Shown here: positions 1 through 50,405 of the stretch, one piece after another
Numbering within the stretch: position 1 is the stretch's first letter
Layout of the letters: the number at the start of each line of letters is the position of its first letter
Origin: a virus
Virus genome (UHGV): UHGV-0169486
DNA length: 50,405 nucleotides
Reading direction: 5' to 3' (one strand)
Notes under the pieces: generated by a model
Databases searched by the model: none
Told to the model about the DNA's origin: nothing
What the model saw: only the letters and a program-made list of their open reading frames with translations
Translations under genes and position numbers: made by a program

Positions 1-95
1 TTGCTTGGCTTAATGCGTTTTCTTCGTTATAGAGCGTTTAAGGGCTTTTCACGAAATTAACCAAAACTGAGCGTAAAGTTTACGATCTGCTGGCT

Positions 96-284
96 GTGCA
101 TTGCCGGACGGGAGGTTATCAAATATCACTTATCATGCTTGCTGACAGGTTGGGAGTGAGTCGGCAAAGTGTTAAGCTAGCGATCCGATCTCTGGAACAG
201 GCCGGAGTAATAGCCATTTGCAGGAGTAAATTGCATGGACGCCAACAAGCTAACGTTTATGTCATCTTAAAAATCAAAAAATAG
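96..284 (+). CDS. small winged-helix DNA-binding protein (start uncertain, possibly truncated)
   Basis: ORF track; HTH-like segment LADRLGVSRQSVKLAIRSLEQAGVI; in-frame stop at 39-41, no in-frame ATG before GTG at 96. Confidence 0.3.
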   Translation: MHCRTGGYQISLIMLADRLGVSRQSVKLAIRSLEQAGVIAICRSKLHGRQQANVYVILKIKK

Positions 285-413
285 CCACCTGATAGCGCCT
301 CTGACGCAAGAAAGACACTGCACTCTTATAAGTGGGTTACGCGGTGGGATTTTGCGTTGTAGCGCGTTTTACGGGAAATAAATATACATTCTGTAAACAT
401 GAGGAATAACGTT

Positions 414-1532
414 ATGTCACAAAGAAAGATCAGCGATGAGGAATTAATCGCTGAACATAACAGCGGCCTGACGTATAAACAGATCGCTGAGAAGTACGGC
501 ATGGCAAAACGCAACGTCGAGCGCCTGGGCGCACGGCTGGCGAAACGCGGTTTAATATCCACGCGCCGCGCGCCGGGTTTTGGTGTCAATGGTGAATCAT
601 TGCTCGTTGATAAAGATGGCAATGTAATCATGCGCTGGATTAAAACGGCCCGTGACCGTGAGGAAATGGAAAGGCTAATGCAGGCAGCTTGTGACGCATT
701 TACGGAAGAAATGCCGCGCGAGGAAGCCGTGCCAGTGCCGGAAATTGATTTTCAGAAAAGCCTGGCCCTTTATCCGGTATTCGATCTGCATATCGGGGCG
801 CTTGCGCATAAAGCTGAATGCGGAGAAAGCTACGACACCGGGATCGCTGAACGCGTGTTAAATGACTTCTTTGACTACGCTGTAGGCGCTGCACCAACGT
901 CTGAAAAAGCTGTATTGCTTCTCGGCGGTGATGTGCTTCACACGGACGGGCTATTACCAGTGACGCCATCAAGTAATCACGTCTTAGATTGCGATTCACG
1001 CTACGCAAAACTTGTTTATGTGGCGATCCGGTCGGTCCGGCGTGCGGTGGGGAAAATGTTGTTAAACCATAAGGACGTCGAGATCCAGGTGTTATCCGGC
1101 AATCACGATCAGTCGGGGATGATTTGGCTACGTGCGGCGCTGGCGGCTTTTTACGAAGATGAACCGCGCGTAACGGTTGATGTGTCCCCTGCTATCGTCC
1201 ACCACACACAATACGGAAAAACATTCCTTGCTTACCACCACGGACACACCATCAAAAAACCAGAAACCTTACTTGCTGCCTGTGTTTCTGACTGGCGGGA
1301 GGATTTCGGTAAATCGTCGTCAGTTTACGCTCATTGCGGACACTGGCATCACCAGCGGCTGATTGAATCATCGTTAGGCGTTGTCGAGTATCACGGAACG
1401 TTAGCTGGCAAAGATGCTTACTCGACGAATGGCGGCTGGCGTTCACGGCGGCTGGCGGCGGTGATTATTTACAGCCCGGCTCATGGAGAAATTGGGCGCT
1501 TTGTTTATTACCCTGAATATTCCATTTTGTAA
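414..1532 (+). CDS. HTH domain fused to calcineurin-like metallophosphoesterase
   Basis: Motifs DLHIG, GGDVLHTDG, GNHD, HHGH, GHWHH in canonical order; N-terminal HTH LTYKQIAEKYGMAKRNVERL; ATG 414 has GAGGAA RBS (track start 399 lacks one). Confidence 0.75.
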   Translation: MSQRKISDEELIAEHNSGLTYKQIAEKYGMAKRNVERLGARLAKRGLISTRRAPGFGVNGESLLVDKDGNVIMRWIKTARDREEMERLMQAACDAFTEEMPREEAVPVPEIDFQKSLALYPVFDLHIGALAHKAECGESYDTGIAERVLNDFFDYAVGAAPTSEKAVLLLGGDVLHTDGLLPVTPSSNHVLDCDSRYAKLVYVAIRSVRRAVGKMLLNHKDVEIQVLSGNHDQSGMIWLRAALAAFYEDEPRVTVDVSPAIVHHTQYGKTFLAYHHGHTIKKPETLLAACVSDWREDFGKSSSVYAHCGHWHHQRLIESSLGVVEYHGTLAGKDAYSTNGGWRSRRLAAVIIYSPAHGEIGRFVYYPEYSIL

Positions 1533-1550
1533 ACATGAGGTAATGCCATA

Positions 1551-2972
1551 ATGATAACTGACCAAGTAAACTCATTGCGGCAGGAGCGCGAAGCGGCTGT
1601 TATAGGTGGCCTCCTGTTAGGCGGGCTTACTCCTAACGCGCAAGATGTTCTTGCTACACTCGATCCTGATGTATTCACTATTCCTCTGTACAGGCGCGCG
1701 TTCGAAATCATCAGGGCGCAAGCCAGAAACAGAAATCTTATCGACGCGTTATTGGTTGGTGATGAAATCGGTAACGAAAATTTCATACCGCTAATGCAAA
1801 CGGCGCGATCGTGTCCTTCTGCTGCCAACCTGAAAGGGTACGCGCAGCTACTACAGGAAGAACACCAGCGGCGGCAAATGCTGGAGCTAATGGAAGACGT
1901 TCGCTACAAGCTGGAAACGGGGACGCTTGAAGTTGTCAAAGAGACGATGAAAGATTTTGATTCCCGGTATTCAAAATTAAAGGTAACAAAAGATCAGATT
2001 ATCCCGGTGCTGTTGCGCGATGCTGTCCAGGAATACACGGAAGTGCTAAGTAAACGCATGGAGTGTGGCGTGAACTCTGACAACATCAAAACAGGGATTG
2101 ACCCACTCGACGAAATGTTAGGCGGCATTAACGCTACTGATCTGGTGCTTATCGCCGGACGCCCGGGGTCTGGTAAATCGGCGTTGGCGTTGGCAATTGC
2201 CCGCGCGGCGGCTGGACGCCAATACCCTGGCGGAGAAGGTCAGCGGGTCGGCGTTTTGCTGTTCACGCTTGAAATGTCGCTCGATCAGATGACTGAACGA
2301 GCTATCGCTGGCGCTGGGAATTTATCAACGGATTGCCTACGTAATCCGGTAAAACTGGATGACGAAGGATGGGCGCACGTTGCCCGGGGGATGAGCGCCC
2401 TTGCCGATCTCGATGTGTGGATTGTTGACGCATCGCAGTTAACGGTTGAGGAAATACGCGCCACCGTCGAACGGATGAAACAGGACCATCCTAATCTTGG
2501 AATGGTGATGATTGACTACATCGGGTTAATGAAACTGGCTAAGGCCGAACGTCATGATCTCGCCGTAGGGCAATTGTCGTGGTCATTGAAAATGATGGCG
2601 AAAGAGTTGCGCGTGCCAGTGGCGGCGCTGGCGCAATTATCCCGCCGCGTTGAAGAACGACCGAACAAGCGCCCGAACAATTCTGATCTGCGTGATTCCG
2701 GTAATCTTGAACAAGACGCAGACCGGATCATCATGGTCTACCGCGACGGCTACTACAACGAACAATCAGTTGCCCGCGAATACATGGAGATCATCGTTTC
2801 AAAAAACCGTTACGGGAAAACGGGGACTGTTTACCAGCGGTTTGACGATAACGGCAACATCATTCCATGCAACCAGGCTCGCGCGGCGTCCGCCTGCATC
2901 CAGTCAATGCAACAACGTCCGGCAGCAAGCCGATTCTCCACACGAAATAACCAGAATAACGCATCCTTTTAA
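1551..2972 (+). CDS. DnaB-family replicative helicase
   Basis: Walker A GRPGSGKS, DnaB-like N-terminal domain, RecA-like C-terminal domain; GAGG RBS. Confidence 0.85.
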   Translation: MITDQVNSLRQEREAAVIGGLLLGGLTPNAQDVLATLDPDVFTIPLYRRAFEIIRAQARNRNLIDALLVGDEIGNENFIPLMQTARSCPSAANLKGYAQLLQEEHQRRQMLELMEDVRYKLETGTLEVVKETMKDFDSRYSKLKVTKDQIIPVLLRDAVQEYTEVLSKRMECGVNSDNIKTGIDPLDEMLGGINATDLVLIAGRPGSGKSALALAIARAAAGRQYPGGEGQRVGVLLFTLEMSLDQMTERAIAGAGNLSTDCLRNPVKLDDEGWAHVARGMSALADLDVWIVDASQLTVEEIRATVERMKQDHPNLGMVMIDYIGLMKLAKAERHDLAVGQLSWSLKMMAKELRVPVAALAQLSRRVEERPNKRPNNSDLRDSGNLEQDADRIIMVYRDGYYNEQSVAREYMEIIVSKNRYGKTGTVYQRFDDNGNIIPCNQARAASACIQSMQQRPAASRFSTRNNQNNASF

Positions 2973-3051
2973 TTAACTTGAGCAAACGGCTTACCGGAAA
3001 GTTGATCTCTTTCTGGTGGCTGTTTTCGCGCTTAAAACGAGACGAAAAACA

Positions 3052-3609
3052 ATGAGCATTGAACTTGAAACAAAAGTTATCAATATCCTTGAACTGGACT
3101 GCATCGCAACAATGCACCAGCTACGCCAGAAAACCGGATTATCAGCGAAATATGACGAAGCCGGATGTTTGCCTGAGACAATTAAACACTTGATTGATAC
3201 TGGTATTGTCGAGCGTGTATATACATATTTCGGACCGCGCCGCAGATTATTGGGGTATCGAATTAAATATTTGTATGCACAACGTCGTGATCGTGTGGCG
3301 GCGTTATTTAGTGACTACAGCGTTAAGAAGCGTATGCGTGACATTAGCGCGGAAACTGGTATCCCGTGGAATTACCTGTCGCGCACGCTGCGTTTAATGG
3401 TACTTGATGAAACGCTTTGCATAGACACCAAAAAACACGGCCTTAACTTTTACTCACTGTTTAAACCTGGGCGCTTTGGTCACGCTAATGATCTCGCGTT
3501 TGATTTTGACAGCCGCCTGAATGAATACCGGAAAAATAACGGCCTGTTACCGGATAAACCAGTATTTGAGATCGAAAAACTTAACGGTGAAACGGGGTTA
3601 GAATTATGA
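3052..3609 (+). CDS. hypothetical protein
   Basis: ORF track (3016..3609); ATG 3052 preferred over upstream GTG; same operon as helicase. Confidence 0.5.
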   Translation: MSIELETKVINILELDCIATMHQLRQKTGLSAKYDEAGCLPETIKHLIDTGIVERVYTYFGPRRRLLGYRIKYLYAQRRDRVAALFSDYSVKKRMRDISAETGIPWNYLSRTLRLMVLDETLCIDTKKHGLNFYSLFKPGRFGHANDLAFDFDSRLNEYRKNNGLLPDKPVFEIEKLNGETGLEL

Positions 3610-3812
3610 GACGGGTAATCTTTTATTCAGTTGAAACGTTTGTCGACGATACGCGCGTTTATTATCCGTGGGAAGTATACGACGCAAAGGTGTATACACC
3701 GCCACTGATGCGGAAATATAAACACGTAAAATTTAACCGGGTTTTTGTGCCAATGCACGATGCATTGCGGGCGCTGCGTGGGGAATTGCGAAACACAATG
3801 CGGATTGTGTAA
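3606..3812 (+). CDS. hypothetical protein
   Basis: ORF track; ATGA start/stop overlap with upstream gene. Confidence 0.5.
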   Translation: MRRVIFYSVETFVDDTRVYYPWEVYDAKVYTPPLMRKYKHVKFNRVFVPMHDALRALRGELRNTMRIV

Positions 3813-3821
3813 GGGGGAATT

Positions 3822-4019
3822 ATGGACAAGGATTTAGAATTGACCGTGGAGGATTTAAGCACGATCGCGGAATACATGCGCGGCGATGATCCTGATAAGC
3901 CTGTCACGGTTGATATGAAAAGATTAAAGGAAAAATACATGACAAGCTCGCGGCTAATTTCTTTGCAGGCGATTATGTATGCGCGTGCTATATGGCGAAA
4001 TAGTAACGGTGTATCATGA
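3822..4019 (+). CDS. hypothetical protein
   Basis: ORF track; RBS AAGGGGG upstream of ATG. Confidence 0.5.
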   Translation: MDKDLELTVEDLSTIAEYMRGDDPDKPVTVDMKRLKEKYMTSSRLISLQAIMYARAIWRNSNGVS

Positions 4020-4447
4020 GGCAAATTAGATTTGAGATAGTCAACGACGCAGTGAAAGAAAATGCTATCAGGCAGATAAGAGAGATCCAGCCTGATAGCA
4101 AAAGCCCGCTGATAATCACCATTCAGGAGAAAACCCGCTCGCTAAGCCAAAATGCGTTGCTTTGGGCGCTGTTGACCGACATTAGCGATCAGGTTAATTG
4201 GTACGGTAAGAAGCTGTCGCCGGAAGACTGGAAAGCGGTATTCACTGCCGGACTTAAGAAATATGGCGTAGTCCCTAACCTGGATAAATCAGGCTTCGTT
4301 GTATTGGGAACGTCTACAAGTCGAATGAGTAAATCAGAATTCAGCGAACTAATCGAATTGATTTACTCGTTCGGCGCGGAACATGATGTTCAATGGTCGG
4401 GTGATACGAAATTAAACGAGGAATTTATAAAACGCTGGGGGCAATAA
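4016..4447 (+). CDS. ninB: NinB-like recombination protein
   Basis: Recalled similarity to lambda NinB (QERNRSLDQN / VFTAALK / GFVVIGQSTSRM equivalents); ATGA overlap with upstream gene. Confidence 0.8.
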   Translation: MRQIRFEIVNDAVKENAIRQIREIQPDSKSPLIITIQEKTRSLSQNALLWALLTDISDQVNWYGKKLSPEDWKAVFTAGLKKYGVVPNLDKSGFVVLGTSTSRMSKSEFSELIELIYSFGAEHDVQWSGDTKLNEEFIKRWGQ

Positions 4448-4623
4448 TGGCGCGTTATTACATGGCTAAACCTACCGGAATTTTGTATAAGGTTGATGGC
4501 GAATATGTTTATTACTTCCACAACCAGGCGCGGGAGTGGCGATTGTGTCACGCTCACTTTCAGCACGAAATAGAAAATCACCCTGAATATTTTATCAAAG
4601 TTGACAACGTAACTGTGGCGTAA
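4447..4623 (+). CDS. hypothetical small protein (58 aa, below track cutoff)
   Basis: Own translation MARYYMAKPTGILYKVDGEYVYYFHNQAREW...; start overlaps NinB stop (TAATG). Confidence 0.4.
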   Translation: MARYYMAKPTGILYKVDGEYVYYFHNQAREWRLCHAHFQHEIENHPEYFIKVDNVTVA

Positions 4624-4638
4624 TTGAGGATAAGCAAA

Positions 4639-5292
4639 ATGAATAAACTAAAAGCAATTGGCGTGATTAGCCATCGCACTAACCCTGAATGTTACCCATC
4701 GTTTGAGGTAACAACATGCCGCACAGAATATAATTTTGGATCATACTATTTATTGGGTGTCCGCGCTGACACTGGCGGCACTTATTCGGTTATGGCTGCA
4801 AGCTGGAAATTTGATAAATACGCTAATTTATCGAATAAGGATGATGACGGCATGAATAAAGAAAGTGAAATCATTGATGAATTAATCGAAGATGAACGCC
4901 ATGATTGCGAAACACAACAAGAAAAAACAGAATGGAAGCCAGGAGAAAAGCCGCCGTGCGGCGTGTGGCTTGATTGTTATTATCCTGATGGCTATTACAT
5001 TGGGATTGTAATGTTTAAGTTTATCGGTGATAAATACGGGGTATACACAGAAAAAGGCAGTATACAGAAAGAAAATGCTATTGAATGGGGTTTTTATAAT
5101 TATTATTTATACGTTGATCCGAAAGAAAAAGCACTGGCGCAAATTGCGTTTGCTCTGGCTACGAAGGTTATTGGTGAGGATGCGGCAGGAGAAATAAATT
5201 TCAATCGTGATAATGATTATTCGCGTGATTATCGCAATATGGCGCAAGCTATTATTGACGGATGTATCGGACACGTTGAATACACGGAATAA
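4639..5292 (+). CDS. hypothetical protein, AT-rich accessory gene
   Basis: ORF track (4624..5292); ATG 4639 with GAGGA RBS; AT-rich codon usage by eye; Cys-containing, no recognised domain. Confidence 0.55.
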   Translation: MNKLKAIGVISHRTNPECYPSFEVTTCRTEYNFGSYYLLGVRADTGGTYSVMAASWKFDKYANLSNKDDDGMNKESEIIDELIEDERHDCETQQEKTEWKPGEKPPCGVWLDCYYPDGYYIGIVMFKFIGDKYGVYTEKGSIQKENAIEWGFYNYYLYVDPKEKALAQIAFALATKVIGEDAAGEINFNRDNDYSRDYRNMAQAIIDGCIGHVEYTE

Positions 5293-5426
5293 TGGATAAA
5301 ACAGGGACAATCCTTCTTAGTCGCCCTGCCATCTGCCGGATGCTTGGTGGAATTAGCAGGGGAACATTTTATTTATGGCGTAAAAAATGGGAACGGAACG
5401 GAACTCCGTTCCCCTGTCTGGAATGA
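5292..5426 (+). CDS. AlpA-like small HTH protein (44 aa)
   Basis: Own translation MDKTGTILLSRPAICRMLGGISRGTFYLWRKKWERNGTPFPCLE; GISRGTFY..W....FP pattern typical of AlpA/excisionase-like HTH; TAATG coupling to upstream gene. Confidence 0.4.
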   Translation: MDKTGTILLSRPAICRMLGGISRGTFYLWRKKWERNGTPFPCLE

Positions 5427-5511
5427 TTAACGACATGAATAATCATTTGTAAAACAGCATGTTATGTTATCTTTGCTTTGGATTTTTGATATTTGGTCAC
5501 TATTTGGTACA

Positions 5512-5541
5512 CAAAAAGAAACGAGGAGTTAGCCTCGTTTC
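5512..5541 (-). terminator. rho-independent terminator at end of minus-strand late block
   Basis: Stem GAAACGAGG/CCTCGTTTC, 6-nt loop, T-run on minus strand; immediately downstream of 5585..5851 gene. Confidence 0.6.
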
Positions 5542-5584
5542 GCGGCGATGTCTTCAACATCACCATGCTGTTGCTGTCGCACCA

Positions 5585-5851
5585 TCAAGCCCATGCGCGG
5601 ACGCCTGGATCTAGAACGATGAATTTTTCCAGCGGCGACAAATCAACATCGTCGCCAGTAATGCGCATGTTGACGTAATAGCCCTTTTTCTCAATCAGTA
5701 CAGGTGTCTCACTTTCTGGATCATCGAATACAGGCACAAAACCAATTTCATCAACAAATACGGTTGACCAGTTGGCGTCCAGCCAGCCGCTCTTAATCAC
5801 AATATCGTTGTATTGCTGTTTATCAGTAAATTGCAAGCTAACATCTTTCAT
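5585..5851 (-). CDS. hypothetical protein downstream of tail fiber (possible fiber accessory/assembly protein)
   Basis: ORF track (5585..5869); ATG 5851 with AAGGTGG RBS. Confidence 0.5.
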   Translation of the reverse strand: MKDVSLQFTDKQQYNDIVIKSGWLDANWSTVFVDEIGFVPVFDDPESETPVLIEKKGYYVNMRITGDDVDLSPLEKFIVLDPGVRAWA

Positions 5852-5861
5852 ATTCACCACC

Positions 5862-7625
5862 TTAAACAATCTCGCTCAATTGCGCATCGGTCAATGCTTT
5901 GTGCCATACCCTGAAATTTCTAATGTGTCCAAAAAGATGTCGCACCCCCGACGTGGCTTGCCCGCCAAAACGGATTGACGTAGCACTGACTGCGAATACA
6001 TTGCCGCTTGGTTTGGTTGTATATTTACCGTTGCACACGGCATCGACCGAAAGATTCTGCTGCGCGCGAACACCAGCAATAAAGTGACGGCTTTCGGGCT
6101 GAATTAACGGTTGCACCATTCCTACGTTAGCCGCAATCTCACCCGTGCTAACAAATCCAAGCGATAAGTAATTATCATTACTCCTATTACCTCCAACATC
6201 AAAAATTCGAGGCGATTGGTTTGGCGGCGTACCCCAGTTTACGTGCACCTCGACCAGTGATGTGAACGGTAGGGATGATAGATTGTTTTCTGCGAAGATA
6301 TTGACCATATCGCTGGCGCGCGTTGTCGGTAATGTGCCGGAGATGATATATGAGGACGCCCCTATTCCTAGCTCAACTTGCGGTGTGGTTAGTTCGATAT
6401 AATCCCCGGCAGCATAACTACTCACTGGCGAGATCTGGAACTGTGCGTTAACCAATGCCGTGGTGGATTGCAGCATCACCACCGCGCGATTCCATCCGGT
6501 GACCTCGTCTCTCTCAACTTCTACCGTGATACGTTTCGCAGCGCCACCAGTTTTAGACACTGACAAGTCGCTAAGTTTAATGTATGCGTCGCCGGAGAAA
6601 GTCATACTACTCTGATCCGCACCCTCTGCAAAACGCACGCGCAGACGTACATCCTTGTCGGACCGGAATCGGCATGATGCCGTTACATATTTCTCGTCAC
6701 CAGACGTATCAAGACTGTTAGCCGCAGTTACGGAAGCCATATTAAACGCCGTATTTTTTCCTACACCATCGGCCACGATCACGCACTTACCGTACAGGAA
6801 GCCGAAGGCATCCGTGTTTGCAGTTGTCGTAACTGACGGCGAGCACCCCCAGCTTGATGGAGTGTTACCGTTTATAATGTAGTTAGTTCTGGTCCCTTCA
6901 ACCAGCAGCCCTTCTCGTTCAAAACGTGGTTCGTCAATGGCTGCTTCCTTAAACACACCGGATTTGTTTATATAAGTTGCTTTTGACGCGCGTTTAAATT
7001 TAACGATCTTGTCACCTGGTACTGTTGTTTCTTCTTCACCAATAACAATCTTTTTATAGGAAGGGGAAAACCCGGTAATCATGTCGAGAGAGTCGTTAAA
7101 CGGTATCCATACGTCCGGCAGCGGCTGCAAAACATACGCGTAAGGCTGCGCTGTCTGATTGGCGTATTCGCGGGCCTCGTCTCTGTATGTCTTAGCTGAA
7201 TCGGCGGCGCTTGTCGCTGTTGTTGCAGCGTTGGTTGCAGTGGTAGCTGATTGTGACGCTAATTTTGATGCTGAAATCACATCTTTGTTGTCGCTGAAAA
7301 ATTCGACGGCGTCAGCTATTTCTGATTCCTTGCCTTGATAGTAACGCAGTGTTTCGGCGACATCCTGAGCAAGACCATCTACAGAGATCGAGTCTGAAAG
7401 CAGGATGCTAAATTTAGTGCCAGCCGGAATAGCAGGACTTGCCGAGGGGGTTACTGATAAACTTGTTGCGCTTTTTACCTCTGTAATTGAAAAAATCTGC
7501 ACCGGATCGCTAATGGCAATAAGAGTGCAACCAACCCTGATCAGAGATAATGCGGCGTTGAATTCAGTCCCTGTCCCGGTAACTGTTTTTCCGCTAACGG
7601 CTATCGTGCCTGTTGTGTAAATCAT
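5862..7625 (-). CDS. side tail fiber / receptor-binding protein
   Basis: ORF track (5862..7679); ATG 7625 with AAGGAG RBS lies downstream of a TATAAT promoter; Thr/Gly-rich N-terminus, Ala/Thr/Ser-rich central segment, C-terminal lectin-like region. Confidence 0.8.
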   Translation of the reverse strand: MIYTTGTIAVSGKTVTGTGTEFNAALSLIRVGCTLIAISDPVQIFSITEVKSATSLSVTPSASPAIPAGTKFSILLSDSISVDGLAQDVAETLRYYQGKESEIADAVEFFSDNKDVISASKLASQSATTATNAATTATSAADSAKTYRDEAREYANQTAQPYAYVLQPLPDVWIPFNDSLDMITGFSPSYKKIVIGEEETTVPGDKIVKFKRASKATYINKSGVFKEAAIDEPRFEREGLLVEGTRTNYIINGNTPSSWGCSPSVTTTANTDAFGFLYGKCVIVADGVGKNTAFNMASVTAANSLDTSGDEKYVTASCRFRSDKDVRLRVRFAEGADQSSMTFSGDAYIKLSDLSVSKTGGAAKRITVEVERDEVTGWNRAVVMLQSTTALVNAQFQISPVSSYAAGDYIELTTPQVELGIGASSYIISGTLPTTRASDMVNIFAENNLSSLPFTSLVEVHVNWGTPPNQSPRIFDVGGNRSNDNYLSLGFVSTGEIAANVGMVQPLIQPESRHFIAGVRAQQNLSVDAVCNGKYTTKPSGNVFAVSATSIRFGGQATSGVRHLFGHIRNFRVWHKALTDAQLSEIV

Positions 7626-7655
7626 CGCAATGACTCCTTTGTTATTAGTTATAAT

Positions 7656-7684
7656 ATTATACCAACTGTATTTGCTCACACAAA
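7656..7684 (-). promoter_or_regulatory. sigma70-like promoter for side tail fiber gene
   Basis: Perfect -10 TATAAT with TTTGTG 17 nt upstream, read on minus strand. Confidence 0.4.
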
Positions 7685-7732
7685 ATATGCATATTATTAT
7701 TTCTATAAGATATTAAATGTTGGGGGAATATC

Positions 7733-8695
7733 ATGGGGCAAGGTTTATACATAGATCTTAATGATGGCCGTCCGGCGATGGAAATTACTTCAGGATTAAG
7801 AGCGCCGTCATATTGCGGATCGTTTGGGTCAATTCCCGCCGAAACCACAAGCTATACATTCACAATGCCAACCTGCTTCCCTGGTGGTAGTGACGGTTTT
7901 TTCTTTTCATTAAAGCCTGCAACTATAAAAGAAGTTTATCCAACTACTAATGTATGCTGGATCAGCAATGTTACTAAGTTAAACTCTACTCAATGGAAGG
8001 TAGATTTTGGTTATGCAAACGGGCCCGGATGGGAAGGTGATACCGTACTGGTTAGCGGTTTGTTTTTTGAAATAGGATACCCAAGCAATAGCGGAGCTGG
8101 TTTATATATAAGAGATTCAACTGATTTCACTACGATAACAACGAATTCTAATTTATTATGTTGCACTTACGCTGGGAACATTACGTTTACTGGGACTTAT
8201 AATTTGCCGTCTGGAACTGTGGTGGCGTTTGGTAGATGGGATGATCCTAATGTTGTTGTTGAAAGATCAGGGAACACCATAAAGTGTACAAGAGTCGCGC
8301 TAGGGAGTGATTACATCACCGTTGACGCAACTGTTAACATGGATTTAGTTGTATTTAGAAGGCAGACTCCTGCTGCTGGCAATGCTGGATTGGTAATGAG
8401 GAATGCATCCGGTCAGGTTGTGTTCTCAACGGCACAAAGGCCGTTTGTTTTTGGTGGTACATTTAACATGGCTAATGGTAATCAATATATAGGCAATGCA
8501 TTCGTTCCTATAGCAAGATACGGCGCGTTAACTGAGAAAAACATAAATATGTACTATTATTACTATTACGGCGCAATAAGATCAGGTGGATACATTAGAC
8601 CAAGCAGGGGGAGTCTGATAGTTGCAAGGACAAATGGGAGGCATGTAAACGCTATCGCTAACATTAATTACCCGCTGTTACCAGCAATGTATTGA
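7733..8695 (+). CDS. hypothetical beta-rich protein with three internal repeats; AT-rich opposite-strand accessory gene
   Basis: ORF track; GGGGGAA RBS; AT-rich with AGA/AGG codons; convergent with J; followed by bidirectional terminator. Confidence 0.6.
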   Translation: MGQGLYIDLNDGRPAMEITSGLRAPSYCGSFGSIPAETTSYTFTMPTCFPGGSDGFFFSLKPATIKEVYPTTNVCWISNVTKLNSTQWKVDFGYANGPGWEGDTVLVSGLFFEIGYPSNSGAGLYIRDSTDFTTITTNSNLLCCTYAGNITFTGTYNLPSGTVVAFGRWDDPNVVVERSGNTIKCTRVALGSDYITVDATVNMDLVVFRRQTPAAGNAGLVMRNASGQVVFSTAQRPFVFGGTFNMANGNQYIGNAFVPIARYGALTEKNINMYYYYYYGAIRSGGYIRPSRGSLIVARTNGRHVNAIANINYPLLPAMY

Positions 8696-8728
8696 AAAAT
8701 AAAGCCCCTATGTAGGGGCTTTTTATTA
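8695..8728. terminator. bidirectional rho-independent terminator between J and the 7733..8695 gene
   Basis: Hairpin AAAGCCCC..GGGGCTTT flanked by A-run and T-run. Confidence 0.7.
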
Positions 8729-11700
8729 CCAGTATCCAAGTATTATCACGCCACCATTCGGCAGATTAACTCTAACACCGTTATTATTAAGAATTACGCG
8801 CCCGTCGCTCCTCGTCATGCTAAATGTTCCGCCGCCTTGAACAATAACACTACCTCTCACGGTAACGTTGTTAAATTCAGCTCTACCATCTTTATTAATC
8901 ATCCACCCTGCGGATCCTGACGCGTAGTTAGATGATTGTATCTGCTGTGCGATCTTAGCACTTGTGATTGTTGCGTCTTTGATCCATGCGTCGCGTATAT
9001 AGCAAGAGCCATTTTGAACGTAGAAAGGCGTTTGATATGTACCGTTTGCGGCAGTCATTAACACAAAGCGATCAACAAGGAAAATACACTGTGACTGAAA
9101 GTTAGTCCCGTCTCCAGTCAATCCAAGCGACATACCTGTAGCGTATTTCATGCCGTTGTTATCGGTGGCGAGCTTGATTGAATATGACGCATCAACGTTG
9201 CCTTTGAAATCGGTTAACGCTTTCGATGTTGTCTCGATCGCTGTTGTGTTCCCGTTAACGGTCACTTTCAGCTGATCAATTTTGGTTGATAATGCCTCGT
9301 CCGCCGTTGTCATGGCCTGCGACCATTCAGTGATGCTTGAGTTTACATCGTCGAAAGATGCCGATATTTGGACAAATTTTTCAGCACTTGATGCCTCGTG
9401 AGTAGCGAGCGCCGTTGATATATCTGTTATTTTTGCTGAAATATTTTCATTAATATTGGCTTCAAGTGATGCTATAGCTTCCGCGCGGGCCTGGGTTTCG
9501 TCCGCTATTGCTGTGTCGACCCTTGCTATTTCTGCTTTTGTTTTTGTCTGGCCTTTCCTGTATTTTGCCTCAATAACAGTGCTCATTTTACTTTGCGCTA
9601 TTGAGTTGTTGATAAGTGCAATCGAGGCGTTTTGCAGACTTGCTTTCGCCTGATCTATTTCGTCGCTGTTTTTATCAACCTCATTTTCAACAAGACCAAG
9701 CTCCGCACTGATACCTGATATTGCCTGAGCGCGCGCACTTGATTCGTCAGCGATAGCTTGATCCAGGCGGCTAACACTGGCATTTGTGCTATTTTCAAGC
9801 GTTGTTAAATCAGCTTTAACCTCTGTTATTGCGTCGCTTCTTGCCTGCATTTCATCTGATATTGCTTTATCGAGACGAGAAACGCTCGCATCAGTTTTGT
9901 TTTCCAGGCTGCTGATACTGGCGTTAACGTTGCTTATAGCCTCCGTTCTCGCCTGCGTTTCGGTTGCCATTGCTTTGTCTACTCGGGCTATTTCTCCTTT
10001 GATGTTTGAGTCCATCGTATTTATTTCGGCTGTGATGGTTTCCAGTGATTCCGCTGTCGCTTTTTTCTCCTCTGCGATAACGTTGTCGATGCGGTCAATC
10101 TGTGCCTTCGTTTCGTTGCGACCTTTCTTATATTGAGCGGTAAGAGTAACCCGCGTGTTAGTTTGAGCAAGCGAGTTATTGATCAGAGCAAGCGAAGCGT
10201 TTTGTAAACTTGCTTTTGTCTGTGCCAGTTCGTTGTTAACGTTTTCGTTTGATACCTCTAATGAGTCTATTCTTACCTCATGTTTGCCTATTCCATCGGC
10301 GTTTTCTTCGACTTTTTTATAAAGGTCTTCGGTGTCTTTTTTAAGTGTATCTGTGTCAGCTTTAAGGTCGTCGGTGGCTGCCTTAAGGTCGTCAGTAGCG
10401 GATTTAAGGTCGTTGGTCGCACTTTCTATAATATCAGTGCGATCGCCAAGATCTTTAATATCGCTAATCATCTCTTTGAATTGCTCTGATTCCATTACAT
10501 CCTTTGTAACGTAATCAGTGATTTCGTCAAAATCCTCTGTTGGCTTACCTGATGCCTCGACGAAATCAGACACACCAAAAGCATTACGAGTGCGAACATA
10601 AACGTAATAAGTGTGGCCCGTGTTCATGCCGCCAAAAGTCCACTGATAACCGCGCCCGGTAAACTGTGCCGACGTGGTTATTTTTGCCGGATCTGTGATC
10701 TGGTTTTCCCCTGCATAGTAGAATTCGTATGACGTATCGGTAGTAAGTGTGGTTTTGCTTATCGGGTACACGGTCGCCTGAAATACGCCGGGAACCCAAT
10801 TAACGCCGATCGGTGCTGCTGGCGCACCGATAACAAGGTCAACGATACTTTCTGCACCCTTCATGCCAGTATCATTTCTTCCGCGAACGCCTAAAGAATA
10901 CACGCCAGCTTCAATACCATAAAAATCATAACTATATTTCGTGGTTTCATAGCTTTTAACCACCGCACCATCTGCATTGTATATGCGGATCTCGAAGGTC
11001 ATGCGATGCGTAGTTGTCTGTGTTTCCCATGTAGCGCGGCATTGAACAGTCTCTGACGCAATGTTTATTACTTTCAGGTTTTCTATGTTCGGAACGCGGA
11101 AATGATTAAGCGTGTCGTTGTTGATTTCAAATATTGCGCCTTCATCGACTACCGCTTGTTTGTTCGGGTCGTGCTGCGCGGCCTCGATGGTGTACACGCT
11201 GTTGTTTTCAGTTTCGGCTACGCTGGTGATCCTGCATAAAACGGGTTTTGCTGCTTCGGTTGATACAGCAAAAACAGTCCCGTTCCGAATCCATGCCGGG
11301 GCCGCTGCCAGTGTGATTTTGTTCCCGTTAACACCAGTGATCTGATGTTTTTTAAATTTTCCATCGCTATCAAGAAGACTTATAGTGTCGCCAGCCGCAA
11401 TATATTCTGAATCGACCTTATCTACCGTTATCACTTTACCATTGTTCGCCACGATGCGACCGCCTAAGCGAGCGCCAGCGCGGTTATTGTCGAGGATCTC
11501 GATTATATCCCCTGGCGTAAAGTGAATTGCGTCACGCGCCATTTTAAACGTGAATTTTGACGGCTCGCGTTTTGCTGTTTCTATCAGCCATTTGCCCGCG
11601 CGGTGCGCTTGCCCGCGTGACGTACAGCCGAACGCCTCCATCGTGGTTTCGTTGTAACCATCGCGGGCGATTAGCTCATCATCTGCTACATACTCTTTTG

Positions 11701-12943
11701 ATTGCTCCCAGCCGTTTTCCGGGTCAGTCCAGGACACAATCACGGCGTTGTAGCATTCCGCGCGGGAGATACTCGATCGAGTGAACGCCCCGTCAACGAC
11801 GTTTGCGTTTGTAATGGTGGCGATCGGGTCTTGTGGTGCATCAATCATCACGGTGAGGCGTTGCCCGTCCCATAACGCGATGCCTCGGAACATCCCGGCG
11901 ATATTGTCCAGTAAGTCGCGGGCGCTCATCTGCTCCGTAATGTAAGCATTAAGCGTCATGCGAGGCTCAAGGCCGCCATAACCATCATCGACCAGCTGAT
12001 CGCAGTATTGAGAAAGCGTATATAATGCGCCGTCGTCAACGTCAATATAGCCAGCATGACGGGCAAGGCCGAAACGCCTGTTTTTAACCAGATAGCGGAA
12101 TATCCAGGCGGGGTTATTACTGTATGCCTGTTTGAATCCGCCAAGCCATAAACCGGAATAAGTGCGAGTTTCCGGGTTATAGTTATCAGGAACATCAACA
12201 ATCAGCCCGCGCAGGTGATAAGTGCGGGTAGGCGTGTCAGCGTACTGATCATGATCAATCACCGCGCCAGCTACAGCGGTGTGAGGATAAGACAAATTAT
12301 CGTCGATTATTTCGCTGTAACTACTCCATCTCGTATCATTCTGCAATAGATCGCTTGTGCTATCGGCTGTTACACGGCGAACGCGAATATCGAAAGGTCT
12401 TTCATTTGGAGCGTTAATGACATGAGATTCGAGATATTCGCCGCTCTGCTTACCCGGGCCGATGGTTACGCTTTTAGCCAGCGACCATGCCGAAAATGAG
12501 GATGGTTTAACTTCAATCGCCATCATTACGGATGTGTTATGTTGATTGCTTTGCTCGTCAGACTGCACAAGCGAATCCACGCCGATATTCAGGCGAACGC
12601 GGTTTACGTTAGGATCGGAAACAGTCCTGATTATTGGCGTGTCGTGAGTTACCTTAGCGTTAACAATAGTGGTTGATTCAATGCCGTTAAAACCGTTAAT
12701 CGGAGATTGATCTAACGTGCCGTTACGCCACGCCACACTAACACCATGAACGCTTGTATTTCCGTTTGCGTCAGTAACAGGCGTGTCATTAAGCATCACG
12801 CTATTTAATGGCGCTTTTGTATTGACAGGGCCATAAATCGGCCCTTCTGAAATAATATCGAGTACACGATAAAACTGTTTGTGATAAAGGTTATCGTTTA
12901 TTAATGTTGGTGTTTTTGCTTTACCACCGCCGCCGCTACTCAT
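8726..12943 (-). CDS. J: tail tip / central tail fiber protein (lambda J-like)
   Basis: N-terminal 400 aa recalled as similar to lambda J (ISEGPI, YHLRG, CTSRGQAHRAG); long coiled-coil middle; 1405 aa. Confidence 0.9.
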   Translation of the reverse strand: MSSGGGGKAKTPTLINDNLYHKQFYRVLDIISEGPIYGPVNTKAPLNSVMLNDTPVTDANGNTSVHGVSVAWRNGTLDQSPINGFNGIESTTIVNAKVTHDTPIIRTVSDPNVNRVRLNIGVDSLVQSDEQSNQHNTSVMMAIEVKPSSFSAWSLAKSVTIGPGKQSGEYLESHVINAPNERPFDIRVRRVTADSTSDLLQNDTRWSSYSEIIDDNLSYPHTAVAGAVIDHDQYADTPTRTYHLRGLIVDVPDNYNPETRTYSGLWLGGFKQAYSNNPAWIFRYLVKNRRFGLARHAGYIDVDDGALYTLSQYCDQLVDDGYGGLEPRMTLNAYITEQMSARDLLDNIAGMFRGIALWDGQRLTVMIDAPQDPIATITNANVVDGAFTRSSISRAECYNAVIVSWTDPENGWEQSKEYVADDELIARDGYNETTMEAFGCTSRGQAHRAGKWLIETAKREPSKFTFKMARDAIHFTPGDIIEILDNNRAGARLGGRIVANNGKVITVDKVDSEYIAAGDTISLLDSDGKFKKHQITGVNGNKITLAAAPAWIRNGTVFAVSTEAAKPVLCRITSVAETENNSVYTIEAAQHDPNKQAVVDEGAIFEINNDTLNHFRVPNIENLKVINIASETVQCRATWETQTTTHRMTFEIRIYNADGAVVKSYETTKYSYDFYGIEAGVYSLGVRGRNDTGMKGAESIVDLVIGAPAAPIGVNWVPGVFQATVYPISKTTLTTDTSYEFYYAGENQITDPAKITTSAQFTGRGYQWTFGGMNTGHTYYVYVRTRNAFGVSDFVEASGKPTEDFDEITDYVTKDVMESEQFKEMISDIKDLGDRTDIIESATNDLKSATDDLKAATDDLKADTDTLKKDTEDLYKKVEENADGIGKHEVRIDSLEVSNENVNNELAQTKASLQNASLALINNSLAQTNTRVTLTAQYKKGRNETKAQIDRIDNVIAEEKKATAESLETITAEINTMDSNIKGEIARVDKAMATETQARTEAISNVNASISSLENKTDASVSRLDKAISDEMQARSDAITEVKADLTTLENSTNASVSRLDQAIADESSARAQAISGISAELGLVENEVDKNSDEIDQAKASLQNASIALINNSIAQSKMSTVIEAKYRKGQTKTKAEIARVDTAIADETQARAEAIASLEANINENISAKITDISTALATHEASSAEKFVQISASFDDVNSSITEWSQAMTTADEALSTKIDQLKVTVNGNTTAIETTSKALTDFKGNVDASYSIKLATDNNGMKYATGMSLGLTGDGTNFQSQCIFLVDRFVLMTAANGTYQTPFYVQNGSCYIRDAWIKDATITSAKIAQQIQSSNYASGSAGWMINKDGRAEFNNVTVRGSVIVQGGGTFSMTRSDGRVILNNNGVRVNLPNGGVIILGYW
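9520..10240 (-). repeat. internal duplicated coiled-coil module within J gene
   Basis: Two protein segments KASLQNAS[LI]ALINNS[LI]AQ...AKY[KR]KG...TKA[QE]I about 185 aa apart, with matching nucleotide segments near 9540-9660 and 10100-10240; boundaries approximate. Confidence 0.5.
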
Positions 12944-12957
12944 GGTTGATTCTCCTG

Positions 12958-13488
12958 TTAACTTACAACGTCTAAGGCGTCTTTATTGTTGGTTGTGTCT
13001 ATACCTAACGATCCGACGTTTGAACCAACTTTCATTTCACCCAATAAGATAGGAACTGGTCTTCCCTGGCCCACCCTGTTTTCTACACTGGTGTAAGAAT
13101 TGTTTGTGATGGTGTTATCCTGTGCGCTTTCAGACGATGTTTTCACTTTCATGTTGCGAGACATAAAAATAGAAAAAGCGACACTGACAACTGATATCCC
13201 AATCATAATCCAGCCGATCACGCCAATACCTGCAATACCACCTTCGACTATTGGCGCAATAATAACCGTAGTTCCATCTGGATATTTGCTATTGACCGCC
13301 GCTGGCGCGGTTTTTTCGTCGTAATCTTTCCCGGCAATTCGTAAGCGCAAAGGAGTGTTTAAAAATGCCTTTTTGAATTCCTGATTCTGCGCCGTCAATA
13401 AGCGAAGTCCTTGCGCTGGCGTTTCAACGTTTAAACACACTTTGCTGTAATATCTTCGAAGATTGCCCGTAAATCTAAATTTGAGCAT
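12958..13488 (-). CDS. I: tail assembly protein (lambda I-like)
   Basis: Position after K; hydrophobic Gly-rich middle and C-terminal GEMKVGS similar to lambda gpI GEMRVGS. Confidence 0.7.
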   Translation of the reverse strand: MLKFRFTGNLRRYYSKVCLNVETPAQGLRLLTAQNQEFKKAFLNTPLRLRIAGKDYDEKTAPAAVNSKYPDGTTVIIAPIVEGGIAGIGVIGWIMIGISVVSVAFSIFMSRNMKVKTSSESAQDNTITNNSYTSVENRVGQGRPVPILLGEMKVGSNVGSLGIDTTNNKDALDVVS

Positions 13489-14237
13489 TTATCAGATCTC
13501 CATATTGAATGCGTTTGTCGAACATAAGCAGGCCGCATTTGCTCGCGGCGGCTTAATAGTCCGGCATGGTCATGATGCAAAACCGTGTTATCACCCAGGT
13601 AAATCATTGCGTGGCATGGATCCGCACCTTTAAACGGCTGTCTGATGATTACGTCACCTGGCTGGATGCTTTGCGCATCAACCTGATAAAACCCGTTTTG
13701 CGGCAAGTTTTTTAAATACAGGTTTTCACCGCGCAGCCACCAGCCATCAAGGCGCTCGAAGTCCGGCAGGTCTACACCACAAAGGTGATAGGCGTCACGG
13801 AAAAGCGCGTAGCAGTCAGTTACCCCGTGCACAAACTTACGGCCTAGCAGGTGCGCCACCGGGCGAAATTTTCTTATCTTGCCGCCGGAATATAAAAACC
13901 ACGGCAGACCGGAAATAACCTGCTGTTGTCGATCCCGCGCAGACAATACCGAAATATCATCAACGTGGGAGTGGAAAACGGCGGTTATAACGCCCAATTC
14001 GTCCGCTTTGATGTAATCGTCCGGCGAAATCTTGAAGCTGTTGTGAGGCGTTTCAGACACGTTAGCGCACGGGTAAAAATACTCGTTATCTATTACAAGT
14101 CCGCAAACTTCCTCAAACGGATGCGCGGCGGCATAACGCGACATTTTGTCTTCCATCCCCATGATTAACCTACCTTGCTGGAACCAGGGAAACAGGAGAT
14201 CGGCAGTGCTGCCGGGCGCGGGAAACGCAAACGGCAA
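13431..14237 (-). CDS. K: tail assembly protein K (MPN/JAMM plus NlpC/P60 domains)
   Basis: JAMM motif HSHVDDISVLSARD and NlpC/P60 Cys in TDCYAL; position between L and I. Confidence 0.85.
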   Translation of the reverse strand: MPFAFPAPGSTADLLFPWFQQGRLIMGMEDKMSRYAAAHPFEEVCGLVIDNEYFYPCANVSETPHNSFKISPDDYIKADELGVITAVFHSHVDDISVLSARDRQQQVISGLPWFLYSGGKIRKFRPVAHLLGRKFVHGVTDCYALFRDAYHLCGVDLPDFERLDGWWLRGENLYLKNLPQNGFYQVDAQSIQPGDVIIRQPFKGADPCHAMIYLGDNTVLHHDHAGLLSRREQMRPAYVRQTHSIWRSDKCSNLDLRAIFEDITAKCV

Positions 14238-14869
14238 CCGCTAAGGCGGTGACTGCACTTGTCTAACGTTGGGTCACTTGTTGGTGAATCTTTATCCGTT
14301 GCGACCGGGCCGCCAGAATACATGCACCCGTCGCCTCTGTATTGCCACTGGCAAACGTCAGCAAGGATGGTGCGCCCAGGAATAACAGCCTTATCTGCAT
14401 CAATTGGCGTTGACAGTTCATATTGCACCTGATCCGCTGTTTCTTCGCTCATGGACTCCACGACGTAAAAAGACACAGCTTCAATAGATGGATCTGCGTC
14501 GGGGTTTCCGTTAGGGAAGTTAACAGCGTCAAGATATTTCACCTCCACCTGGCGGCGCGTAACCTTCATGCCTCTTAGGTCGTTGAAATCGTTATTCATC
14601 CCCGTAATTAGCCCGCCGATGTTGGCTACAACCATTTGAGGGCGCGAATAAACGCCTTCGTTTTTCATTTCGAAGCCAGTAGCCTCGATGGGGTAACTGT
14701 TGTAAGCCGCCCCCTTCCAGATAACCGGGCCGTAATAGCCGTTTGCGCCGGAATGGAAGCGGATAACCTCGCCACCCAGGGGCGTAAGGTCCAGTTCGAA
14801 CAAGTCAATTACCGCGCCGACTCCGGCATCGACGGAATCAATAATCATCTCTGTAGGTATATTGCGCAT
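14165..14869 (-). CDS. L: minor tail protein L
   Basis: Recalled similarity to lambda L (YLDAVNFPNGN, CQWQYRGDGC, DKCSHRLSGC). Confidence 0.85.
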   Translation of the reverse strand: MRNIPTEMIIDSVDAGVGAVIDLFELDLTPLGGEVIRFHSGANGYYGPVIWKGAAYNSYPIEATGFEMKNEGVYSRPQMVVANIGGLITGMNNDFNDLRGMKVTRRQVEVKYLDAVNFPNGNPDADPSIEAVSFYVVESMSEETADQVQYELSTPIDADKAVIPGRTILADVCQWQYRGDGCMYSGGPVATDKDSPTSDPTLDKCSHRLSGCRLRFPRPAALPISCFPGSSKVG

Positions 14870-14923
14870 TTTCTCACCTTGTCATTTTGTGATCTGCATC
14901 ACGCAAGATCATGCCAAAATGGA

Positions 14924-14952
14924 TTGATCCATATTTTTACAATATGTATATT
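14924..14952 (+). promoter_or_regulatory. sigma70-like promoter for plus-strand gene island A
   Basis: TTGATC - 17 nt - TATATT; overlaps conserved 14-mer TTTACAATATGTAT. Confidence 0.4.
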
Positions 14953-15216
14953 TTACTCAAACGAAGGGGAGTCAACAAAATGGCACAACTTTGAACAAGG
15001 TAGAACACTATGAGACCCGCAAAATACGCAGAGAAAGTTTTTGTTGAAGTGAAAGGCGACATGAAAAAATTTATGGATGTTCTTATCAAAGAGATGGGAA
15101 AACCGTTCCATATAGCCGAACGTCAGTATTACGCTTGCAAGGCTAATAGCTACAACAGATACGCATGACAATAAACACAAAGGTAACACCATGCAAAATA
15201 TCGTCTCGATGTATGG

Positions 15217-15543
15217 ATGGCAGGAAGTAAGGATTGGGAAGGTTACGGCTTGTATGATAGTCACGAAATGGCGATCGAGGAAGGTGAAAAACTTGTTCGA
15301 TTCTTCGGACGCGCCAGGGAATTTAAAATCATTCCAGTACAAATAGCGGATAAGGTGGAAGATATGAACCCGAAAGATATTAATGTTAACTTCAATGTTA
15401 ATTTTGCCAACTCTATGGATCAGGCTTGTCCTAGTGAAATACACGTAAAAGGTTTCCCGGCAGATGATCCGCAAGCAAAACGTGAATACGAAAAAGCGGC
15501 AAAAGATTTCTGTATCGACAACCTGGGAGCGTTCGGCAAATAA
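15217..15543 (+). CDS. hypothetical acidic protein (island A)
   Basis: ORF track; protein-like composition unlike the overlapping 224-aa antisense ORF; weak RBS. Confidence 0.4.
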   Translation: MAGSKDWEGYGLYDSHEMAIEEGEKLVRFFGRAREFKIIPVQIADKVEDMNPKDINVNFNVNFANSMDQACPSEIHVKGFPADDPQAKREYEKAAKDFCIDNLGAFGK

Positions 15544-15552
15544 GGTGGCAAT

Positions 15553-15801
15553 ATGACGCGGCGCAATCACGGTGACTATGTGTACACGTTGAAACAGGCC
15601 GCCCGCCTTATCGGTTATCATGAGCACGAATTTATTGATTTGCTGATTGAGCGCGGGGTTTTGTACCAGGTCTGTTTAACGCTGTACCCAAAAGCGAAAT
15701 ACCTACAGGAAAAGTTATTCATCATCATGACGGATGAAAACCAGGTAAACCATTCATTCGTCACTGATAAGGGATTGACATATTTGAAGGGGGCGTTATG
15801 A
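15553..15801 (+). CDS. hypothetical HTH-like small protein (island A)
   Basis: ORF track; AAGGTGG RBS; segment YTLKQAARLIGYHEHEFIDLLIERGVLY resembles a DNA-binding HTH. Confidence 0.5.
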   Translation: MTRRNHGDYVYTLKQAARLIGYHEHEFIDLLIERGVLYQVCLTLYPKAKYLQEKLFIIMTDENQVNHSFVTDKGLTYLKGAL

Positions 15802-15870
15802 GATGTGCGAACATTACGTTCTGGAGGTGATTATTATCATTATTGGATTGTTATGCATTCTGCTATCGAC

Positions 15871-15900
15871 ACTATAAACCCCGCTTCGCGCGGGGTCGTG
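15871..15900. terminator. hairpin terminator between island A and the convergent minus-strand gene
   Basis: CCCCGC-ttcgc-GCGGGG hairpin with flanking T-rich runs on both strands. Confidence 0.45.
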
Positions 15901-15901
15901 T

Positions 15902-16087
15902 TTATACCCTATCAACCAAAAATAAAACTCCCCTTCCCTCTCTCGACCTGCACCCAACATACCCGTCACCAACGTCATGAAGATACCAGATCTCGCCATT
16001 GTCATCCTTTACGGTAAGATCTTTGATTTCATAGTCGTCAAATAATGTAAAAGCGCCCGTGCGGTCAACTACACAAATAGCATACAT
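15902..16087 (-). CDS. hypothetical protein downstream of M
   Basis: ORF track (15902..16129); ATG 16087 with GGAGAAG RBS. Confidence 0.4.
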   Translation of the reverse strand: MYAICVVDRTGAFTLFDDYEIKDLTVKDDNGEIWYLHDVGDGYVGCRSREGRGVLFLVDRV

Positions 16088-16100
16088 ATTGACTTCTCCA

Positions 16101-16454
16101 TTAATTGATAACTTGTTCAAACGTTGCATTCAGAGTGCATACCGGGCCGTCTTTCGCCATGCTCCACTTTCGGCATACAAAAAGCCTTTTCACTCCGTCT
16201 GTAGATGGCGTCCAGTAAAACGCCTCGACCGCGCAACGTGCTCTTAAAAATGCGTCAACCTGGAGCGCCACGTTTCCGGCGTCACCGCATCCGGCGCTCG
16301 TACCTTTAAAGACCAGCGTATAGCTGTCAAGTAGTGGATTAATCCCTTTTGTCTGGCGCTGTTCATAGCCATCGCCCAGCTTGATAACGGACACGTTAGG
16401 CTCACTGTTTACGCTGTAGCTTCTCTGTGGTGTCCATCTGAACACTTCCGGCAT
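16101..16454 (-). CDS. M: minor tail protein M
   Basis: Recalled similarity to lambda M (FRW..., GDGY.QR, FEQV.N C-terminus); GGAGG RBS. Confidence 0.8.
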   Translation of the reverse strand: MPEVFRWTPQRSYSVNSEPNVSVIKLGDGYEQRQTKGINPLLDSYTLVFKGTSAGCGDAGNVALQVDAFLRARCAVEAFYWTPSTDGVKRLFVCRKWSMAKDGPVCTLNATFEQVIN

Positions 16455-16624
16455 ACCCCCTCCTGTAAGTTACATTTTGTATATATCTTTACGCACTTCT
16501 ACGCGAAAAATGAGATATTCGACACAAGAATTATAGCCAATTTACAATATGTATTCACACACGAAGCAACAAGCTGTATACAGGAAGCAAGAAGAAAAGC
16601 GGTACCAGCAAGTGAGGCCCAAAA

Positions 16625-16780
16625 ATGAGTAGCTATGTAGTAGTGATGCTAAACAACGCATTCGAGCAAGTGGAAGTAGCAATTGTTAAGGGTTTCGACG
16701 ACGCATTCAAATACGGTCAATTCATGATGAACGCGAAGAATGATGAATACCGGGATTTCTTCCTGAGGGCGCTTAACTAA
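16625..16780 (+). CDS. hypothetical small protein (51 aa, island B)
   Basis: Own translation MSSYVVVMLNNAFEQVEVAIVKGFDDAFKYGQFMMNAKNDEYRDFFLRALN; GTGAGG RBS. Confidence 0.3.
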   Translation: MSSYVVVMLNNAFEQVEVAIVKGFDDAFKYGQFMMNAKNDEYRDFFLRALN

Positions 16781-16790
16781 GGACGATGGG

Positions 16791-17051
16791 GTGAGTTATG
16801 AAACTGGTAACTATCGAAAAAACCTGAAAGCACAAAAGAATGCACAGGAACGGGTAATCAAGAAAGGCAAGAAGTTGCTTAACGCCTTCCTGAAAAAAGA
16901 AGCCCGCCCCAAAAAATTACGTGATGGTTATGGCTTTAAATTCGATATCAATCCTGACTGGCGGCTGTTCAGTGAAGATTTGAATATTTGGTTAATTATC
17001 GATCACCTGGAATACAACTGTCATTGCGGAGTGAAAGGCGCTCATAAGTGA
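16791..17051 (+). CDS. hypothetical basic protein (island B)
   Basis: ORF track; GTG start with AGGA RBS; Lys-rich. Confidence 0.4.
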   Translation: MSYETGNYRKNLKAQKNAQERVIKKGKKLLNAFLKKEARPKKLRDGYGFKFDINPDWRLFSEDLNIWLIIDHLEYNCHCGVKGAHK

Positions 17052-17160
17052 GGTGGAATATGGAGGAGGAGAAATATACCTAGCGGGAGATCTGGAACAT
17101 CTGGTTAGTGATGTTCGGCAGGGGTTACGTCGCACGTAACGGAAGATTATAGGAGGAAAA

Positions 17161-17346
17161 ATGATTATTGACGAAACAGAGTTATGTTACGGAGTTAGGT
17201 TAGATCTTGATGAGGATGGTCGGCTGTGGATAACCGAACTTATGGGGACTGAAACCATAGTAATTGAAAAATCGCAGGCAACACAACTTATCGCCGGGCT
17301 GCAAAAATTTGTAGATGGCACATTTGAGAACGATCGGGAGGATTAA
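17161..17346 (+). CDS. hypothetical acidic small protein (island B)
   Basis: ORF track; strong AGGAGG RBS. Confidence 0.5.
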   Translation: MIIDETELCYGVRLDLDEDGRLWITELMGTETIVIEKSQATQLIAGLQKFVDGTFENDRED

Positions 17347-17348
17347 CG

Positions 17349-17636
17349 ATGGATTTAACCGTTATTGGTCACGCACTGGCTGCGGCGACTATACAGGTTG
17401 TTATCGGCCTGCTTACTGGTGATTATCTCACTGGCGGCCTGATTGGATGTACATTCTTTTTTGCGCGGGAACACACACAGGCTGAATATCGTTACATAGC
17501 GGAATTTTGCGGAGGGAAACGAGAAAGAATGCCGTGGTATGGTGGTTTTTTACCAAAAGCATGGAATATGGCTAGCGTTTGCGACTTCGCCGCGCCCGCA
17601 TTCCTGTGCTGTTTAATTTATATCCTTACCATGTAA
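17349..17636 (+). CDS. hypothetical membrane protein (island B)
   Basis: ORF track; GGGAGGA RBS; hydrophobic N- and C-terminal segments; followed by terminator. Confidence 0.5.
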   Translation: MDLTVIGHALAAATIQVVIGLLTGDYLTGGLIGCTFFFAREHTQAEYRYIAEFCGGKRERMPWYGGFLPKAWNMASVCDFAAPAFLCCLIYILTM

Positions 17637-17640
17637 AATA

Positions 17641-17661
17641 AAGGCCGCTTATAGCGGCCTT
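17641..17661. terminator. bidirectional rho-independent terminator between tape measure gene and island B
   Basis: Hairpin AAGGCCGCT-tat-AGCGGCCTT with flanking T-rich runs on both strands. Confidence 0.65.
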
Positions 17662-17665
17662 AGTG

Positions 17666-20014
17666 TTATTTGCGGCGCGGTTGCAACATCCCGCCAGGTC
17701 TTTGCGATTCCCTTGTTATCATTTTCATTGCTACACGTTCCATTGTCTGTTCAAGTCTGCGGCTGTCTTCGTCACTAAATCCGTTTGTGGTTTGAATGTC
17801 GATGTAAACAGGCATACTGATACCGCCGCCGCCGCCGCCAATATCACGCCCCGGGATAACCCTGCCATTCTCGCCGGGGATCATGTATTGGTTGCCGTTA
17901 GACGTCTGGAATAGCTCCGGCCTGTTATGTTCCCCGACGCGGTACATATTGCCACCAATTACGCTACCACCATTAAAGCGCCCGCCGCCGAAAATGGATG
18001 TTGCCAGCGACGTGATCGCAGTAAGCGCCGCCGAACCAGCCGCCGCCCAGCTACCGCCAGTTGATGCAGCCGTTGCCGCCGCCGCCGGGGCCGCCGCCGC
18101 CGCGATGCTTCCCTGAGCGGCAACCGCGCTTGCCGTTGTACTTGCTTGAGTTGCCTTGCTTTGTGTTTCCATCATGATCTGATCTGCTATCCAGTCGGCT
18201 GCTATATCAGAAAGTCTGTTGCCAATATTCCCTAGTATATTGCTCCCTAAGTTAGCAAAAACATCGCTCAATGATTGAGTACCGTTAAGCAGGCCGACAA
18301 GCGCATTGCTCATACCACCTTTAAGGCCATTAACGCAATCACCGATCAGGCCGTTTGTCTGGCTTTGCGCCTGCCATTGCTCCCATTTCAGATCGCGGAT
18401 CTGTTGCTCATAGGCTAACAATGCCTGTTTCTGTTGCGCTTCGGTAGCGCCCAGGTCGATAAGCTTTTGCTTACGGACGGCCCATTCATCTTGTACCTGC
18501 TTAATAGGGTCAACCTCGCCTTTAAGCTGATTCATCGGGCTTACTATTTGCGCCCATTTATCACGCAATTCATCTACCTGAATTTGGGCTAATTCTTCAT
18601 CCCGTTCCTTAACTATCCCTTTTTGCGCGGCGCGGTACTCAAGGAGGGTGATTTTACCCTGGGCGAATGCAGCATCAATGGCCTTGCCGTTCTCTAACGC
18701 TTTGCGCATGGCGGCGGTGTCTTTATTGTACTGGTCAGAAACGCTTATACCCTTGTCACCAAGCGTATCCTCTTTGCTTTTCTTGCTGCCAGTCTTCTTA
18801 CCCTTTTTAGGCTTATCAACTGGCTTGTCGAATCCGGTGATCTTGCCGTCGTTGGCTTCTGCCTGTTTCTGCATAAACTCATCATAAGCGGCAGTCGCGT
18901 TTTTAATGTCGTTTGCAAAAGTCATGACTTTACCGACTGTAGGGCCGAATTTCTTCTCATTGTTGCTATTTAGTTCTTCCTTGCGCTTATCTACAACCTC
19001 CTTCATCCATTTGTAGGCGTCCATAAGTGCCTTGATTGGCGTCACCATTGCGATGATCTTCTCTGCCACCTCGCCAGCCTTCACAGCCACATCATCAAAC
19101 ATGTCGATGAATTCGCCACCAGCCGTTTTGAGTGTATCGAAGCAGGTTTTAGCGAATTTAGCGCCCTCACCTAACCCCTTAACGCCTTTTGTGATTAAGT
19201 CGATAGCTGAGACTACGCCATCTGATACGCCGAAAAGATCATCAAGCTGTTCAACAAGCCCCATGATTTCGACTTTAAGCTCATTGATAGCCATGCCGGA
19301 TGTGCGCGGCAACTGAGCAAACTGCTCGTTTGTTTCCTGCGTAGCCGCCTGGATTGCGTTAACCATCCTTTCTGCCGTGATCTTGCCGTCCAGCATTTCG
19401 GCGCGGAACTTGCCCATAGATAACCCCATCTGACGGGCCATTGTCTGTACGATGGTCGGGGTGTTTTCAAGTAGGCTGTTAAATTCTTCAGCACGCAGCA
19501 CGCCGCCGTCTATAGACTGGCGGAACTGGCGCATAGAGTTAGACATCTGTTCCGCTGATGCGCCGCCTAACGCCCCCATTTTCTGAATAGTGCCAACCAG
19601 GTTAAGTAATTGCCCTTCCGTAGCTGACGTGTTCTTCAGTGAGATGGCAAGACCTTGCCATAACTCGCCAGTATCCTTCAGGCTTTGCCCTGTTTCCCTG
19701 GATATTGCTTTCAGGCCGTCGAAAACCCGTCCGGCGGACTCCGCATCGCCCGTAAGCATTTTGATTTTTACGCGAAGCATTTTGGCCTGCTCTGCCATTT
19801 CCATAAACTGTCTAACGGCCTCGGCAGCAATTAGCAGATAGATAACCTTGGTCAGTGCTTTGATTGATGTTTTCAGTGTGTTTACCTGGCGATCTGCCTG
19901 TTTAGCACCGCGCTCTATACGGTCAAAGGCCTGGTCTGCCTGTCGTTGTGCTACAAGAAGTTGTCCTGTTTTTGCGTCAACTTCGTAATAAATTGTGCCT
20001 ACACTGGTAGCCAT
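17666..20014 (-). CDS. tail tape measure protein
   Basis: 782 aa, helical/coiled-coil composition, Ala/Gly-rich C-terminal region; located between chaperone and M; GAGG RBS. Confidence 0.9.
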   Translation of the reverse strand: MATSVGTIYYEVDAKTGQLLVAQRQADQAFDRIERGAKQADRQVNTLKTSIKALTKVIYLLIAAEAVRQFMEMAEQAKMLRVKIKMLTGDAESAGRVFDGLKAISRETGQSLKDTGELWQGLAISLKNTSATEGQLLNLVGTIQKMGALGGASAEQMSNSMRQFRQSIDGGVLRAEEFNSLLENTPTIVQTMARQMGLSMGKFRAEMLDGKITAERMVNAIQAATQETNEQFAQLPRTSGMAINELKVEIMGLVEQLDDLFGVSDGVVSAIDLITKGVKGLGEGAKFAKTCFDTLKTAGGEFIDMFDDVAVKAGEVAEKIIAMVTPIKALMDAYKWMKEVVDKRKEELNSNNEKKFGPTVGKVMTFANDIKNATAAYDEFMQKQAEANDGKITGFDKPVDKPKKGKKTGSKKSKEDTLGDKGISVSDQYNKDTAAMRKALENGKAIDAAFAQGKITLLEYRAAQKGIVKERDEELAQIQVDELRDKWAQIVSPMNQLKGEVDPIKQVQDEWAVRKQKLIDLGATEAQQKQALLAYEQQIRDLKWEQWQAQSQTNGLIGDCVNGLKGGMSNALVGLLNGTQSLSDVFANLGSNILGNIGNRLSDIAADWIADQIMMETQSKATQASTTASAVAAQGSIAAAAAPAAAATAASTGGSWAAAGSAALTAITSLATSIFGGGRFNGGSVIGGNMYRVGEHNRPELFQTSNGNQYMIPGENGRVIPGRDIGGGGGGISMPVYIDIQTTNGFSDEDSRRLEQTMERVAMKMITRESQRPGGMLQPRRK

Positions 20015-20164
20015 GATTTAACCTCATGCAAATGTGATCTATGCATCTATTTTATACAAAATGTCTTTACTTTAACGATACCGTTTTGTATAAATGATGT
20101 AGGGAAAGATAGAAGAGATGCAGGAAGGACGGATGTCCCGGAGGAAGTGAAAGAGGATAAGGAA

Positions 20165-20248
20165 ATGAGAAACGTAAACTACCGTCCCAACGAATATGAA
20201 CGCTATGCGGACCTTATCGAAGAAATGTTAAAAGCACTTAAAAAATAA
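20165..20248 (+). CDS. possible micro-ORF (27 aa)
   Basis: Own translation MRNVNYRPNEYERYADLIEEMLKALKK; GAGGATAAGGAA RBS. Confidence 0.25.
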   Translation: MRNVNYRPNEYERYADLIEEMLKALKK

Positions 20249-20315
20249 ACAATATGCGTGTATAACTAAGTTAAATGAAGCATTTAGCAAATCAGAATAA
20301 TTACGGGGGTTAATT

Positions 20316-20729
20316 ATGAAACGGTTAGCAAAAATGGTACTTGCTGTGATTGCTGCACTGGCATTTAACGCGAACGCTAACGAGGCCATAAACATTAACT
20401 GTGAAGAAGTGGCAAACCATGTAGCCGCATATCACGACATGATCAAAAAAGAACCAGCCGCACCCAAAATTCTTTTTAAGGTAATTGATAAAATTTTTGA
20501 AGGTAAACCAGTTTATGCTCGTTGGTTTAATTATGGCCTTGTAATCGAGGCTGCTGCAAGCGTAGGCTTTGAAAACAACAGCGAAATAAAAAACAGGATA
20601 GCTAACGAGTGTAAAGCAAATAAAATTGCTTTCGCTGAAAGAATTTTTAATAAAGGCGGCGCTGGCGCAAAAAATCACGCAATTGTCAATTTAGGTAACG
20701 GTTTTATTGATATTGTTAGAATCAAATAA
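20316..20729 (+). CDS. secreted/periplasmic hypothetical protein with signal peptide (opposite-strand accessory gene)
   Basis: N-terminal signal peptide MKRLAKMVLAVIAALAFNANA; GGGGG RBS; AT-rich; own terminator. Confidence 0.6.
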   Translation: MKRLAKMVLAVIAALAFNANANEAININCEEVANHVAAYHDMIKKEPAAPKILFKVIDKIFEGKPVYARWFNYGLVIEAAASVGFENNSEIKNRIANECKANKIAFAERIFNKGGAGAKNHAIVNLGNGFIDIVRIK

Positions 20730-20736
20730 GACAAAC

Positions 20737-20758
20737 GCCCGGATCTACCGGGCTTTTT
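20737..20758 (+). terminator. rho-independent terminator after secreted-protein gene
   Basis: GCCCGG-atcta-CCGGGC followed by TTTTT. Confidence 0.6.
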
Positions 20759-21422
20759 CTTGCTTGCGATTTTCCATTCTTTTTAGCGCCTTTTTAGCGG
20801 CCTCCATTTGCTCGTCATAAGCACGTTTATTTATGTGAACGTTTGGCTTACTTCTTTCGCTTCTTTCGTCTGGCGGCGTTTTAGCGCGTACAGTGGCCCT
20901 ATATCCGGTCATTGTCATATTCCATGCTTCCGATTCTGACAAGCCCAGGTGAGCAACGGCAGAATAGACGAATTCAAGGACGTTAAAAGTCGGCTTATAT
21001 TCCCCTTCCGGGATTTCTCCGGCATCTTCTTCCGGCCCATCACCGATTAAGCCGTGGTACACGCAATGCTGCGCCAGCGTGATAACGTCGTCAGTAGGCA
21101 TCAAGCCTGGTTTTAGTCGCAACTTGCCCGAAGGAGTAAACCTACACTCGCCCAATAACGGGCCTATTTCATCGTCTGAGCAACATTTCAGGATGTGCAT
21201 TGATGTCTGCACTATTTCACCATAACACCGCGCCAGAATGCGATTGCGTAAGTCTGGGTCTGCTGGCAAGCGTGATGGATATTTGCCGCCGTGGATTGTT
21301 GCAAAATATTCGACCAGTTCTCTGTCACTGCCTATTTTTGCCATCGCGGCGAAGCAGGGATTAAACACATACCGCCTACCGTCTACCACCGCCGCAAATT
21401 GCCCGGTCCGAACATGAATCAT
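20745..21422 (-). CDS. tail assembly chaperone (by position between major tail and tape measure genes)
   Basis: ORF track (20745..21431); ATG 21422 with AGGGTGA RBS; synteny. Confidence 0.55.
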   Translation of the reverse strand: MIHVRTGQFAAVVDGRRYVFNPCFAAMAKIGSDRELVEYFATIHGGKYPSRLPADPDLRNRILARCYGEIVQTSMHILKCCSDDEIGPLLGECRFTPSGKLRLKPGLMPTDDVITLAQHCVYHGLIGDGPEEDAGEIPEGEYKPTFNVLEFVYSAVAHLGLSESEAWNMTMTGYRATVRAKTPPDERSERSKPNVHINKRAYDEQMEAAKKALKRMENRKQEKAR

Positions 21423-21432
21423 AGTTATCACC

Positions 21433-21459
21433 CTAAAAGAAAGGGGCCAAATGGCCCCG
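21433..21459 (-). terminator. rho-independent terminator after major tail protein gene
   Basis: GGGGCC-aaat-GGCCCC hairpin followed by T-run on minus strand. Confidence 0.55.
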
Positions 21460-21476
21460 ATTGTTAATCTGAGTTG

Positions 21477-21953
21477 TTATTCCGATGGGATATCGCCTAC
21501 CGTTACCTGTCCAGCGCTTTCGCACTCAATAGACCAGGTAGAAACATCATCGTGCGGATCTTCTTCTTTAAAGGAAGTGCAAAGGAATGGGCCTTCGGTT
21601 ACGTCTACAGGAGAAACGATCTTTAGCCATACATAAGGTTGTGATCCAGTGGTTTTGTCTGGCGTAATTACGTGGCGTTTCAGCACTTTCTGATTATGGA
21701 TTCCCTCAGTACGGGATACACCGTCGCCGGAGAAAGAAACGGATTTGTAAGTAACCATTGATTCCTTCGTGTAATCGGCTGATTTATCGGCGGTGGCGTC
21801 TGCGGTTTCCCATTCGACGGAAAGCGTTTTTCCGCGCATCATGCCTAACTCTTTATAATCGCTAGCTACCGGCTTCGCATTTGGACAAGCGATAGCGAAG
21901 AATACAGCAACGTCACGGCCTAAAAACGCGCCTTTTTCGCAAGTCTGAGACAT
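21477..21953 (-). CDS. major tail (tube) protein
   Basis: Size and position upstream of chaperone/tape measure; followed by terminator. Confidence 0.6.
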   Translation of the reverse strand: MSQTCEKGAFLGRDVAVFFAIACPNAKPVASDYKELGMMRGKTLSVEWETADATADKSADYTKESMVTYKSVSFSGDGVSRTEGIHNQKVLKRHVITPDKTTGSQPYVWLKIVSPVDVTEGPFLCTSFKEEDPHDDVSTWSIECESAGQVTVGDIPSE

Positions 21954-21965
21954 GTTAATTACCTC

Positions 21966-22352
21966 TTATCTGGATATGATGGTTTGAAAAGCTACGGTAA
22001 AAATAAAGCGCCCTTCTCTCGTTTGCATTGCAGGAATAGCGCCAACTGGCTTCATGTGTGTAATTTTATCAGTTTTATATTCTGTTAACATGCTTTGACG
22101 GATGGCATCTGCCAGGTCTTCCACCTCACTGATATTTGCATCATTACGCGCCGAAATAACCAGGATGCGGAAATAATCACGGGTTATTGCTTCTTCACCA
22201 GCCGCGCCGCCGTTTTGCTGGATCACGATGTATCTGTCGTTATTCGAATTGCTTCGCTCATTCCAGAAACGGGCTTGTAAAATATAGCCTTCATCGTATC
22301 CGTGGGATTGAATCCAATCCCTTATTTCGTCATAAACTTCGCTGCGTTTCAT
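21966..22352 (-). CDS. tail completion / terminator protein (by synteny)
   Basis: ORF track; position in head-tail joining cluster. Confidence 0.5.
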   Translation of the reverse strand: MKRSEVYDEIRDWIQSHGYDEGYILQARFWNERSNSNNDRYIVIQQNGGAAGEEAITRDYFRILVISARNDANISEVEDLADAIRQSMLTEYKTDKITHMKPVGAIPAMQTREGRFIFTVAFQTIISR

Positions 22353-22789
22353 ACTTTGTAACCTTCTACAATCTCTTTATAAATATCATCGGCGTGGTTA
22401 GGATCTTCGAATGCCTTGCGCAAGAATCCCGGCTCCGCGTTTGGATCCCAATATTCACCCTTGCCAGTACCGCCGCCGAATTCAGATAGGTTATTGGTTT
22501 TGCCGAAATGTTCGCGAGGCTGGCCTTTTAATGTACCTGGCATATTGTGCACCCATTCAGCATAGCGGGCCGTATATCCCAGGCGTAATTGCATACCGTC
22601 AGCCGTGTTCCCTATATACTGAAACTGGCTGTTAATTAAAAAACCCGTATCAACCGGGGTCATGTTCGCAGCAAAGCCACCAGCCAGCATACCTACGCGC
22701 CATAAAACTTCGTGCGTCTTTTTATCTGTGATTTCCTTTAGCTCCTGCTTTAATCGTTCCCTTACGCGTTTAACGCCCTTAATCGGCAT
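22349..22789 (-). CDS. head-tail joining protein (HK97 gp10-like)
   Basis: ORF track; TPVDTGFL motif resembling gp10 family; overlaps neighbouring gene ends. Confidence 0.55.
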   Translation of the reverse strand: MPIKGVKRVRERLKQELKEITDKKTHEVLWRVGMLAGGFAANMTPVDTGFLINSQFQYIGNTADGMQLRLGYTARYAEWVHNMPGTLKGQPREHFGKTNNLSEFGGGTGKGEYWDPNAEPGFLRKAFEDPNHADDIYKEIVEGYKV

Positions 22790-22791
22790 AA

Positions 22792-23160
22792 TTAACCCCC
22801 TGTCACGATCTTATAATCCGGCGCGTCGTTGAACATGCTCATATCCCATTCAACGATCCCGGTTATAACGTTCGCCCCAGCCGCCAGCGGGTCGGAAATA
22901 TTAGTGGTGTCGCCAGTGGCAATCATCCAACCTTTTTCCGGGCGCTGCACTGGCTGCATATTATGAAGCAGTTCGGTAAATACGGTTATTGTATTGCTAA
23001 CCTCATTGCCGTTTGTGTCTGTTGCCGTGCCGTCGGTGCGCTCCCACGCGCAATTAATCAGGTATGGTGCACCGTATACGTCGGCGTTTGTCCAGTCGTC
23101 ATGCGTTACGGGGTAGATGGTGGCTAATGCCTTGTAACTGAATCGCGCAATCTTACTCAT
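22792..23160 (-). CDS. head-tail joining/structural protein
   Basis: ORF track; synteny. Confidence 0.5.
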   Translation of the reverse strand: MSKIARFSYKALATIYPVTHDDWTNADVYGAPYLINCAWERTDGTATDTNGNEVSNTITVFTELLHNMQPVQRPEKGWMIATGDTTNISDPLAAGANVITGIVEWDMSMFNDAPDYKIVTGG

Positions 23161-23338
23161 AGCCGTAACTCCAGCTAATGATTTTGGGATGTGTTTTCGC
23201 CACGCGCGGGCAAAGAATTACCCATTCACCAGCATCATTGAGGTAGGCCGCCACCTGGCGTCCGGTATCCGTTTTTACCCACACACGGGTAAACAGTTTC
23301 GGCAATACTGGATTTGGTAGTGTCAGGTCGTTCCACAT
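23153..23338 (-). CDS. hypothetical small structural-module protein
   Basis: ORF track; overlaps neighbours in operon. Confidence 0.4.
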   Translation of the reverse strand: MWNDLTLPNPVLPKLFTRVWVKTDTGRQVAAYLNDAGEWVILCPRVAKTHPKIISWSYGYE

Positions 23339-23340
23339 TG

Positions 23341-23727
23341 TTACATCCTCCTGATCTTACCAATCCACAGCCCGACGTGCGCGGTGGCTTCGGGATCCGC
23401 CGGGATTAGTTCGGCTGTGCAATTATGTTTATCAATTGAGCGAAGCAGAGAACAAGCTGCCTTCCATCTTTTATTAAAATCGACATAGCGGTAAGACTGG
23501 CTTGCGCCGTTCGGCCCTGTCTGTGAGGAAATGTATTTATCAGCCTGGGTTAGCCCTAACAGGCCAATGAGATAAAGCTGAATTAATGTTGCAGTGGAGG
23601 CCGGATAATTAGCATCAAGGCATTCGTTTACGCTATTAGCCTGCTCCACCAGCAAAGATAAGATAATGTCTGGCAGGTCAATACCCTGGCTTTCAAGATA
23701 TTCCCGCGCCTGTTCTGTAGTGACCAT
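23341..23727 (-). CDS. head-tail connector/adaptor protein
   Basis: ORF track (23341..23763); ATG 23727 with GGAG RBS; position after major capsid gene. Confidence 0.5.
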   Translation of the reverse strand: MVTTEQAREYLESQGIDLPDIILSLLVEQANSVNECLDANYPASTATLIQLYLIGLLGLTQADKYISSQTGPNGASQSYRYVDFNKRWKAACSLLRSIDKHNCTAELIPADPEATAHVGLWIGKIRRM

Positions 23728-23744
23728 TTTGTTTGCTCCACATA

Positions 23745-23774
23745 CAAAAAAAATCCCCGGCATTGCGCCGGGGA
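23745..23774 (-). terminator. rho-independent terminator after major capsid gene
   Basis: CCCCGGC-gcaat-GCCGGGG followed by TTTTTTTT on minus strand. Confidence 0.7.
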
Positions 23775-23789
23775 GTTACAGGAAACGTT

Positions 23790-24845
23790 TTAATTAAGAT
23801 TTTTACCGTAAACTACACCGGAACGGCCCAGCATGTCACAGGTGATCTGTAAACCTTCGGCTGACATGATGCGGAAATTGTAGTTATCAGTTGGCATAAA
23901 GCGCGGTAACGGGACTACACCAGTAGTCATGCCAACCAGCGGGGAAATGACGTCACGGCGGCGCTGATAAGCAATAATCTCATTGCCTTTCAGTGCGAAG
24001 GTCTGACGAATTTCACCAACCGGGGCGAACGGCATAACCGTTTGCAGTACGCTACCAACCACAGCACCGTTAACGATGTGCGGACGTGCCAGGTTAGCCA
24101 TGATTTCAGGAGATACCCACATAATATCGTATTTTGCAACGAAGTTATTGCGGGCCAGTACACCGAATTCACCAATGGTGAAGAAGTTGATCAGCGCCTC
24201 GAAATCTGCGGTAGTAAGGTTAGTGGTCAGGGTAAGCTGCTGAGTGTTTTTATGGTTTTTAATACCCATAGCTTTGTGACCATCTACCACGATATTGTCG
24301 TTACCGCTAAGATAGAATTTAACGCGGGCTTTGTTGAATTTTTTCAGTTTCAGGCGCTGGCTATCCAGAGCAAGGTCGATGCCTACAGTATTCAGACCCT
24401 GAGCAAGACGCCAGTTCACACCATAACCAGCGGCGAACATCGGGATCGGGTCGCCATCGCTGCCGTATTCGGTGTGATCAAAGCCGTGTGGCGCTTGACC
24501 ATCCATAGACATTACGACCTCATCGTTGATGTCGCCAGATACGTTGTACATTTTCAGCGTTTTACCGATTGGTAATACGGTCTGCACACCCATCAGGTCG
24601 TTTACGATCTCGATACCGATTTCTTCGGTGTTCAGTTCGATGATCTGGTTATCAATTTCTTTCCAGAATTCTTTTGCGAAGCCGCCAACGGCGTTACAGG
24701 CCAACATTTCAGCGGTCATGTTTGCCTTGTTTGCTGCAATCATAGCGTCATGCTGATCGTTGAAGATGTTGCGTTGCGCCCACAGTTCGTTCCAGTGCGC
24801 CCGCATCCTGCTGTTTGTGGCTAAATTTTGTTTTGTAAAGTACAT
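23790..24845 (-). CDS. major capsid protein
   Basis: 351 aa; position after scaffold and small head protein; strong terminator downstream. Confidence 0.7.
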   Translation of the reverse strand: MYFTKQNLATNSRMRAHWNELWAQRNIFNDQHDAMIAANKANMTAEMLACNAVGGFAKEFWKEIDNQIIELNTEEIGIEIVNDLMGVQTVLPIGKTLKMYNVSGDINDEVVMSMDGQAPHGFDHTEYGSDGDPIPMFAAGYGVNWRLAQGLNTVGIDLALDSQRLKLKKFNKARVKFYLSGNDNIVVDGHKAMGIKNHKNTQQLTLTTNLTTADFEALINFFTIGEFGVLARNNFVAKYDIMWVSPEIMANLARPHIVNGAVVGSVLQTVMPFAPVGEIRQTFALKGNEIIAYQRRRDVISPLVGMTTGVVPLPRFMPTDNYNFRIMSAEGLQITCDMLGRSGVVYGKNLN

Positions 24846-24862
24846 GTTATTCCCCTTTTAAA

Positions 24863-25243
24863 TTAAGCGACGCGAACGCGAATAAAGTCTTCTGCGTCCA
24901 GGGTTACATCTTCCTGGCAGTATGCAACGGTTACTTCACCCAGCTTGATGGCCTGGTCTTTGGTGTAGGCAGCCGCCGTCGCGCGATAAGCAAACTCGCG
25001 ACCTTCTTCCACGTAGTCAGCAACAACGGTTTCACCTTGCGCGATTGCATCGGCAATGGTTTTGCCTTCATGGAATGCAGGGTTAACGATATACAAGCGA
25101 GCAACCCCAGCATCACCATCCACCGCCTTCACAAACTTGCTATCTTCCAGTTTCACCAGTTCGCCGGGTTTTAATTCAGCACCAGCGAGGCGGGTTTCGG
25201 TAATGGATTTACCATCAATATTTACACGACGAAAACGAAACAT
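24863..25243 (-). CDS. small head protein (possible decoration/structural)
   Basis: ORF track; position between scaffold and capsid genes. Confidence 0.5.
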   Translation of the reverse strand: MFRFRRVNIDGKSITETRLAGAELKPGELVKLEDSKFVKAVDGDAGVARLYIVNPAFHEGKTIADAIAQGETVVADYVEEGREFAYRATAAAYTKDQAIKLGEVTVAYCQEDVTLDAEDFIRVRVA

Positions 25244-25259
25244 TGTGATCCCCTTTTAA

Positions 25260-26543
25260 TTAGAAATAGGTGTTAAAGTCCGGGACTTCGCCTTTTTTAC
25301 CTTCGTTTGCTGCGTTGGTAGCCATCGGCGCTGCTTTGCCCAGGGATTTAAACATTGCATCGAGCGCATCACCGCTTAATGCGTTAGCAACAATTTCGCC
25401 GTGTACTTTCGCAACTGCGGCGCGTTTTTCTGCTTCTTCTTTATTTGCGTTTGCTGCAATTTCTTCTTTAATTGCTTTCTGGTTGGTCTGTAATTCTTCC
25501 ACGCTTGCCTGCACTGGTTTTAATGCCTCTGCTACTGCATTAGCGATATTGGCGGATAAGCCTTCGTTAATTTCTTTTACCAGTTCGGCGCGTTCTTCTT
25601 TGGTCAAAGGCATGGGATCGTCCTCCGATTTATTGGCCTTAATTTTTTCATTCAGTGAGAAAAGATTAGAAAGGTGTTCAGCGAACTGAGTAAACCAAGA
25701 TTTACTTTCCTCGTTGGTTGTAAGCTCGCCATTATTGAGAATAATTTTATCAGCCTGTTTTTCATATGCGCAAACTTGAGCACTTTCGGTATTAGTGGCG
25801 ATCGTCACTTCTTTATCAGTGAAGTCCACCACATACACATAATCAGCGTCAGGGAATAATTCCCGCGCCGCGTCGGTTAATTGTTTCTCAAGCGTGCGGT
25901 AGCTGTTTTCTTTCATTGCCACCGCCATTAACGGTTTCGCCTGGTCAGTATTAACCATCAACCCTACACCCTGTTCAGGTGATGCGGCTGGCGGCTCATG
26001 CAGCAAAATAGCGTCATGGTCGATCGACATAATTCTTACTACATAGTCAGCGCCCTGGGCTTTCATCTCTTCAGTAGCTGGCATACGTTTACGATATACA
26101 GCGACGGACGACCAGATAGGATCTTTGCGTTCTCCTTTCTCCAGTGCTTCCAGTCGGGTTAATAATTCGCGCCCCTGTTCTGAATGGCTGGCTGTTTCAA
26201 TATCCACCCATTTTTCCACATAAACACGATTGCCGCGTAATTCAACGTTTCTGTTCCACGCTCCACAAAACCCGGTGTTCAATCCTTCCGGGCTAAATGC
26301 GGAAACAAACTCACCGTCTACGGTTGGATGGCCCAGCGGGGCAAGTGTACCCTCCAGCGACTGATAATTAGCGATAATTTCAGCTTCCGGGTAATATTCC
26401 CGATTCATTACGATGTTAAAGGGTAGTGTATATGACGGGACAACAATATGCTCGCGACCGTTATATGTTTCACGGCGGATTGTATTAGCGGTTAATTTGG
26501 TATTAACCTGAATCAATTCTTTACTCACGGTTACTACTCCCAA
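25260..26543 (-). CDS. head scaffolding-like protein with helical Ala/Glu/Lys-rich C-terminus
   Basis: ORF track; composition and position between head morphogenesis and capsid genes. Confidence 0.55.
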   Translation of the reverse strand: MGVVTVSKELIQVNTKLTANTIRRETYNGREHIVVPSYTLPFNIVMNREYYPEAEIIANYQSLEGTLAPLGHPTVDGEFVSAFSPEGLNTGFCGAWNRNVELRGNRVYVEKWVDIETASHSEQGRELLTRLEALEKGERKDPIWSSVAVYRKRMPATEEMKAQGADYVVRIMSIDHDAILLHEPPAASPEQGVGLMVNTDQAKPLMAVAMKENSYRTLEKQLTDAARELFPDADYVYVVDFTDKEVTIATNTESAQVCAYEKQADKIILNNGELTTNEESKSWFTQFAEHLSNLFSLNEKIKANKSEDDPMPLTKEERAELVKEINEGLSANIANAVAEALKPVQASVEELQTNQKAIKEEIAANANKEEAEKRAAVAKVHGEIVANALSGDALDAMFKSLGKAAPMATNAANEGKKGEVPDFNTYF

Positions 26544-27475
26544 TCATTACCATATTTGGCGTGCGCAACCTTATAGTTTTCTTGCGCCCGATCTAATATT
26601 CGTTCGTTTAATATATTACCGTCTTCGTCAACTAATACGGTAATCGTGGTGCATTTGCAGTTAATAGAATTAGGGGATCTACTCCACCATTCTCGCTGTT
26701 CTTCTATGGTGTATGTTTTCCCGTGCCGCTGCGCGTGTGACAGCCTGGTAGTCGGTGATAATGCCGAAATGTGCATTTGCATGGTGCGGAGGTTGAATTC
26801 CTCCGTAGCCGCTTCGGCCTCATCCATACGTGCTGTGCGTAACGCTGTGCATATTTCAGTTCGGGCAATGCGTTTGCACCTGTATAGAGGTAATTGCGTT
26901 TCCTGATTCAATGTGCGCGCTATTTCCAGTGGATTTAAACCACGGGCCATACCTTCGGTTAATCGCCGGGCCATATCCTTTTTGATCTGTGCCGTTAGCC
27001 CGCGCATTTCCTCAAATACACGGGTACGGACAAGGGCAAGGCGCGTGCGGTAAGTCGTACTGGATAGCACGGCGGATACATCAGGATAAGCGCTTGAGTA
27101 CGTGACCGACTGGTTAGCGATGTTGGCGTATTCCTGGGCCGTGCCGCGCTGATAGGCCACCTTCACGTAATTCTGCCAAAACCAAAAACTTTCCGGGTCG
27201 GTTAGCTCGAATATCTCATCAATCATGTCGCTGGCGTCCTCCAGCATGTCATGCAGTTCATCCATGTAAATCTGAAAGGTATATTTCTTATTAACAGCCA
27301 GGCTATATTGTATTCTGTCAAGTATGGAGAGATATGGATCGGCTATTTTATTCAGGCAGGATTTGAAGCGCTTAATAGCCCCCGATCGTAACTTCCCTGT
27401 CATAGTCGGGTCTTCGGTGTTAGATGGCATTATCGCGGCTGGAGGTATTCGCCTGATTATTTTCTTCACCTTCAT
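26534..27475 (-). CDS. head morphogenesis protein (Mu F / SPP1 gp7-like)
   Basis: Position after portal; ARTE-containing region typical of F-like minor head proteins. Confidence 0.65.
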   Translation of the reverse strand: MKVKKIIRRIPPAAIMPSNTEDPTMTGKLRSGAIKRFKSCLNKIADPYLSILDRIQYSLAVNKKYTFQIYMDELHDMLEDASDMIDEIFELTDPESFWFWQNYVKVAYQRGTAQEYANIANQSVTYSSAYPDVSAVLSSTTYRTRLALVRTRVFEEMRGLTAQIKKDMARRLTEGMARGLNPLEIARTLNQETQLPLYRCKRIARTEICTALRTARMDEAEAATEEFNLRTMQMHISALSPTTRLSHAQRHGKTYTIEEQREWWSRSPNSINCKCTTITVLVDEDGNILNERILDRAQENYKVAHAKYGNDWE

Positions 27476-28793
27476 TGTTGTTTTCCTCGTCGTCCAGTTC
27501 TACTTCCTGCGTTGGCCCTTCATACCCGGCAGCTTCGCGAATCTCGTCACCGTCGAATACTTGTTCACCTGTGGCGAGACATGCCTGATTGATTTGCGCC
27601 ATTTTGTATGCCGCGTCGAGTAGCTCGGCTTTCGTCATGGCGTTAAGGTCGTCCCACAGTACCGACACGTCGACTGGCATACTGATAAGGCGGAGATCTG
27701 CCATCTTGCGGAATAGTTCCTCAAGCTCGCCTCCTATTTCCTCCCGGCGGGTCATACAGCGGTTATTGAAGTAGCGGAGGTCTTCGGTTGATGCACGCTC
27801 ACCCTGCTGATTCCCAACCAGGATACGCGTTGGAATGTCGATGCCAGCGGCGGCGGTTTGCAGGTTGACGTCATAGGTAGCGGACGGATCGGCTACGGCA
27901 GTGACCAGCGGGCTAACGGTAGCTCCCTGCAATGCCATCATCACATCATTGCCCTTGTTTATATCCTCTGCCGCCTCATTGAATTTTTCGCGTAGCTCTG
28001 TAACGTCGCAACCGTATGTTGCAGCCAGGGAACGGAAATCAATTTCTTTATCGAACGAGATAGCCAGTTGACGCGCGGCGTTTTTCAGGAATGACTCACC
28101 GCTACCGCCTTCCACTTTCTCCAGCGAAACGAATGCGTTATAGGGCGGCTCAAGGAAAGCGATGGCATCATCAGAATAATCACCGAAGATAAATATGCGA
28201 TCGGGATGTATCTTTCTTGCTATGGTCTTACTGTTAATGCGCTCCTTGTATTCCCACCATGTCGGCAGGCCATAGTTTTCATTATCCGGGTTTTCTTCGA
28301 AGTCCTTCGGTGTAAGAGCACCAGCCCATACAGGGGTAAATTTGGCAATGCCTACACCTTTCGTCACTGGCCGATCCCACGGCTGGTTATCCCTGACGTG
28401 AATTAACAGGCCAGCATAACGACCAATGAGGCGGCGGCGATCGCATTCAGCTATGACGCGCCAGAAACGATTATCAAATCGTTTTTTGATTTCTCTTTCC
28501 CACGGCGTTTCCTTTTCTGCTTTCTCGTCTTCCGTACCTTCGATCAGCGTTGGCCTGGTGCGCCAGCACGTAGTGATGATCTTCTCAATAGCACCGTGAG
28601 CGATACCACCGCGACGATACAGTTTGTATAAATCGTCATAGGTGATTTCTTCTTTGAATCCGTATTCACTCCACGCAGCATCACGTTTTGCATCAATACC
28701 CATTGAGAATGGGTTAGCGGCTGCATAGCGGGCAAAGGCCGCCTGGCGTTGTGACAAGGCAGCATTAACCGCCAATTCTAAATTGGATGGCAT
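27420..28793 (-). CDS. portal protein
   Basis: ORF track (27420..28814); ATG 28793 with AGGAG RBS; size and position after large terminase; acidic C-terminus. Confidence 0.65.
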   Translation of the reverse strand: MPSNLELAVNAALSQRQAAFARYAAANPFSMGIDAKRDAAWSEYGFKEEITYDDLYKLYRRGGIAHGAIEKIITTCWRTRPTLIEGTEDEKAEKETPWEREIKKRFDNRFWRVIAECDRRRLIGRYAGLLIHVRDNQPWDRPVTKGVGIAKFTPVWAGALTPKDFEENPDNENYGLPTWWEYKERINSKTIARKIHPDRIFIFGDYSDDAIAFLEPPYNAFVSLEKVEGGSGESFLKNAARQLAISFDKEIDFRSLAATYGCDVTELREKFNEAAEDINKGNDVMMALQGATVSPLVTAVADPSATYDVNLQTAAAGIDIPTRILVGNQQGERASTEDLRYFNNRCMTRREEIGGELEELFRKMADLRLISMPVDVSVLWDDLNAMTKAELLDAAYKMAQINQACLATGEQVFDGDEIREAAGYEGPTQEVELDDEENNNEGEENNQANTSSRDNAI

Positions 28794-28871
28794 AATGTTT
28801 ACTCCTGAATACATGTTTACGCGTTGCTACGCGAAAAATGGAAAAACTTATGGGGGATTGTGAGATGGTTT

Positions 28872-30356
28872 TTAAAATCCGCGCAGGCGCTTAGGTAACA
28901 TGAGGCCCACAGCCTGTGGCTGGCTTAATTCAGTGATACCCCATACCATCGCGTCGAGGCGGTCGGGTGATTTTTTAGCGGTAGCTGGCACGTATTCCAT
29001 CATTTGATTTTCCAGCGTGTACAGGCTGCCAGTGTGGGCTACCCTTCCCTGTGCATACAGTGCCGATATTGGCTCGGCGCGGGCGAATTTACCTTTGCTT
29101 GCGTGCACCTTAACAATGCGGCCTTTGAATCCGGCATTACGCAACGTGGCCACTGCCATTTCGCCGCCCTGGTTGGTTTCGATAACTATCGCATCAGCCT
29201 CATGGATGTTATAAGCGTTCATTGAGGCTTGCGCCCAATCGTTAGGAGACATGCGGCCTGAGTAGTCACCGTCTACTGAATACTGTGCGTACTTGCCGCC
29301 ACCATAGGCGGAACATGCCACGATCCCGGTTTCGTCCGATTCATCAGATGATGTTGTAGCCGGGTCGATGGCTATTACCGTGCGAATCTTGTCCTGCGTT
29401 ATCTGCATCCGGTGCGCAGCGGTTATCATCGCTTCCGTCCACAATGCGCCTTCCTCGTCGAATTTACGCGGGCGCTGCATATATTGGGCTTCGAATGACC
29501 TGCGGTGCGCCTTTAGTCCGGCTTCGTGGCTGTCATTGTGCTTTTTAGGCCATAGCCAGCCGTCCGGCAGGTTGTGAGCAATAGGAATAGCGAATTCATT
29601 TTCCGGGTACAGATCCCAATAGTCGACGCTGTTATCAATCTTCACAGGCAGGTTGAGGTGATACCATTTCTCACCGCTTCCACCGCGTAACAGGTAGCCG
29701 GACAAATCATCGTAGTGGATGCGTTGCATGATAACGATCACTGGCGTTGTTTGTACTGCCAGACGTGAAGCCAGCGTGTCGTTGTAGTTGGTCTTTACCT
29801 TCTCACGCATCACATCAGAGTAAGCGTCAGCGGGCTTTAATGGGTCGTCGATAATCATCGCGCCGTTGAAGCCCGGCTCCATGTAACCAGCACGGAAGCC
29901 TGTTATCTGGCCCTGTGAAGATGCGGCATATATCCCGCCTCCCTGTTCCGTCCACCACATTGATTTACTGTTGGCATCATTGCGGATCTTCATAGGCCAT
30001 AACTTCTGGTATTCCTGCGAGCAAATCATGTTTCTGACTGTCGAGGAATTGAGTAACGCAAGATTGTCGGAATAGGAAACGTGAAGGAAACGTGTGCGGG
30101 GATTTATTGCGAGGGACCGCGCCATCATGTTAATGGTCGCAATCATGGTTTTACCGTACCCTGGGGGAATGTTAATGATGAGACGGGTAATCTCACCATT
30201 GATAACGCGTTGTAGCGCATCGCGTATGGCTATGTGATGGCCTGAGATTAACATCTTCGTGCCGTTGGCCTGCTTATAGAAATAACGGTTGAAGAACAAG
30301 CCATCGTTTTCACATTTGGATTGAATAACCCTTTCTTTGATGGACAACATAATCAC
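28872..30356 (-). CDS. terminase large subunit
   Basis: Walker A-like PPGYGKT; nuclease-type C-terminal region; ATGA overlap with small subunit gene. Confidence 0.85.
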   Translation of the reverse strand: MIMLSIKERVIQSKCENDGLFFNRYFYKQANGTKMLISGHHIAIRDALQRVINGEITRLIINIPPGYGKTMIATINMMARSLAINPRTRFLHVSYSDNLALLNSSTVRNMICSQEYQKLWPMKIRNDANSKSMWWTEQGGGIYAASSQGQITGFRAGYMEPGFNGAMIIDDPLKPADAYSDVMREKVKTNYNDTLASRLAVQTTPVIVIMQRIHYDDLSGYLLRGGSGEKWYHLNLPVKIDNSVDYWDLYPENEFAIPIAHNLPDGWLWPKKHNDSHEAGLKAHRRSFEAQYMQRPRKFDEEGALWTEAMITAAHRMQITQDKIRTVIAIDPATTSSDESDETGIVACSAYGGGKYAQYSVDGDYSGRMSPNDWAQASMNAYNIHEADAIVIETNQGGEMAVATLRNAGFKGRIVKVHASKGKFARAEPISALYAQGRVAHTGSLYTLENQMMEYVPATAKKSPDRLDAMVWGITELSQPQAVGLMLPKRLRGF

Positions 30357-30838
30357 ACCTCGTCTTCTACTTCCTGGACGATGCGGGCGATCTCTTCTTT
30401 CGTGACTTCAACCTGGACGGGTGCTTCTTCCTTGTTGCCGACGATCTCCTGTGTGACGCGTTCGCCATATTTACGCGGTTGCAGTTTTGCCAGTAACCAT
30501 TTACGCGTTTCAATCATTAGTTGGTGGCGGCGTAGTTGGTCTTTATCAACGTTCTTAGCATCATCAGCTATATCGAGGATCTCATCAGCTAATACCTCGA
30601 AGCCGATTTCCTTCGCGTGCATGTACATGTCCGAGAATTCCGGCACGTCTCTAAACCATTTCAGGATTGTGGAACGGGTAGGCATACCAGGCATTTTCGA
30701 AATTTTGTTAACACTCTGACCGTCCGCCACCAGCTCACAGATTTCTAATGCTTTTTCTTCGGTATAACCATGCGGACGGCCCACCTTTTTAGCGGCTGGC
30801 TTTTTGTCGTCAGCTTTTGCATTTTTAGTGCGGGCCAT
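30353..30838 (-). CDS. terminase small subunit
   Basis: Basic N-terminus with HTH; GAGAGGTGA RBS; immediately upstream of large subunit. Confidence 0.7.
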   Translation of the reverse strand: MARTKNAKADDKKPAAKKVGRPHGYTEEKALEICELVADGQSVNKISKMPGMPTRSTILKWFRDVPEFSDMYMHAKEIGFEVLADEILDIADDAKNVDKDQLRRHQLMIETRKWLLAKLQPRKYGERVTQEIVGNKEEAPVQVEVTKEEIARIVQEVEDEV

Positions 30839-30928
30839 AATTCACCTCTCAATATTTATTGATGATATATACGCAAGCAACAAAACTTGCACAGTATGTT
30901 AATACTTCCAACCAGTCGAATAGCTTTT

Positions 30929-31072
30929 TCATTGTTTAACCTTAAATCTCTGTTTTGCTTCTCTGTAAATAAGCGCGGTAATCATTACAATCACGTATAC
31001 GCATAACATTAATGCGGCAATAAGCAGACCAGCGCAAAGCAAGAACGTTAGCAGATTGAGGAATTCAGACAT
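30929..31072 (-). CDS. micro-ORF A, 47 aa single-TM peptide
   Basis: Own translation MSEFLNLLTFLLCAGLLIAALMLCVYVIVMITALIYREAKQRFKVKQ; start 3 codons after stop of preceding micro-ORF. Confidence 0.4.
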   Translation of the reverse strand: MSEFLNLLTFLLCAGLLIAALMLCVYVIVMITALIYREAKQRFKVKQ

Positions 31073-31081
31073 GATGCTTTC

Positions 31082-31150
31082 TCACGCAAAAAAAACGATA
31101 ACGGCTAACAGTGTGCATATAGCCATAATTAAGAAATCACCGTCAGACAT
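31082..31150 (-). CDS. micro-ORF B2, 22 aa hydrophobic peptide
   Basis: Own translation MSDGDFLIMAICTLLAVIVFFA; ATG overlaps stop region of B1. Confidence 0.3.
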   Translation of the reverse strand: MSDGDFLIMAICTLLAVIVFFA

Positions 31151-31217
31151 TGATAATAAACCCCACAATAACAGCCGCTGCAATACATACGAATAATACA
31201 GCCTCGATGGTTTCCAT
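31143..31217 (-). CDS. micro-ORF B1, 24 aa hydrophobic peptide
   Basis: Own translation METIEAVLFVCIAAAVIVGFIINV; AGGTGA RBS. Confidence 0.4.
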   Translation of the reverse strand: METIEAVLFVCIAAAVIVGFIINV

Positions 31218-31225
31218 ATATTCAC

Positions 31226-31294
31226 CTATTGAGTCAACGCGGTCATGGTAAGAACAATCGCAACGGTCAGGAAAAATAAATCAAGCCATTTCAT
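31226..31294 (-). CDS. micro-ORF C, 22 aa hydrophobic peptide
   Basis: Own translation MKWLDLFFLTVAIVLTMTALTQ; GGGAGA RBS; ATGA overlap with micro-ORF D. Confidence 0.4.
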   Translation of the reverse strand: MKWLDLFFLTVAIVLTMTALTQ

Positions 31295-31371
31295 TTTTTA
31301 GTCTCCCGGTATACGTCCACGGCAATAACTGCAACGGCAGCCACCAGCAATAGCATTTCGTAGGCGTTCAT
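31291..31371 (-). CDS. micro-ORF D, 26 aa hydrophobic peptide (MNAY family)
   Basis: Own translation MNAYEMLLLVAAVAVIAVDVYRETKK; ATGA overlap with micro-ORF E. Confidence 0.4.
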   Translation of the reverse strand: MNAYEMLLLVAAVAVIAVDVYRETKK

Positions 31372-31466
31372 TTGATACTACCTACAACCAGACCGATGAT
31401 GATGATTATGGCGACAATGCCTAACATCATGCCGCACATAATCGCCAGTAATTCGAATATATCCAT
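31368..31466 (-). CDS. micro-ORF E, 32 aa hydrophobic peptide
   Basis: Own translation MDIFELLAIMCGMMLGIVAIIIIIGLVVGSIK; AGGTGA RBS. Confidence 0.4.
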   Translation of the reverse strand: MDIFELLAIMCGMMLGIVAIIIIIGLVVGSIK

Positions 31467-31474
31467 GCCGTCAC

Positions 31475-31549
31475 CTATACAACATTCTTTAACCACAGAT
31501 ACATAATGACGGCGAGTGATGAGCACCAGATGAGATCGTAAATATTCAT
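31475..31549 (-). CDS. micro-ORF F, 24 aa hydrophobic peptide (MNIY, paralog of H)
   Basis: Own translation MNIYDLIWCSSLAVIMYLWLKNVV; AAGGTA RBS; shares TACGATCTCATCTGGT with H. Confidence 0.4.
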   Translation of the reverse strand: MNIYDLIWCSSLAVIMYLWLKNVV

Positions 31550-31559
31550 GTTGATACCT

Positions 31560-31634
31560 TTAGCTTTCGATGAATATCATGACCGCCAGCCATACAGCGA
31601 CGCATGCAGAAAGGATAACGACCGGGTCAATCAT
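31560..31634 (-). CDS. micro-ORF G, 24 aa hydrophobic peptide
   Basis: Own translation MIDPVVILSACVAVWLAVMIFIES; GGTGA RBS. Confidence 0.4.
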   Translation of the reverse strand: MIDPVVILSACVAVWLAVMIFIES

Positions 31635-31639
31635 ATTTT

Positions 31640-31714
31640 TCACCACAGCCTGTAAATGTTCACGCAAATACCTACGATGAGCACCAATAACCAGATGAGA
31701 TCGTAGGCGTTCAT
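31640..31714 (-). CDS. micro-ORF H, 24 aa hydrophobic peptide (MNAY family)
   Basis: Own translation MNAYDLIWLLVLIVGICVNIYRLW; ATGA overlap with micro-ORF I. Confidence 0.4.
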   Translation of the reverse strand: MNAYDLIWLLVLIVGICVNIYRLW

Positions 31715-31806
31715 AATTTACTCTTTACGGTTATCAGCACGGCAATGACAAAACACACCAGAAATACAGAAACACCGATTAGTCCGGCGATGATGTTCTC
31801 ATCCAT
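31711..31806 (-). CDS. micro-ORF I, 31 aa hydrophobic peptide
   Basis: Own translation MDENIIAGLIGVSVFLVCFVIAVLITVKSKL; weak RBS. Confidence 0.35.
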   Translation of the reverse strand: MDENIIAGLIGVSVFLVCFVIAVLITVKSKL

Positions 31807-31810
31807 AATA

Positions 31811-31879
31811 TTAATGCCCGTATATCAAGATCACAGCGGCAGCAATACCAACAAATACGCCTAACAGAAAAGTAAACAT
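31811..31879 (-). CDS. micro-ORF J, 22 aa hydrophobic peptide
   Basis: Own translation MFTFLLGVFVGIAAAVILIYGH; GAGGGTGA RBS; ATG 2 nt after stop of the HExxH protein gene. Confidence 0.4.
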   Translation of the reverse strand: MFTFLLGVFVGIAAAVILIYGH

Positions 31880-31881
31880 AA

Positions 31882-32424
31882 TCACCCTCGTTTAAAGCTC
31901 ATTACGCGCGGCACATATGCCTCTTTTGATTTCGGCTTACGTTTACCTTTCTTCGCTGGCTTTTCTTCTTCCTTCGGCTGTTCTGCCTGTTCCAGCGCCT
32001 GATCGACGACTTCTGCCGCCTGCATTGCTGCAACCTGTGCTTCGTTTGATTCTGCCAGGATAGGGGAAAACGCATCGAAGATACGGCCTACCATGTAAGC
32101 GTAAGTCTCATTCGCCGGATGGGTAGGATCCGTGGTAGCCACGACGCCTACATCACTTAAAACGTGGAATGTAGTGTGGGCGCATTCATGGACCAGCGTT
32201 CCCAACTCATTGTTGAATACTGCGATCACGTAGAAGTTACCACCATTCTCGCCAGTGCAAGTAAGCGTTAATCCTTCAGCCAACTCGAAATCAGGTTCAA
32301 TCGGAATTCCTGCCTTTTCGCAAAATTCATAGAACATCTCGCTGGTCGGGCAAAAGAAAACAGTGGTATGCTCAAAAAGCGGGATCTTGAAGTGAGGCAA
32401 CTTAATGCCTTTAGCCTTAGCCAT
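31882..32424 (-). CDS. HExxH-motif protein (putative zinc metallopeptidase-like) with Lys-rich C-terminal tail
   Basis: ORF track; HECAH motif; AGGAG RBS; between lysis cassette and micro-ORF array. Confidence 0.6.
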   Translation of the reverse strand: MAKAKGIKLPHFKIPLFEHTTVFFCPTSEMFYEFCEKAGIPIEPDFELAEGLTLTCTGENGGNFYVIAVFNNELGTLVHECAHTTFHVLSDVGVVATTDPTHPANETYAYMVGRIFDAFSPILAESNEAQVAAMQAAEVVDQALEQAEQPKEEEKPAKKGKRKPKSKEAYVPRVMSFKRG

Positions 32425-32702
32425 CAGAATAATCTCCTATTCTGAAAAATATAACCCCCGCAAAACTCGACACCGCAGGGAGTGAAAACAGCTATAAAAC
32501 ACTGAAAACGGCGCTTCATCAGTACCGTTTCCAGAATTTTATAAAATTGGTGGATGGCGCTTTCTTCTACCCAGGTAGCGCCGACCTGTTAATGGGATGG
32601 ATGATCCGGTATTACGTGTTTTTGACTATTCCGCAGTCGCTCGCGGGAAGGATTGACCCGGTTATGGCTGGCTGGCGAAAACGGCGACACGTCCACGCGC
32701 TG

Positions 32703-33173
32703 TTATTTTTTGCGTAAGCACTGCGTTTTGATGTAGTCCTGCAATCCGGTGATCTTCGCGTCTTTCTCTTTTAGTTGTTCTCTGAGGGATAGATAAGCCG
32801 ATTCAGCGTCGGCAGTGAGTCTACAGGTGGCTCCATCAATGCGGCTGGCGGTTCCGGTATTGTCGAGCAATCGCACTGGCTCGGCGTTGACGTGCAACCT
32901 GATAGCGCCGCTATCAATGCCAGCGCGAAGATCGGCAATGTCAGATCTGATAGCTTTAATTTCATCGTGATACCTCTTATCAAGTTTTGATAGCTCTGCG
33001 TTTCGCTCCTTCATCTGCTGAATAGTGTTACTTGCTGTTTTTAGTGCGCCTTGCGTCACCGTGACTTCTTCCTGTAACCTTGCCGCCTCACCCTGGTAAT
33101 AACATGTAACGGCAGTTAGTCCGGCAATAATGCAAACAACAACGGCAATAACTAACGCCTTTACCTTGTCCAT
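32703..33173 (-). CDS. Rz: i-spanin (Rz-like)
   Basis: N-terminal TM segment, coiled-coil body; downstream of endolysin; contains embedded Rz1-like ORF. Confidence 0.75.
32771..32965 (-). CDS. Rz1: o-spanin (Rz1-like lipoprotein) embedded in Rz in +1 frame
   Basis: Signal peptide with lipobox LSGC; Pro-rich mature part; fully embedded in Rz. Confidence 0.6.
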   Translation of the reverse strand: MKLKLSDLTLPIFALALIAALSGCTSTPSQCDCSTIPEPPAALMEPPVDSLPTLNRLIYPSENN

Positions 33174-33652
33174 GTTTCACCCCATTCGCAAACGGCATAT
33201 TCAATATCACGACGGTTAATTAACCCTTGCCACTGCTTACCACCAGCATAGATCCAGCGTTTAAGCTGTGCGCACGCTTCCGATTTCTTGCCGTCATTGA
33301 GTAGCTTCAATAATGTTGATGTTTTAAAGTTGGTAGCGCCTACGTTATAGGCGAATGAATAAAGCGCCGCGCGGGTAAAATCTGATATTTCGACTTTAAT
33401 ATAGGGGTCGATCGCTTTTGCGGTTTTGTGGAGATCTTTATTTAACAAAGCATCGCATTCTGATTGCGTGTAAGTCTTACCAAGCATGATGTCTTTTCCG
33501 GTATGACCATAACATACAGTCCATACACCGATAACATCACGATACGGATCGTACTCCACGCCTTCTAATGATTTAACCATCACAGCCGCAATAGAGATCG
33601 CCCCACCAGCCGCCGCAGCAATAATCTTGTTCTTCAGCGATTGGCTAATCAT
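33161..33652 (-). CDS. SAR endolysin (lysozyme, phage 21 R-like)
   Basis: N-terminal SAR-like hydrophobic segment [15 protein letters not shown] followed by lysozyme catalytic region [10 protein letters not shown]...[11 protein letters not shown]; recalled similarity to phage 21 lysozyme. Confidence 0.85.
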
Positions 33653-33853
33653 TTACTTATTCCCCATTCGCGCGTCGTGTTCCTCTTGCGCTCGCTTGTT
33701 CTCCTGTGATTTGAAGTAATAGTTAACGGCAAATGTACCTGCGGTTGATAAGATACCCACAAAGACAGCAACATCATTGATGGTTATCGCACCGAAAAAG
33801 GCCGTTACGGCCCCTACTGCATACGCGCACGTCTCCCGTATTTTGTCGAGCAT
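33653..33853 (-). CDS. holin (class II / pinholin-like)
   Basis: 66 aa, two TM segments, charged C-terminus; GGAGG RBS; immediately upstream of endolysin. Confidence 0.7.
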   Translation of the reverse strand: MLDKIRETCAYAVGAVTAFFGAITINDVAVFVGILSTAGTFAVNYYFKSQENKRAQEEHDARMGNK

Positions 33854-33869
33854 AGATTTACCTCCAACA

Positions 33870-33896
33870 AAGCAAAAACCCGGCGCTGGGCCGGGT
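33870..33896 (-). terminator. rho-independent terminator just upstream of holin RBS (tR'-like, candidate target of Q antitermination)
   Basis: CCCGGC-ccagc-GCCGGG followed by TTTTTGCTTTGTT on minus strand, then holin RBS. Confidence 0.55.
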
Positions 33897-33961
33897 AATT
33901 ACAATTTCGCATTGTTAGGAAGTATTTTAATCTATTTGTTTTTTATGCGCGATCATGGCTT

Positions 33962-34135
33962 CTATTTCTTCTTTATCAGGCCATTATCAAGCAATATTTG
34001 CATCTGTTCACGATCCATGTTTACGCCAGTCCAGAAAGGATGCTCACTCGACATAACAAAAACCTTTTCCTCTTTCAGCAAGTAAGCAATATCAAATAAG
34101 TTATGCACATATACACCGTCTTCGATCTCATTCAT
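33962..34135 (-). CDS. possible small protein (57 aa)
   Basis: Own translation MNEIEDGVYVHNLFDIAYLLKEEKVFVMSSEHPFWTGVNMDREQMQILLDNGLIKKK; AAGG RBS. Confidence 0.3.
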   Translation of the reverse strand: MNEIEDGVYVHNLFDIAYLLKEEKVFVMSSEHPFWTGVNMDREQMQILLDNGLIKKK

Positions 34136-34318
34136 AAATCACCAACCTTGCGCCAGTACCCATGATTAACCATCGTAATAATTTCTTTCGCTGTCATAGG
34201 TAAAAATGGCTCATGTCACCGATCAAGTCTACCCAGGCGCATCAAAACGCTTTCGCCTTCAAGGCGGTAATAAGCGCGTGATGCTAACGACTGATAAACG
34301 CCGTCATATTCATGGTCG

Positions 34319-34519
34319 CTATTTCCCATTTTTGCGCTCCTTAATAGCTCGCATGATCTGTATGCGCGTAGCGTCTACAAAAGCGTAAAAGACTGCTACA
34401 GGCCAGAAAGTAATCTCAAGACCACCACGATCGAGATCGTTAGATTTGATGAAACAAGACATCAGGATAGCGCCAGCGATATAAAGGAGAACCACCGCAA
34501 GGATAAGACATTCAATCAT
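34319..34519 (-). CDS. small membrane protein
   Basis: ORF track; hydrophobic N-terminal segments. Confidence 0.45.
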   Translation of the reverse strand: MIECLILAVVLLYIAGAILMSCFIKSNDLDRGGLEITFWPVAVFYAFVDATRIQIMRAIKERKNGK

Positions 34520-34652
34520 CTTCTTTCTCCCCGCCTAAATATTGATAAATTTCTTCAGCGTTTTCCCCTCGCTCAAAACAATAATGTTCAAACATGCGCC
34601 AATGTTCACTAAGAAACATAACAATAAAATTATTAACGTATTCGTCATTCAT
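34512..34652 (-). CDS. possible acidic small protein (46 aa)
   Basis: Own translation MNDEYVNNFIVMFLSEHWRMFEHYCFERGENAEEIYQYLGGEKEDD; AGAGGA RBS. Confidence 0.35.
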   Translation of the reverse strand: MNDEYVNNFIVMFLSEHWRMFEHYCFERGENAEEIYQYLGGEKEDD

Positions 34653-34654
34653 CG

Positions 34655-34909
34655 TTAATCGTCCTCTTCATCGTCTTCTTGTTCTGCCAGGAATTCATCG
34701 ACGGCGCGGGAAGTGACTGGCGGGATGTATTCGAAATCATCATCCGTATCAAGATCAAGCGTCCTGCTGTCGCCGTCGTCGTCAATCGTAATCATCCCTA
34801 AGTTACCGAAAGGGCCATAACCAATATGGCCCAGGTATTCACAACCAGGTGTAAATCCGATATATTTATTTTTACACCGGATTTTGTAAGGTTTATTTGA
34901 TGCGCTCAA
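34655..34909 (-). CDS. hypothetical acidic protein
   Basis: ORF track; TTG start with GGAG RBS. Confidence 0.45.
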   Translation of the reverse strand: MSASNKPYKIRCKNKYIGFTPGCEYLGHIGYGPFGNLGMITIDDDGDSRTLDLDTDDDFEYIPPVTSRAVDEFLAEQEDDEEDD

Positions 34910-35216
34910 TTTTAGAATCTCCGCTTTCTGTTTCGGTTATTTTGTATTCCGCGACCACTTCCGCGCCAACCAATTCGACATCAGCATCAGGGCAAGGATT
35001 AATCATCAGTGAAGCGAAAACGAACATTTTAATTTTATCAGGGTGTTCAAGATGCTCTGGATTAAAAGGCGGCTCCGATACGTGGAAGCATTTAACATGT
35101 TCTTCGTCTTCCGTTGCTACACGGAAACATGCGCCAGGCATCCCACCGAATTCGCCGTATTTCTCACCTTCTGGAATAGTGCCACGGAAAACTTTAACGC
35201 TGATAAATTTAGTCAT
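34893..35216 (-). CDS. hypothetical protein
   Basis: ORF track; strong GAAGGAGA RBS. Confidence 0.55.
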   Translation of the reverse strand: MTKFISVKVFRGTIPEGEKYGEFGGMPGACFRVATEDEEHVKCFHVSEPPFNPEHLEHPDKIKMFVFASLMINPCPDADVELVGAEVVAEYKITETESGDSKIERIK

Positions 35217-35219
35217 TGT

Positions 35220-35474
35220 TTATTCTCCTTCGTAAAAAACAGCTACCAGTTCAGGATTGTTTAATGGGTTAGGGCAAGAATAAAAACCACTTCGCAATAA
35301 TCCTCTAAGCGCCTTCATTTTTCTGTGCACCGGGATTGATTCGCTTAAATAGAAATCATCTTTCCTTTTGTCATAAGGTAGCTCGTAAAACCTACCGTAA
35401 TTGACGAATTGAACGACGCGACAAAACTCACCATCAGCCTTACTATTGCCGCGCCATATTTTGATTATCTCCAT
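35220..35474 (-). CDS. hypothetical protein
   Basis: ORF track; GGAG RBS. Confidence 0.5.
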   Translation of the reverse strand: MEIIKIWRGNSKADGEFCRVVQFVNYGRFYELPYDKRKDDFYLSESIPVHRKMKALRGLLRSGFYSCPNPLNNPELVAVFYEGE

Positions 35475-35632
35475 AATTAATACTCCACACCTGGTAAGCT
35501 ACGCGCCTTATGAACTGCGTCCTTTGCGTCAACCAATGCCGCGCCAAACTCGTAGATCTTGCCATTCTTAAAAAACGCGCTGCATCGTGAGTATGTACAC
35601 TGGTATCTATGTTTCCTACTCATAACCATCAC

Positions 35633-35887
35633 CTATTCCGGTTTACTGCCTTCGCGGTCACAAAATACAGCTACGCCGTGGAAGTCATGCACGATGCGAT
35701 AATAAACCTTGTCAGTGTGTGGAAAGCGTGTGACATAAGCAAAATAAACCTTATCATCATCACCAGTTATCGCCATTGCGCCATCACCGCCCGGTGCGCC
35801 GTGGAGTTGAACGCCGCAGTAAATTTTCCCGTCTTCGAATATATCGCGGTCACGCGTCTGCACTACCTCAAAATATAAATGTTTCAT
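35633..35887 (-). CDS. hypothetical protein
   Basis: ORF track (35633..35992); internal ATG 35887 with AAGGGG RBS preferred. Confidence 0.45.
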   Translation of the reverse strand: MKHLYFEVVQTRDRDIFEDGKIYCGVQLHGAPGGDGAMAITGDDDKVYFAYVTRFPHTDKVYYRIVHDFHGVAVFCDREGSKPE

Positions 35888-35897
35888 GTCTACCCCT

Positions 35898-36110
35898 TTA
35901 ATAACGTTCAAAGCTGGCAGCAAAACCCACGCCGGATATTTCACCGCCACTGTAGCTCGGCCTGAATATCCAGATCTCATCTTGATTGTCAATCAAGGCA
36001 AGGCAGTTATTCATTGTGTGATTTTCGTTGCCATAAACGATGTGAACGTCATAAATACGTCCAGTCGTGAAAACGCCGTCATTGCTTGAGTATGAGCATT
36101 TAACTTGCAT
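35898..36110 (-). CDS. hypothetical protein
   Basis: ORF track; AAAGGGG RBS. Confidence 0.5.
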   Translation of the reverse strand: MQVKCSYSSNDGVFTTGRIYDVHIVYGNENHTMNNCLALIDNQDEIWIFRPSYSGGEISGVGFAASFERY

Positions 36111-36361
36111 TAGAAAACCCCTTTATAATCGACCGTATATTTTGCTATCAGATTCCAGTCGCAATAGTTGAGCATGTCGCGCGGTTGCCAGCCTTTCATC
36201 CCGACCGCCCGCCGCGCGGCGTGACGGCGATAATCATCGTTATAATCAGCCATGCACCACGGCTGGAGGACAAACATATAATTTGCTTCATTAACCAGGA
36301 TAGCTACACGCTTTCCTGTCACCTTGTCTTTCGCCCTGAAATAATTCACTTTCATTTTCAT
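36110..36361 (-). CDS. hypothetical protein
   Basis: ORF track; operon packing. Confidence 0.5.
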   Translation of the reverse strand: MKMKVNYFRAKDKVTGKRVAILVNEANYMFVLQPWCMADYNDDYRRHAARRAVGMKGWQPRDMLNYCDWNLIAKYTVDYKGVF

Positions 36362-36573
36362 TTCAATACCTCGTCGATCAGCATTTCTTCTTCCAGGTTA
36401 GCCGGATGTTTACGGAATATCCCGGCAAAAACCAGATCATCAAGTAGGTCTTTACGCTTAAATAACCACTCTTTCATTATCACCCCGTCGTCGCTGCGAT
36501 ATACGACGCCACTTTTCAGAAAATAAAAAGTGCGGCTATTTGTCTGGAGGTATAAATCCTCGTAAACGTCCAT
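36358..36573 (-). CDS. hypothetical protein
   Basis: ORF track; GAGGG RBS. Confidence 0.5.
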   Translation of the reverse strand: MDVYEDLYLQTNSRTFYFLKSGVVYRSDDGVIMKEWLFKRKDLLDDLVFAGIFRKHPANLEEEMLIDEVLK

Positions 36574-36577
36574 GATA

Positions 36578-36805
36578 TTAACCCTCGACTACTTGCAAGC
36601 CGCGCCCCTTATCGCCTACGAAGTCGCCCAGGCTAAACGTATATGACCACGCCGGGTTAATGTAGTGATCATCAGCACCGTGAGCGATAAGGTCTTTACC
36701 CATAATGACGCAGGTCACATCATCAGAATGAACGACGTCTACCGTTTCCCCTACCACGCGTTTTAATGACGGGTATCCGTGATCGTGCAAGAATTTAACT
36801 TTCAT
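36578..36805 (-). CDS. hypothetical protein
   Basis: ORF track (36578..36838); ATG 36805 with AAGGG RBS. Confidence 0.45.
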   Translation of the reverse strand: MKVKFLHDHGYPSLKRVVGETVDVVHSDDVTCVIMGKDLIAHGADDHYINPAWSYTFSLGDFVGDKGRGLQVVEG

Positions 36806-37088
36806 ATTTTTTACCCTTATAAGTAACAGCATCAGCAATCAACAATACCGCCAGCATTTCACCGTCATGCAACGGATCTGGAATAGAAAAAAATATGTCG
36901 CTGTTTTTGTCAGGCACTACTACGCGCATATTGCCTTGTTTGTCTTCATGAACAAACCACGGCTTTTCGTGTGGCTCAAACATACCGAAAAGCAATTTAA
37001 GATCTATTTCTTCGCCCTTCGTGAATAACGATACGTCCGTTGTAGCGATAACTAACGCTTTCTGATCTGCCACTTTCTTCGTTCTCAT
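36795..37088 (-). CDS. hypothetical protein
   Basis: ORF track. Confidence 0.5.
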   Translation of the reverse strand: MRTKKVADQKALVIATTDVSLFTKGEEIDLKLLFGMFEPHEKPWFVHEDKQGNMRVVVPDKNSDIFFSIPDPLHDGEMLAVLLIADAVTYKGKKYES

Positions 37089-37318
37089 TCTTCTGCCTCC
37101 CAGCGGTCAATGCTGATTAGAAAATCACGGATAGCGTGGCGCTCGTCGCGCGTTGGCTTGCGCTTCCGGTAAATCTTAAAGTCAAACCATTCTTTTTCTT
37201 GTTCGAAATCCAGGTCGTAAGCAAGCGCCTCAATATATCCACATTCGTGATACTGGTACGCCACGCCAGCACGAACAAAAAAGCGGGTTTTATCCCGCTT
37301 GTGTTCATAGATACGCAT
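37085..37318 (-). CDS. hypothetical protein
   Basis: ORF track; overlaps neighbour by 4 nt. Confidence 0.5.
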   Translation of the reverse strand: MRIYEHKRDKTRFFVRAGVAYQYHECGYIEALAYDLDFEQEKEWFDFKIYRKRKPTRDERHAIRDFLISIDRWEAEE

Positions 37319-37328
37319 ATTTACCCCG

Positions 37329-37559
37329 CTATGCAGTTGTGTAGCTGTCTACCAGCTTTTCATCCTTCATTCTGGCAAGCTGGGCGATGTTCATCGTGTA
37401 GCCGCCATCAGAGAAAAGCCACTCCGCAGCCTTGCGACGAAAAGCGATATCATCATGGTTACGCGTCCATGTGGCGATCACCGCGCGCTTTCCGTCAGTG
37501 GCAAACATACTTAACTCATTATCAACTACGTCGATAGCCTGCCAAATTTTTAGCTCCAT
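37329..37559 (-). CDS. hypothetical protein
   Basis: ORF track. Confidence 0.5.
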   Translation of the reverse strand: MELKIWQAIDVVDNELSMFATDGKRAVIATWTRNHDDIAFRRKAAEWLFSDGGYTMNIAQLARMKDEKLVDSYTTA

Positions 37560-37915
37560 GATTTATCTCCGTAGATCTTGAATAGTTCCCGTGCTTCCTG
37601 GTCTTCAAATAGATTCATATGCAGGTTATGTAGTCGGCGCATTGTGCGGAAGCGCGGTCTGAATTCCTGGTTTCTTTTAATGAACTTACCACCAATTGAA
37701 TAAATATGACCGTATGAATACCATCTATTACCCACCCAAATTTGATATTCTTCACCTTCATAATTAATTTTGATTGTAAGCTCGTCAACCTCCATTATTA
37801 ATCCTTTGTCGAGGATATCGTTTAACATCGAATCCCACTCTTTAAGGAAAGGTTGTTGATAAAAACCGAAAAGTGTATTTGCTGCATGGCAAAGGTAATC
37901 AATGATTATTTGCAT
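37550..37915 (-). CDS. hypothetical protein
   Basis: ORF track; GGTGA RBS. Confidence 0.5.
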   Translation of the reverse strand: MQIIIDYLCHAANTLFGFYQQPFLKEWDSMLNDILDKGLIMEVDELTIKINYEGEEYQIWVGNRWYSYGHIYSIGGKFIKRNQEFRPRFRTMRRLHNLHMNLFEDQEARELFKIYGDKSWS

Positions 37916-37919
37916 GTTG

Positions 37920-38120
37920 TCACCACATCATATAATAAACGTTATCGTCAGCTAATTCGTCAGCGTCTTTTTGACAGTCGATTGTCGCATCGTCTTCGTG
38001 CCATTCTTTCGCGAATAAACGCGCCCATTTACGACGCTCACGCTTATTGCGTCGCAAATCATCAAAAACCATTAAAGCCTTATCGTAAGCTCTTACCATG
38101 CGTTTCATTCTACTTTTCAT
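37920..38120 (-). CDS. hypothetical basic small protein
   Basis: ORF track; strong AAGGAAGGTGA RBS. Confidence 0.5.
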   Translation of the reverse strand: MKSRMKRMVRAYDKALMVFDDLRRNKRERRKWARLFAKEWHEDDATIDCQKDADELADDNVYYMMW

Positions 38121-38325
38121 CTTTCACCTTCCTTAATTCCTTAATTTCAATATTGCGCAACCGGACGTCGCACGGCGTTTCAGATTTACCAGTAAGCGCC
38201 AGCGTCAGGTTTTCAGGTGTCGTGTAAAGGATTATCTCTTTACCTGTGCTAAATTTAATTTCTATGCGGATCTCGTTTTCGTCACCGCACAATACACGGC
38301 TAATTGATAGGCCAGCTTTTTTCAT
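38110..38325 (-). CDS. hypothetical protein
   Basis: ORF track. Confidence 0.5.
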   Translation of the reverse strand: MKKAGLSISRVLCGDENEIRIEIKFSTGKEIILYTTPENLTLALTGKSETPCDVRLRNIEIKELRKVKDEK

Positions 38326-38630
38326 TGCTCACCCCACCTTAACATCCAATTCACATCACACTTAATTGCGAATACCTTAACAGGATCAGGGCCGAATAAT
38401 GGATGCGTGATAGTTTTTACTTCGTACCCGAAATAAGGCAGGTTTATAATCCGGTGCGCTTCGTGGCTGGCTGGATACCCCAGCTTAATGATCAGGCGTT
38501 CATATTTCCGCCCTTCCAGGCGTTTACGCCAATAGTCATTGTAAAGCCTGTATTCTTCCACCTTCTTTCCCGCCCGGATGGCGTAAAAGTATTCTCCTTT
38601 CAGGTTTAAATGTAGATCTTTACTTGCCAT
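38322..38630 (-). CDS. hypothetical protein (possibly ASCH/PUA-like)
   Basis: ORF track (38322..38666); ATG 38630 with AGGAG RBS; domain guess is weak. Confidence 0.45.
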   Translation of the reverse strand: MASKDLHLNLKGEYFYAIRAGKKVEEYRLYNDYWRKRLEGRKYERLIIKLGYPASHEAHRIINLPYFGYEVKTITHPLFGPDPVKVFAIKCDVNWMLRWGEQ

Positions 38631-38892
38631 CGCTATGCTCCTGTAAAAAGTCGTTATAGCCTTCAATGTATCCGGTCAATCCGGTGTTACTAACTGACCA
38701 TTCAGCCGTCCGTCGCTTGATGGCTTCATCCATTATAATTTCACCTTTGCGATGGCATCCGGCATCAATATAGCGGTTAACAACCGAAGATAGCCGCCCG
38801 CGTAGCTGTTGTGTCCCGGCGTAATATCGTGCTGTATCCGCAAGCGCGTTAACCAACTGGCGGTAAATATGTTCTTTTAATTTAGGCTTCAT
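38620..38892 (-). CDS. hypothetical protein
   Basis: ORF track (38620..38943); ATG 38892 with GAGGGTGA RBS. Confidence 0.5.
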   Translation of the reverse strand: MKPKLKEHIYRQLVNALADTARYYAGTQQLRGRLSSVVNRYIDAGCHRKGEIIMDEAIKRRTAEWSVSNTGLTGYIEGYNDFLQEHSDGK

Positions 38893-39232
38893 TATCATCA
38901 CCCTCGAAATACTGCTCAATCGCACGTTTGACGTTAATTTCACGCTGATAATTGTTATTGCTGTAGATTGCTGCTGCCGATACGTGATCGATAATTTGCT
39001 GTAATAAATCAGGATGAATTTTTATTTTTTCGTCAAGGACAATGCGCTCTGGTTCTGGCGCTTCGGCGTTATCTTCAATAATTTCTATCTCACCACTACC
39101 ACCGCATCGCGGACAAACAAACTTATCGCCTTGATACAGAAAGAGGCCACAACCTTTTTCAGTCTTAACGACCATGCCGTCTTCGTAGCAGTTTTCGCAA
39201 TATAACCACCCGATATTAATTATTTTCATCAT
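38882..39232 (-). CDS. zinc-ribbon protein (CxxC...CxxC)
   Basis: ORF track (38882..39289); ATG 39232; CENC and CPRC pairs. Confidence 0.5.
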   Translation of the reverse strand: MMKIINIGWLYCENCYEDGMVVKTEKGCGLFLYQGDKFVCPRCGGSGEIEIIEDNAEAPEPERIVLDEKIKIHPDLLQQIIDHVSAAAIYSNNNYQREINVKRAIEQYFEGDDNEA

Positions 39233-39416
39233 CGCCCCGCTTATAGATATGCACTGGCTTAACAGGAATGGCAGGCAATTCGCCTTCATTTAACGCGCTT
39301 GCCATACCTAATATTAAACGCGCTTCCGCACCAGTAACTTTCTTACACCATGCGCCGCCTGTTTTGTCTTCAAATAAGATAACAGCGAACTGATCGTTTA
39401 TTTCCAGCTTATCCAT
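39216..39416 (-). CDS. hypothetical protein
   Basis: ORF track; directly downstream of Q. Confidence 0.5.
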   Translation of the reverse strand: MDKLEINDQFAVILFEDKTGGAWCKKVTGAEARLILGMASALNEGELPAIPVKPVHIYKRGDDENN

Positions 39417-40138
39417 TATTCACCCCGTGTCACTCGCTTGATTTCGCTTTCCGCGCGGGCTTCTTCTTTGAATAGCTCCGCTATGGCGTCCTCATAGAAA
39501 ACCCTGTATTTCTTCCACCATGTTGATCGGCTTACCGGGAAAACAAGCTGGTTAACAGCCTGCCGGACAAGATCTACAGGGAAACGCGAGTAGCCTCGCC
39601 CGCCGCAGTGCTGGCACGTTTTGAATACTGGCATTTCCGCCGCTTCGCTGGCTGTTTTATCCGGTATCTCGCCACTCCCCTTGCATTGTTTACAATGATT
39701 GCGAACCTTTCCATGCCCCTTGCATTTTTTGCAAAGATGTTTTTCTCCGTAGTCGTCAAACGTAAATTTATATCCGCCGCACTCCATACAAGTTTTTTCC
39801 GTCGCGGCGCTTTGGCAATAATCCCGAAACGCGAAAACGGCAACAAGAATAATAAGATCATTGCGTTGTTCTTCATTTAATTCCATCACATATTCGTAAT
39901 CTTTCGCCATAGCTCTTAAACGCTCTGTAAGCAATACTACAGCCCTGTGTTTTTCGGCTTGCGATAGCTCCATCTTCCCTAAAAAAGCACTATAGCCAAG
40001 CTCTACGCGCGATTGCGCCATACCCGCAGCGGTTAGCGCATCAGTCGTATTAAGCGCATCCGGGGATGTGCCCCGGCTTTCGTCTGATAATCGCGGTGAT
40101 TTGGGAAAGTGGAATTTCAGAATGGATTCTAAATTCAT
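39416..40138 (-). CDS. Q: late-gene antiterminator Q-like protein with Cys-rich insertion
   Basis: N-terminus MNLESILKFHFPKSPRLSDESRG...AAGMAQS recalled as similar to lambda Q; multiple CxxC pairs; GGGGGGA RBS. Confidence 0.75.
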   Translation of the reverse strand: MNLESILKFHFPKSPRLSDESRGTSPDALNTTDALTAAGMAQSRVELGYSAFLGKMELSQAEKHRAVVLLTERLRAMAKDYEYVMELNEEQRNDLIILVAVFAFRDYCQSAATEKTCMECGGYKFTFDDYGEKHLCKKCKGHGKVRNHCKQCKGSGEIPDKTASEAAEMPVFKTCQHCGGRGYSRFPVDLVRQAVNQLVFPVSRSTWWKKYRVFYEDAIAELFKEEARAESEIKRVTRGE

Positions 40139-40320
40139 TATTTCCCCCCGTAACGAGCAATAAGTTGTTTACGATCAGAAATAGACTGGACTAACTTTTT
40201 CTCAAGCTCTTTCAATGCAAGCAATTCGCGCATATGAAAAGCCTGGATTTGTCGGACTGTAGCTAAATCATGCTCATCGCGCTGAATATCTATTTGCAGA
40301 TCTTTAACTTCGTTTTTCAT
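40138..40320 (-). CDS. hypothetical coiled-coil small protein
   Basis: ORF track; TAATG coupling with Q start. Confidence 0.45.
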   Translation of the reverse strand: MKNEVKDLQIDIQRDEHDLATVRQIQAFHMRELLALKELEKKLVQSISDRKQLIARYGGK

Positions 40321-40724
40321 TGCTCACCCCACATATTAGTCGCGTATTCGTCAATATCCGGTAGTAGGTCGCCGCGTTCGCGGATCTTAATAAACAAGCG
40401 TCCGCCTTTTACCTTCCGGCAGCGGACAATTTTTATTGAGTCAATTTGTCCATCATCTTTCCAAAATCCGGCATAAGTAAGGCTGTCAAATAGGCATTTA
40501 GGGATATTATCAAGATCCCTGGTCCGGTTATCAGGCGGCGCGGCATAAATGGCGATTGCCAGTCGGCAAGACAGGTTAATGTCTAGATTTAATAATTCGA
40601 TGATGTCTTTTACTTGTTCCCGGTATTCCTTCCCCACTTCGCTGATATAGTGAAAACCCCGTGAATGTCGGTAATAGCGGTTATTCGATGGCGGGTAAGG
40701 CAGGCTAAAGGTATATTCATTCAT
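40317..40724 (-). CDS. rusA: RusA-family Holliday junction resolvase
   Basis: N-terminus SLPYPPSNNRYYRHSRG and DLDN motif recalled as matching RusA; ATGA overlap with NinG stop. Confidence 0.85.
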   Translation of the reverse strand: MNEYTFSLPYPPSNNRYYRHSRGFHYISEVGKEYREQVKDIIELLNLDINLSCRLAIAIYAAPPDNRTRDLDNIPKCLFDSLTYAGFWKDDGQIDSIKIVRCRKVKGGRLFIKIRERGDLLPDIDEYATNMWGEQ

Positions 40725-41326
40725 GCTGCCTTTCTCCTTAAGGCGTCCAATTTCGCCTGATAGATGTTTATTAGCTCCTTACATTCTGCGATCGTCCATT
40801 TGTGTGTATCGTTGTTGTTCTCCAGCGCAACCACCATTGCGAGGCCAATTTTTCGAATCAGCGCAGGGCGATACCCTCCGGTGTTTCCGTCTAATGTCTG
40901 GTTGCAGTGCCTGCATTGTTTATGGCAATTATCCTCGTTAAAGCGAAGGTGTCCGGCGGCGGCTACCGTCCTGTAATGGCCCGCATCCCACCCGCATTGC
41001 TCACCGTAGTAAGTCCCGCAAGATATACACGGCAATCGCGCGTCACGCTCGCGTATATAAGCGTTAAAAACGTTTTGCGCCTGTTTAATCCAGTAGCTAC
41101 GCGGATTTAACTGCTTCCGCTTCCGGTTTCGTTCTTCCCGCTGGCTATCACGGCGTTTCTTCCGTTCCATAGCCTTCATAGCCTTCTCACGGTCGCGGCA
41201 TAGCTGATCAAACTTCAGTTCTTCCAGACATTCATCGCTGCACCACGTCTGGTTGTGATATTTAGGCTCAAAAAAAACGCCGCAGCATTTGCAACGGCGT
41301 CTTATGGTTTTTTTAGGGTTCTGCAT
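40721..41326 (-). CDS. ninG: NinG/Rap-like recombination protein
   Basis: Recalled similarity to lambda NinG (RRCK..C, PRSYWIKQAQ, CISCGT, WDAGHYRT, FNE.N.HKQC); ATG 41326 with GGGGTGG RBS (track start 41416 is in an overlapping region). Confidence 0.8.
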   Translation of the reverse strand: MQNPKKTIRRRCKCCGVFFEPKYHNQTWCSDECLEELKFDQLCRDREKAMKAMERKKRRDSQREERNRKRKQLNPRSYWIKQAQNVFNAYIRERDARLPCISCGTYYGEQCGWDAGHYRTVAAAGHLRFNEDNCHKQCRHCNQTLDGNTGGYRPALIRKIGLAMVVALENNNDTHKWTIAECKELINIYQAKLDALRRKAA

Positions 41327-41340
41327 AAAAACCACCCCGA

Positions 41341-41517
41341 TTATTTTTGATTCTCTGTTTCGTTCCGCCTTTCGGCGTGTCCGGCCCTTAGCCAATGTTC
41401 TAAGCATTCGTTGCACTCGTTACAGCCTCCTTTCTTCGTGCTGCATACATTGCACATTGCACGCATGACGCTTTCTCTTTCATAGTCGTCATGCCATTGG
41501 TAATCATCAAAAGACAT
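41341..41517 (-). CDS. small Cys-rich (zinc ribbon-like) protein, 58 aa
   Basis: Own translation MSFDDYQWHDDYERESVMRAMCNVCSTKKGGCNECNECLEHW...; strong AAAAGGAGAGAG RBS. Confidence 0.4.
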   Translation of the reverse strand: MSFDDYQWHDDYERESVMRAMCNVCSTKKGGCNECNECLEHWLRAGHAERRNETENQK

Positions 41518-41543
41518 AATGCTCTCTCCTTTTCAGGTTATTT

Positions 41544-41579
41544 CTACGCATTTCAGCGATGCCGGATTTTTAAAGAGTA
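41544..41579 (-). promoter_or_regulatory. third boxA/boxB-like element (CTCTTTAAAAATCCGG plus short hairpin)
   Basis: 16-mer identical to the nutR-like boxA at 48877-48892, in sense orientation on minus strand; preceded by TTGTTC-16-TATACT promoter-like sequence. Confidence 0.4.
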
Positions 41580-41676
41580 TTTTGTTTGCTTGAAGTATAC
41601 AAAACGGATGCGCCAGAACAAGGCGAAAAGCGCCATTATGTGATGCATATCACGCTATGACGCCATTTTGTAAACT

Positions 41677-42441
41677 TTAGTCCGGTAAAACGCGGTTAAG
41701 CGTAGTCCGCGTGATGGCCCTGTCGTTAGCCAGGAATACAGCTCGTGCGAAGCCGCGCGGCGTTAGTGAGCGGATCATCTTAGTGCGCTTCGACTTTCCG
41801 CCTAACTTCGCGTGCTGCTTACTGTCTTCCCATTCATCCGGCATTGGTACAGGCCGGAATAGCGGCTGCTTAAATCCATTACCACACCAAATACATGTTT
41901 TCTTCGTGTAGGCATCGCGGTCGGCAATGTATTCCGGGAAAGCAGGATGTTTGTCATCTTCAGGCAGGTAGCCACCGTAAACGCAAGGATTGAAGATAAA
42001 ATCCGGTTTACGCCATAACGTTGACAGTGCGCCAACTGGATTTTCCACCATCCACGGCACGTTATACATATTCGCCAGTTTTTCTACAATTTTTGCGTTA
42101 TACGCCGCCTTTACCTGGAAGCCAGGATCTTTTTTCCGTTTATCAGCGAACCAACGAGCGCCTGATACGGCAAGATCATCACACGGAGGAAAGCCCAAGA
42201 TAATGTCAGGATCTGGATAAACAGACAATTCAGGGGAGAACATTACCAGGAAATGGCTGTCAATCCATACGTTAACATATTCAATATTTGGATGAATTAT
42301 TTTTACCCCGTCATAATCCCCGTGATTAGCGCCGTCATAGTTGAAGCAATAGCATTTATAACCAGCTTCCGCCCAATCTTTAACGGCGTACCCGCTTCCG
42401 TCGTACAGCGACCAGATAACCCAATTTCTAAGCCCGCTCAT
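41677..42441 (-). CDS. DNA methyltransferase, C5-cytosine-like motifs
   Basis: Motif I-like SLYDGSG, motif IV-like GFPPCDDLAVSGAR, motif VI ENV (WMVENPVG). Confidence 0.6.
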   Translation of the reverse strand: MSGLRNWVIWSLYDGSGYAVKDWAEAGYKCYCFNYDGANHGDYDGVKIIHPNIEYVNVWIDSHFLVMFSPELSVYPDPDIILGFPPCDDLAVSGARWFADKRKKDPGFQVKAAYNAKIVEKLANMYNVPWMVENPVGALSTLWRKPDFIFNPCVYGGYLPEDDKHPAFPEYIADRDAYTKKTCIWCGNGFKQPLFRPVPMPDEWEDSKQHAKLGGKSKRTKMIRSLTPRGFARAVFLANDRAITRTTLNRVLPD

Positions 42442-42785
42442 TTTCCACCCTCAAACGTGAAATAGCGGCGCATGATGATAGTGATCACCGTTACCGCTGC
42501 CATTTTTGAGATGAATTGAATAGCTGATATTTCCGGCATAAATGCCATAAACGATAGCGTGGGAAAAATTAACGCATCGCCAATGGCGGACGCTATATTT
42601 GCAGGCCAGCGTTTGGAATCGAAATCACCAGGTAGAACCCGGTAAACGCCGCCAGAAATAAGCGCACCGGAAACAACCGCGACGAATTCGAATTCCCGAT
42701 CCATTCCTCTAAAAACAGGTTTCGGCGTCTGCCATAGGTCTTTTATTTCTTTCGGCGTATGACTGCCGCCGTAATCATTTTTCAT
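42438..42785 (-). CDS. hypothetical protein (hydrophobic C-terminal half)
   Basis: ORF track; 4-nt overlap with downstream gene. Confidence 0.5.
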   Translation of the reverse strand: MKNDYGGSHTPKEIKDLWQTPKPVFRGMDREFEFVAVVSGALISGGVYRVLPGDFDSKRWPANIASAIGDALIFPTLSFMAFMPEISAIQFISKMAAVTVITIIMRRYFTFEGGK

Positions 42786-42794
42786 TGCGCCCCC

Positions 42795-43028
42795 TTAGAA
42801 ATAATCCTGCTCCGTCCCCCAGCGGTTATTCAGATACCCCACCAACCACACAAAACGCTCAATGCTGATTAGCGGGGCGACCTTGCGATAATGCTTGTCG
42901 AGTATCAGCCGCGTGGCTTTATCGCTATATCCGTTTCTTTCCACCTCTGTCTTGCAGGCAGAAAGCGCCGCCCGCGCGGCAGTTTTAACGGCATTAAATT
43001 GCGGCTCTGACAGGTTGAATAAAGCCAT
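42795..43028 (-). CDS. hypothetical protein
   Basis: ORF track. Confidence 0.5.
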   Translation of the reverse strand: MALFNLSEPQFNAVKTAARAALSACKTEVERNGYSDKATRLILDKHYRKVAPLISIERFVWLVGYLNNRWGTEQDYF

Positions 43029-43030
43029 AA

Positions 43031-43267
43031 CTAAAACGGATCATCCCAATCTGGCGCGGCAGTCCAGCAAAACCCGACAAATGCGCTAACCGCCAATAAA
43101 GCGCGGGCGACAAAAAGAATATTCCCAATGTCGTTAAATTCAGGCATCGACCACGTAATAAAAATCGCCCCCAGCATAATAACGACGATAACAGCCGCTG
43201 CCGCCAGGAAAACAAAAAGCGTAGCTAAAAGCCACGCTCCCAACCAGTTTAAAAAGCTCTTAAACAT
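43031..43267 (-). CDS. small membrane protein (two predicted TM segments)
   Basis: ORF track; hydrophobic segments. Confidence 0.5.
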   Translation of the reverse strand: MFKSFLNWLGAWLLATLFVFLAAAAVIVVIMLGAIFITWSMPEFNDIGNILFVARALLAVSAFVGFCWTAAPDWDDPF

Positions 43268-43269
43268 TT

Positions 43270-43473
43270 TTAAACGTCCTCAATCACTCCGTCTTTCACG
43301 CGTTCTTTAATATCCCATACGTGGGGCTTGCATACTTCATGGTAATAGTGATCCGGCCTGCTGCCGAAATACCATTCGCCATCCATATAAAAATAAACGC
43401 CAGAAAAATCACCTGGCGCTGCCTTTGTTGCTGCTTCTGGAATTTTCCATTCCCTGTAATGTTTAAACTTCAT
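43270..43473 (-). CDS. hypothetical protein
   Basis: ORF track. Confidence 0.5.
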   Translation of the reverse strand: MKFKHYREWKIPEAATKAAPGDFSGVYFYMDGEWYFGSRPDHYYHEVCKPHVWDIKERVKDGVIEDV

Positions 43474-43515
43474 GCATTAATACCGCCTGTTTAAGCGCGC
43501 TCAATCTATAAGGCA

Positions 43516-43653
43516 TTAAACGAAAATGCTGTACACCATCAATAATGTTAACTCTGTAAATATCACCGACCGCGTTATAGTAATAACAGCCAGCATAACC
43601 GACCCAGCTAATTTAGCGTTATCCGGTAGCCTATAGTCTCCAACGCATTTCAT
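43516..43653 (-). CDS. possible hydrophobic micro-protein (45 aa)
   Basis: Own translation MKCVGDYRLPDNAKLAGSVMLAVITITRSVIFTELTLLMVYSIFV; GAGGTGA RBS. Confidence 0.35.
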   Translation of the reverse strand: MKCVGDYRLPDNAKLAGSVMLAVITITRSVIFTELTLLMVYSIFV

Positions 43654-43681
43654 AAAATCACCTCATATGGTATTCAATAAA

Positions 43682-43750
43682 TCATCTAACAAATAAACAG
43701 AAAGCAACAAATCTCCAGCAAATGCACATGAATAACAATGCGTCGTCCAT
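43682..43750 (-). CDS. possible hydrophobic micro-ORF (22 aa)
   Basis: Own translation MDDALLFMCICWRFVAFCLFVR; GGAGG RBS; starts next to stop of upstream gene. Confidence 0.3.
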   Translation of the reverse strand: MDDALLFMCICWRFVAFCLFVR

Positions 43751-43752
43751 AA

Positions 43753-43971
43753 TCAAGCCTCCATTAATCCGTAGTCGAATTTACCTAAATATCTTTCAAG
43801 GCTAGCAACTTCAACACCATCAACGCACCGCTTCCACACGGATATCTGGTATTCGTTTTCTCTCAAGTGCATATTAAAAAGCACTTCATCGGCTGGATAG
43901 CTTTTCCCGGCGACGTAGGCATCGTGACCTACACCACCTTCTACACAGTAGAGCATCAATTCGCGCTCCAT
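43753..43971 (-). CDS. hypothetical protein
   Basis: ORF track (43753..44031); internal ATG 43971 with GGAGAAA RBS preferred. Confidence 0.45.
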   Translation of the reverse strand: MERELMLYCVEGGVGHDAYVAGKSYPADEVLFNMHLRENEYQISVWKRCVDGVEVASLERYLGKFDYGLMEA

Positions 43972-44069
43972 CTTGTTTTCTCCGCGCCGTAAACCTTTCG
44001 ATTTCTTCTTACAAAACGGATATGCGATCACAGCACAAAATGTATATTTATGTGATCGCGATCACCCTG

Positions 44070-44690
44070 TTAATGTAGTACACGTTTTTCCTGTTTCGGC
44101 ATTGGCTGTGCACGTTTTCTGGCATCATTCAGCGTCGCCAGAACACACTGGACGCCAAAATCATTAGCCCGCATATTATCGCCGACCATATCACCATAAA
44201 TAACAGGCATGAATTTTTTCACTTCTTCCGCGTCGCGCCCTTCTTCTACCGCTTTCTTAAGCACTTCAGCTTCAAGGCTATCTCGCATCAGTTCACGGAT
44301 TGTATGCAATGAAGCACTACCCATCACCCCGTCGCCCAGCGGGACCATTATCGCACTACCATACGCAAGCGGGTCCAGTTCTTCCGGCACTGGTACACGT
44401 CCGAATTCCTCCTCCATGCGTCTTACGAAAGTGAGGCAGAACACATAACGCGCTACCGATGTTTTTTCTTCCATATTTAGAGACACGTAATCGCGGATTG
44501 ACGCATCCATCACAATGTCAACAACCTGTAGCGCCAGGTTTAAATCACCGTCATACGCGCCAGCGTTCATATCTTTTAATACTTCGTGATAATCCTTAGT
44601 TACCACTTCGTGAAAGCTCGCGTCTTCTGTGTAGCGAGTAATTAACATGCCTTCGCTGCCGAGTGAATAAGCCGTTTTGATATTGTTCAT
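44070..44690 (-). CDS. hypothetical protein (about 206 aa)
   Basis: ORF track (44070..44720); ATG 44690 with AAGGG RBS. Confidence 0.55.
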   Translation of the reverse strand: MNNIKTAYSLGSEGMLITRYTEDASFHEVVTKDYHEVLKDMNAGAYDGDLNLALQVVDIVMDASIRDYVSLNMEEKTSVARYVFCLTFVRRMEEEFGRVPVPEELDPLAYGSAIMVPLGDGVMGSASLHTIRELMRDSLEAEVLKKAVEEGRDAEEVKKFMPVIYGDMVGDNMRANDFGVQCVLATLNDARKRAQPMPKQEKRVLH

Positions 44691-44701
44691 AATATTTACC
44701 C

Positions 44702-45034
44702 TTATAGTGGATGATGCCATTTCATTTCAGTTTCTGAATTAAACGGGTTTTCTTCGCTTGAAAGGAATAAATCACGCTCCCGTTTCAGTTCTTCCGGGCT
44801 TATTTCTATTTCATCAATCTGACCGAACGATCCCGGCATCATTCGTTTTAAGTCAGATAGCGGTCGCATAAGGCCGCAGCCGCGTAACAGCATATCAACC
44901 GCGAATTTTCGCCGCCCGCCAGCGTCATTGAAGCGGCGCGACCAGGGCGCTACCACGATCCGGCGTTCGAATTCGATAAATAGTGATAGCTTGTTTGTGT
45001 TAGCGTCATACGCTTTGTGGAATTTAATTTTCAT
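44702..45034 (-). CDS. hypothetical protein
   Basis: ORF track; GAGGTG RBS. Confidence 0.5.
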   Translation of the reverse strand: MKIKFHKAYDANTNKLSLFIEFERRIVVAPWSRRFNDAGGRRKFAVDMLLRGCGLMRPLSDLKRMMPGSFGQIDEIEISPEELKRERDLFLSSEENPFNSETEMKWHHPL

Positions 45035-45215
45035 TTAACACCTCGACATATTGCTCAAGATGCCATTGCCCCACCTCGTCGTAATCTTCATCAAATATTG
45101 TTACTTGACCACCCGGGCCGAAATGAAAGGCAGTAGCAATAAATTCATGTCCCCACCATGACATTAATCTTTCACCGCCTTTCAGGTGTTTAACCTTCAC
45201 TAATTTTATAGCCAT
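45024..45215 (-). CDS. hypothetical protein (start uncertain)
   Basis: ORF track; internal ATG with GGTGAAAG RBS also possible. Confidence 0.4.
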   Translation of the reverse strand: MAIKLVKVKHLKGGERLMSWWGHEFIATAFHFGPGGQVTIFDEDYDEVGQWHLEQYVEVLNEN

Positions 45216-45478
45216 ACGCCGAACATCCCATCCAGTCCGGCGAACAATTTACGCCAGTGGTTTTCAACATAAGCCCGGAACGGCTTAACGCGAACATTGC
45301 GGGCCTTCAGTTCAATCTTGTCGAAGAAACGCGGCTCTATAATTGTTCCGTCCAGATATTTAACCAGGATTGGGCGCTCAAGATCGTTATATGTCTTGTT
45401 CAGCACAACCAGACCAGGGTCACTACGATATTCAGGCAAAACAACAAGATCGCCCTCTTTTACATTCCAAGTAACCAT
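45206..45478 (-). CDS. hypothetical protein
   Basis: ORF track (45206..45481); AAGGGG RBS. Confidence 0.5.
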   Translation of the reverse strand: MVTWNVKEGDLVVLPEYRSDPGLVVLNKTYNDLERPILVKYLDGTIIEPRFFDKIELKARNVRVKPFRAYVENHWRKLFAGLDGMFGVWL

Positions 45479-45597
45479 CACATCAACCCCTTACCAATAA
45501 AAGCCAATACCGCAGCAAGTGCTCCGCAAAATGCAATCGTAAACAGGAAACAAATAACGCAAAACGCGACCGTCACAATATCCTTACCGACTTTCAT
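45478..45597 (-). CDS. hydrophobic micro-protein (39 aa)
   Basis: Own translation MKVGKDIVTVAFCVICFLFTIAFCGALAAVLAFIGKGLM; coupled to neighbours. Confidence 0.4.
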   Translation of the reverse strand: MKVGKDIVTVAFCVICFLFTIAFCGALAAVLAFIGKGLM

Positions 45598-45599
45598 GA

Positions 45600-45719
45600 T
45601 TAACCCCACATATTAGTAATCAGTTTTATGATCGCTATCGTGATATAAAGCGAAGCGGCAAGATAAGCAACCGCTATTGCAACCCCTGCGGATAACGCTG
45701 CTATTTTGATTATGTTCAT
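45600..45719 (-). CDS. hydrophobic micro-protein (39 aa)
   Basis: Own translation MNIIKIAALSAGVAIAVAYLAASLYITIAIIKLITNMWG; GGAGG RBS; ATGA overlap with upstream stop. Confidence 0.4.
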   Translation of the reverse strand: MNIIKIAALSAGVAIAVAYLAASLYITIAIIKLITNMWG

Positions 45720-45967
45720 TTTTCAGCCTCCGCAATAAATTTATCCAGCCATTTATTATTCGCCAGGCGTTCGGCATCTTCGCCAAATGATTTACGATCG
45801 CTTAATTCCTGTCGAGTAGGGAAAGGCCATTTATCACTCCAGCCCGCAGACGTTTCGAATTCATAGTTGCCGCCGCCGAAATCAACAAATACATCACTAT
45901 CATCAAGGCTTTCCGCAGTTCTCTGAAAACCTCTACAGTTATTTTCGCTTAATGTTGTAGCTGTCAT
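45716..45967 (-). CDS. hypothetical protein
   Basis: ORF track (45716..46195); ATG 45967 with GAGGAG RBS; upstream part of track ORF overlaps another gene. Confidence 0.5.
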   Translation of the reverse strand: MTATTLSENNCRGFQRTAESLDDSDVFVDFGGGNYEFETSAGWSDKWPFPTRQELSDRKSFGEDAERLANNKWLDKFIAEAEK

Positions 45968-45980
45968 GATTAACTCCTCA

Positions 45981-46259
45981 TTAATCGTTAATAACCTGGC
46001 CCATACGCCCGCGATATTTGCGCATACGTGGATCGACATATTCAGGCCAATGCATATCATCAGTTTTCTGTAGTGGGTAAAAACTTGCCTGCCAGTTGTC
46101 GAACCATATTTGCTTTGCGTACAGGTCACTAAATCTTTTTGCCATCCGATCCGCTGCCGTGCCGCATAAAAAAAGCTCATGATCGATTTGATCACGGGCT
46201 TCTTTTAATACTTGCTCTTTTGTTCGTGGTGGCGGTGGCGCTTTTAAATAATCACCCAT
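45981..46259 (-). CDS. hypothetical protein
   Basis: ORF track. Confidence 0.5.
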   Translation of the reverse strand: MGDYLKAPPPPRTKEQVLKEARDQIDHELFLCGTAADRMAKRFSDLYAKQIWFDNWQASFYPLQKTDDMHWPEYVDPRMRKYRGRMGQVIND

Positions 46260-46274
46260 CGCTAACCTATTTAA

Positions 46275-46694
46275 TCAGAACGGGATATCGTCATCGAAGT
46301 CCATCGGCGGCGGATTATTCCCGTTATTATTCTGCTGCTGCGGCGGCGCTTTCTGCTGCTGGCCTTGCTGCTGGCCTTGTTGGTTAACGTTCATGAATTC
46401 AAATTCGTTAACCGCCACTTCTACCGCCGTCCCCTTAGTGCCGTCGTTCCGGTCATATTGCCGAACATCCAGGCGACCACTTACAACTATCTTTCCACCC
46501 TTGCGGATATGTGACGCTAATTTTTCCGCTCGCTCACCGAATACCAGGCAAGTGATCCACATCGTCCGCTTATTATCGCCGTAGCCATTCGTTACAGCTA
46601 ACGGAAAACTACCAATCGCCTTCCCGTTTTGCGTATAGCGTACTTCCATGTCGTTTCCGATATTCCCGCCAAGCGTGATTGAATTTAAACTCAT
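46275..46694 (-). CDS. ssb: single-stranded DNA-binding protein
   Basis: OB-fold-like N-terminus, Gln/Gly-rich linker, acidic C-terminal tail DFDDDIPF; TAATG coupling with erf. Confidence 0.85.
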   Translation of the reverse strand: MSLNSITLGGNIGNDMEVRYTQNGKAIGSFPLAVTNGYGDNKRTMWITCLVFGERAEKLASHIRKGGKIVVSGRLDVRQYDRNDGTKGTAVEVAVNEFEFMNVNQQGQQQGQQQKAPPQQQNNNGNNPPPMDFDDDIPF

Positions 46695-47335
46695 TAGCTC
46701 ATCTCCACATTAAGCTCTGCGATCCGGATGTCATAAACATCTTTTGCTTTAACTCGATGTTCCGATCCTTCCGGCAGTAATTTCCAGCATTTACCGAATA
46801 TTTCACGCAACTTGTTAGCGTCCGGCGCTTTCGCTGCTGCATCACAGAAACGCGCTAACACTTCATCAGGATTTGGCGGCGCTTTCTGCTGCTGCTGTTG
46901 TTGTTTTGGCTGGTTTTTCTGCTGTCTAGGCTGCTGGCCTGTCTGCTTACTGTAAGCATCAGTATCCGCGTCTTTTGCATCGTCTATGCAGAATAAACCG
47001 TTCAAAGCATATTTCCGCGCGTAACTTGATGTTGCTCCTGTTAGCTGGCTTGCATCCATTCCCTTCTTATTATCTTCCTCCCTTGCGTAAGCAGTTACCG
47101 CTATCGCGTCCTCACCGTCACTTAGTGTCGCCGTAGCTTTCACGTAATAGCGTTCGCCAATTAAGACGATTTCATCACTTACCGTCAGAGTGATATTTTG
47201 AAGCAGTGGTTTAACAGCCTCTAAAATATCTTCTGCCGAACGATAATTATAACCGCCAAAATTATTGCGCTGACTTTTCGGCGCATTCAGCGTCTGCTGA
47301 ATAGTCCACAGCTTTTTATGTAATTCTGTTTTCAC
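46694..47335 (-). CDS. erf: ERF-family single-strand annealing recombinase
   Basis: Recalled similarity to P22 Erf (LNAPK, YRS.EDILE.VKPLL, DEIVLIG.RYYVKATAT, GATSSYARKY, DDAKDADT); GTG start with GAGGGAGA RBS. Confidence 0.85.
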   Translation of the reverse strand: MKTELHKKLWTIQQTLNAPKSQRNNFGGYNYRSAEDILEAVKPLLQNITLTVSDEIVLIGERYYVKATATLSDGEDAIAVTAYAREEDNKKGMDASQLTGATSSYARKYALNGLFCIDDAKDADTDAYSKQTGQQPRQQKNQPKQQQQQQKAPPNPDEVLARFCDAAAKAPDANKLREIFGKCWKLLPEGSEHRVKAKDVYDIRIAELNVEMS

Positions 47336-47454
47336 CCTTTAATCTCCCTCGCTGTTAACACTACATATAAAGCTTTATTCGCGGTGCTCCACATTTCGGC
47401 ATCGTGAAGCATTTCCGCTACAGCCAGTTTGAATTGAAGCGCCTGAACAACCAT
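47332..47454 (-). CDS. possible small protein (40 aa) coupled to erf
   Basis: Own translation MVVQALQFKLAVAEMLHDAEMWSTANKALYVVLTAREIKG; AAGGTGA RBS; stop overlaps erf start. Confidence 0.35.
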   Translation of the reverse strand: MVVQALQFKLAVAEMLHDAEMWSTANKALYVVLTAREIKG

Positions 47455-47484
47455 AATGTCACCTTTGAAAGTTTACATTTTGTA

Positions 47485-47775
47485 TTATCTGTAGCGTACT
47501 TTATCCAGGGGTTTTTCCCCTAGACTACGCGGTTGTGTTGCGTGGTAGTAATTGCCGCTTTCGTTTTCCGCATACCATTTTGCCGCACCTTTGCGATGCT
47601 CTTTAATGCCATTCGGTTTGCATCTTTCTACGTTTGCAAAACGAATAGCTTTATCAACATTGTCAGTTTTATTGATTGCAGGTGATGATTTTCTTTCGTT
47701 TTCTCTTTTTATTCTTCTGCGTTCCCTGGCATTTATTTTGCTATCACATTTGCCATACATAATTGTTACGGTCAT
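47485..47775 (-). CDS. N-like transcription antitermination protein (arginine-rich motif)
   Basis: First gene downstream of PL-like promoter and boxA/boxB; ARM-like NARERRRIKRENERK; AAGGAG RBS. Confidence 0.55.
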   Translation of the reverse strand: MTVTIMYGKCDSKINARERRRIKRENERKSSPAINKTDNVDKAIRFANVERCKPNGIKEHRKGAAKWYAENESGNYYHATQPRSLGEKPLDKVRYR

Positions 47776-47831
47776 AATCTGATCTCCTTATATCCCATGA
47801 TGATACTTAATAAAAATCATCTTCATTAATT

Positions 47832-47869
47832 GCCGCACTTCCAGCGGCTGACCAGATTGTTAAAGAGCA
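47832..47869 (-). promoter_or_regulatory. nutL-like site (boxA TGCTCTTTAACAA plus boxB-like hairpin)
   Basis: boxA matches recalled rrn/lambda boxA consensus; hairpin GCCGC-TGGAAGT-GCGGC; between PL-like promoter and N-like gene. Confidence 0.6.
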
Positions 47870-47911
47870 AGTAACCTTCTTTCCCCTGCCTTGCTACCTC
47901 CTTTGCCTCGA

Positions 47912-47940
47912 AATATACGCCCCGTGATACACCGAGTCAA
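47912..47940 (-). promoter_or_regulatory. PL-like sigma70 promoter
   Basis: TTGACT - 17 nt - TATATT on minus strand; TATCACG operator-like half-site within spacer. Confidence 0.65.
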
Positions 47941-48029
47941 TCCATTTTGTATACTTTTTTAAATATTTTATATGTCATTGATATTTAAATAATAAAACAC
48001 GTTTTATGTTTACGTTTTGGTGTTTTCAG

Positions 48030-48058
48030 GGCAAAGAAAAGCCGCCATTCGGCGGCTA
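48030..48058 (-). terminator. rho-independent terminator downstream of repressor gene
   Basis: GCCGCC-attc-GGCGGC hairpin with T-run on minus strand. Confidence 0.55.
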
Positions 48059-48063
48059 ATTTT

Positions 48064-48675
48064 TTATGGCAGGTTTACGATCTTCGCGTCCACCACCACG
48101 CCTATGATTTTCGATTCAGGATTCATGGGGATTGGTGGATACAGCGGGTTAAGCGAACGTAAAAGCCTTTGACCTCCATCAATAATCAACTGTTTAAACG
48201 TCGGTATTTGCCCTTCCTCAAGCTGTGCTATAACCAGCTTTCCATCGATAGCTGGCGCGTGTGGGTCAACAAGTATCATCGTCCCGGCAGGGATGCTCAA
48301 CCCCTGCGGCGCGTTCATTGATTCACCTTTAGCAACCAGCCAGTAACTATCATCTGAACAAATAACGCTAGTCGTAACGTGTGGTAATGTTGATCGCCTT
48401 GTATCTTCCATATTGTTTACTGTGTCCTTCCAGTCAACAACCGGGTAACTGCCTAAATCACGCTGCGGCGCTCCCGGTAACGTGTTAGAAACAGAATCAT
48501 CAATGACCATTCCATCATGGGTAACAGTGAACTGCCGACGACCAAGTGCCCGCATAATCCGCGCAATATCTTCAAGATTTGGCTCGCGGCGACCGTTAAG
48601 CCAGTGTGACAGGCCGCCTTTAGTTATCCCCATGAGATCCGCGAGTGAATCCTGGCTCATGCCTTGCGCTCGCAT
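48064..48675 (-). CDS. CI-like repressor (HTH plus LexA/S24 peptidase domain); 5' end possibly frameshifted
   Basis: HTH SQDSLADLMGITKGGLSHWLNG; S24 region with GESM and Lys; annotated ATG lacks RBS and truncates helix 1. Confidence 0.7.
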   Translation of the reverse strand: MRAQGMSQDSLADLMGITKGGLSHWLNGRREPNLEDIARIMRALGRRQFTVTHDGMVIDDSVSNTLPGAPQRDLGSYPVVDWKDTVNNMEDTRRSTLPHVTTSVICSDDSYWLVAKGESMNAPQGLSIPAGTMILVDPHAPAIDGKLVIAQLEEGQIPTFKQLIIDGGQRLLRSLNPLYPPIPMNPESKIIGVVVDAKIVNLP

Positions 48676-48874
48676 GAGCTGCTTTGCTAAGTCATACCAT
48701 TTGTTTTCATGTCGCTACCCTATAACCTCAAAAGTTTGATACAAGTCACAAAATGTATTTTTCAAAGCCTTGATTTAAAAACTCCATTCTGTAAACTTGC
48801 AGACAAGGTAAGGCCATAGTTGCAAAGACGCAAAAAAAAAGATAACGGAATAGCACAAAAAGGCGCATACCTCA

Positions 48875-48908
48875 TGCTCTTTAAAAATCCGGTGTCGCTG
48901 CGAAGCGA
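48875..48908 (+). promoter_or_regulatory. nutR-like site (boxA TGCTCTTTAAAAA plus hairpin TCGCT-GCGA-AGCGA)
   Basis: boxA-like sequence and tetraloop hairpin in PR leader, upstream of first rightward gene. Confidence 0.5.
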
Positions 48909-49017
48909 AAAACAAATATCACGCAACGGCGGGATCTGTTGAGCGGTCAGTCACTGCTATCTAATGCTAATGGGATGCCCGCCCGCGCGTTCACTCTAAC
49001 CATAGGAGAAAAACAAG

Positions 49018-49272
49018 ATGAGTATGCACATGATGAATGAAGCATGGAACGTAAAACTTAACAGCCCGATCCAAAAACTTGTCTTAATTGCGTTTGCAGA
49101 AAAGGCAGACAACAAAGGCCGCGCACATGCTTCACGCGAAGAGATCGCAAAAGTGTGCGAACTGCCACTGCATACTACTGTTGACGCATTAAATTCATTG
49201 ATCCGCAAAGGATTCATTAAACGCGCTGACGAATACGGCGACATTTATGACATTGCATTGCCGGAGGAATGA
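49018..49272 (+). CDS. winged-helix DNA-binding protein, first gene of rightward operon
   Basis: ORF track; AGGAG RBS; winged-helix-like segment. Confidence 0.6.
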   Translation: MSMHMMNEAWNVKLNSPIQKLVLIAFAEKADNKGRAHASREEIAKVCELPLHTTVDALNSLIRKGFIKRADEYGDIYDIALPEE

Positions 49273-49275
49273 TCT

Positions 49276-50328
49276 ATGAAATGGTTTAAGCATGATAGCG
49301 ATGCAAACCGCGATGAAAAACTTCAAAACGTTTTATTAGATTATGGCCTGGAAGGGTACGGGCTTTATTGGTATTGCCTAGAACTAATAACTTATGACGT
49401 AGATCAGCACAATCTAACTTTTGACCTACGACATGACGCAAGAATAATTGCGCGAAACGTCGGATCTACTGAAAAACGTATAGAAGAAATGATGAAATAC
49501 TTCATCGAAATTGGTTTGTTTGAATGTTCTCAAGGCCACATAACTTGTTTAAAGTTATTGAAAAGGCTGGACCAATCAATGACTTCTAAAAGCGCTTACA
49601 GGGCCGCCATAAACACAGCGAAGGAGCAATTAACATTAGAAAAGTTAATCAATCCAACACAAAAAGGTCATGACCGGGTCATGACCAGGTCAGGAAAGGG
49701 TCATGAATTAGAATTAGAAGTAGAAAAAGAAAGAGAAAAAGATATATACACTTCGTGTATTGTCGAAAATGAACAAAAAATGGTCAATCAGGATGGCGTA
49801 AACGAAGCGGCATTGCGTTGCCTGGCCTTCTACAACGACAAGGCAGGATGCAAATGTCGTGATGCTAAGCCATTCGTAGAACTACTGACAGAAACAAAAA
49901 CACGTAAAGCGTATACGGAGGATGAGATCACATTAGTGATTGAGTGGGCTTTAACGCAATGGCGTAGCCGTGGTGGAACACCTAAGCCTATCAACATTTG
50001 CCGGGTAACTAAGTTTGATGGGTATTTGGCTGATGCTGAACAATGGCGCAAGCTATCAGCTACTGTAAACGCCGCCGACGTAGTGGAAGCATTTAACAGC
50101 ACGTTTGATGGCCTGTTACCACCTGCTGAACTTGATCGGGATCTGGAACGTAAAATTTATGCGTTCTCTGACTACCTGAAAGATAAAAGCGTCAAAGGCT
50201 TTATCAGCTACTTCGAAGCGTTCAAAAATACGGCCTCAGATTTTTACTTCGGCAATGGCTTCACTGCGACACTAGATTTCTTACTAAAACCAAAAACGCT
50301 ACGCGACACCCGCGCTGGCGCTCTTTGA
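49276..50328 (+). CDS. replication initiator / replisome organizer
   Basis: N-terminal WFKHD...GLEGYGLYWYCLEL motif typical of phage replisome-organizer N-domain; iterons plus AT-rich tract inside gene. Confidence 0.75.
   Translation: MKWFKHDSDANRDEKLQNVLLDYGLEGYGLYWYCLELITYDVDQHNLTFDLRHDARIIARNVGSTEKRIEEMMKYFIEIGLFECSQGHITCLKLLKRLDQSMTSKSAYRAAINTAKEQLTLEKLINPTQKGHDRVMTRSGKGHELELEVEKEREKDIYTSCIVENEQKMVNQDGVNEAALRCLAFYNDKAGCKCRDAKPFVELLTETKTRKAYTEDEITLVIEWALTQWRSRGGTPKPINICRVTKFDGYLADAEQWRKLSATVNAADVVEAFNSTFDGLLPPAELDRDLERKIYAFSDYLKDKSVKGFISYFEAFKNTASDFYFGNGFTATLDFLLKPKTLRDTRAGAL
49666..49755 (+). other. putative origin of replication (iterons plus AT-rich region)
   Basis: Four GGTCATGA-type repeats at exact 11-bp spacing (49666, 49677, 49688, 49699) followed by AT-rich tract, inside initiator gene. 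Confidence 0.6.
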
Positions 50329-50405
50329 CTACCAAGCTTCACAAAAACCCAAAATAACCCACTTAAACGCTCCCCTAACGCGATAAAACATATCAAGTGC
50401 TATAC

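Follow-up and report, generated by a model that had tools for sequence, protein, structure and literature searches.

A gut coliphage of the mEp021 group with a frameshifted repressor gene and a deleted integrase, most likely a lytic-only descendant of a temperate phage

The repressor locus and its missing base

The window analysed here is the whole of a 50,405-nucleotide stretch of viral DNA (UHGV virus genome UHGV-0169486), and its immunity repressor gene is encoded on the minus strand (Table 1). The long reading frame of this gene runs from 48675 to 48064 and encodes 203 aa. The frame is open from 48714, its upstream limit being a TAG at 48717-48715, and between that stop and the ATG at 48675 it contains no ATG, GTG or TTG. 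An alternative ATG at 48710, with AGGG 5' of it, lies 35 nt upstream of the ATG at 48675, but in a frame that closes after seven codons (MKTNGMT) at a TAG (48689-48687), leaving a gap of 11 nt before ATG 48675. The minus strand thus reads ...GGTTATAGGGTAGCGAC ATG AAA ACA AAT GGT ATG ACT TAG CAAAGCAGCTC ATG CGA GCG CAA GGC ATG AGC CAG..., and one A added to the AAA run joins both frames to give MKTKWYDLAKQLMRAQGMSQDSL....

The two frames also differ in their translation signals. The predicted duplex energy for pairing with the 3' end of 16S rRNA is -6.4 kcal/mol at ATG 48710, -1.0 kcal/mol at ATG 48675 and -3.0 kcal/mol at ATG 48660, which is directly abutted by AAGG (the median for the first ATGs of the window's long ORFs is -6.15 kcal/mol). 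A Shine-Dalgarno sequence is present only at ATG 48710, and the downstream ATGs are without a usable one. A sequence-only reading of this DNA had proposed that the 5' end of the repressor gene is frameshifted, with ATG 48675 lacking a Shine-Dalgarno sequence and the upstream ATG, behind its AGGG, opening only MKTNGMT; all of these elements were seen on the minus strand.

Table 1. Positions of the features discussed in the text
Feature	Position	Strand	Remarks
Ancestral repressor start codon ATG	48708..48710	-	Out of frame with the gene body here; used in 55/55 relatives
Shine-Dalgarno-like AGGG for ATG 48710	48718..48721	-	Block GGTTATAGGGTAGCGA kept in nearly all of 31 upstream haplotypes
Lesion: AAA run, AAAA in every relative	48700..48702	-	One-base deletion within AAAACAAA(A), 48707-48700
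Residual seven-codon frame MKTNGMT and TAG stop	48687..48710	-	Minus-strand reading
Lambda-cI/P22-c2-type repressor gene body (HTH_3 and Peptidase_S24)	48064..48675	-	Readable from Met13 (203 aa) or Met18 (198 aa) only
Intrinsic terminator 3' of the repressor gene	48040..48057	-	Same site annotated as terminator in mEp phages
Control region upstream of the repressor gene	48728..48773	-	Two lineage-specific 1-nt indels, cancelling in length
Lineage-specific 1-nt deletion, T4 to T3	47957..47962	-	Some 20 nt 5' of the PL-like promoter that serves the N-like gene
ACA(A/G)AATGG motif	48782-48798, 48745-48760, 47940-47956	-	Candidate operator half-site for the repressor or a Cro-like protein
Truncated xis-like HTH gene	5292..5426	+	44 codons vs 72-76 in relatives; att-core sequence from codon 42
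Deletion junction and att core remnant, then P' arm	5411..5422	+	Window CCCCTGTCTGGA; prophage PAR core GTCCTGTCTGGA

Comparison with relatives identifies the lesion. All 55 related sequences, which comprise seven mEp021-group phages, E. coli prophages and 41 IMG/VR contigs (the latter retrieved by the wild-type pattern, and a few of the 55 being the same element twice), read AAAACAAAA where the window reads AAAACAAA. Likewise, in an alignment of the seven phages all have ATGAAAACAAAATGG and the window has ATGAAAACAAATGG. One A has been lost relative to every relative, in agreement with the single-base deletion that had been suggested. The first 20 residues of the repressor are identical in 55/55 relatives, and the protein is 215 aa long wherever the sequence is not cut by the end of the locus. 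The first 18 codons occur as 10 DNA haplotypes that differ only synonymously (at Leu8, Lys10, Gln11, Leu12, Arg14, Gln16 and Gly17), from which it follows that this stretch is translated in this frame and is subject to purifying selection.

The restored 215-aa protein is identical at 215/215 positions to E. coli WP_075842566.1, found in prophages of strains PAR, LSU61 and KKa019, which confirms the expectation that one added A would restore a complete HTH N-terminus. Against the repressors of the phage group, 207-215 of the 215 positions are identical. A chance pattern was also considered, and was rejected on account of the full-length match to prophage repressors and the presence of the extra A and an identical N-terminus in all of the relatives. 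One IMG/VR allele (L046) is the same at all 648 nt bar the missing A; the window gene carries no lineage-specific substitution, and the lesion is therefore very recent. No further decay is seen in the gene body.

The sequence-only reading had also allowed for a sequencing error, and an error of assembly is conceivable too; in either case the true genome would read AAAA and the repressor would be intact. The lesion is indeed a homopolymer-length change, and three more lineage-specific 1-nt homopolymer differences lie nearby (~47960, 48729-48734 and 48764-48766). However, a 4-base run is short for systematic error, and exact look-up of the 198-aa product led to the ENA assemblies ERZ654051, ERZ653397 and ERZ653495 and to the Logan assembly of SRR6054577. 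These four independent assemblies, from a sample series that may not all represent independent hosts or studies, are 100% identical to the window over the site, missing A included. Reported coverages among the four contigs are 9x, 53x and 23x, and in one of the four a single SNP relative to the window, at another position, identifies a separate assembly.

A genome-wide frameshift check, based on the annotated CDSs of prophage KKa019 and a listing of indels, gives the same answer. The ~80 genes held in common with KKa019 at high identity are all intact in one frame, for example those for the terminase (492 aa, 99%), the protein at the portal position (457 aa, 99%), the tape measure protein and the helicase. 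Of the remaining uncompensated 1-nt indels, those inspected are intergenic, as one would expect if the variation is real and has passed through selection. This excludes an assembly that is error-prone in general, and it is not credible that four assemblies should share a lone error, so that we reject the error explanation, which we consider highly improbable.

The exact 198-aa product is found on 7 contigs, compared with more than 1,900 contigs carrying 215-aa forms in the same protein cluster. Exact-pattern scans of IMG/VR, JGI metagenome contigs and GTDB species representatives gave no match to the mutant allele, and exact-protein look-ups of the 203-aa and 44-aa products gave no match. Another member of the same 90% cluster, protein P0130 (5 contigs, the longest of 55,331 bp), is a 207-aa repressor from a different lineage of the group, with a frameshifted C-terminus, which ends ...PESKNHWRGC as opposed to ...PESKIIGVVVDAKIVNLP. 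This hints at recurrent repressor-disrupting frameshifts in the phage group.

Changes are also seen in the DNA that surrounds the gene. From 46,892 to 48,698 (1.8 kb) the window is otherwise identical to allele L046, and the changes are therefore concentrated in control DNA. Upstream of the repressor gene a T5 run has become T4 (48729-48734) and an extra T is present at 48764-48766, both unique to the lineage; together these turn TCAA-N5-TTGA and TCAA-N3-TTGA into two TCAA-N4-TTGA palindromes. The extra T sits at the centre of an imperfect ~46-bp palindrome, the arms of which carry ACA(A/G)AATG. These control-region indels may be neutral, or may be vir-like adjustments.

Copies of the motif ACA(A/G)AATGG, in both orientations, are seen within the OR-like region and beside the -35 element (TTGACT) of the PL-like promoter. 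Also in the OR-like region, a C-to-T change at 48826-48834 (minus strand) makes the T6CT2 of relatives an uninterrupted T9 run, unique to the window lineage among 31 haplotypes and situated upstream of a conserved TTGC-N6-GCAA palindrome. A promoter scan found no sigma-70 consensus in the intergenic region between the repressor and the early rightward genes, where manual PRM- and PR-like assignments are ambiguous, and the operators of the phage group are apparently not defined in its description (PMC11893012).

The repressor protein and its authentic start

The A-restored protein has Pfam matches to HTH_3 (E = 4.9e-13) and to Peptidase_S24 (PF00717, E = 3.6e-19), and its Ser-Lys dyad, Ser131 (within G-x-S-M) and Lys173, is invariant across 35 homologues. 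The top solved homologue is lambda cI (3BDN, E = 4e-57); structures of the lambda cI C-terminal domain match at E = 1e-48, and N-terminal domains of P22 c2 match too. With lambda cI and P22 c2 the window repressor has in common both its architecture, an N-terminal HTH_3 domain followed by an S24 autopeptidase domain, and its map position between a PL-nut-N-like leftward unit and the rightward early operon. The S24/oligomerisation C-terminal domain that characterises this class is present in the window. A complete N-terminal HTH domain (helices 1-5) read from the gene's own start is absent, the longest readable product beginning at residue 13.

The lost residues can be placed on an AlphaFold model of the 215-aa form (mean pLDDT 86.5), in which helix 1 spans residues 5-16, helix 2 residues 20-27 and helix 3, the recognition helix, residues 31-38. 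A product starting at Met13 keeps four residues of helix 1 and lacks eight, one starting at Met18 lacks all 12, and both are without the lysine arm. As had been supposed, the part cut off includes helix 1 of the HTH domain, together with the N-terminal arm. Arm and helix 1 are found in all 35 homologues, which extend down to 35% identity and include P22 c2-like proteins, with at least 14 residues ahead of the invariant Gln20 and a conserved W-x-x-L-A-K-x-x-M-K helix. By analogy with lambda cI and P22 c2, a truncated product deprived of the Lys-rich arm and of most or all of helix 1 would be expected to be unable to bind operators.

A different view would be that the gene is functional as it stands, the product from Met13 (ATG 48675) or Met18 (ATG 48660) being normal or sufficient. 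No damage is seen in the gene body, the product predicted by gene callers is 198 aa long and matches HTH_3 and S24, and the GenBank entry of mEp021 itself (L001, MH706966.1; positions 1802 vs 1853) annotates the repressor from Met18 as a protein of 198 aa. However, in mEp021 DNA the upstream ATG is in frame and conserved, and the clone that confers immunity, pRep021, was made with the forward primer ccggaattcATGAAAACAAAATGGTATGACTTAGC, i.e. from the upstream ATG with four A's (PMC11893012 supplement). The experimentally active clone therefore begins at Met1. It is the 215-aa Rep021 for which superinfection immunity has been demonstrated experimentally, and its authors propose that DNA is contacted by a two-lysine arm (PMC11893012). 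The Met18 start in the mEp021 GenBank record conflicts with the authors' own functional clone, and is thus an annotation inconsistency.

Relatives whose repressor starts at the downstream ATG, which would have spoken against a frameshift, were looked for; the Met18 start of mEp021 is a matter of annotation, as its DNA has the upstream ATG in frame and the functional clone begins there. Purifying selection on codons 1-17, with synonymous variation only in the 55 relatives, retention of arm and helix 1 in 35/35 distant homologues, the lack of a usable Shine-Dalgarno sequence at the downstream ATGs and the loss of eight or all 12 residues of helix 1 also argue against a sufficient short product, which we regard as quite unlikely.

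The phage genome and the loss of its integrase

The repressor region is 88-95% identical to that of the mEp021-group E. coli phages (mEp021, mEp010, mEp013, mEp044, mEp515, mEp554 and MagusPhagus), and the whole window is colinear with phages of this group at 83-92% nucleotide identity. Matching prophages are present in 35 of 5426 complete E. coli genomes. The mEp021 group, also called mEpimmI, consists of Nus-dependent, temperate, non-lambdoid phages with one shared immunity, and comprises mEp021, mEp010, mEp013, mEp044, mEp515 and mEp554 together with 38 prophages and 4 metagenome phages (PMC11893012). The N-like Gp17 of the window is 100% identical to that of KKa019, and boxA/boxB nut sites are present. 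Colinearity, the group-specific repressor and Gp17 with its nut sites all place the genome within mEpimmI. The tyrosine integrase and attP that go with the temperate character of the group are lacking.

BoxA-like sequences (TGCTCTTTAA(A/C)AA), each followed by a boxB-like hairpin, lie at 48875-48908 on the plus strand and 47869-47830 on the minus strand and point away from the immunity region; their counterparts in mEp021 are the published nut sites nutL and nutR1 (PMC11893012). At 3606-4013 a gene for a 137-aa hypothetical protein of KKa019 (83% identity) is broken by a stop, and is represented by two small genes in MagusPhagus. This is a variable region and not obviously a lesion.

The metagenome contig NODE_12_length_50460 crosses the ends of the window, with position 1 continuous into position 50405, and its length equals 50,405 + 55, consistent with a terminal 55-mer overlap. 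From this continuity it follows that the 50,405 bp of the window make up an entire circular genome, rather than a prophage embedded in a chromosome. Members of mEpimmI are 53-55 kb in size, whereas the window genome, at 50.4 kb, is ~3-4 kb shorter. The described members all have an integrase and are temperate, unlike the window genome, which has no integrase and, among the group, is the only one with a frameshifted repressor.

Indeed, integrase is reported in all 48 mEpimmI members (PMC11893012), and a tblastn comparison of the relatives' integrase with the window found nothing at E < 0.8, leaving no integrase remnants; nor do the ORFs neighbouring the deletion junction contain a recombinase domain. 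At the junction the xis-like gene matches its relatives for 41 codons (...GTPFP) and then ends in CLE*. The sequence continues CCTGTCTGGA ATGATTA..., i.e. into the att core (TCCAGACAGGAC in prophage PAR, on the other strand) and then the P' arm. Missing to the left of the core is ~1.44 kb of ancestral DNA, comprising the 3' part of xis, the whole integrase gene and the P (left) arm of attP. The same junction is present, 100% identical, in the Logan assemblies of SRR5165992, SRR6054577 and SRR6054582.

One endpoint of the deletion lies no more than 2 nt from the edge of the 12-bp att core, and this position suggests an Int-mediated event. In lambda, att-anchored deletions of the b2 type arise through Int recombination between attP and a secondary site. 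They have an endpoint at the edge of the att core, as is the case here, but in the lambda b2 deletion it is the b region that is lost and int is kept, whereas the deletion in the window runs the other way and has lost int itself. A putative secondary site in xis has only ~6/12 matches to the att core. The deleted integrase, a lesion absent from the sequence-only reading, lends independent support to the idea put forward there of a passage from temperate to virulent life.

Probable loss of lysogeny: explanation, alternatives and significance

Two lesions are thus seen, both absent from all relatives and both reproducible across assemblies, and the residues lost from the repressor have been placed structurally. 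Both have become fixed in the lineage, which is represented by several assemblies. We consider it likely, at a probability of roughly 0.8, that this complete circular genome belongs to a coliphage of the mEp021 (mEpimmI) group in which the apparatus for lysogeny has been inactivated by two lesions and which is now lytic-only. A recent one-base deletion in the 4-A run at codons 3-4 has shifted the gene body out of frame relative to its ribosome-binding site and start codon, so that full-length 215-aa repressor would not be made; at most, re-initiation after the seven-codon frame could yield an N-truncated protein from Met13 or Met18. The ~1.4-kb deletion ending at the att core has in turn taken away the integrase, together with the P arm of attP and half of the xis-like gene. 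With the repressor start out of frame and the integrase deleted, the phage should therefore be unable to lysogenise, neither establishing nor maintaining lysogeny, and would propagate lytically. Judging from the genotype, then, repressor function would be lost and the lifestyle would be lytic-only, and the most likely view of this gut E. coli phage is that it descends from a temperate phage and has become lytic-only in nature.

Some full-length repressor might in principle still be made by recoding, if the ribosome shifted by -1 or the polymerase slipped in the A-tract. Wherever in codons 1-7 a -1 shift took place, the product would be identical to the ancestral protein, and the -1 frame is open from 48714. 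Against this, AUG AAA ACA AAU GGU lacks a slippery heptamer of the X XXY YYZ type and offers the P-site tRNA no possibility of re-pairing, while the 55 relatives carry a plain single in-frame gene with no sign of an evolved signal; the slippery heptamer and the conserved two-frame arrangement of a programmed -1 frameshift site are both missing. Efficient polymerase slippage needs A runs of 8 or more, and the runs here, of 4 and 3, fall far below that. Recoding of either kind is accordingly very improbable.

What the truncated product itself might do bears on a further proposal, which is compatible with the main explanation. Re-initiation 11 nt past the short frame could give appreciable amounts of truncated protein, and since the gene body shows no further decay this product may retain a function. 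It could act as a dominant-negative anti-repressor, its C-terminal oligomerisation/S24 domain poisoning the repressor of a resident mEpimmI prophage. The C-terminal domain is fully intact, the stop of the short frame lies at a distance from ATG 48675 that favours re-initiation, and the lineage-specific indels cluster in control regions. However, the absence of decay is equally explained by a recent lesion, and with target prophages in so few complete E. coli genomes (35/5426) selection to overcome homo-immunity would be weak, which makes an anti-repressor role unlikely. A fuller version, in which the seven-codon frame would feed re-initiation at Met13 to give a fragment dead in DNA binding but with its oligomerisation domain intact, and in which this fragment, combined with the lineage-specific 1-bp changes in OR- and OL-like control DNA, would make the phage a natural 'vir plus anti-repressor' type, is likewise unlikely; if true, E. 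coli with mEpimmI prophages could be induced by this phage or could support its growth.

For a phage that has lost lysogeny by two lesions, as we favour here, parallels are available, and the kind of event is well known from cI clear-plaque mutants and from mycobacteriophage D29. Clear plaques arise, in the textbook case, from a null lesion in the repressor gene. The classical c mutants of lambda and P22 were selected in the laboratory, whereas the window lesion is natural and belongs to a metagenome-assembled lineage known from its genotype alone; it also differs from them in that the gene body is spared and the loss is confined to helix 1, the arm and the start of translation. In D29 the repressor was lost via a multi-kb deletion and the integrase was kept, while in the window phage a 1-nt frameshift affects the repressor and it is the integrase that has been deleted. 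As is proposed for the window phage, D29 and other Cluster A 'ex-temperate' lytic phages are described as recognisably recent derivatives of a temperate parent via lost immunity functions (PMC5712189, PMC6550527).

The lesion in the window is hidden by automated annotation, in which gene callers give a 198-aa 'LexA-like repressor', and lifestyle predictors would probably call this phage temperate. The case shows how a widespread temperate gut coliphage group can give rise to a lytic-only lineage via two small lesions, here at single-base resolution and with the intact allele still in public data, and the lineage so formed persists in several metagenomic samples. As a natural non-lysogenising variant, it could be a handy start for studying or applying mEpimmI phages without lysogeny.

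Follow-up and report, generated by a model that had tools for sequence, protein, structure and literature searches.

The region between the repressor gene and the divergent early genes of an mEp021-like temperate coliphage carries a CRP-type 16-mer, TGTGA-CTTGTA-TCAAA (48735-48750, minus strand, centre 48742.5), that is embedded in a predicted promoter and overlaps an operator-like motif. The reading we favour, with slightly less than even credence, is that this 16-mer is a real CRP site of moderate strength, through which CRP would stimulate the early promoter and compete with the phage repressor (Rep) at the rep promoter. The evidence comes from the score of the 16-mer and its conservation among relatives, from three stronger palindromes placed in similar modules, and from an operator motif that the phage shares with diverged relatives.

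The phage and its immunity region

The window, by which we mean the whole stretch of 50,405 nt that was analysed, derives from an mEp021-like (mEpimmI) temperate coliphage. Around the site, identity is about 90% to Escherichia phages mEp021, mEp515 and their kin and 95% to MagusPhagus; the best database matches reach 95-97% identity, and prophage matches to the site region were found in 35 of 5426 complete E. coli genomes. The mEpimmI phages are Nus-dependent, non-lambdoid coliphages that have recently been described as a prevalent gut group, as frequent as lambdoid phages in the original collection (PMC11893012). The same study reports that Rep021 confers immunity and places nutL upstream of the repressor gene gp15; the operators and promoters of the group are not defined in it, and CRP is absent from its text (PMC11893012).

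On the minus strand of the window lie ssb, erf, gp18 and gp17, the last encoding the N-like antiterminator. In order of coordinates they are followed by the nutR1 boxA (47857-47869), a strong minus-strand promoter, TTGACT-17-TATATT (47940-47912), a bidirectional terminator (48040-48057) and the repressor ORF rep, present in the window as a frame of 203 aa (48064-48675, minus strand). An intergenic region of 307 nt (48711-49017) separates the repressor gene from the early genes on the plus strand, which are a small HTH gene (49018-49272) and a replication gene (49276-50328). Within this region, a plus-strand boxA, TGCTCTTTAAAAA (48875-48887), and a boxB-like hairpin, TCGCTGCGAAGCGA (48895-48908), fit the published position of nutL upstream of rep. 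A 2023 paper in Arch Virol is said to have mapped the nut sites of mEp021 and to deal with Gp17. No Rfam family matched anywhere in the window, and a search of genome contigs with Rep found no relative.

Rep is a homologue of lambda cI with HTH and S24 peptidase domains, and a PDB search returned lambda repressor (3bdn, E 1.6e-18). In every relative in the alignment described below, the repressor starts at the ATG equivalent to 48708-48710 and comprises 215 aa beginning MKTKWYDLAKQL. The ancestral start region (48697-48710, minus strand) consists of this ATG followed by an A-run at 48700-48702, and here the window has lost one nucleotide, AAAA having become AAA. The deletion frameshifts the first 12 repressor codons; all 29 distinct relatives read ATGAAAACAAAATGG, whereas the window reads ATGAAAACAAATGG. 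The frame that opens at the 48710 ATG is MKTNGMT-stop and ends after seven codons, and the long repressor ORF resumes at 48675 and lacks the N-terminal arm together with most of HTH helix 1. The 16-mer had been placed about 40-55 nt upstream of the repressor start in the initial annotation; the actual distance is 25-40 nt when measured from ATG 48710 and 60-75 nt when measured from 48675, the first in-frame ATG of the 203-aa ORF.

Score and conservation of the 16-mer

The 16-mer is present on the minus strand at the position first given for it (plus strand, TTTGATACAAGTCACA), and it is more CRP-like than had been supposed. Where the initial annotation counted eight matches to the ten-position CRP core TGTGA-N6-TCACA, a recount gives nine, the sole mismatch being TCAAA for TCACA. 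This core is the hallmark of CRP in E. coli, and the mismatch falls at the G that Arg180 of CRP contacts. On the plus strand, the TTTGAT half of the 16-mer has the form of an FNR-type half-site.

Scores were obtained with a symmetrised matrix of 16 columns built from the 107 in-vivo sites in Table 1 of a CRP ChIP-seq study of ETEC (PMC4287617). The 16-mer scores 13.8 bits, with 64% of the 107 sites scoring below it when each is left out in turn, and the commonest variant among its relatives, TGTGACTTGCATCAAA, scores 14.55 bits. A single core mismatch occurs in 39 of the ChIP-seq sites and two in 42. The base most often substituted at the mismatched position is T (21 of 214 half-sites); a TTTGA half is found in 7 of the 107 sites and is paired with a perfect TGTGA in three of them. 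The first base of the half-site varies among real CRP sites as well (PMC4287617).

Sites of this quality are more numerous in the window than its composition predicts. Five sites score at least 13.8 bits, against 0.27 expected under a first-order Markov model (maximum of two in 200 simulations), and six sites match TGTGA-N6-TCACA with at most one mismatch, against 1.1 expected. In mEp021 (49.7 kb), five sites lie at or above the threshold where 0.45 would be expected, among them the 16-mer and the three stronger palindromes described below. Because ChIP-bound sites above the score of the 16-mer are about as numerous as chance predicts per whole genome, which is a rough inference, we would on balance expect CRP to bind the naked 16-mer in vitro. 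The RNA of the 16-mer region shows no significant hairpin (-3.4 and -1.8 kcal/mol, z about +0.5); with no stable stem-loop, an intrinsic terminator or RNA hairpin was rejected as an identity for the 16-mer.

Conservation was assessed in an alignment of 29 distinct upstream regions, which came from mEp021, mEp515 and IMG/VR contigs. None of the ten core columns of the 16-mer changes among these relatives, and the spacer varies in two of its six columns. The share of variable columns is 34% over the surrounding 160 nt, so that ten named columns would all be invariant by chance with P of about 0.016; elsewhere in these 160 nt, a single further place passes the same 5-N6-5 invariance test. A longer invariant block, ATTTTGTGACTTG, which exceeds a CRP half-site, encloses the left half of the 16-mer, and the TCAAA half is likewise invariant. 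The core is conserved in close relatives, but diverged groups lose part or all of it: in a group whose Rep is 55% identical the site is weaker, with 8 of 10 core positions and 11.2 bits, and Citrobacter-type relatives have TACAAAATGGAACTTGTTCAAAA at the homologous position, in which ACTTGT..CAAA is kept and the CRP-like left half is absent.

Predicted operators and promoters, and related modules

The TGTGA half of the 16-mer shares 4 nt with an operator-like 11-mer, TACATTTTGTG (48747-48757, minus strand), of the pattern TAC-N5-G[G/T][A/G]. This overlapped copy had been taken for a diverged one, yet the 8-mer CATTTTGT at 48748-48755 (minus strand) is exact, and the window holds 13 copies of this 8-mer against 3.6 expected. 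The 11-mer pattern is contained in a longer motif of 16 nt, TCCRTTYTGTAWACTT (motif A). A perfect copy of motif A (47941-47956) abuts the -35 of the minus-strand early promoter, and a copy with one or two changes, TCCATTCTGTAAACTT (48783-48798, plus strand), overlaps the spacer and -10 of the predicted plus-strand early promoter, a repressing position; the latter copy is conserved in relatives. Further copies lie at 41593-41608 and 41662-41675.

Two groups of distant Rep relatives carry the same core. The P0008 group (55% identity) consists of phage-sized contigs with a divergent Cro-like gene, and the P0012 group (50% identity) of Citrobacter prophages. The recognition helix in P0008, ITKGGLSHWLNG, is the same as that of the Rep of the window, and the helix in P0012, ITQGGLGHWLNG, is near-identical. 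The rep-cro intergenic regions of both groups hold two to three copies of TAC-N5-G(G/T)(A/G), and at least one more lies in the control region downstream of rep. Since the core recurs in the control regions of diverged groups that share the same or a near-identical recognition helix, we infer that motif A is the Rep operator of the mEpimmI group. We also considered whether motif A might be nothing but a promoter element; a sensible -35 or a downstream gene is missing at several copies, and an operator fits better given the diverged relatives.

A weak promoter for rep is predicted next to this operator. All three groups, that of the window and the two diverged ones, share a layout of operator, AC, TTGNNN, 16-17 nt, weak -10, 6-7 nt and ATG, in which TTGNNN is TTGTAT in the window, TTGCAT in close relatives, and TTGAAT and TTGTTC elsewhere in the three groups. 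The predicted -35 of this repressor maintenance promoter, TTGTAT (48739-48744, minus strand), lies within the spacer of the 16-mer. The predicted -10 is TAGGGT (48717-48722, minus strand), where ATAGGGTAGCGA is invariant in relatives, and the spacer between the two elements is 16 nt in the window and 17 nt in relatives. Only six nucleotides lie between the predicted -10 and the A of ATG 48710; the corresponding elements are TAGGAT and 6 nt in the L229 group and AATAAT and 7 nt in the Citrobacter group. Such spacing implies that the rep transcript is leaderless. The same holds for the transcript of lambda PRM, a weak promoter that cI activates from OR2, an operator centred at -42. Relative to the predicted rep start, the centre of the operator (48752) falls at about -42 and that of the 16-mer at -32.5, on top of the predicted -35. 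Several other arrangements were rejected. TTGTAT combined with TATAGG leaves a spacer of just 14-15 nt, and TAGGGT is preferred for its 16-17 nt spacer and leaderless start; the candidates TTGAAA-18-TATCAA and TTTAAA-16-TACATT have key bases altered in relatives; and a class II model with CRP at -41.5 would put the start within the coding sequence.

With this predicted geometry, CRP on the 16-mer could not activate the rep promoter in either classical mode. It would instead hinder rep transcription, as it would cover the predicted -35 and so compete with RNA polymerase and with Rep. The initial annotation is therefore borne out in part. A CRP-like site does lie in the repressor promoter region, given that the 16-mer outscores 64% of in-vivo sites, keeps its core while the spacer varies and is accompanied by three stronger palindromes; the implied action of CRP on the repressor promoter from an upstream position does not fit a site that is centred at about -32.5 of the predicted start, covers the predicted -35 and overlaps the operator.

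The classical activating geometry that the 16-mer does offer, and the only one, concerns the divergent early promoter, both promoters being predicted ones. The early promoter, which would serve nutL, the HTH gene and the replication genes, has a predicted -35 of TTGATT (48770-48775), a 16-nt spacer and a -10 of TAAACT (48792-48797) on the plus strand, with a predicted start near 48804. It matches the consensus at 8 of 12 positions only, which is why the promoter scan did not list it. In relatives the -35 is TTGATC or TTGACC and the -10 is invariant; this -10 is embedded in the operator copy at 48783-48798. From the centre of the 16-mer to the first base of the -10 there are 49.5 nt in the window and 48.5 nt in relatives, which places the centre at -61.5 and -60.5, respectively, of the predicted start. 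At lac P1 the CRP site is centred at -61.5, likewise 49.5 nt from the first base of the -10.

Three stronger CRP-consensus palindromes occur elsewhere in the window, all of them intergenic: TGTGATCTGCATCACG at 14888-14903 (plus strand, 18.7 bits), CGTGATATGCATCACA at 41639-41654 (minus strand, 17.3 bits) and GGTGATCGCGATCACA at 44051-44066 (minus strand, 17.1 bits). Among the top matches of the matrix scan, the second and third are written as TGTGATGCATATCACG and TGTGATCGCGATCACC. In about 40 relatives for each site, the strong palindromes keep GTGA...TCACA while their centres vary freely. The site in the nutR2 region (41.6 kb), of the form (C/T)GTGAT-N5-TCACA, has at least 15 different centres, and the site at 14.9 kb, of the form CGTGA(C/T)-N4-ATCACA, has about ten; the site at 44 kb is mostly kept, with some core changes. 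Fixed pentamers around a free centre are what a site for a CRP-type protein would predict.

The surroundings of the palindromes are alike. All three lie 17-20 nt upstream of the -35 of related, operator-containing promoters. The 41.6 kb palindrome is 17 nt upstream of TTGTTC, after which come a 16-nt spacer, TATACT and the nutR2 boxA. The 44 kb palindrome is followed by two operator-like 11-mers (44034-44044 and 44010-44020). The 14.9 kb palindrome lies upstream of a promoter called by the scan, TTGATC-17-TATATT (14924-14952, plus strand), whose -35 is abutted by the operator-like CCAAAATGGA. This promoter faces a small moron cassette on the opposite strand, of which the last ORF (15553-15801) has an antirepressor KilAC domain; the cassette corresponds to gp74 to gp71 of mEp021, where gp71 is annotated as 'putative antirepressor'. 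Set side by side, the modules at 48.7, 41.6 and 44 kb each consist of a CRP-type 16-mer, 17-19 nt, a -35, a spacer of 15 or 16 nt, and a -10 within the operator TCCRTTYTGTA..., and they look paralogous on this common arrangement. The modules at 48.7 and 41.6 kb have TAWACT as their -10; in the one at 44 kb, relatives carry TAAACT and the window TAAGAA. The distance from the centre to the -10 is 47.5 nt in the 41.6 and 44 kb modules and ranges from 47.5 to 51.5 nt among modules. The junction TCACA(A/T)AATG recurs at 14.9, 41.6 and 48.7 kb.

Other identities of the palindromes were considered. A hairpin search of the RNA at the 14.9 and 44 kb palindromes revealed no significant structure. Folding at 41.6 kb is moderate (-16.7 kcal/mol, z -2.3), and the mEp021 record places TERM_4 there; a terminator was rejected, since the scan called none at the palindromes and the sequence of the arms is kept at three loci that are unrelated. 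The palindromes were also rejected as the Rep operator, none of them overlapping either early promoter or lying in the control region downstream of rep.

Competing readings and known systems

In the reading we favour, the 16-mer would be a composite element and the weaker counterpart of the three conserved palindromes, its TGTGA half being supplied by the right arm of the Rep operator TACATTTTGTG and its spacer holding the rep -35 TTGTAT. With little or no Rep present, as during infection or once Rep has been cleaved, and with cAMP high, CRP would occupy the 16-mer, from about -61.5 stimulate the divergent early promoter (nutL and the replication genes) in the class I geometry of lac, and simultaneously keep both RNA polymerase and Rep off the rep promoter. 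Lysogens would differ in that Rep, on the overlapping operator, excludes CRP. In favour of this reading are the high score, the enrichment in the window and in mEp021, the three palindromes at equivalent promoter positions, the lac-like geometry at the predicted early promoter and the invariance of TCAAA. Against it stand the mismatch at the base contacted by Arg180, the poor consensus match of the early promoter, the unequal distances to the -10 among modules and the weaker or missing CRP-like core in diverged groups. A wider version of this proposal, which we regard as rather unlikely, is that four composite promoters (early, nutR2, 44 kb and antirepressor cassette), in each of which a CRP site adjoins or overlaps a Rep operator, wire cAMP-CRP into mEpimmI immunity. 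Rep and CRP would compete, and the carbon status of the host would govern the strength with which the early genes and the antirepressor fire upon infection or a drop in Rep, thereby biasing lysogenisation and induction in the gut.

The strongest competitor of the favoured reading is that the region holds an operator and a promoter only. An OR2-like Rep operator at -42 would activate rep through the -35 and upstream spacer, and the resemblance to a CRP site would be an incidental by-product of the GTG arm of the operator and an A-rich spacer, CRP having no role here. We take this to be nearly as likely as the favoured reading and, like it, short of even odds. It draws on the presence of TAC-N5-GKR at both early control regions of the window, on the two or three copies of the motif in the rep-cro regions of two diverged groups with the same or a near-identical recognition helix, and on an operator-to-ATG layout that is kept in three groups and mirrors lambda OR2 and PRM; the Citrobacter group, moreover, keeps ACTTGT..CAAA without the CRP-like half. 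Of the 16 positions of the 16-mer, 12 are already set by the operator and the -35, and a match by chance at three of the four positions left free would have a probability of about 0.05. As ATTTTGTGACTTG is accounted for by the operator and the -35, the TCAAA half alone, which lies outside the operator, needs another explanation; five invariant columns would arise by chance with a probability of about 0.13, which is weak evidence. Against an accidental resemblance, the score is high, with 0.27 such sites expected per 50 kb, and the 16-mer holds the same position in its module as the strong palindromes do. The TCACA(A/T)AATG fusion is also present at two sites where a full CRP palindrome is clearly selected, and CRP would probably occupy so good a site in vivo when Rep is absent.

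The remaining readings replace CRP with another protein. A different phage or host protein with GTGA-N6-TCAC specificity might bind the three strong palindromes and, more weakly, the 16-mer, which we consider improbable. All four sites do share an asymmetric 3' extension, TCACA(A/T)AA, usually followed by TG, which lies outside the CRP consensus, and the strong sites do not conserve the initial T of TGTGA. The analysis turned up no candidate for such a protein, however, and the operator-like motif that overlaps the sites accounts for the extension; real CRP sites, too, are variable at the first base of the half-site, and TGTGA-N6-TCACA typifies CRP in E. coli. That the 16-mer serves FNR, alone or alongside CRP, with anaerobiosis and not cAMP as the signal, seems very improbable. 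Its plus strand, TTGAT-ACAA-GTCAC, matches TTGAT-N4-ATCAA at eight of ten positions with a perfect TTGAT half, and a T at the mismatched position is the base that tells FNR sites from CRP sites; but the other half, GTCAC (GTGAC), is purely of CRP type and only one half is FNR-like, and the three paralogous sites are purely of CRP type as well. Fainter still is the prospect of an IHF site at 48729-48741 (minus strand), where TATCAAACTTTTG matches the core consensus WATCAANNNNTTR exactly in the window. Nearly all relatives have CATCAAACTTTTT..., with two mismatches (a T-to-C change and an extra T), and the consensus itself carries little information; we rejected the IHF site because the exact match is not conserved.

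If CRP binds the 16-mer and the three strong sites, this immunity region would be a compact case in which a metabolic regulator of the host overlies a cI-type switch, and it would offer a direct molecular route by which carbon status reaches the lysis-lysogeny decision and the induction of prophages in the gut. Should CRP fail to bind, what is left is an operator and a promoter of the ordinary sort. The analysis in addition yields a consensus for the operator, a model of a promoter resembling PRM and an antirepressor cassette that is a candidate for control by CRP.

The layout of the window agrees with that published for mEp021 and the mEpimmI phages in having rep (gp15) with nutL upstream, nutR1 before gp17 and nutR2 after the methyltransferase (PMC11893012); it differs from the mEp021 record in the interpretation of the nutR2 palindrome, which is annotated there as a predicted terminator, TERM_4. 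Compared with the class I promoter lac P1, the 16-mer likewise forms a two-fold site with one core mismatch (the lac core being TGTGA-N6-TCACT) at 49.5 nt from a predicted -10, and the core promoter is likewise weak (8 of 12 positions here), as expected for activator dependence. Unlike the lac site, the 16-mer, a predicted site, overlaps a phage operator and the -35 of a divergent promoter, and in relatives the distance is 1 nt shorter. The likeness to lambda OR lies in a cI-homologous Rep and in divergent early and rep promoters, with one operator at about -42 of a weak, leaderless promoter and another over the early -10. The operator sequence is unrelated, however (TAC-N5-GKR here), two operator copies are recognised and there is no cro; the intergenic region spans 307 nt with a nut site, and a CRP-type site is superimposed on it. 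We know of no CRP site in lambda OR.

An effect of cAMP on lysogeny is classical for lambda and P22. In the accessible literature we found no description of a CRP-type site over a cI-type operator in a PR/PRM-like region. The nearest precedent is phage T1, in which the pir promoter, which controls lysis, is directly repressed by cAMP-CRP, as demonstrated with cyaA mutants and in vitro (PMC6737242). T1 and the phage of the window would have in common that host CRP acts on a promoter governing the lysis-lysogeny decision of a coliphage, an action that, at the 16-mer, is a prediction. The predicted direction, although uncertain, is the opposite here, since CRP would favour early lytic transcription. 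Control of phage decisions by CRP is thus already known, and the 16-mer is a candidate for a further case of it, not a new kind of system.

CRP-like sites and the moron cassette

Three near-consensus CRP palindromes, scoring 17-19 bits and all intergenic, are present at 14888-14903, 41639-41654 and 44051-44066. Their GTGA...TCACA arms are kept in about 40 relatives, with hypervariable centres, and the middle palindrome (41639-41654) is annotated in mEp021 as the predicted terminator TERM_4. Sites scoring near or above the threshold used for CRP-like sites also occur within coding sequence, namely GGTGATGTGCTTCACA at 927-942 (13.9 bits; ORF 399-1532) and AGTGAGCAAGGTCACA at 12164-12179 of the mEp021 record (15.4 bits; mEp021 gp16, a gene missing from the window).

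The tail operon surrounds a moron cassette of opposite strand (14924-15900, plus strand). The cassette comprises a promoter, TTGATC-17-TATATT (14924-14952, plus strand), three small plus-strand ORFs (15010-15168, 15217-15543 and 15553-15801) and a terminator-like hairpin (15878-15896). The last ORF carries an antirepressor KilAC domain (27.8 bits), and a minus-strand ORF of 224 aa at 14953-15627 looks spurious.

Operator-like motifs and the minus-strand early promoter

The operator-like motif (TCCRTTYTGTAWAC or CATTTTGT), a predicted binding site for the repressor Rep, is represented window-wide by 13 exact 8-mers, against 3.6 expected. Copies lie, for example, at 1521-1534, 16471-16484, 20052-20065, 20080-20093, 47474-47487 and 48407-48422; most of the further copies are in short intergenic regions, some within the late operon, and one is contained in the repressor gene, rep, itself.

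At the minus-strand early promoter (47912-47940), which drives nutR1 and gp17 (encoding an N-like antiterminator) and whose spacer is not conserved, the sole recognisable operator is 47941-47956. This operator adjoins the -35 element and is centred at about -41, a placement of the activating rather than the repressing type. The same motif includes a plus-strand -10-like TATACT directed toward a terminator at 48040-48057. Between the early promoter and gp17, the segment 47780-47900 is mosaic relative to the relatives, about one third of which share the window's version; in the remainder the sequence differs and includes an additional small gene, gp16 of mEp021. Both versions keep the nutR1 boxA.

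The repressor start and the rep-replication gap

A 1-nt deletion in the A-run 48700-48702 (window 48697-48710, minus strand) puts the repressor's first 12 codons (MKTKWYDLAKQL) out of frame. The repressor thereby loses its N-terminal arm together with the greater part of HTH helix 1. Among 30 distinct sequences, the deletion is seen in the window alone. It reflects either a sequencing error or genuine inactivation by mutation, as would be the case for a phage that is decaying or forms clear plaques.

Within the 307-nt gap between rep and the replication genes (48711-49017) lie nutL and an inverted repeat rich in GC (48921-48933/48978-48990), and no cro-like gene is present there in the window's group. 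A minus-strand direct repeat, TTGC-GTCT-TTGC (48822-48833), has both TTGC copies invariant in relatives and a variable interior, and is a possible mark of a rep establishment promoter. The repeat resembles a CII-type activator site, although its spacing is N4 rather than the N6 of lambda TTGC-N6-TTGC. In contrast to the window's group, relatives whose Rep is 55% identical encode a 75-aa Cro-like HTH protein just 124 nt from rep (L229, 2377-2500).

Follow-up and report, generated by a model that had tools for sequence, protein, structure and literature searches.

The window (the whole stretch of DNA analysed here, 50,405 nucleotides of the UHGV virus genome UHGV-0169486) represents a complete, permuted genome of an mEp021-like (mEpimmI) coliphage, since its end joins its start, a synthetic junction of the two aligning contiguously to phage mEp515. 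Its nearest relatives are MagusPhagus (95% identity) and mEp515 (91%). Near the right end of the window lies a replication initiator gene whose neighbourhood has a lambdoid layout, and within this gene four short direct repeats are followed by an A-rich tract. The genes and features concerned are as follows.

46275-46694, minus strand: SSB
46694-47335, minus strand: Erf
48064-48675, minus strand: CI-like repressor
49018-49272, plus strand: 84-aa HTH_36 protein, directly upstream of the initiator (HTH_36 and DnaD_N matches)
49276-50328, plus strand: replication initiator gene, 350 aa (Lin1244_N/DUF4373 N-domain, P22-gp18-type C-domain)
49666-49709, plus strand: iteron array of four units, core (G)GTCATGA(CC) (from the sequence, TRF and a periodic-repeat scan)
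49705-49750, plus strand: candidate DNA-unwinding element, A+T-rich and purine-asymmetric (from composition, duplex stability and TRF)
49746-49760, no strand assigned: small palindrome ATACAC-TTC-GTGTAT, bordering the A-rich tract on its right (from a DNA fold)
Across the junction of window end and start, plus strand: small ORFs
399-1532, plus strand: 377-aa exonuclease-like protein
1551-2972, plus strand: DnaB-like replicative helicase (56% identity to P22 gp12)

With the window closed end to start, the helicase gene lies downstream of the initiator gene, and the DnaB-like helicase is presumed to be the partner recruited by the initiator C-domain. No helicase loader was identified for the phage, nor are there DnaA boxes within 1 kb of the array, the closest one-mismatch site being at 48624. 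The cumulative GC-skew has its minimum at ~48.5-49.2 kb; this is where the left and right operons diverge, and it is thus not independent evidence of an origin.

The initiator itself consists of a winged-helix N-domain (aa 1-~125), a disordered linker (aa ~126-175) and a C-domain (aa ~176-350). Its N-terminal part matches the Pfam family Lin1244_N/DUF4373 (PF14297) at aa 3-87 (43.4 bits vs. a gathering cut-off of 25), and in PHROGs the protein falls in “replication initiation O-like” families. No NCBIfam model matched the initiator, and searching the sequences of solved structures with a profile of the family brought up spurious retroviral matrix matches only. At the opposite end, the C-terminal 87 aa (aa 264-350) align to the C-terminus of P22 gp18 with 34% identity over 91 positions (E 2e-13). 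As in lambdoid origins, the gene carrying the repeats is thus homologous to a proven initiator and paired with a helicase, a homology that holds through the C-domain, but not through the N-domain, which is not homologous to Phage_rep_O. Of 5426 complete E. coli genomes in RefSeq, 26 have the gene, which is labelled there only as “Lin1244/Lin1753 domain-containing protein”.

When aa 1-156 were modelled with AlphaFold2 using 56 homologues, the winged-helix core was predicted with a pLDDT of 75-88 and aa 126-156 as disordered (pLDDT <50). The repeats and A-rich tract occupy gene nt 391-475, i.e., aa 131-159, so that the first-pass annotation was right to place the feature in the linker-coding part of the initiator gene. 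Since this linker is predicted to be disordered, little constraint is expected on it at the protein level, and the peptide encoded by the repeats and the tract is likely under little structural constraint. As is typical of lambdoid origins, the repeats lie within coding sequence, between the winged-helix N-domain and the conserved C-domain.

The repeat array and the A-rich tract

Four repeat units follow each other with a period of exactly 11 bp: GGTCATGA starts at 49666, 49677 and 49699, and a degenerate third unit, GGTCAGGA, starts at 49688. Four repeats at exact 11-bp intervals had been noticed previously, and the sequence, TRF and a repeat search all bear this out, with the refinement that the third unit is degenerate. 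TRF delineates 3.7 copies of an 11-nt period at 49666-49706, and in the repeat search of the window the corresponding family has spacings of 11 and 11. Copies 1 and 2 are, in the window, perfect 10-bp palindromes (GGTCATGACC). Elsewhere in the 50.4 kb, exact GGTCATGA matches are limited to two sites, 13568 (plus strand) and 31577 (minus strand), each of them isolated. When periodicity was scored genome-wide for four 8-nt units, at every position and for periods of 8-25, the array (49666, period 11) reached the top score of the genome (22 of 24 matches), compared with a highest score of 20 across 300 first-order Markov simulations. Other tandem repeats exist in the window (e.g., 21 bp x 2.7 at 10362-10417), none of them beside an A-rich tract or in a replication gene, and the genome contains no second GGTCATGA cluster or iteron-like array adjoining an A-rich tract. 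Several directly repeated candidate initiator sites are a hallmark of lambdoid origins, and the window has them (four units, 11-bp period); iterons in the form of ~18-20-bp dyads two helical turns apart are another, from which the window departs with its sites of 8-10 bp and its 11-bp period.

Directly promoter-distal of the iterons, as in lambdoid origins, comes an easily melted A+T-rich tract. The 46-mer at 49705-49750 is 78% A+T and, on the plus strand, 80% purine, and it displays a 6-bp periodicity (GAATTA GAATTA GAAGTA GAAAAA ..., TRF periods 6 and 12). Judged by nearest-neighbour energy across the whole genome, it falls in the third least stable region, within the top 0.07% of 46-mers. 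Its values of A+T content and purine asymmetry are reached jointly nowhere else, the two qualifying segments overlapping each other (starts 49703 and 49705). The AT-rich string that the first-pass annotation reported right after the repeats corresponds to 49707-49750, and thus holds up in both position and character.

The cores are conserved as DNA. Across 17 distinct close relatives with the same type of initiator (type A, see below), the cores of copies 1, 2 and 4 are invariant, and variation among the 32 core positions is confined to 2, which both belong to copy 3. In the same sequences, 6 of the 9 spacer positions vary, as do 35 of the 150 coding positions upstream (mostly third codon positions). 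The 11-nt period is not a multiple of 3, successive cores reading xxT-CAT-Gxx (His) or xTC-ATG (Met), and the cores occupy two or three reading frames. In the phase of copy 3, TCATGA would read TCA-TGA, i.e., would introduce an in-frame stop codon, which accounts for the degeneracy of this copy. The same pattern extends to 56 distinct loci, where TCATG is followed by A in none of 6 cases in phase 0, whereas the two remaining phases have A next in 50 of 73 cases and in 72 of 75. Likewise, where a spacing of 21-22 nt skips a unit, that unit almost always falls in phase 0 (31 of 32), and it reads (G/A)TCAG(G/A)A, as does the GGTCAGGA of the window. Since phase-0 copies degenerate so as to avoid a stop codon, these sequence patterns show that the DNA motif is primary and the reading frame only a constraint on it. 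The array would then be a clean case of a DNA signal overriding, then yielding to, coding, with every third copy degenerating.

Alleles within the phage group and the same domain in distant phages

An alignment of eight initiators from the phage group revealed a C-domain common to all from ~aa 176 onward, preceded by one of two kinds of N-domain. Type A (the window, MagusPhagus and mEp515) combines a DUF4373 N-domain with the GGTCATGA array, whereas type B (mEp021, mEp554, mEp010, mEp044 and mEp013) has an HTH_36 N-domain on the C-domain shared with the window. At the same linker position, type B phages carry four ~20-bp dyads (GGTAGTGTCAC...GTGACACC, GGTAGTGTCACAGAGTGACACC-like) with 22-23 bp spacing, so that the ~18-20-bp dyads two turns apart known from lambdoid origins are found in these sister phages. 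DNA homology between the two types is lost at window position 49012 and returns at 49771 or 49807; the exchanged cassette (49012 to 49770 or 49806) comprises exactly the small HTH gene, the N-domain, the iterons and the A-rich tract. Loci L047 and L048 carry a third allele, whose DUF4373 domain is 83% identical in the collection scan (~80.5% over aa 1-112), and here five ARCCATGR repeats, 11 bp apart, replace GGTCATGA and are followed by a GAAGTAGAAGAAG tract of like kind.

Overall, iteron sequence co-varies with the N-domain, three alleles being combined with one C-domain (GGTCATGA with DUF4373, ARCCATGR with a diverged DUF4373, and the GGTAGTGTCAC type with HTH_36). As far as sequence comparison can tell, this is the classical signature of type-specific origin-initiator pairs. 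Phages of the mEpimmI group are common in the human gut, and the finding places in them a candidate origin and no fewer than three alleles of replication specificity. Between the TCATGA and CCATGG alleles, the most divergent residues cluster at aa 83-95, in the wing, which is only a hint that this wing may be part of the DNA-reading surface.

To look beyond the phage group, we scanned viral contigs for the N-domain and retrieved 80 loci, 37 of which were distinct and divergent (N-domain 68-76% identical, C-terminal halves unrelated); annotated examples among these distant loci have Vibrio, Pantoea and Pseudoalteromonas as hosts. Of the 37, 35 have two or more TCATG motifs in the 180 nt that follow the domain, and the density of TCATG after the domain is 15.2 per kb vs. 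1.06 per kb elsewhere in the same loci. The spacings between motifs are 10-11 (41 cases), 21-22 (17), 32 (5) and 42 (1), i.e., multiples of the ~10.6-bp helical repeat. The site consensus in these loci is A-R-TCATG-A-C, and the repeats are succeeded by an A-rich purine tract (AAGATAAGATTAGATTAGATAAGA), into which the last copy typically runs as TCATGCAAGATAAGATTAGATTAGATAAGA. More broadly, 2632 representatives of 50%-identity clusters match the domain family (E up to 0.001).

We lean, by a modest margin of confidence, toward the view that Lin1244_N/DUF4373 is a widespread, hitherto unrecognised origin-binding domain of phage initiators, with TCATG(A/C) as its cognate iteron, ~8 bp long and phased at one helical turn, followed by an unwinding element of the (GATWAG)n type. 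If so, thousands of phage and prophage genomes from Gammaproteobacteria would have origins that could be predicted straight from their sequence. With its sites abutting on one side of the helix, the compact array would also imply a filament-like initiator-DNA complex, unlike the lambda O-some on its widely spaced 19-bp dyads.

A candidate origin and its alternatives

Taken as a whole, we interpret the repeats and the A-rich tract as a probable replication origin of the phage (with a probability of roughly 0.8), built like those of lambda and P22 and located in its own initiator gene, where the linker is encoded. This reading is supported by the anatomy of the feature, the homologies of the initiator, the conservation of the cores, the association of the domain with TCATG and the co-variation of the alleles. 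Mechanistically, the winged-helix Lin1244_N/DUF4373 N-domain of the 350-aa initiator would bind the (G)GTCATGA(CC) iterons, and the 11-bp phasing, about one helical turn, would set the bound proteins on one face of the DNA in a cooperative nucleoprotein complex. This complex would destabilise the adjoining, intrinsically unstable A-rich purine tract, after which the P22-gp18-like C-domain might recruit the gp12-like DnaB helicase of the phage to the opened DNA, with host primase and polymerase to follow. The first-pass annotation had proposed a lambda-type ori inside the initiator gene. The iterons, the unstable tract, the homology of the initiator and the N-domain co-variation all favour this proposal, but the module is of the P22 type and not that of lambda O/P. 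Similarly, the likeness of the iterons to those of lambda extends to their position inside the gene and not to their form, as the sites here are 8-10 bp long and abut at 11 bp instead of being ~19-bp dyads.

Three other interpretations of the feature were considered. One could argue that it is a by-product of a low-complexity linker peptide (HD-x-VM repeats, then an EK-rich stretch) with no function at the DNA level: the peptide footprint HD..M does follow the domain in 90 of 145 cluster representatives (50%-identity clusters, relatives of at least 50% identity), and the A-rich tract encodes an E/K/D-rich peptide typical of linkers. We consider this highly improbable, as the 11-nt period makes different frames read one and the same DNA core, the cores are invariant at synonymous positions while adjacent codons drift, the stop-avoiding degeneracy of the phase-0 copy points to a primary DNA motif, and a linker predicted to be disordered should experience little protein-level constraint. 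Alternatively, the repeats may be genuine initiator sites with a mainly regulatory role (autorepression, a transcription or translation roadblock, or handcuffing-like copy control), replication starting elsewhere. Sites within the initiator's own coding sequence would suit such a role, in that a bound protein would presumably impede transcription, yet the repeats are always coupled to an A-rich, low-stability tract, here and in the distant phages, which a pure operator does not need. Given also that the genome has no further GGTCATGA cluster or iteron-like array beside an A-rich tract, and that the homologous position in P22 is annotated as an origin, a purely regulatory array seems unlikely. 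Finally, the palindromic copies 1 and 2, together with an upstream A-run, might end leftward (antisense) transcription as an intrinsic terminator or hairpin, or else serve as a hairpin signal in single-stranded DNA. A terminator scan did identify a 9-bp stem on the minus strand (49686-49666) followed by TTTTTGTGTT, the DNA fold of the repeat region has a z of -3.85, and the minus strand has weak promoter-like sequences at 49787-49739. The number of terminator-like matches in the region is, however, not significant (4 vs. 2.3 expected in shuffles), the stem is shorter in relatives (GGTCATGATA) and merely a 6-bp A/T-rich stem in the distant loci, and copies 3 and 4, the phasing and the A-rich tract would all be left unexplained. 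With significance lacking, strength not conserved and the rest of the feature unaccounted for, we rejected an antisense terminator as the main explanation and give this family of explanations almost no weight.

Within the origin reading, a separate matter is which protein recognises the repeats. The C-domain is common to alleles with different iterons, and because of this is not the specificity determinant. The 84-aa HTH_36 protein (49018-49272) might be the reader, either as a cII-like or regulatory protein or as the origin-binding subunit of a split initiator, considering that it is similar to initiator N-domains from other phages (PHROG matches; HTH_36, DnaD_N) and that its gene sits inside the cassette swapped along with the iterons, with 37% identity between the type A and type B proteins. 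We nonetheless hold this to be very unlikely. Loci L021 and L028 keep GGTCATGA iterons beside a small HTH protein that is only 59.5% identical, L048 encodes an L021-like small protein yet has CCATGG iterons, L047 retains an iteron array without any small HTH gene, and the TCATG repeats of the distant loci sit beside unrelated upstream genes. With iteron type decoupled from it in this way, the HTH_36 protein is probably not the iteron reader. Since neither this protein nor the C-domain tracks iteron type, the DUF4373 domain is left as the predicted specificity determinant, being the only domain among the candidates that follows repeat type. Its predicted third winged-helix helix (aa 66-79, EKRIEEMMKYFIEI) is acidic, which is unusual for a recognition helix, and the homologous fold of the DnaD N-domain serves oligomerisation, not DNA binding.

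Comparison with known origins

The closest counterpart is phage P22, whose reference record annotates a rep_origin inside gene 18, in a stretch that shows repeats and then an A-rich tract. The placement within the initiator gene is alike (nt 353-497 of 816 in P22 gene 18, nt 391-475 of 1053 in the window), and both replication proteins are related: the gp18 C-terminus is homologous to the window initiator (34%) and gp12 is 56% identical to the window helicase. In contrast, the N-domain of gp18 belongs to Phage_rep_O (PF04492) and that of the window initiator to Lin1244_N (PF14297), and the P22 iterons (..TCGGTAAAA.. type) are longer and unrelated in sequence to those of the window. Furthermore, the helicase gene comes right after gene 18 in P22, whereas small ORFs and the 377-aa exonuclease-like gene intervene here.

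Within the phage group itself, the mEp021-type (type B) module shares the genome backbone, a ~90% identical C-domain and an origin at the same linker position, but differs from the window in its HTH_36 N-domain, its ~20-bp dyads at 22-23 bp and its A/T-rich tract. Among phages of Gram-positive hosts, the replisome-organizer origins of SPP1 (G38P, oriL in gene 38) and of SaPI and 80-alpha (short iterons) lie in or by the initiator gene and have short repeats near an AT-rich region, the protein families and hosts being different from those of the window phage. In lambda, the iterons are ~19-bp dyads that take one O dimer each, and the A-rich tract is marked by purine/pyrimidine strand asymmetry and by a palindrome on its right. 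The lambda ori has its initiator-binding repeats and AT-rich tract mid-gene O (PMC7466680). The window thus resembles lambda in having four repeats and an AT-rich tract in the middle of an initiator gene, but no sequence homology of its initiator to lambda O was detected, and it encodes its own DnaB-type helicase without a P-type loader, as opposed to the O-P-DnaB pathway of lambda.

Broadly, the architecture is the classical one of lambda and P22, and the conceptual addition is small; the differences in kind lie in a DNA-binding domain of another family, in short iterons placed end to end at intervals of one helical turn and in a P22-type helicase in place of a lambda P-type loader. Nevertheless, an association of DUF4373 with TCATGA iterons appears to be undescribed. 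The paper reporting the mEpimmI genomes makes no mention of an origin, of iterons or of replication-specificity alleles (PMC11893012), a search of the available literature combining DUF4373, Lin1244 or PF14297 with replication found nothing relevant, and it returned no experimental report of binding or initiation for this phage or any DUF4373 protein. If the link holds, a domain of unknown function present in thousands of phage initiators would gain a candidate function, namely origin recognition at a defined DNA motif. The resulting simple sequence rule for locating origins would be useful for the annotation of phages, for phage-derived replicons and for origin-based incompatibility or exclusion.

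One further element deserves mention at the right edge of the A-rich tract, where the small palindrome at 49746-49760 forms a hairpin in the DNA fold. It is located inside the swapped cassette and found in most, though not all, close relatives, and may be an accessory element.

Probable origin alleles of the sister phages

The mEp021-type sister phages, whose initiators carry an HTH_36 N-terminal domain, have four iterons of ~20 bp each, dyad-symmetric, GGTAGTGTCACAGAGTGACACC-like and spaced 22-23 bp apart, placed in the linker of that HTH_36-type initiator. This array is the second (putative) origin allele of the phage group, and no iteron origin is annotated in the records of the four loci that carry it:

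L003 (mEp021), 4563-4673, iteron array
L004, 3064-3175, iteron array
L005, 3062-3172, iteron array
L007, 3060-3149, iteron array

A third allele occurs in two further phage loci (L047 and L048), where five ARCCATGR repeats, 11 bp apart, replace GGTCATGA (L047:1920-1985, and the same region of L048). The DUF4373 N-domain of these two initiators is 83% identical in the collection scan (~80.5% by tblastn, aa 1-112), and the amino-acid differences are concentrated in aa 83-95, the predicted wing. The L047/L048 allele is a natural, putative specificity switch that is open to testing. Some other DUF4373 initiators have an extra domain between the N-domain and the repeats (L077, a compared phage locus, 1800-2200; protein P0141), followed by HD..M-type repeats (YVMMTSGYVMQDK). 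Judged by its sequence alone (YVYFIEK...IGRSKNP...), the insert looks like a T5orf172/MUG113-type domain.

Hairpin and palindrome around the window array

Two further elements accompany the array in the window:

49656-49686, minus strand, terminator-like hairpin: a 9-bp stem in which iteron copies 1 and 2 pair, followed by TTTTTGTGTT
49746-49760, palindrome ATACAC-TTC-GTGTAT, on the right-hand border of the A-rich tract

Weak promoter-like sites are also found on the minus strand (49787-49739), and an antisense RNA is conceivable but unsupported. The palindrome is kept in most close relatives and missing from some. In lambda, a palindrome lies to the right of the AT-rich region, and the window palindrome is reminiscent of it.

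Genes beside the initiator and the genome ends

Beside the initiator gene, window 49018-49272 encodes an 84-aa HTH_36 protein similar to the N-terminal domain found in other phage initiators, with a match to a PHROG "replication initiation protein" over positions 1-71. At least three variants of the protein occur, at ~60% identity, and L047 does not have the gene. Downstream of its initiator, mEp021 encodes a 495-aa protein (L003:5653-7140) with repeated treble-clef zinc-finger (DUF4379), CapR and T5orf172 domains, and at this site other group members carry Bro-N/ANT antirepressor-like or other genes, which makes it a mosaic hot spot adjoining the replication module.

The window end (50405) and start (1) adjoin without a break in mEp515. 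The window therefore holds an entire genome in circularly permuted form, and the helicase gene (1551-2972) lies downstream of the initiator. Elsewhere in the window, at 10362-10417, a 21-bp unit (TTAAGGTCGTCGGTAGCGGAC) is repeated in tandem for 2.7 copies with 80% matches; this repeat bears no relation to the replication region.
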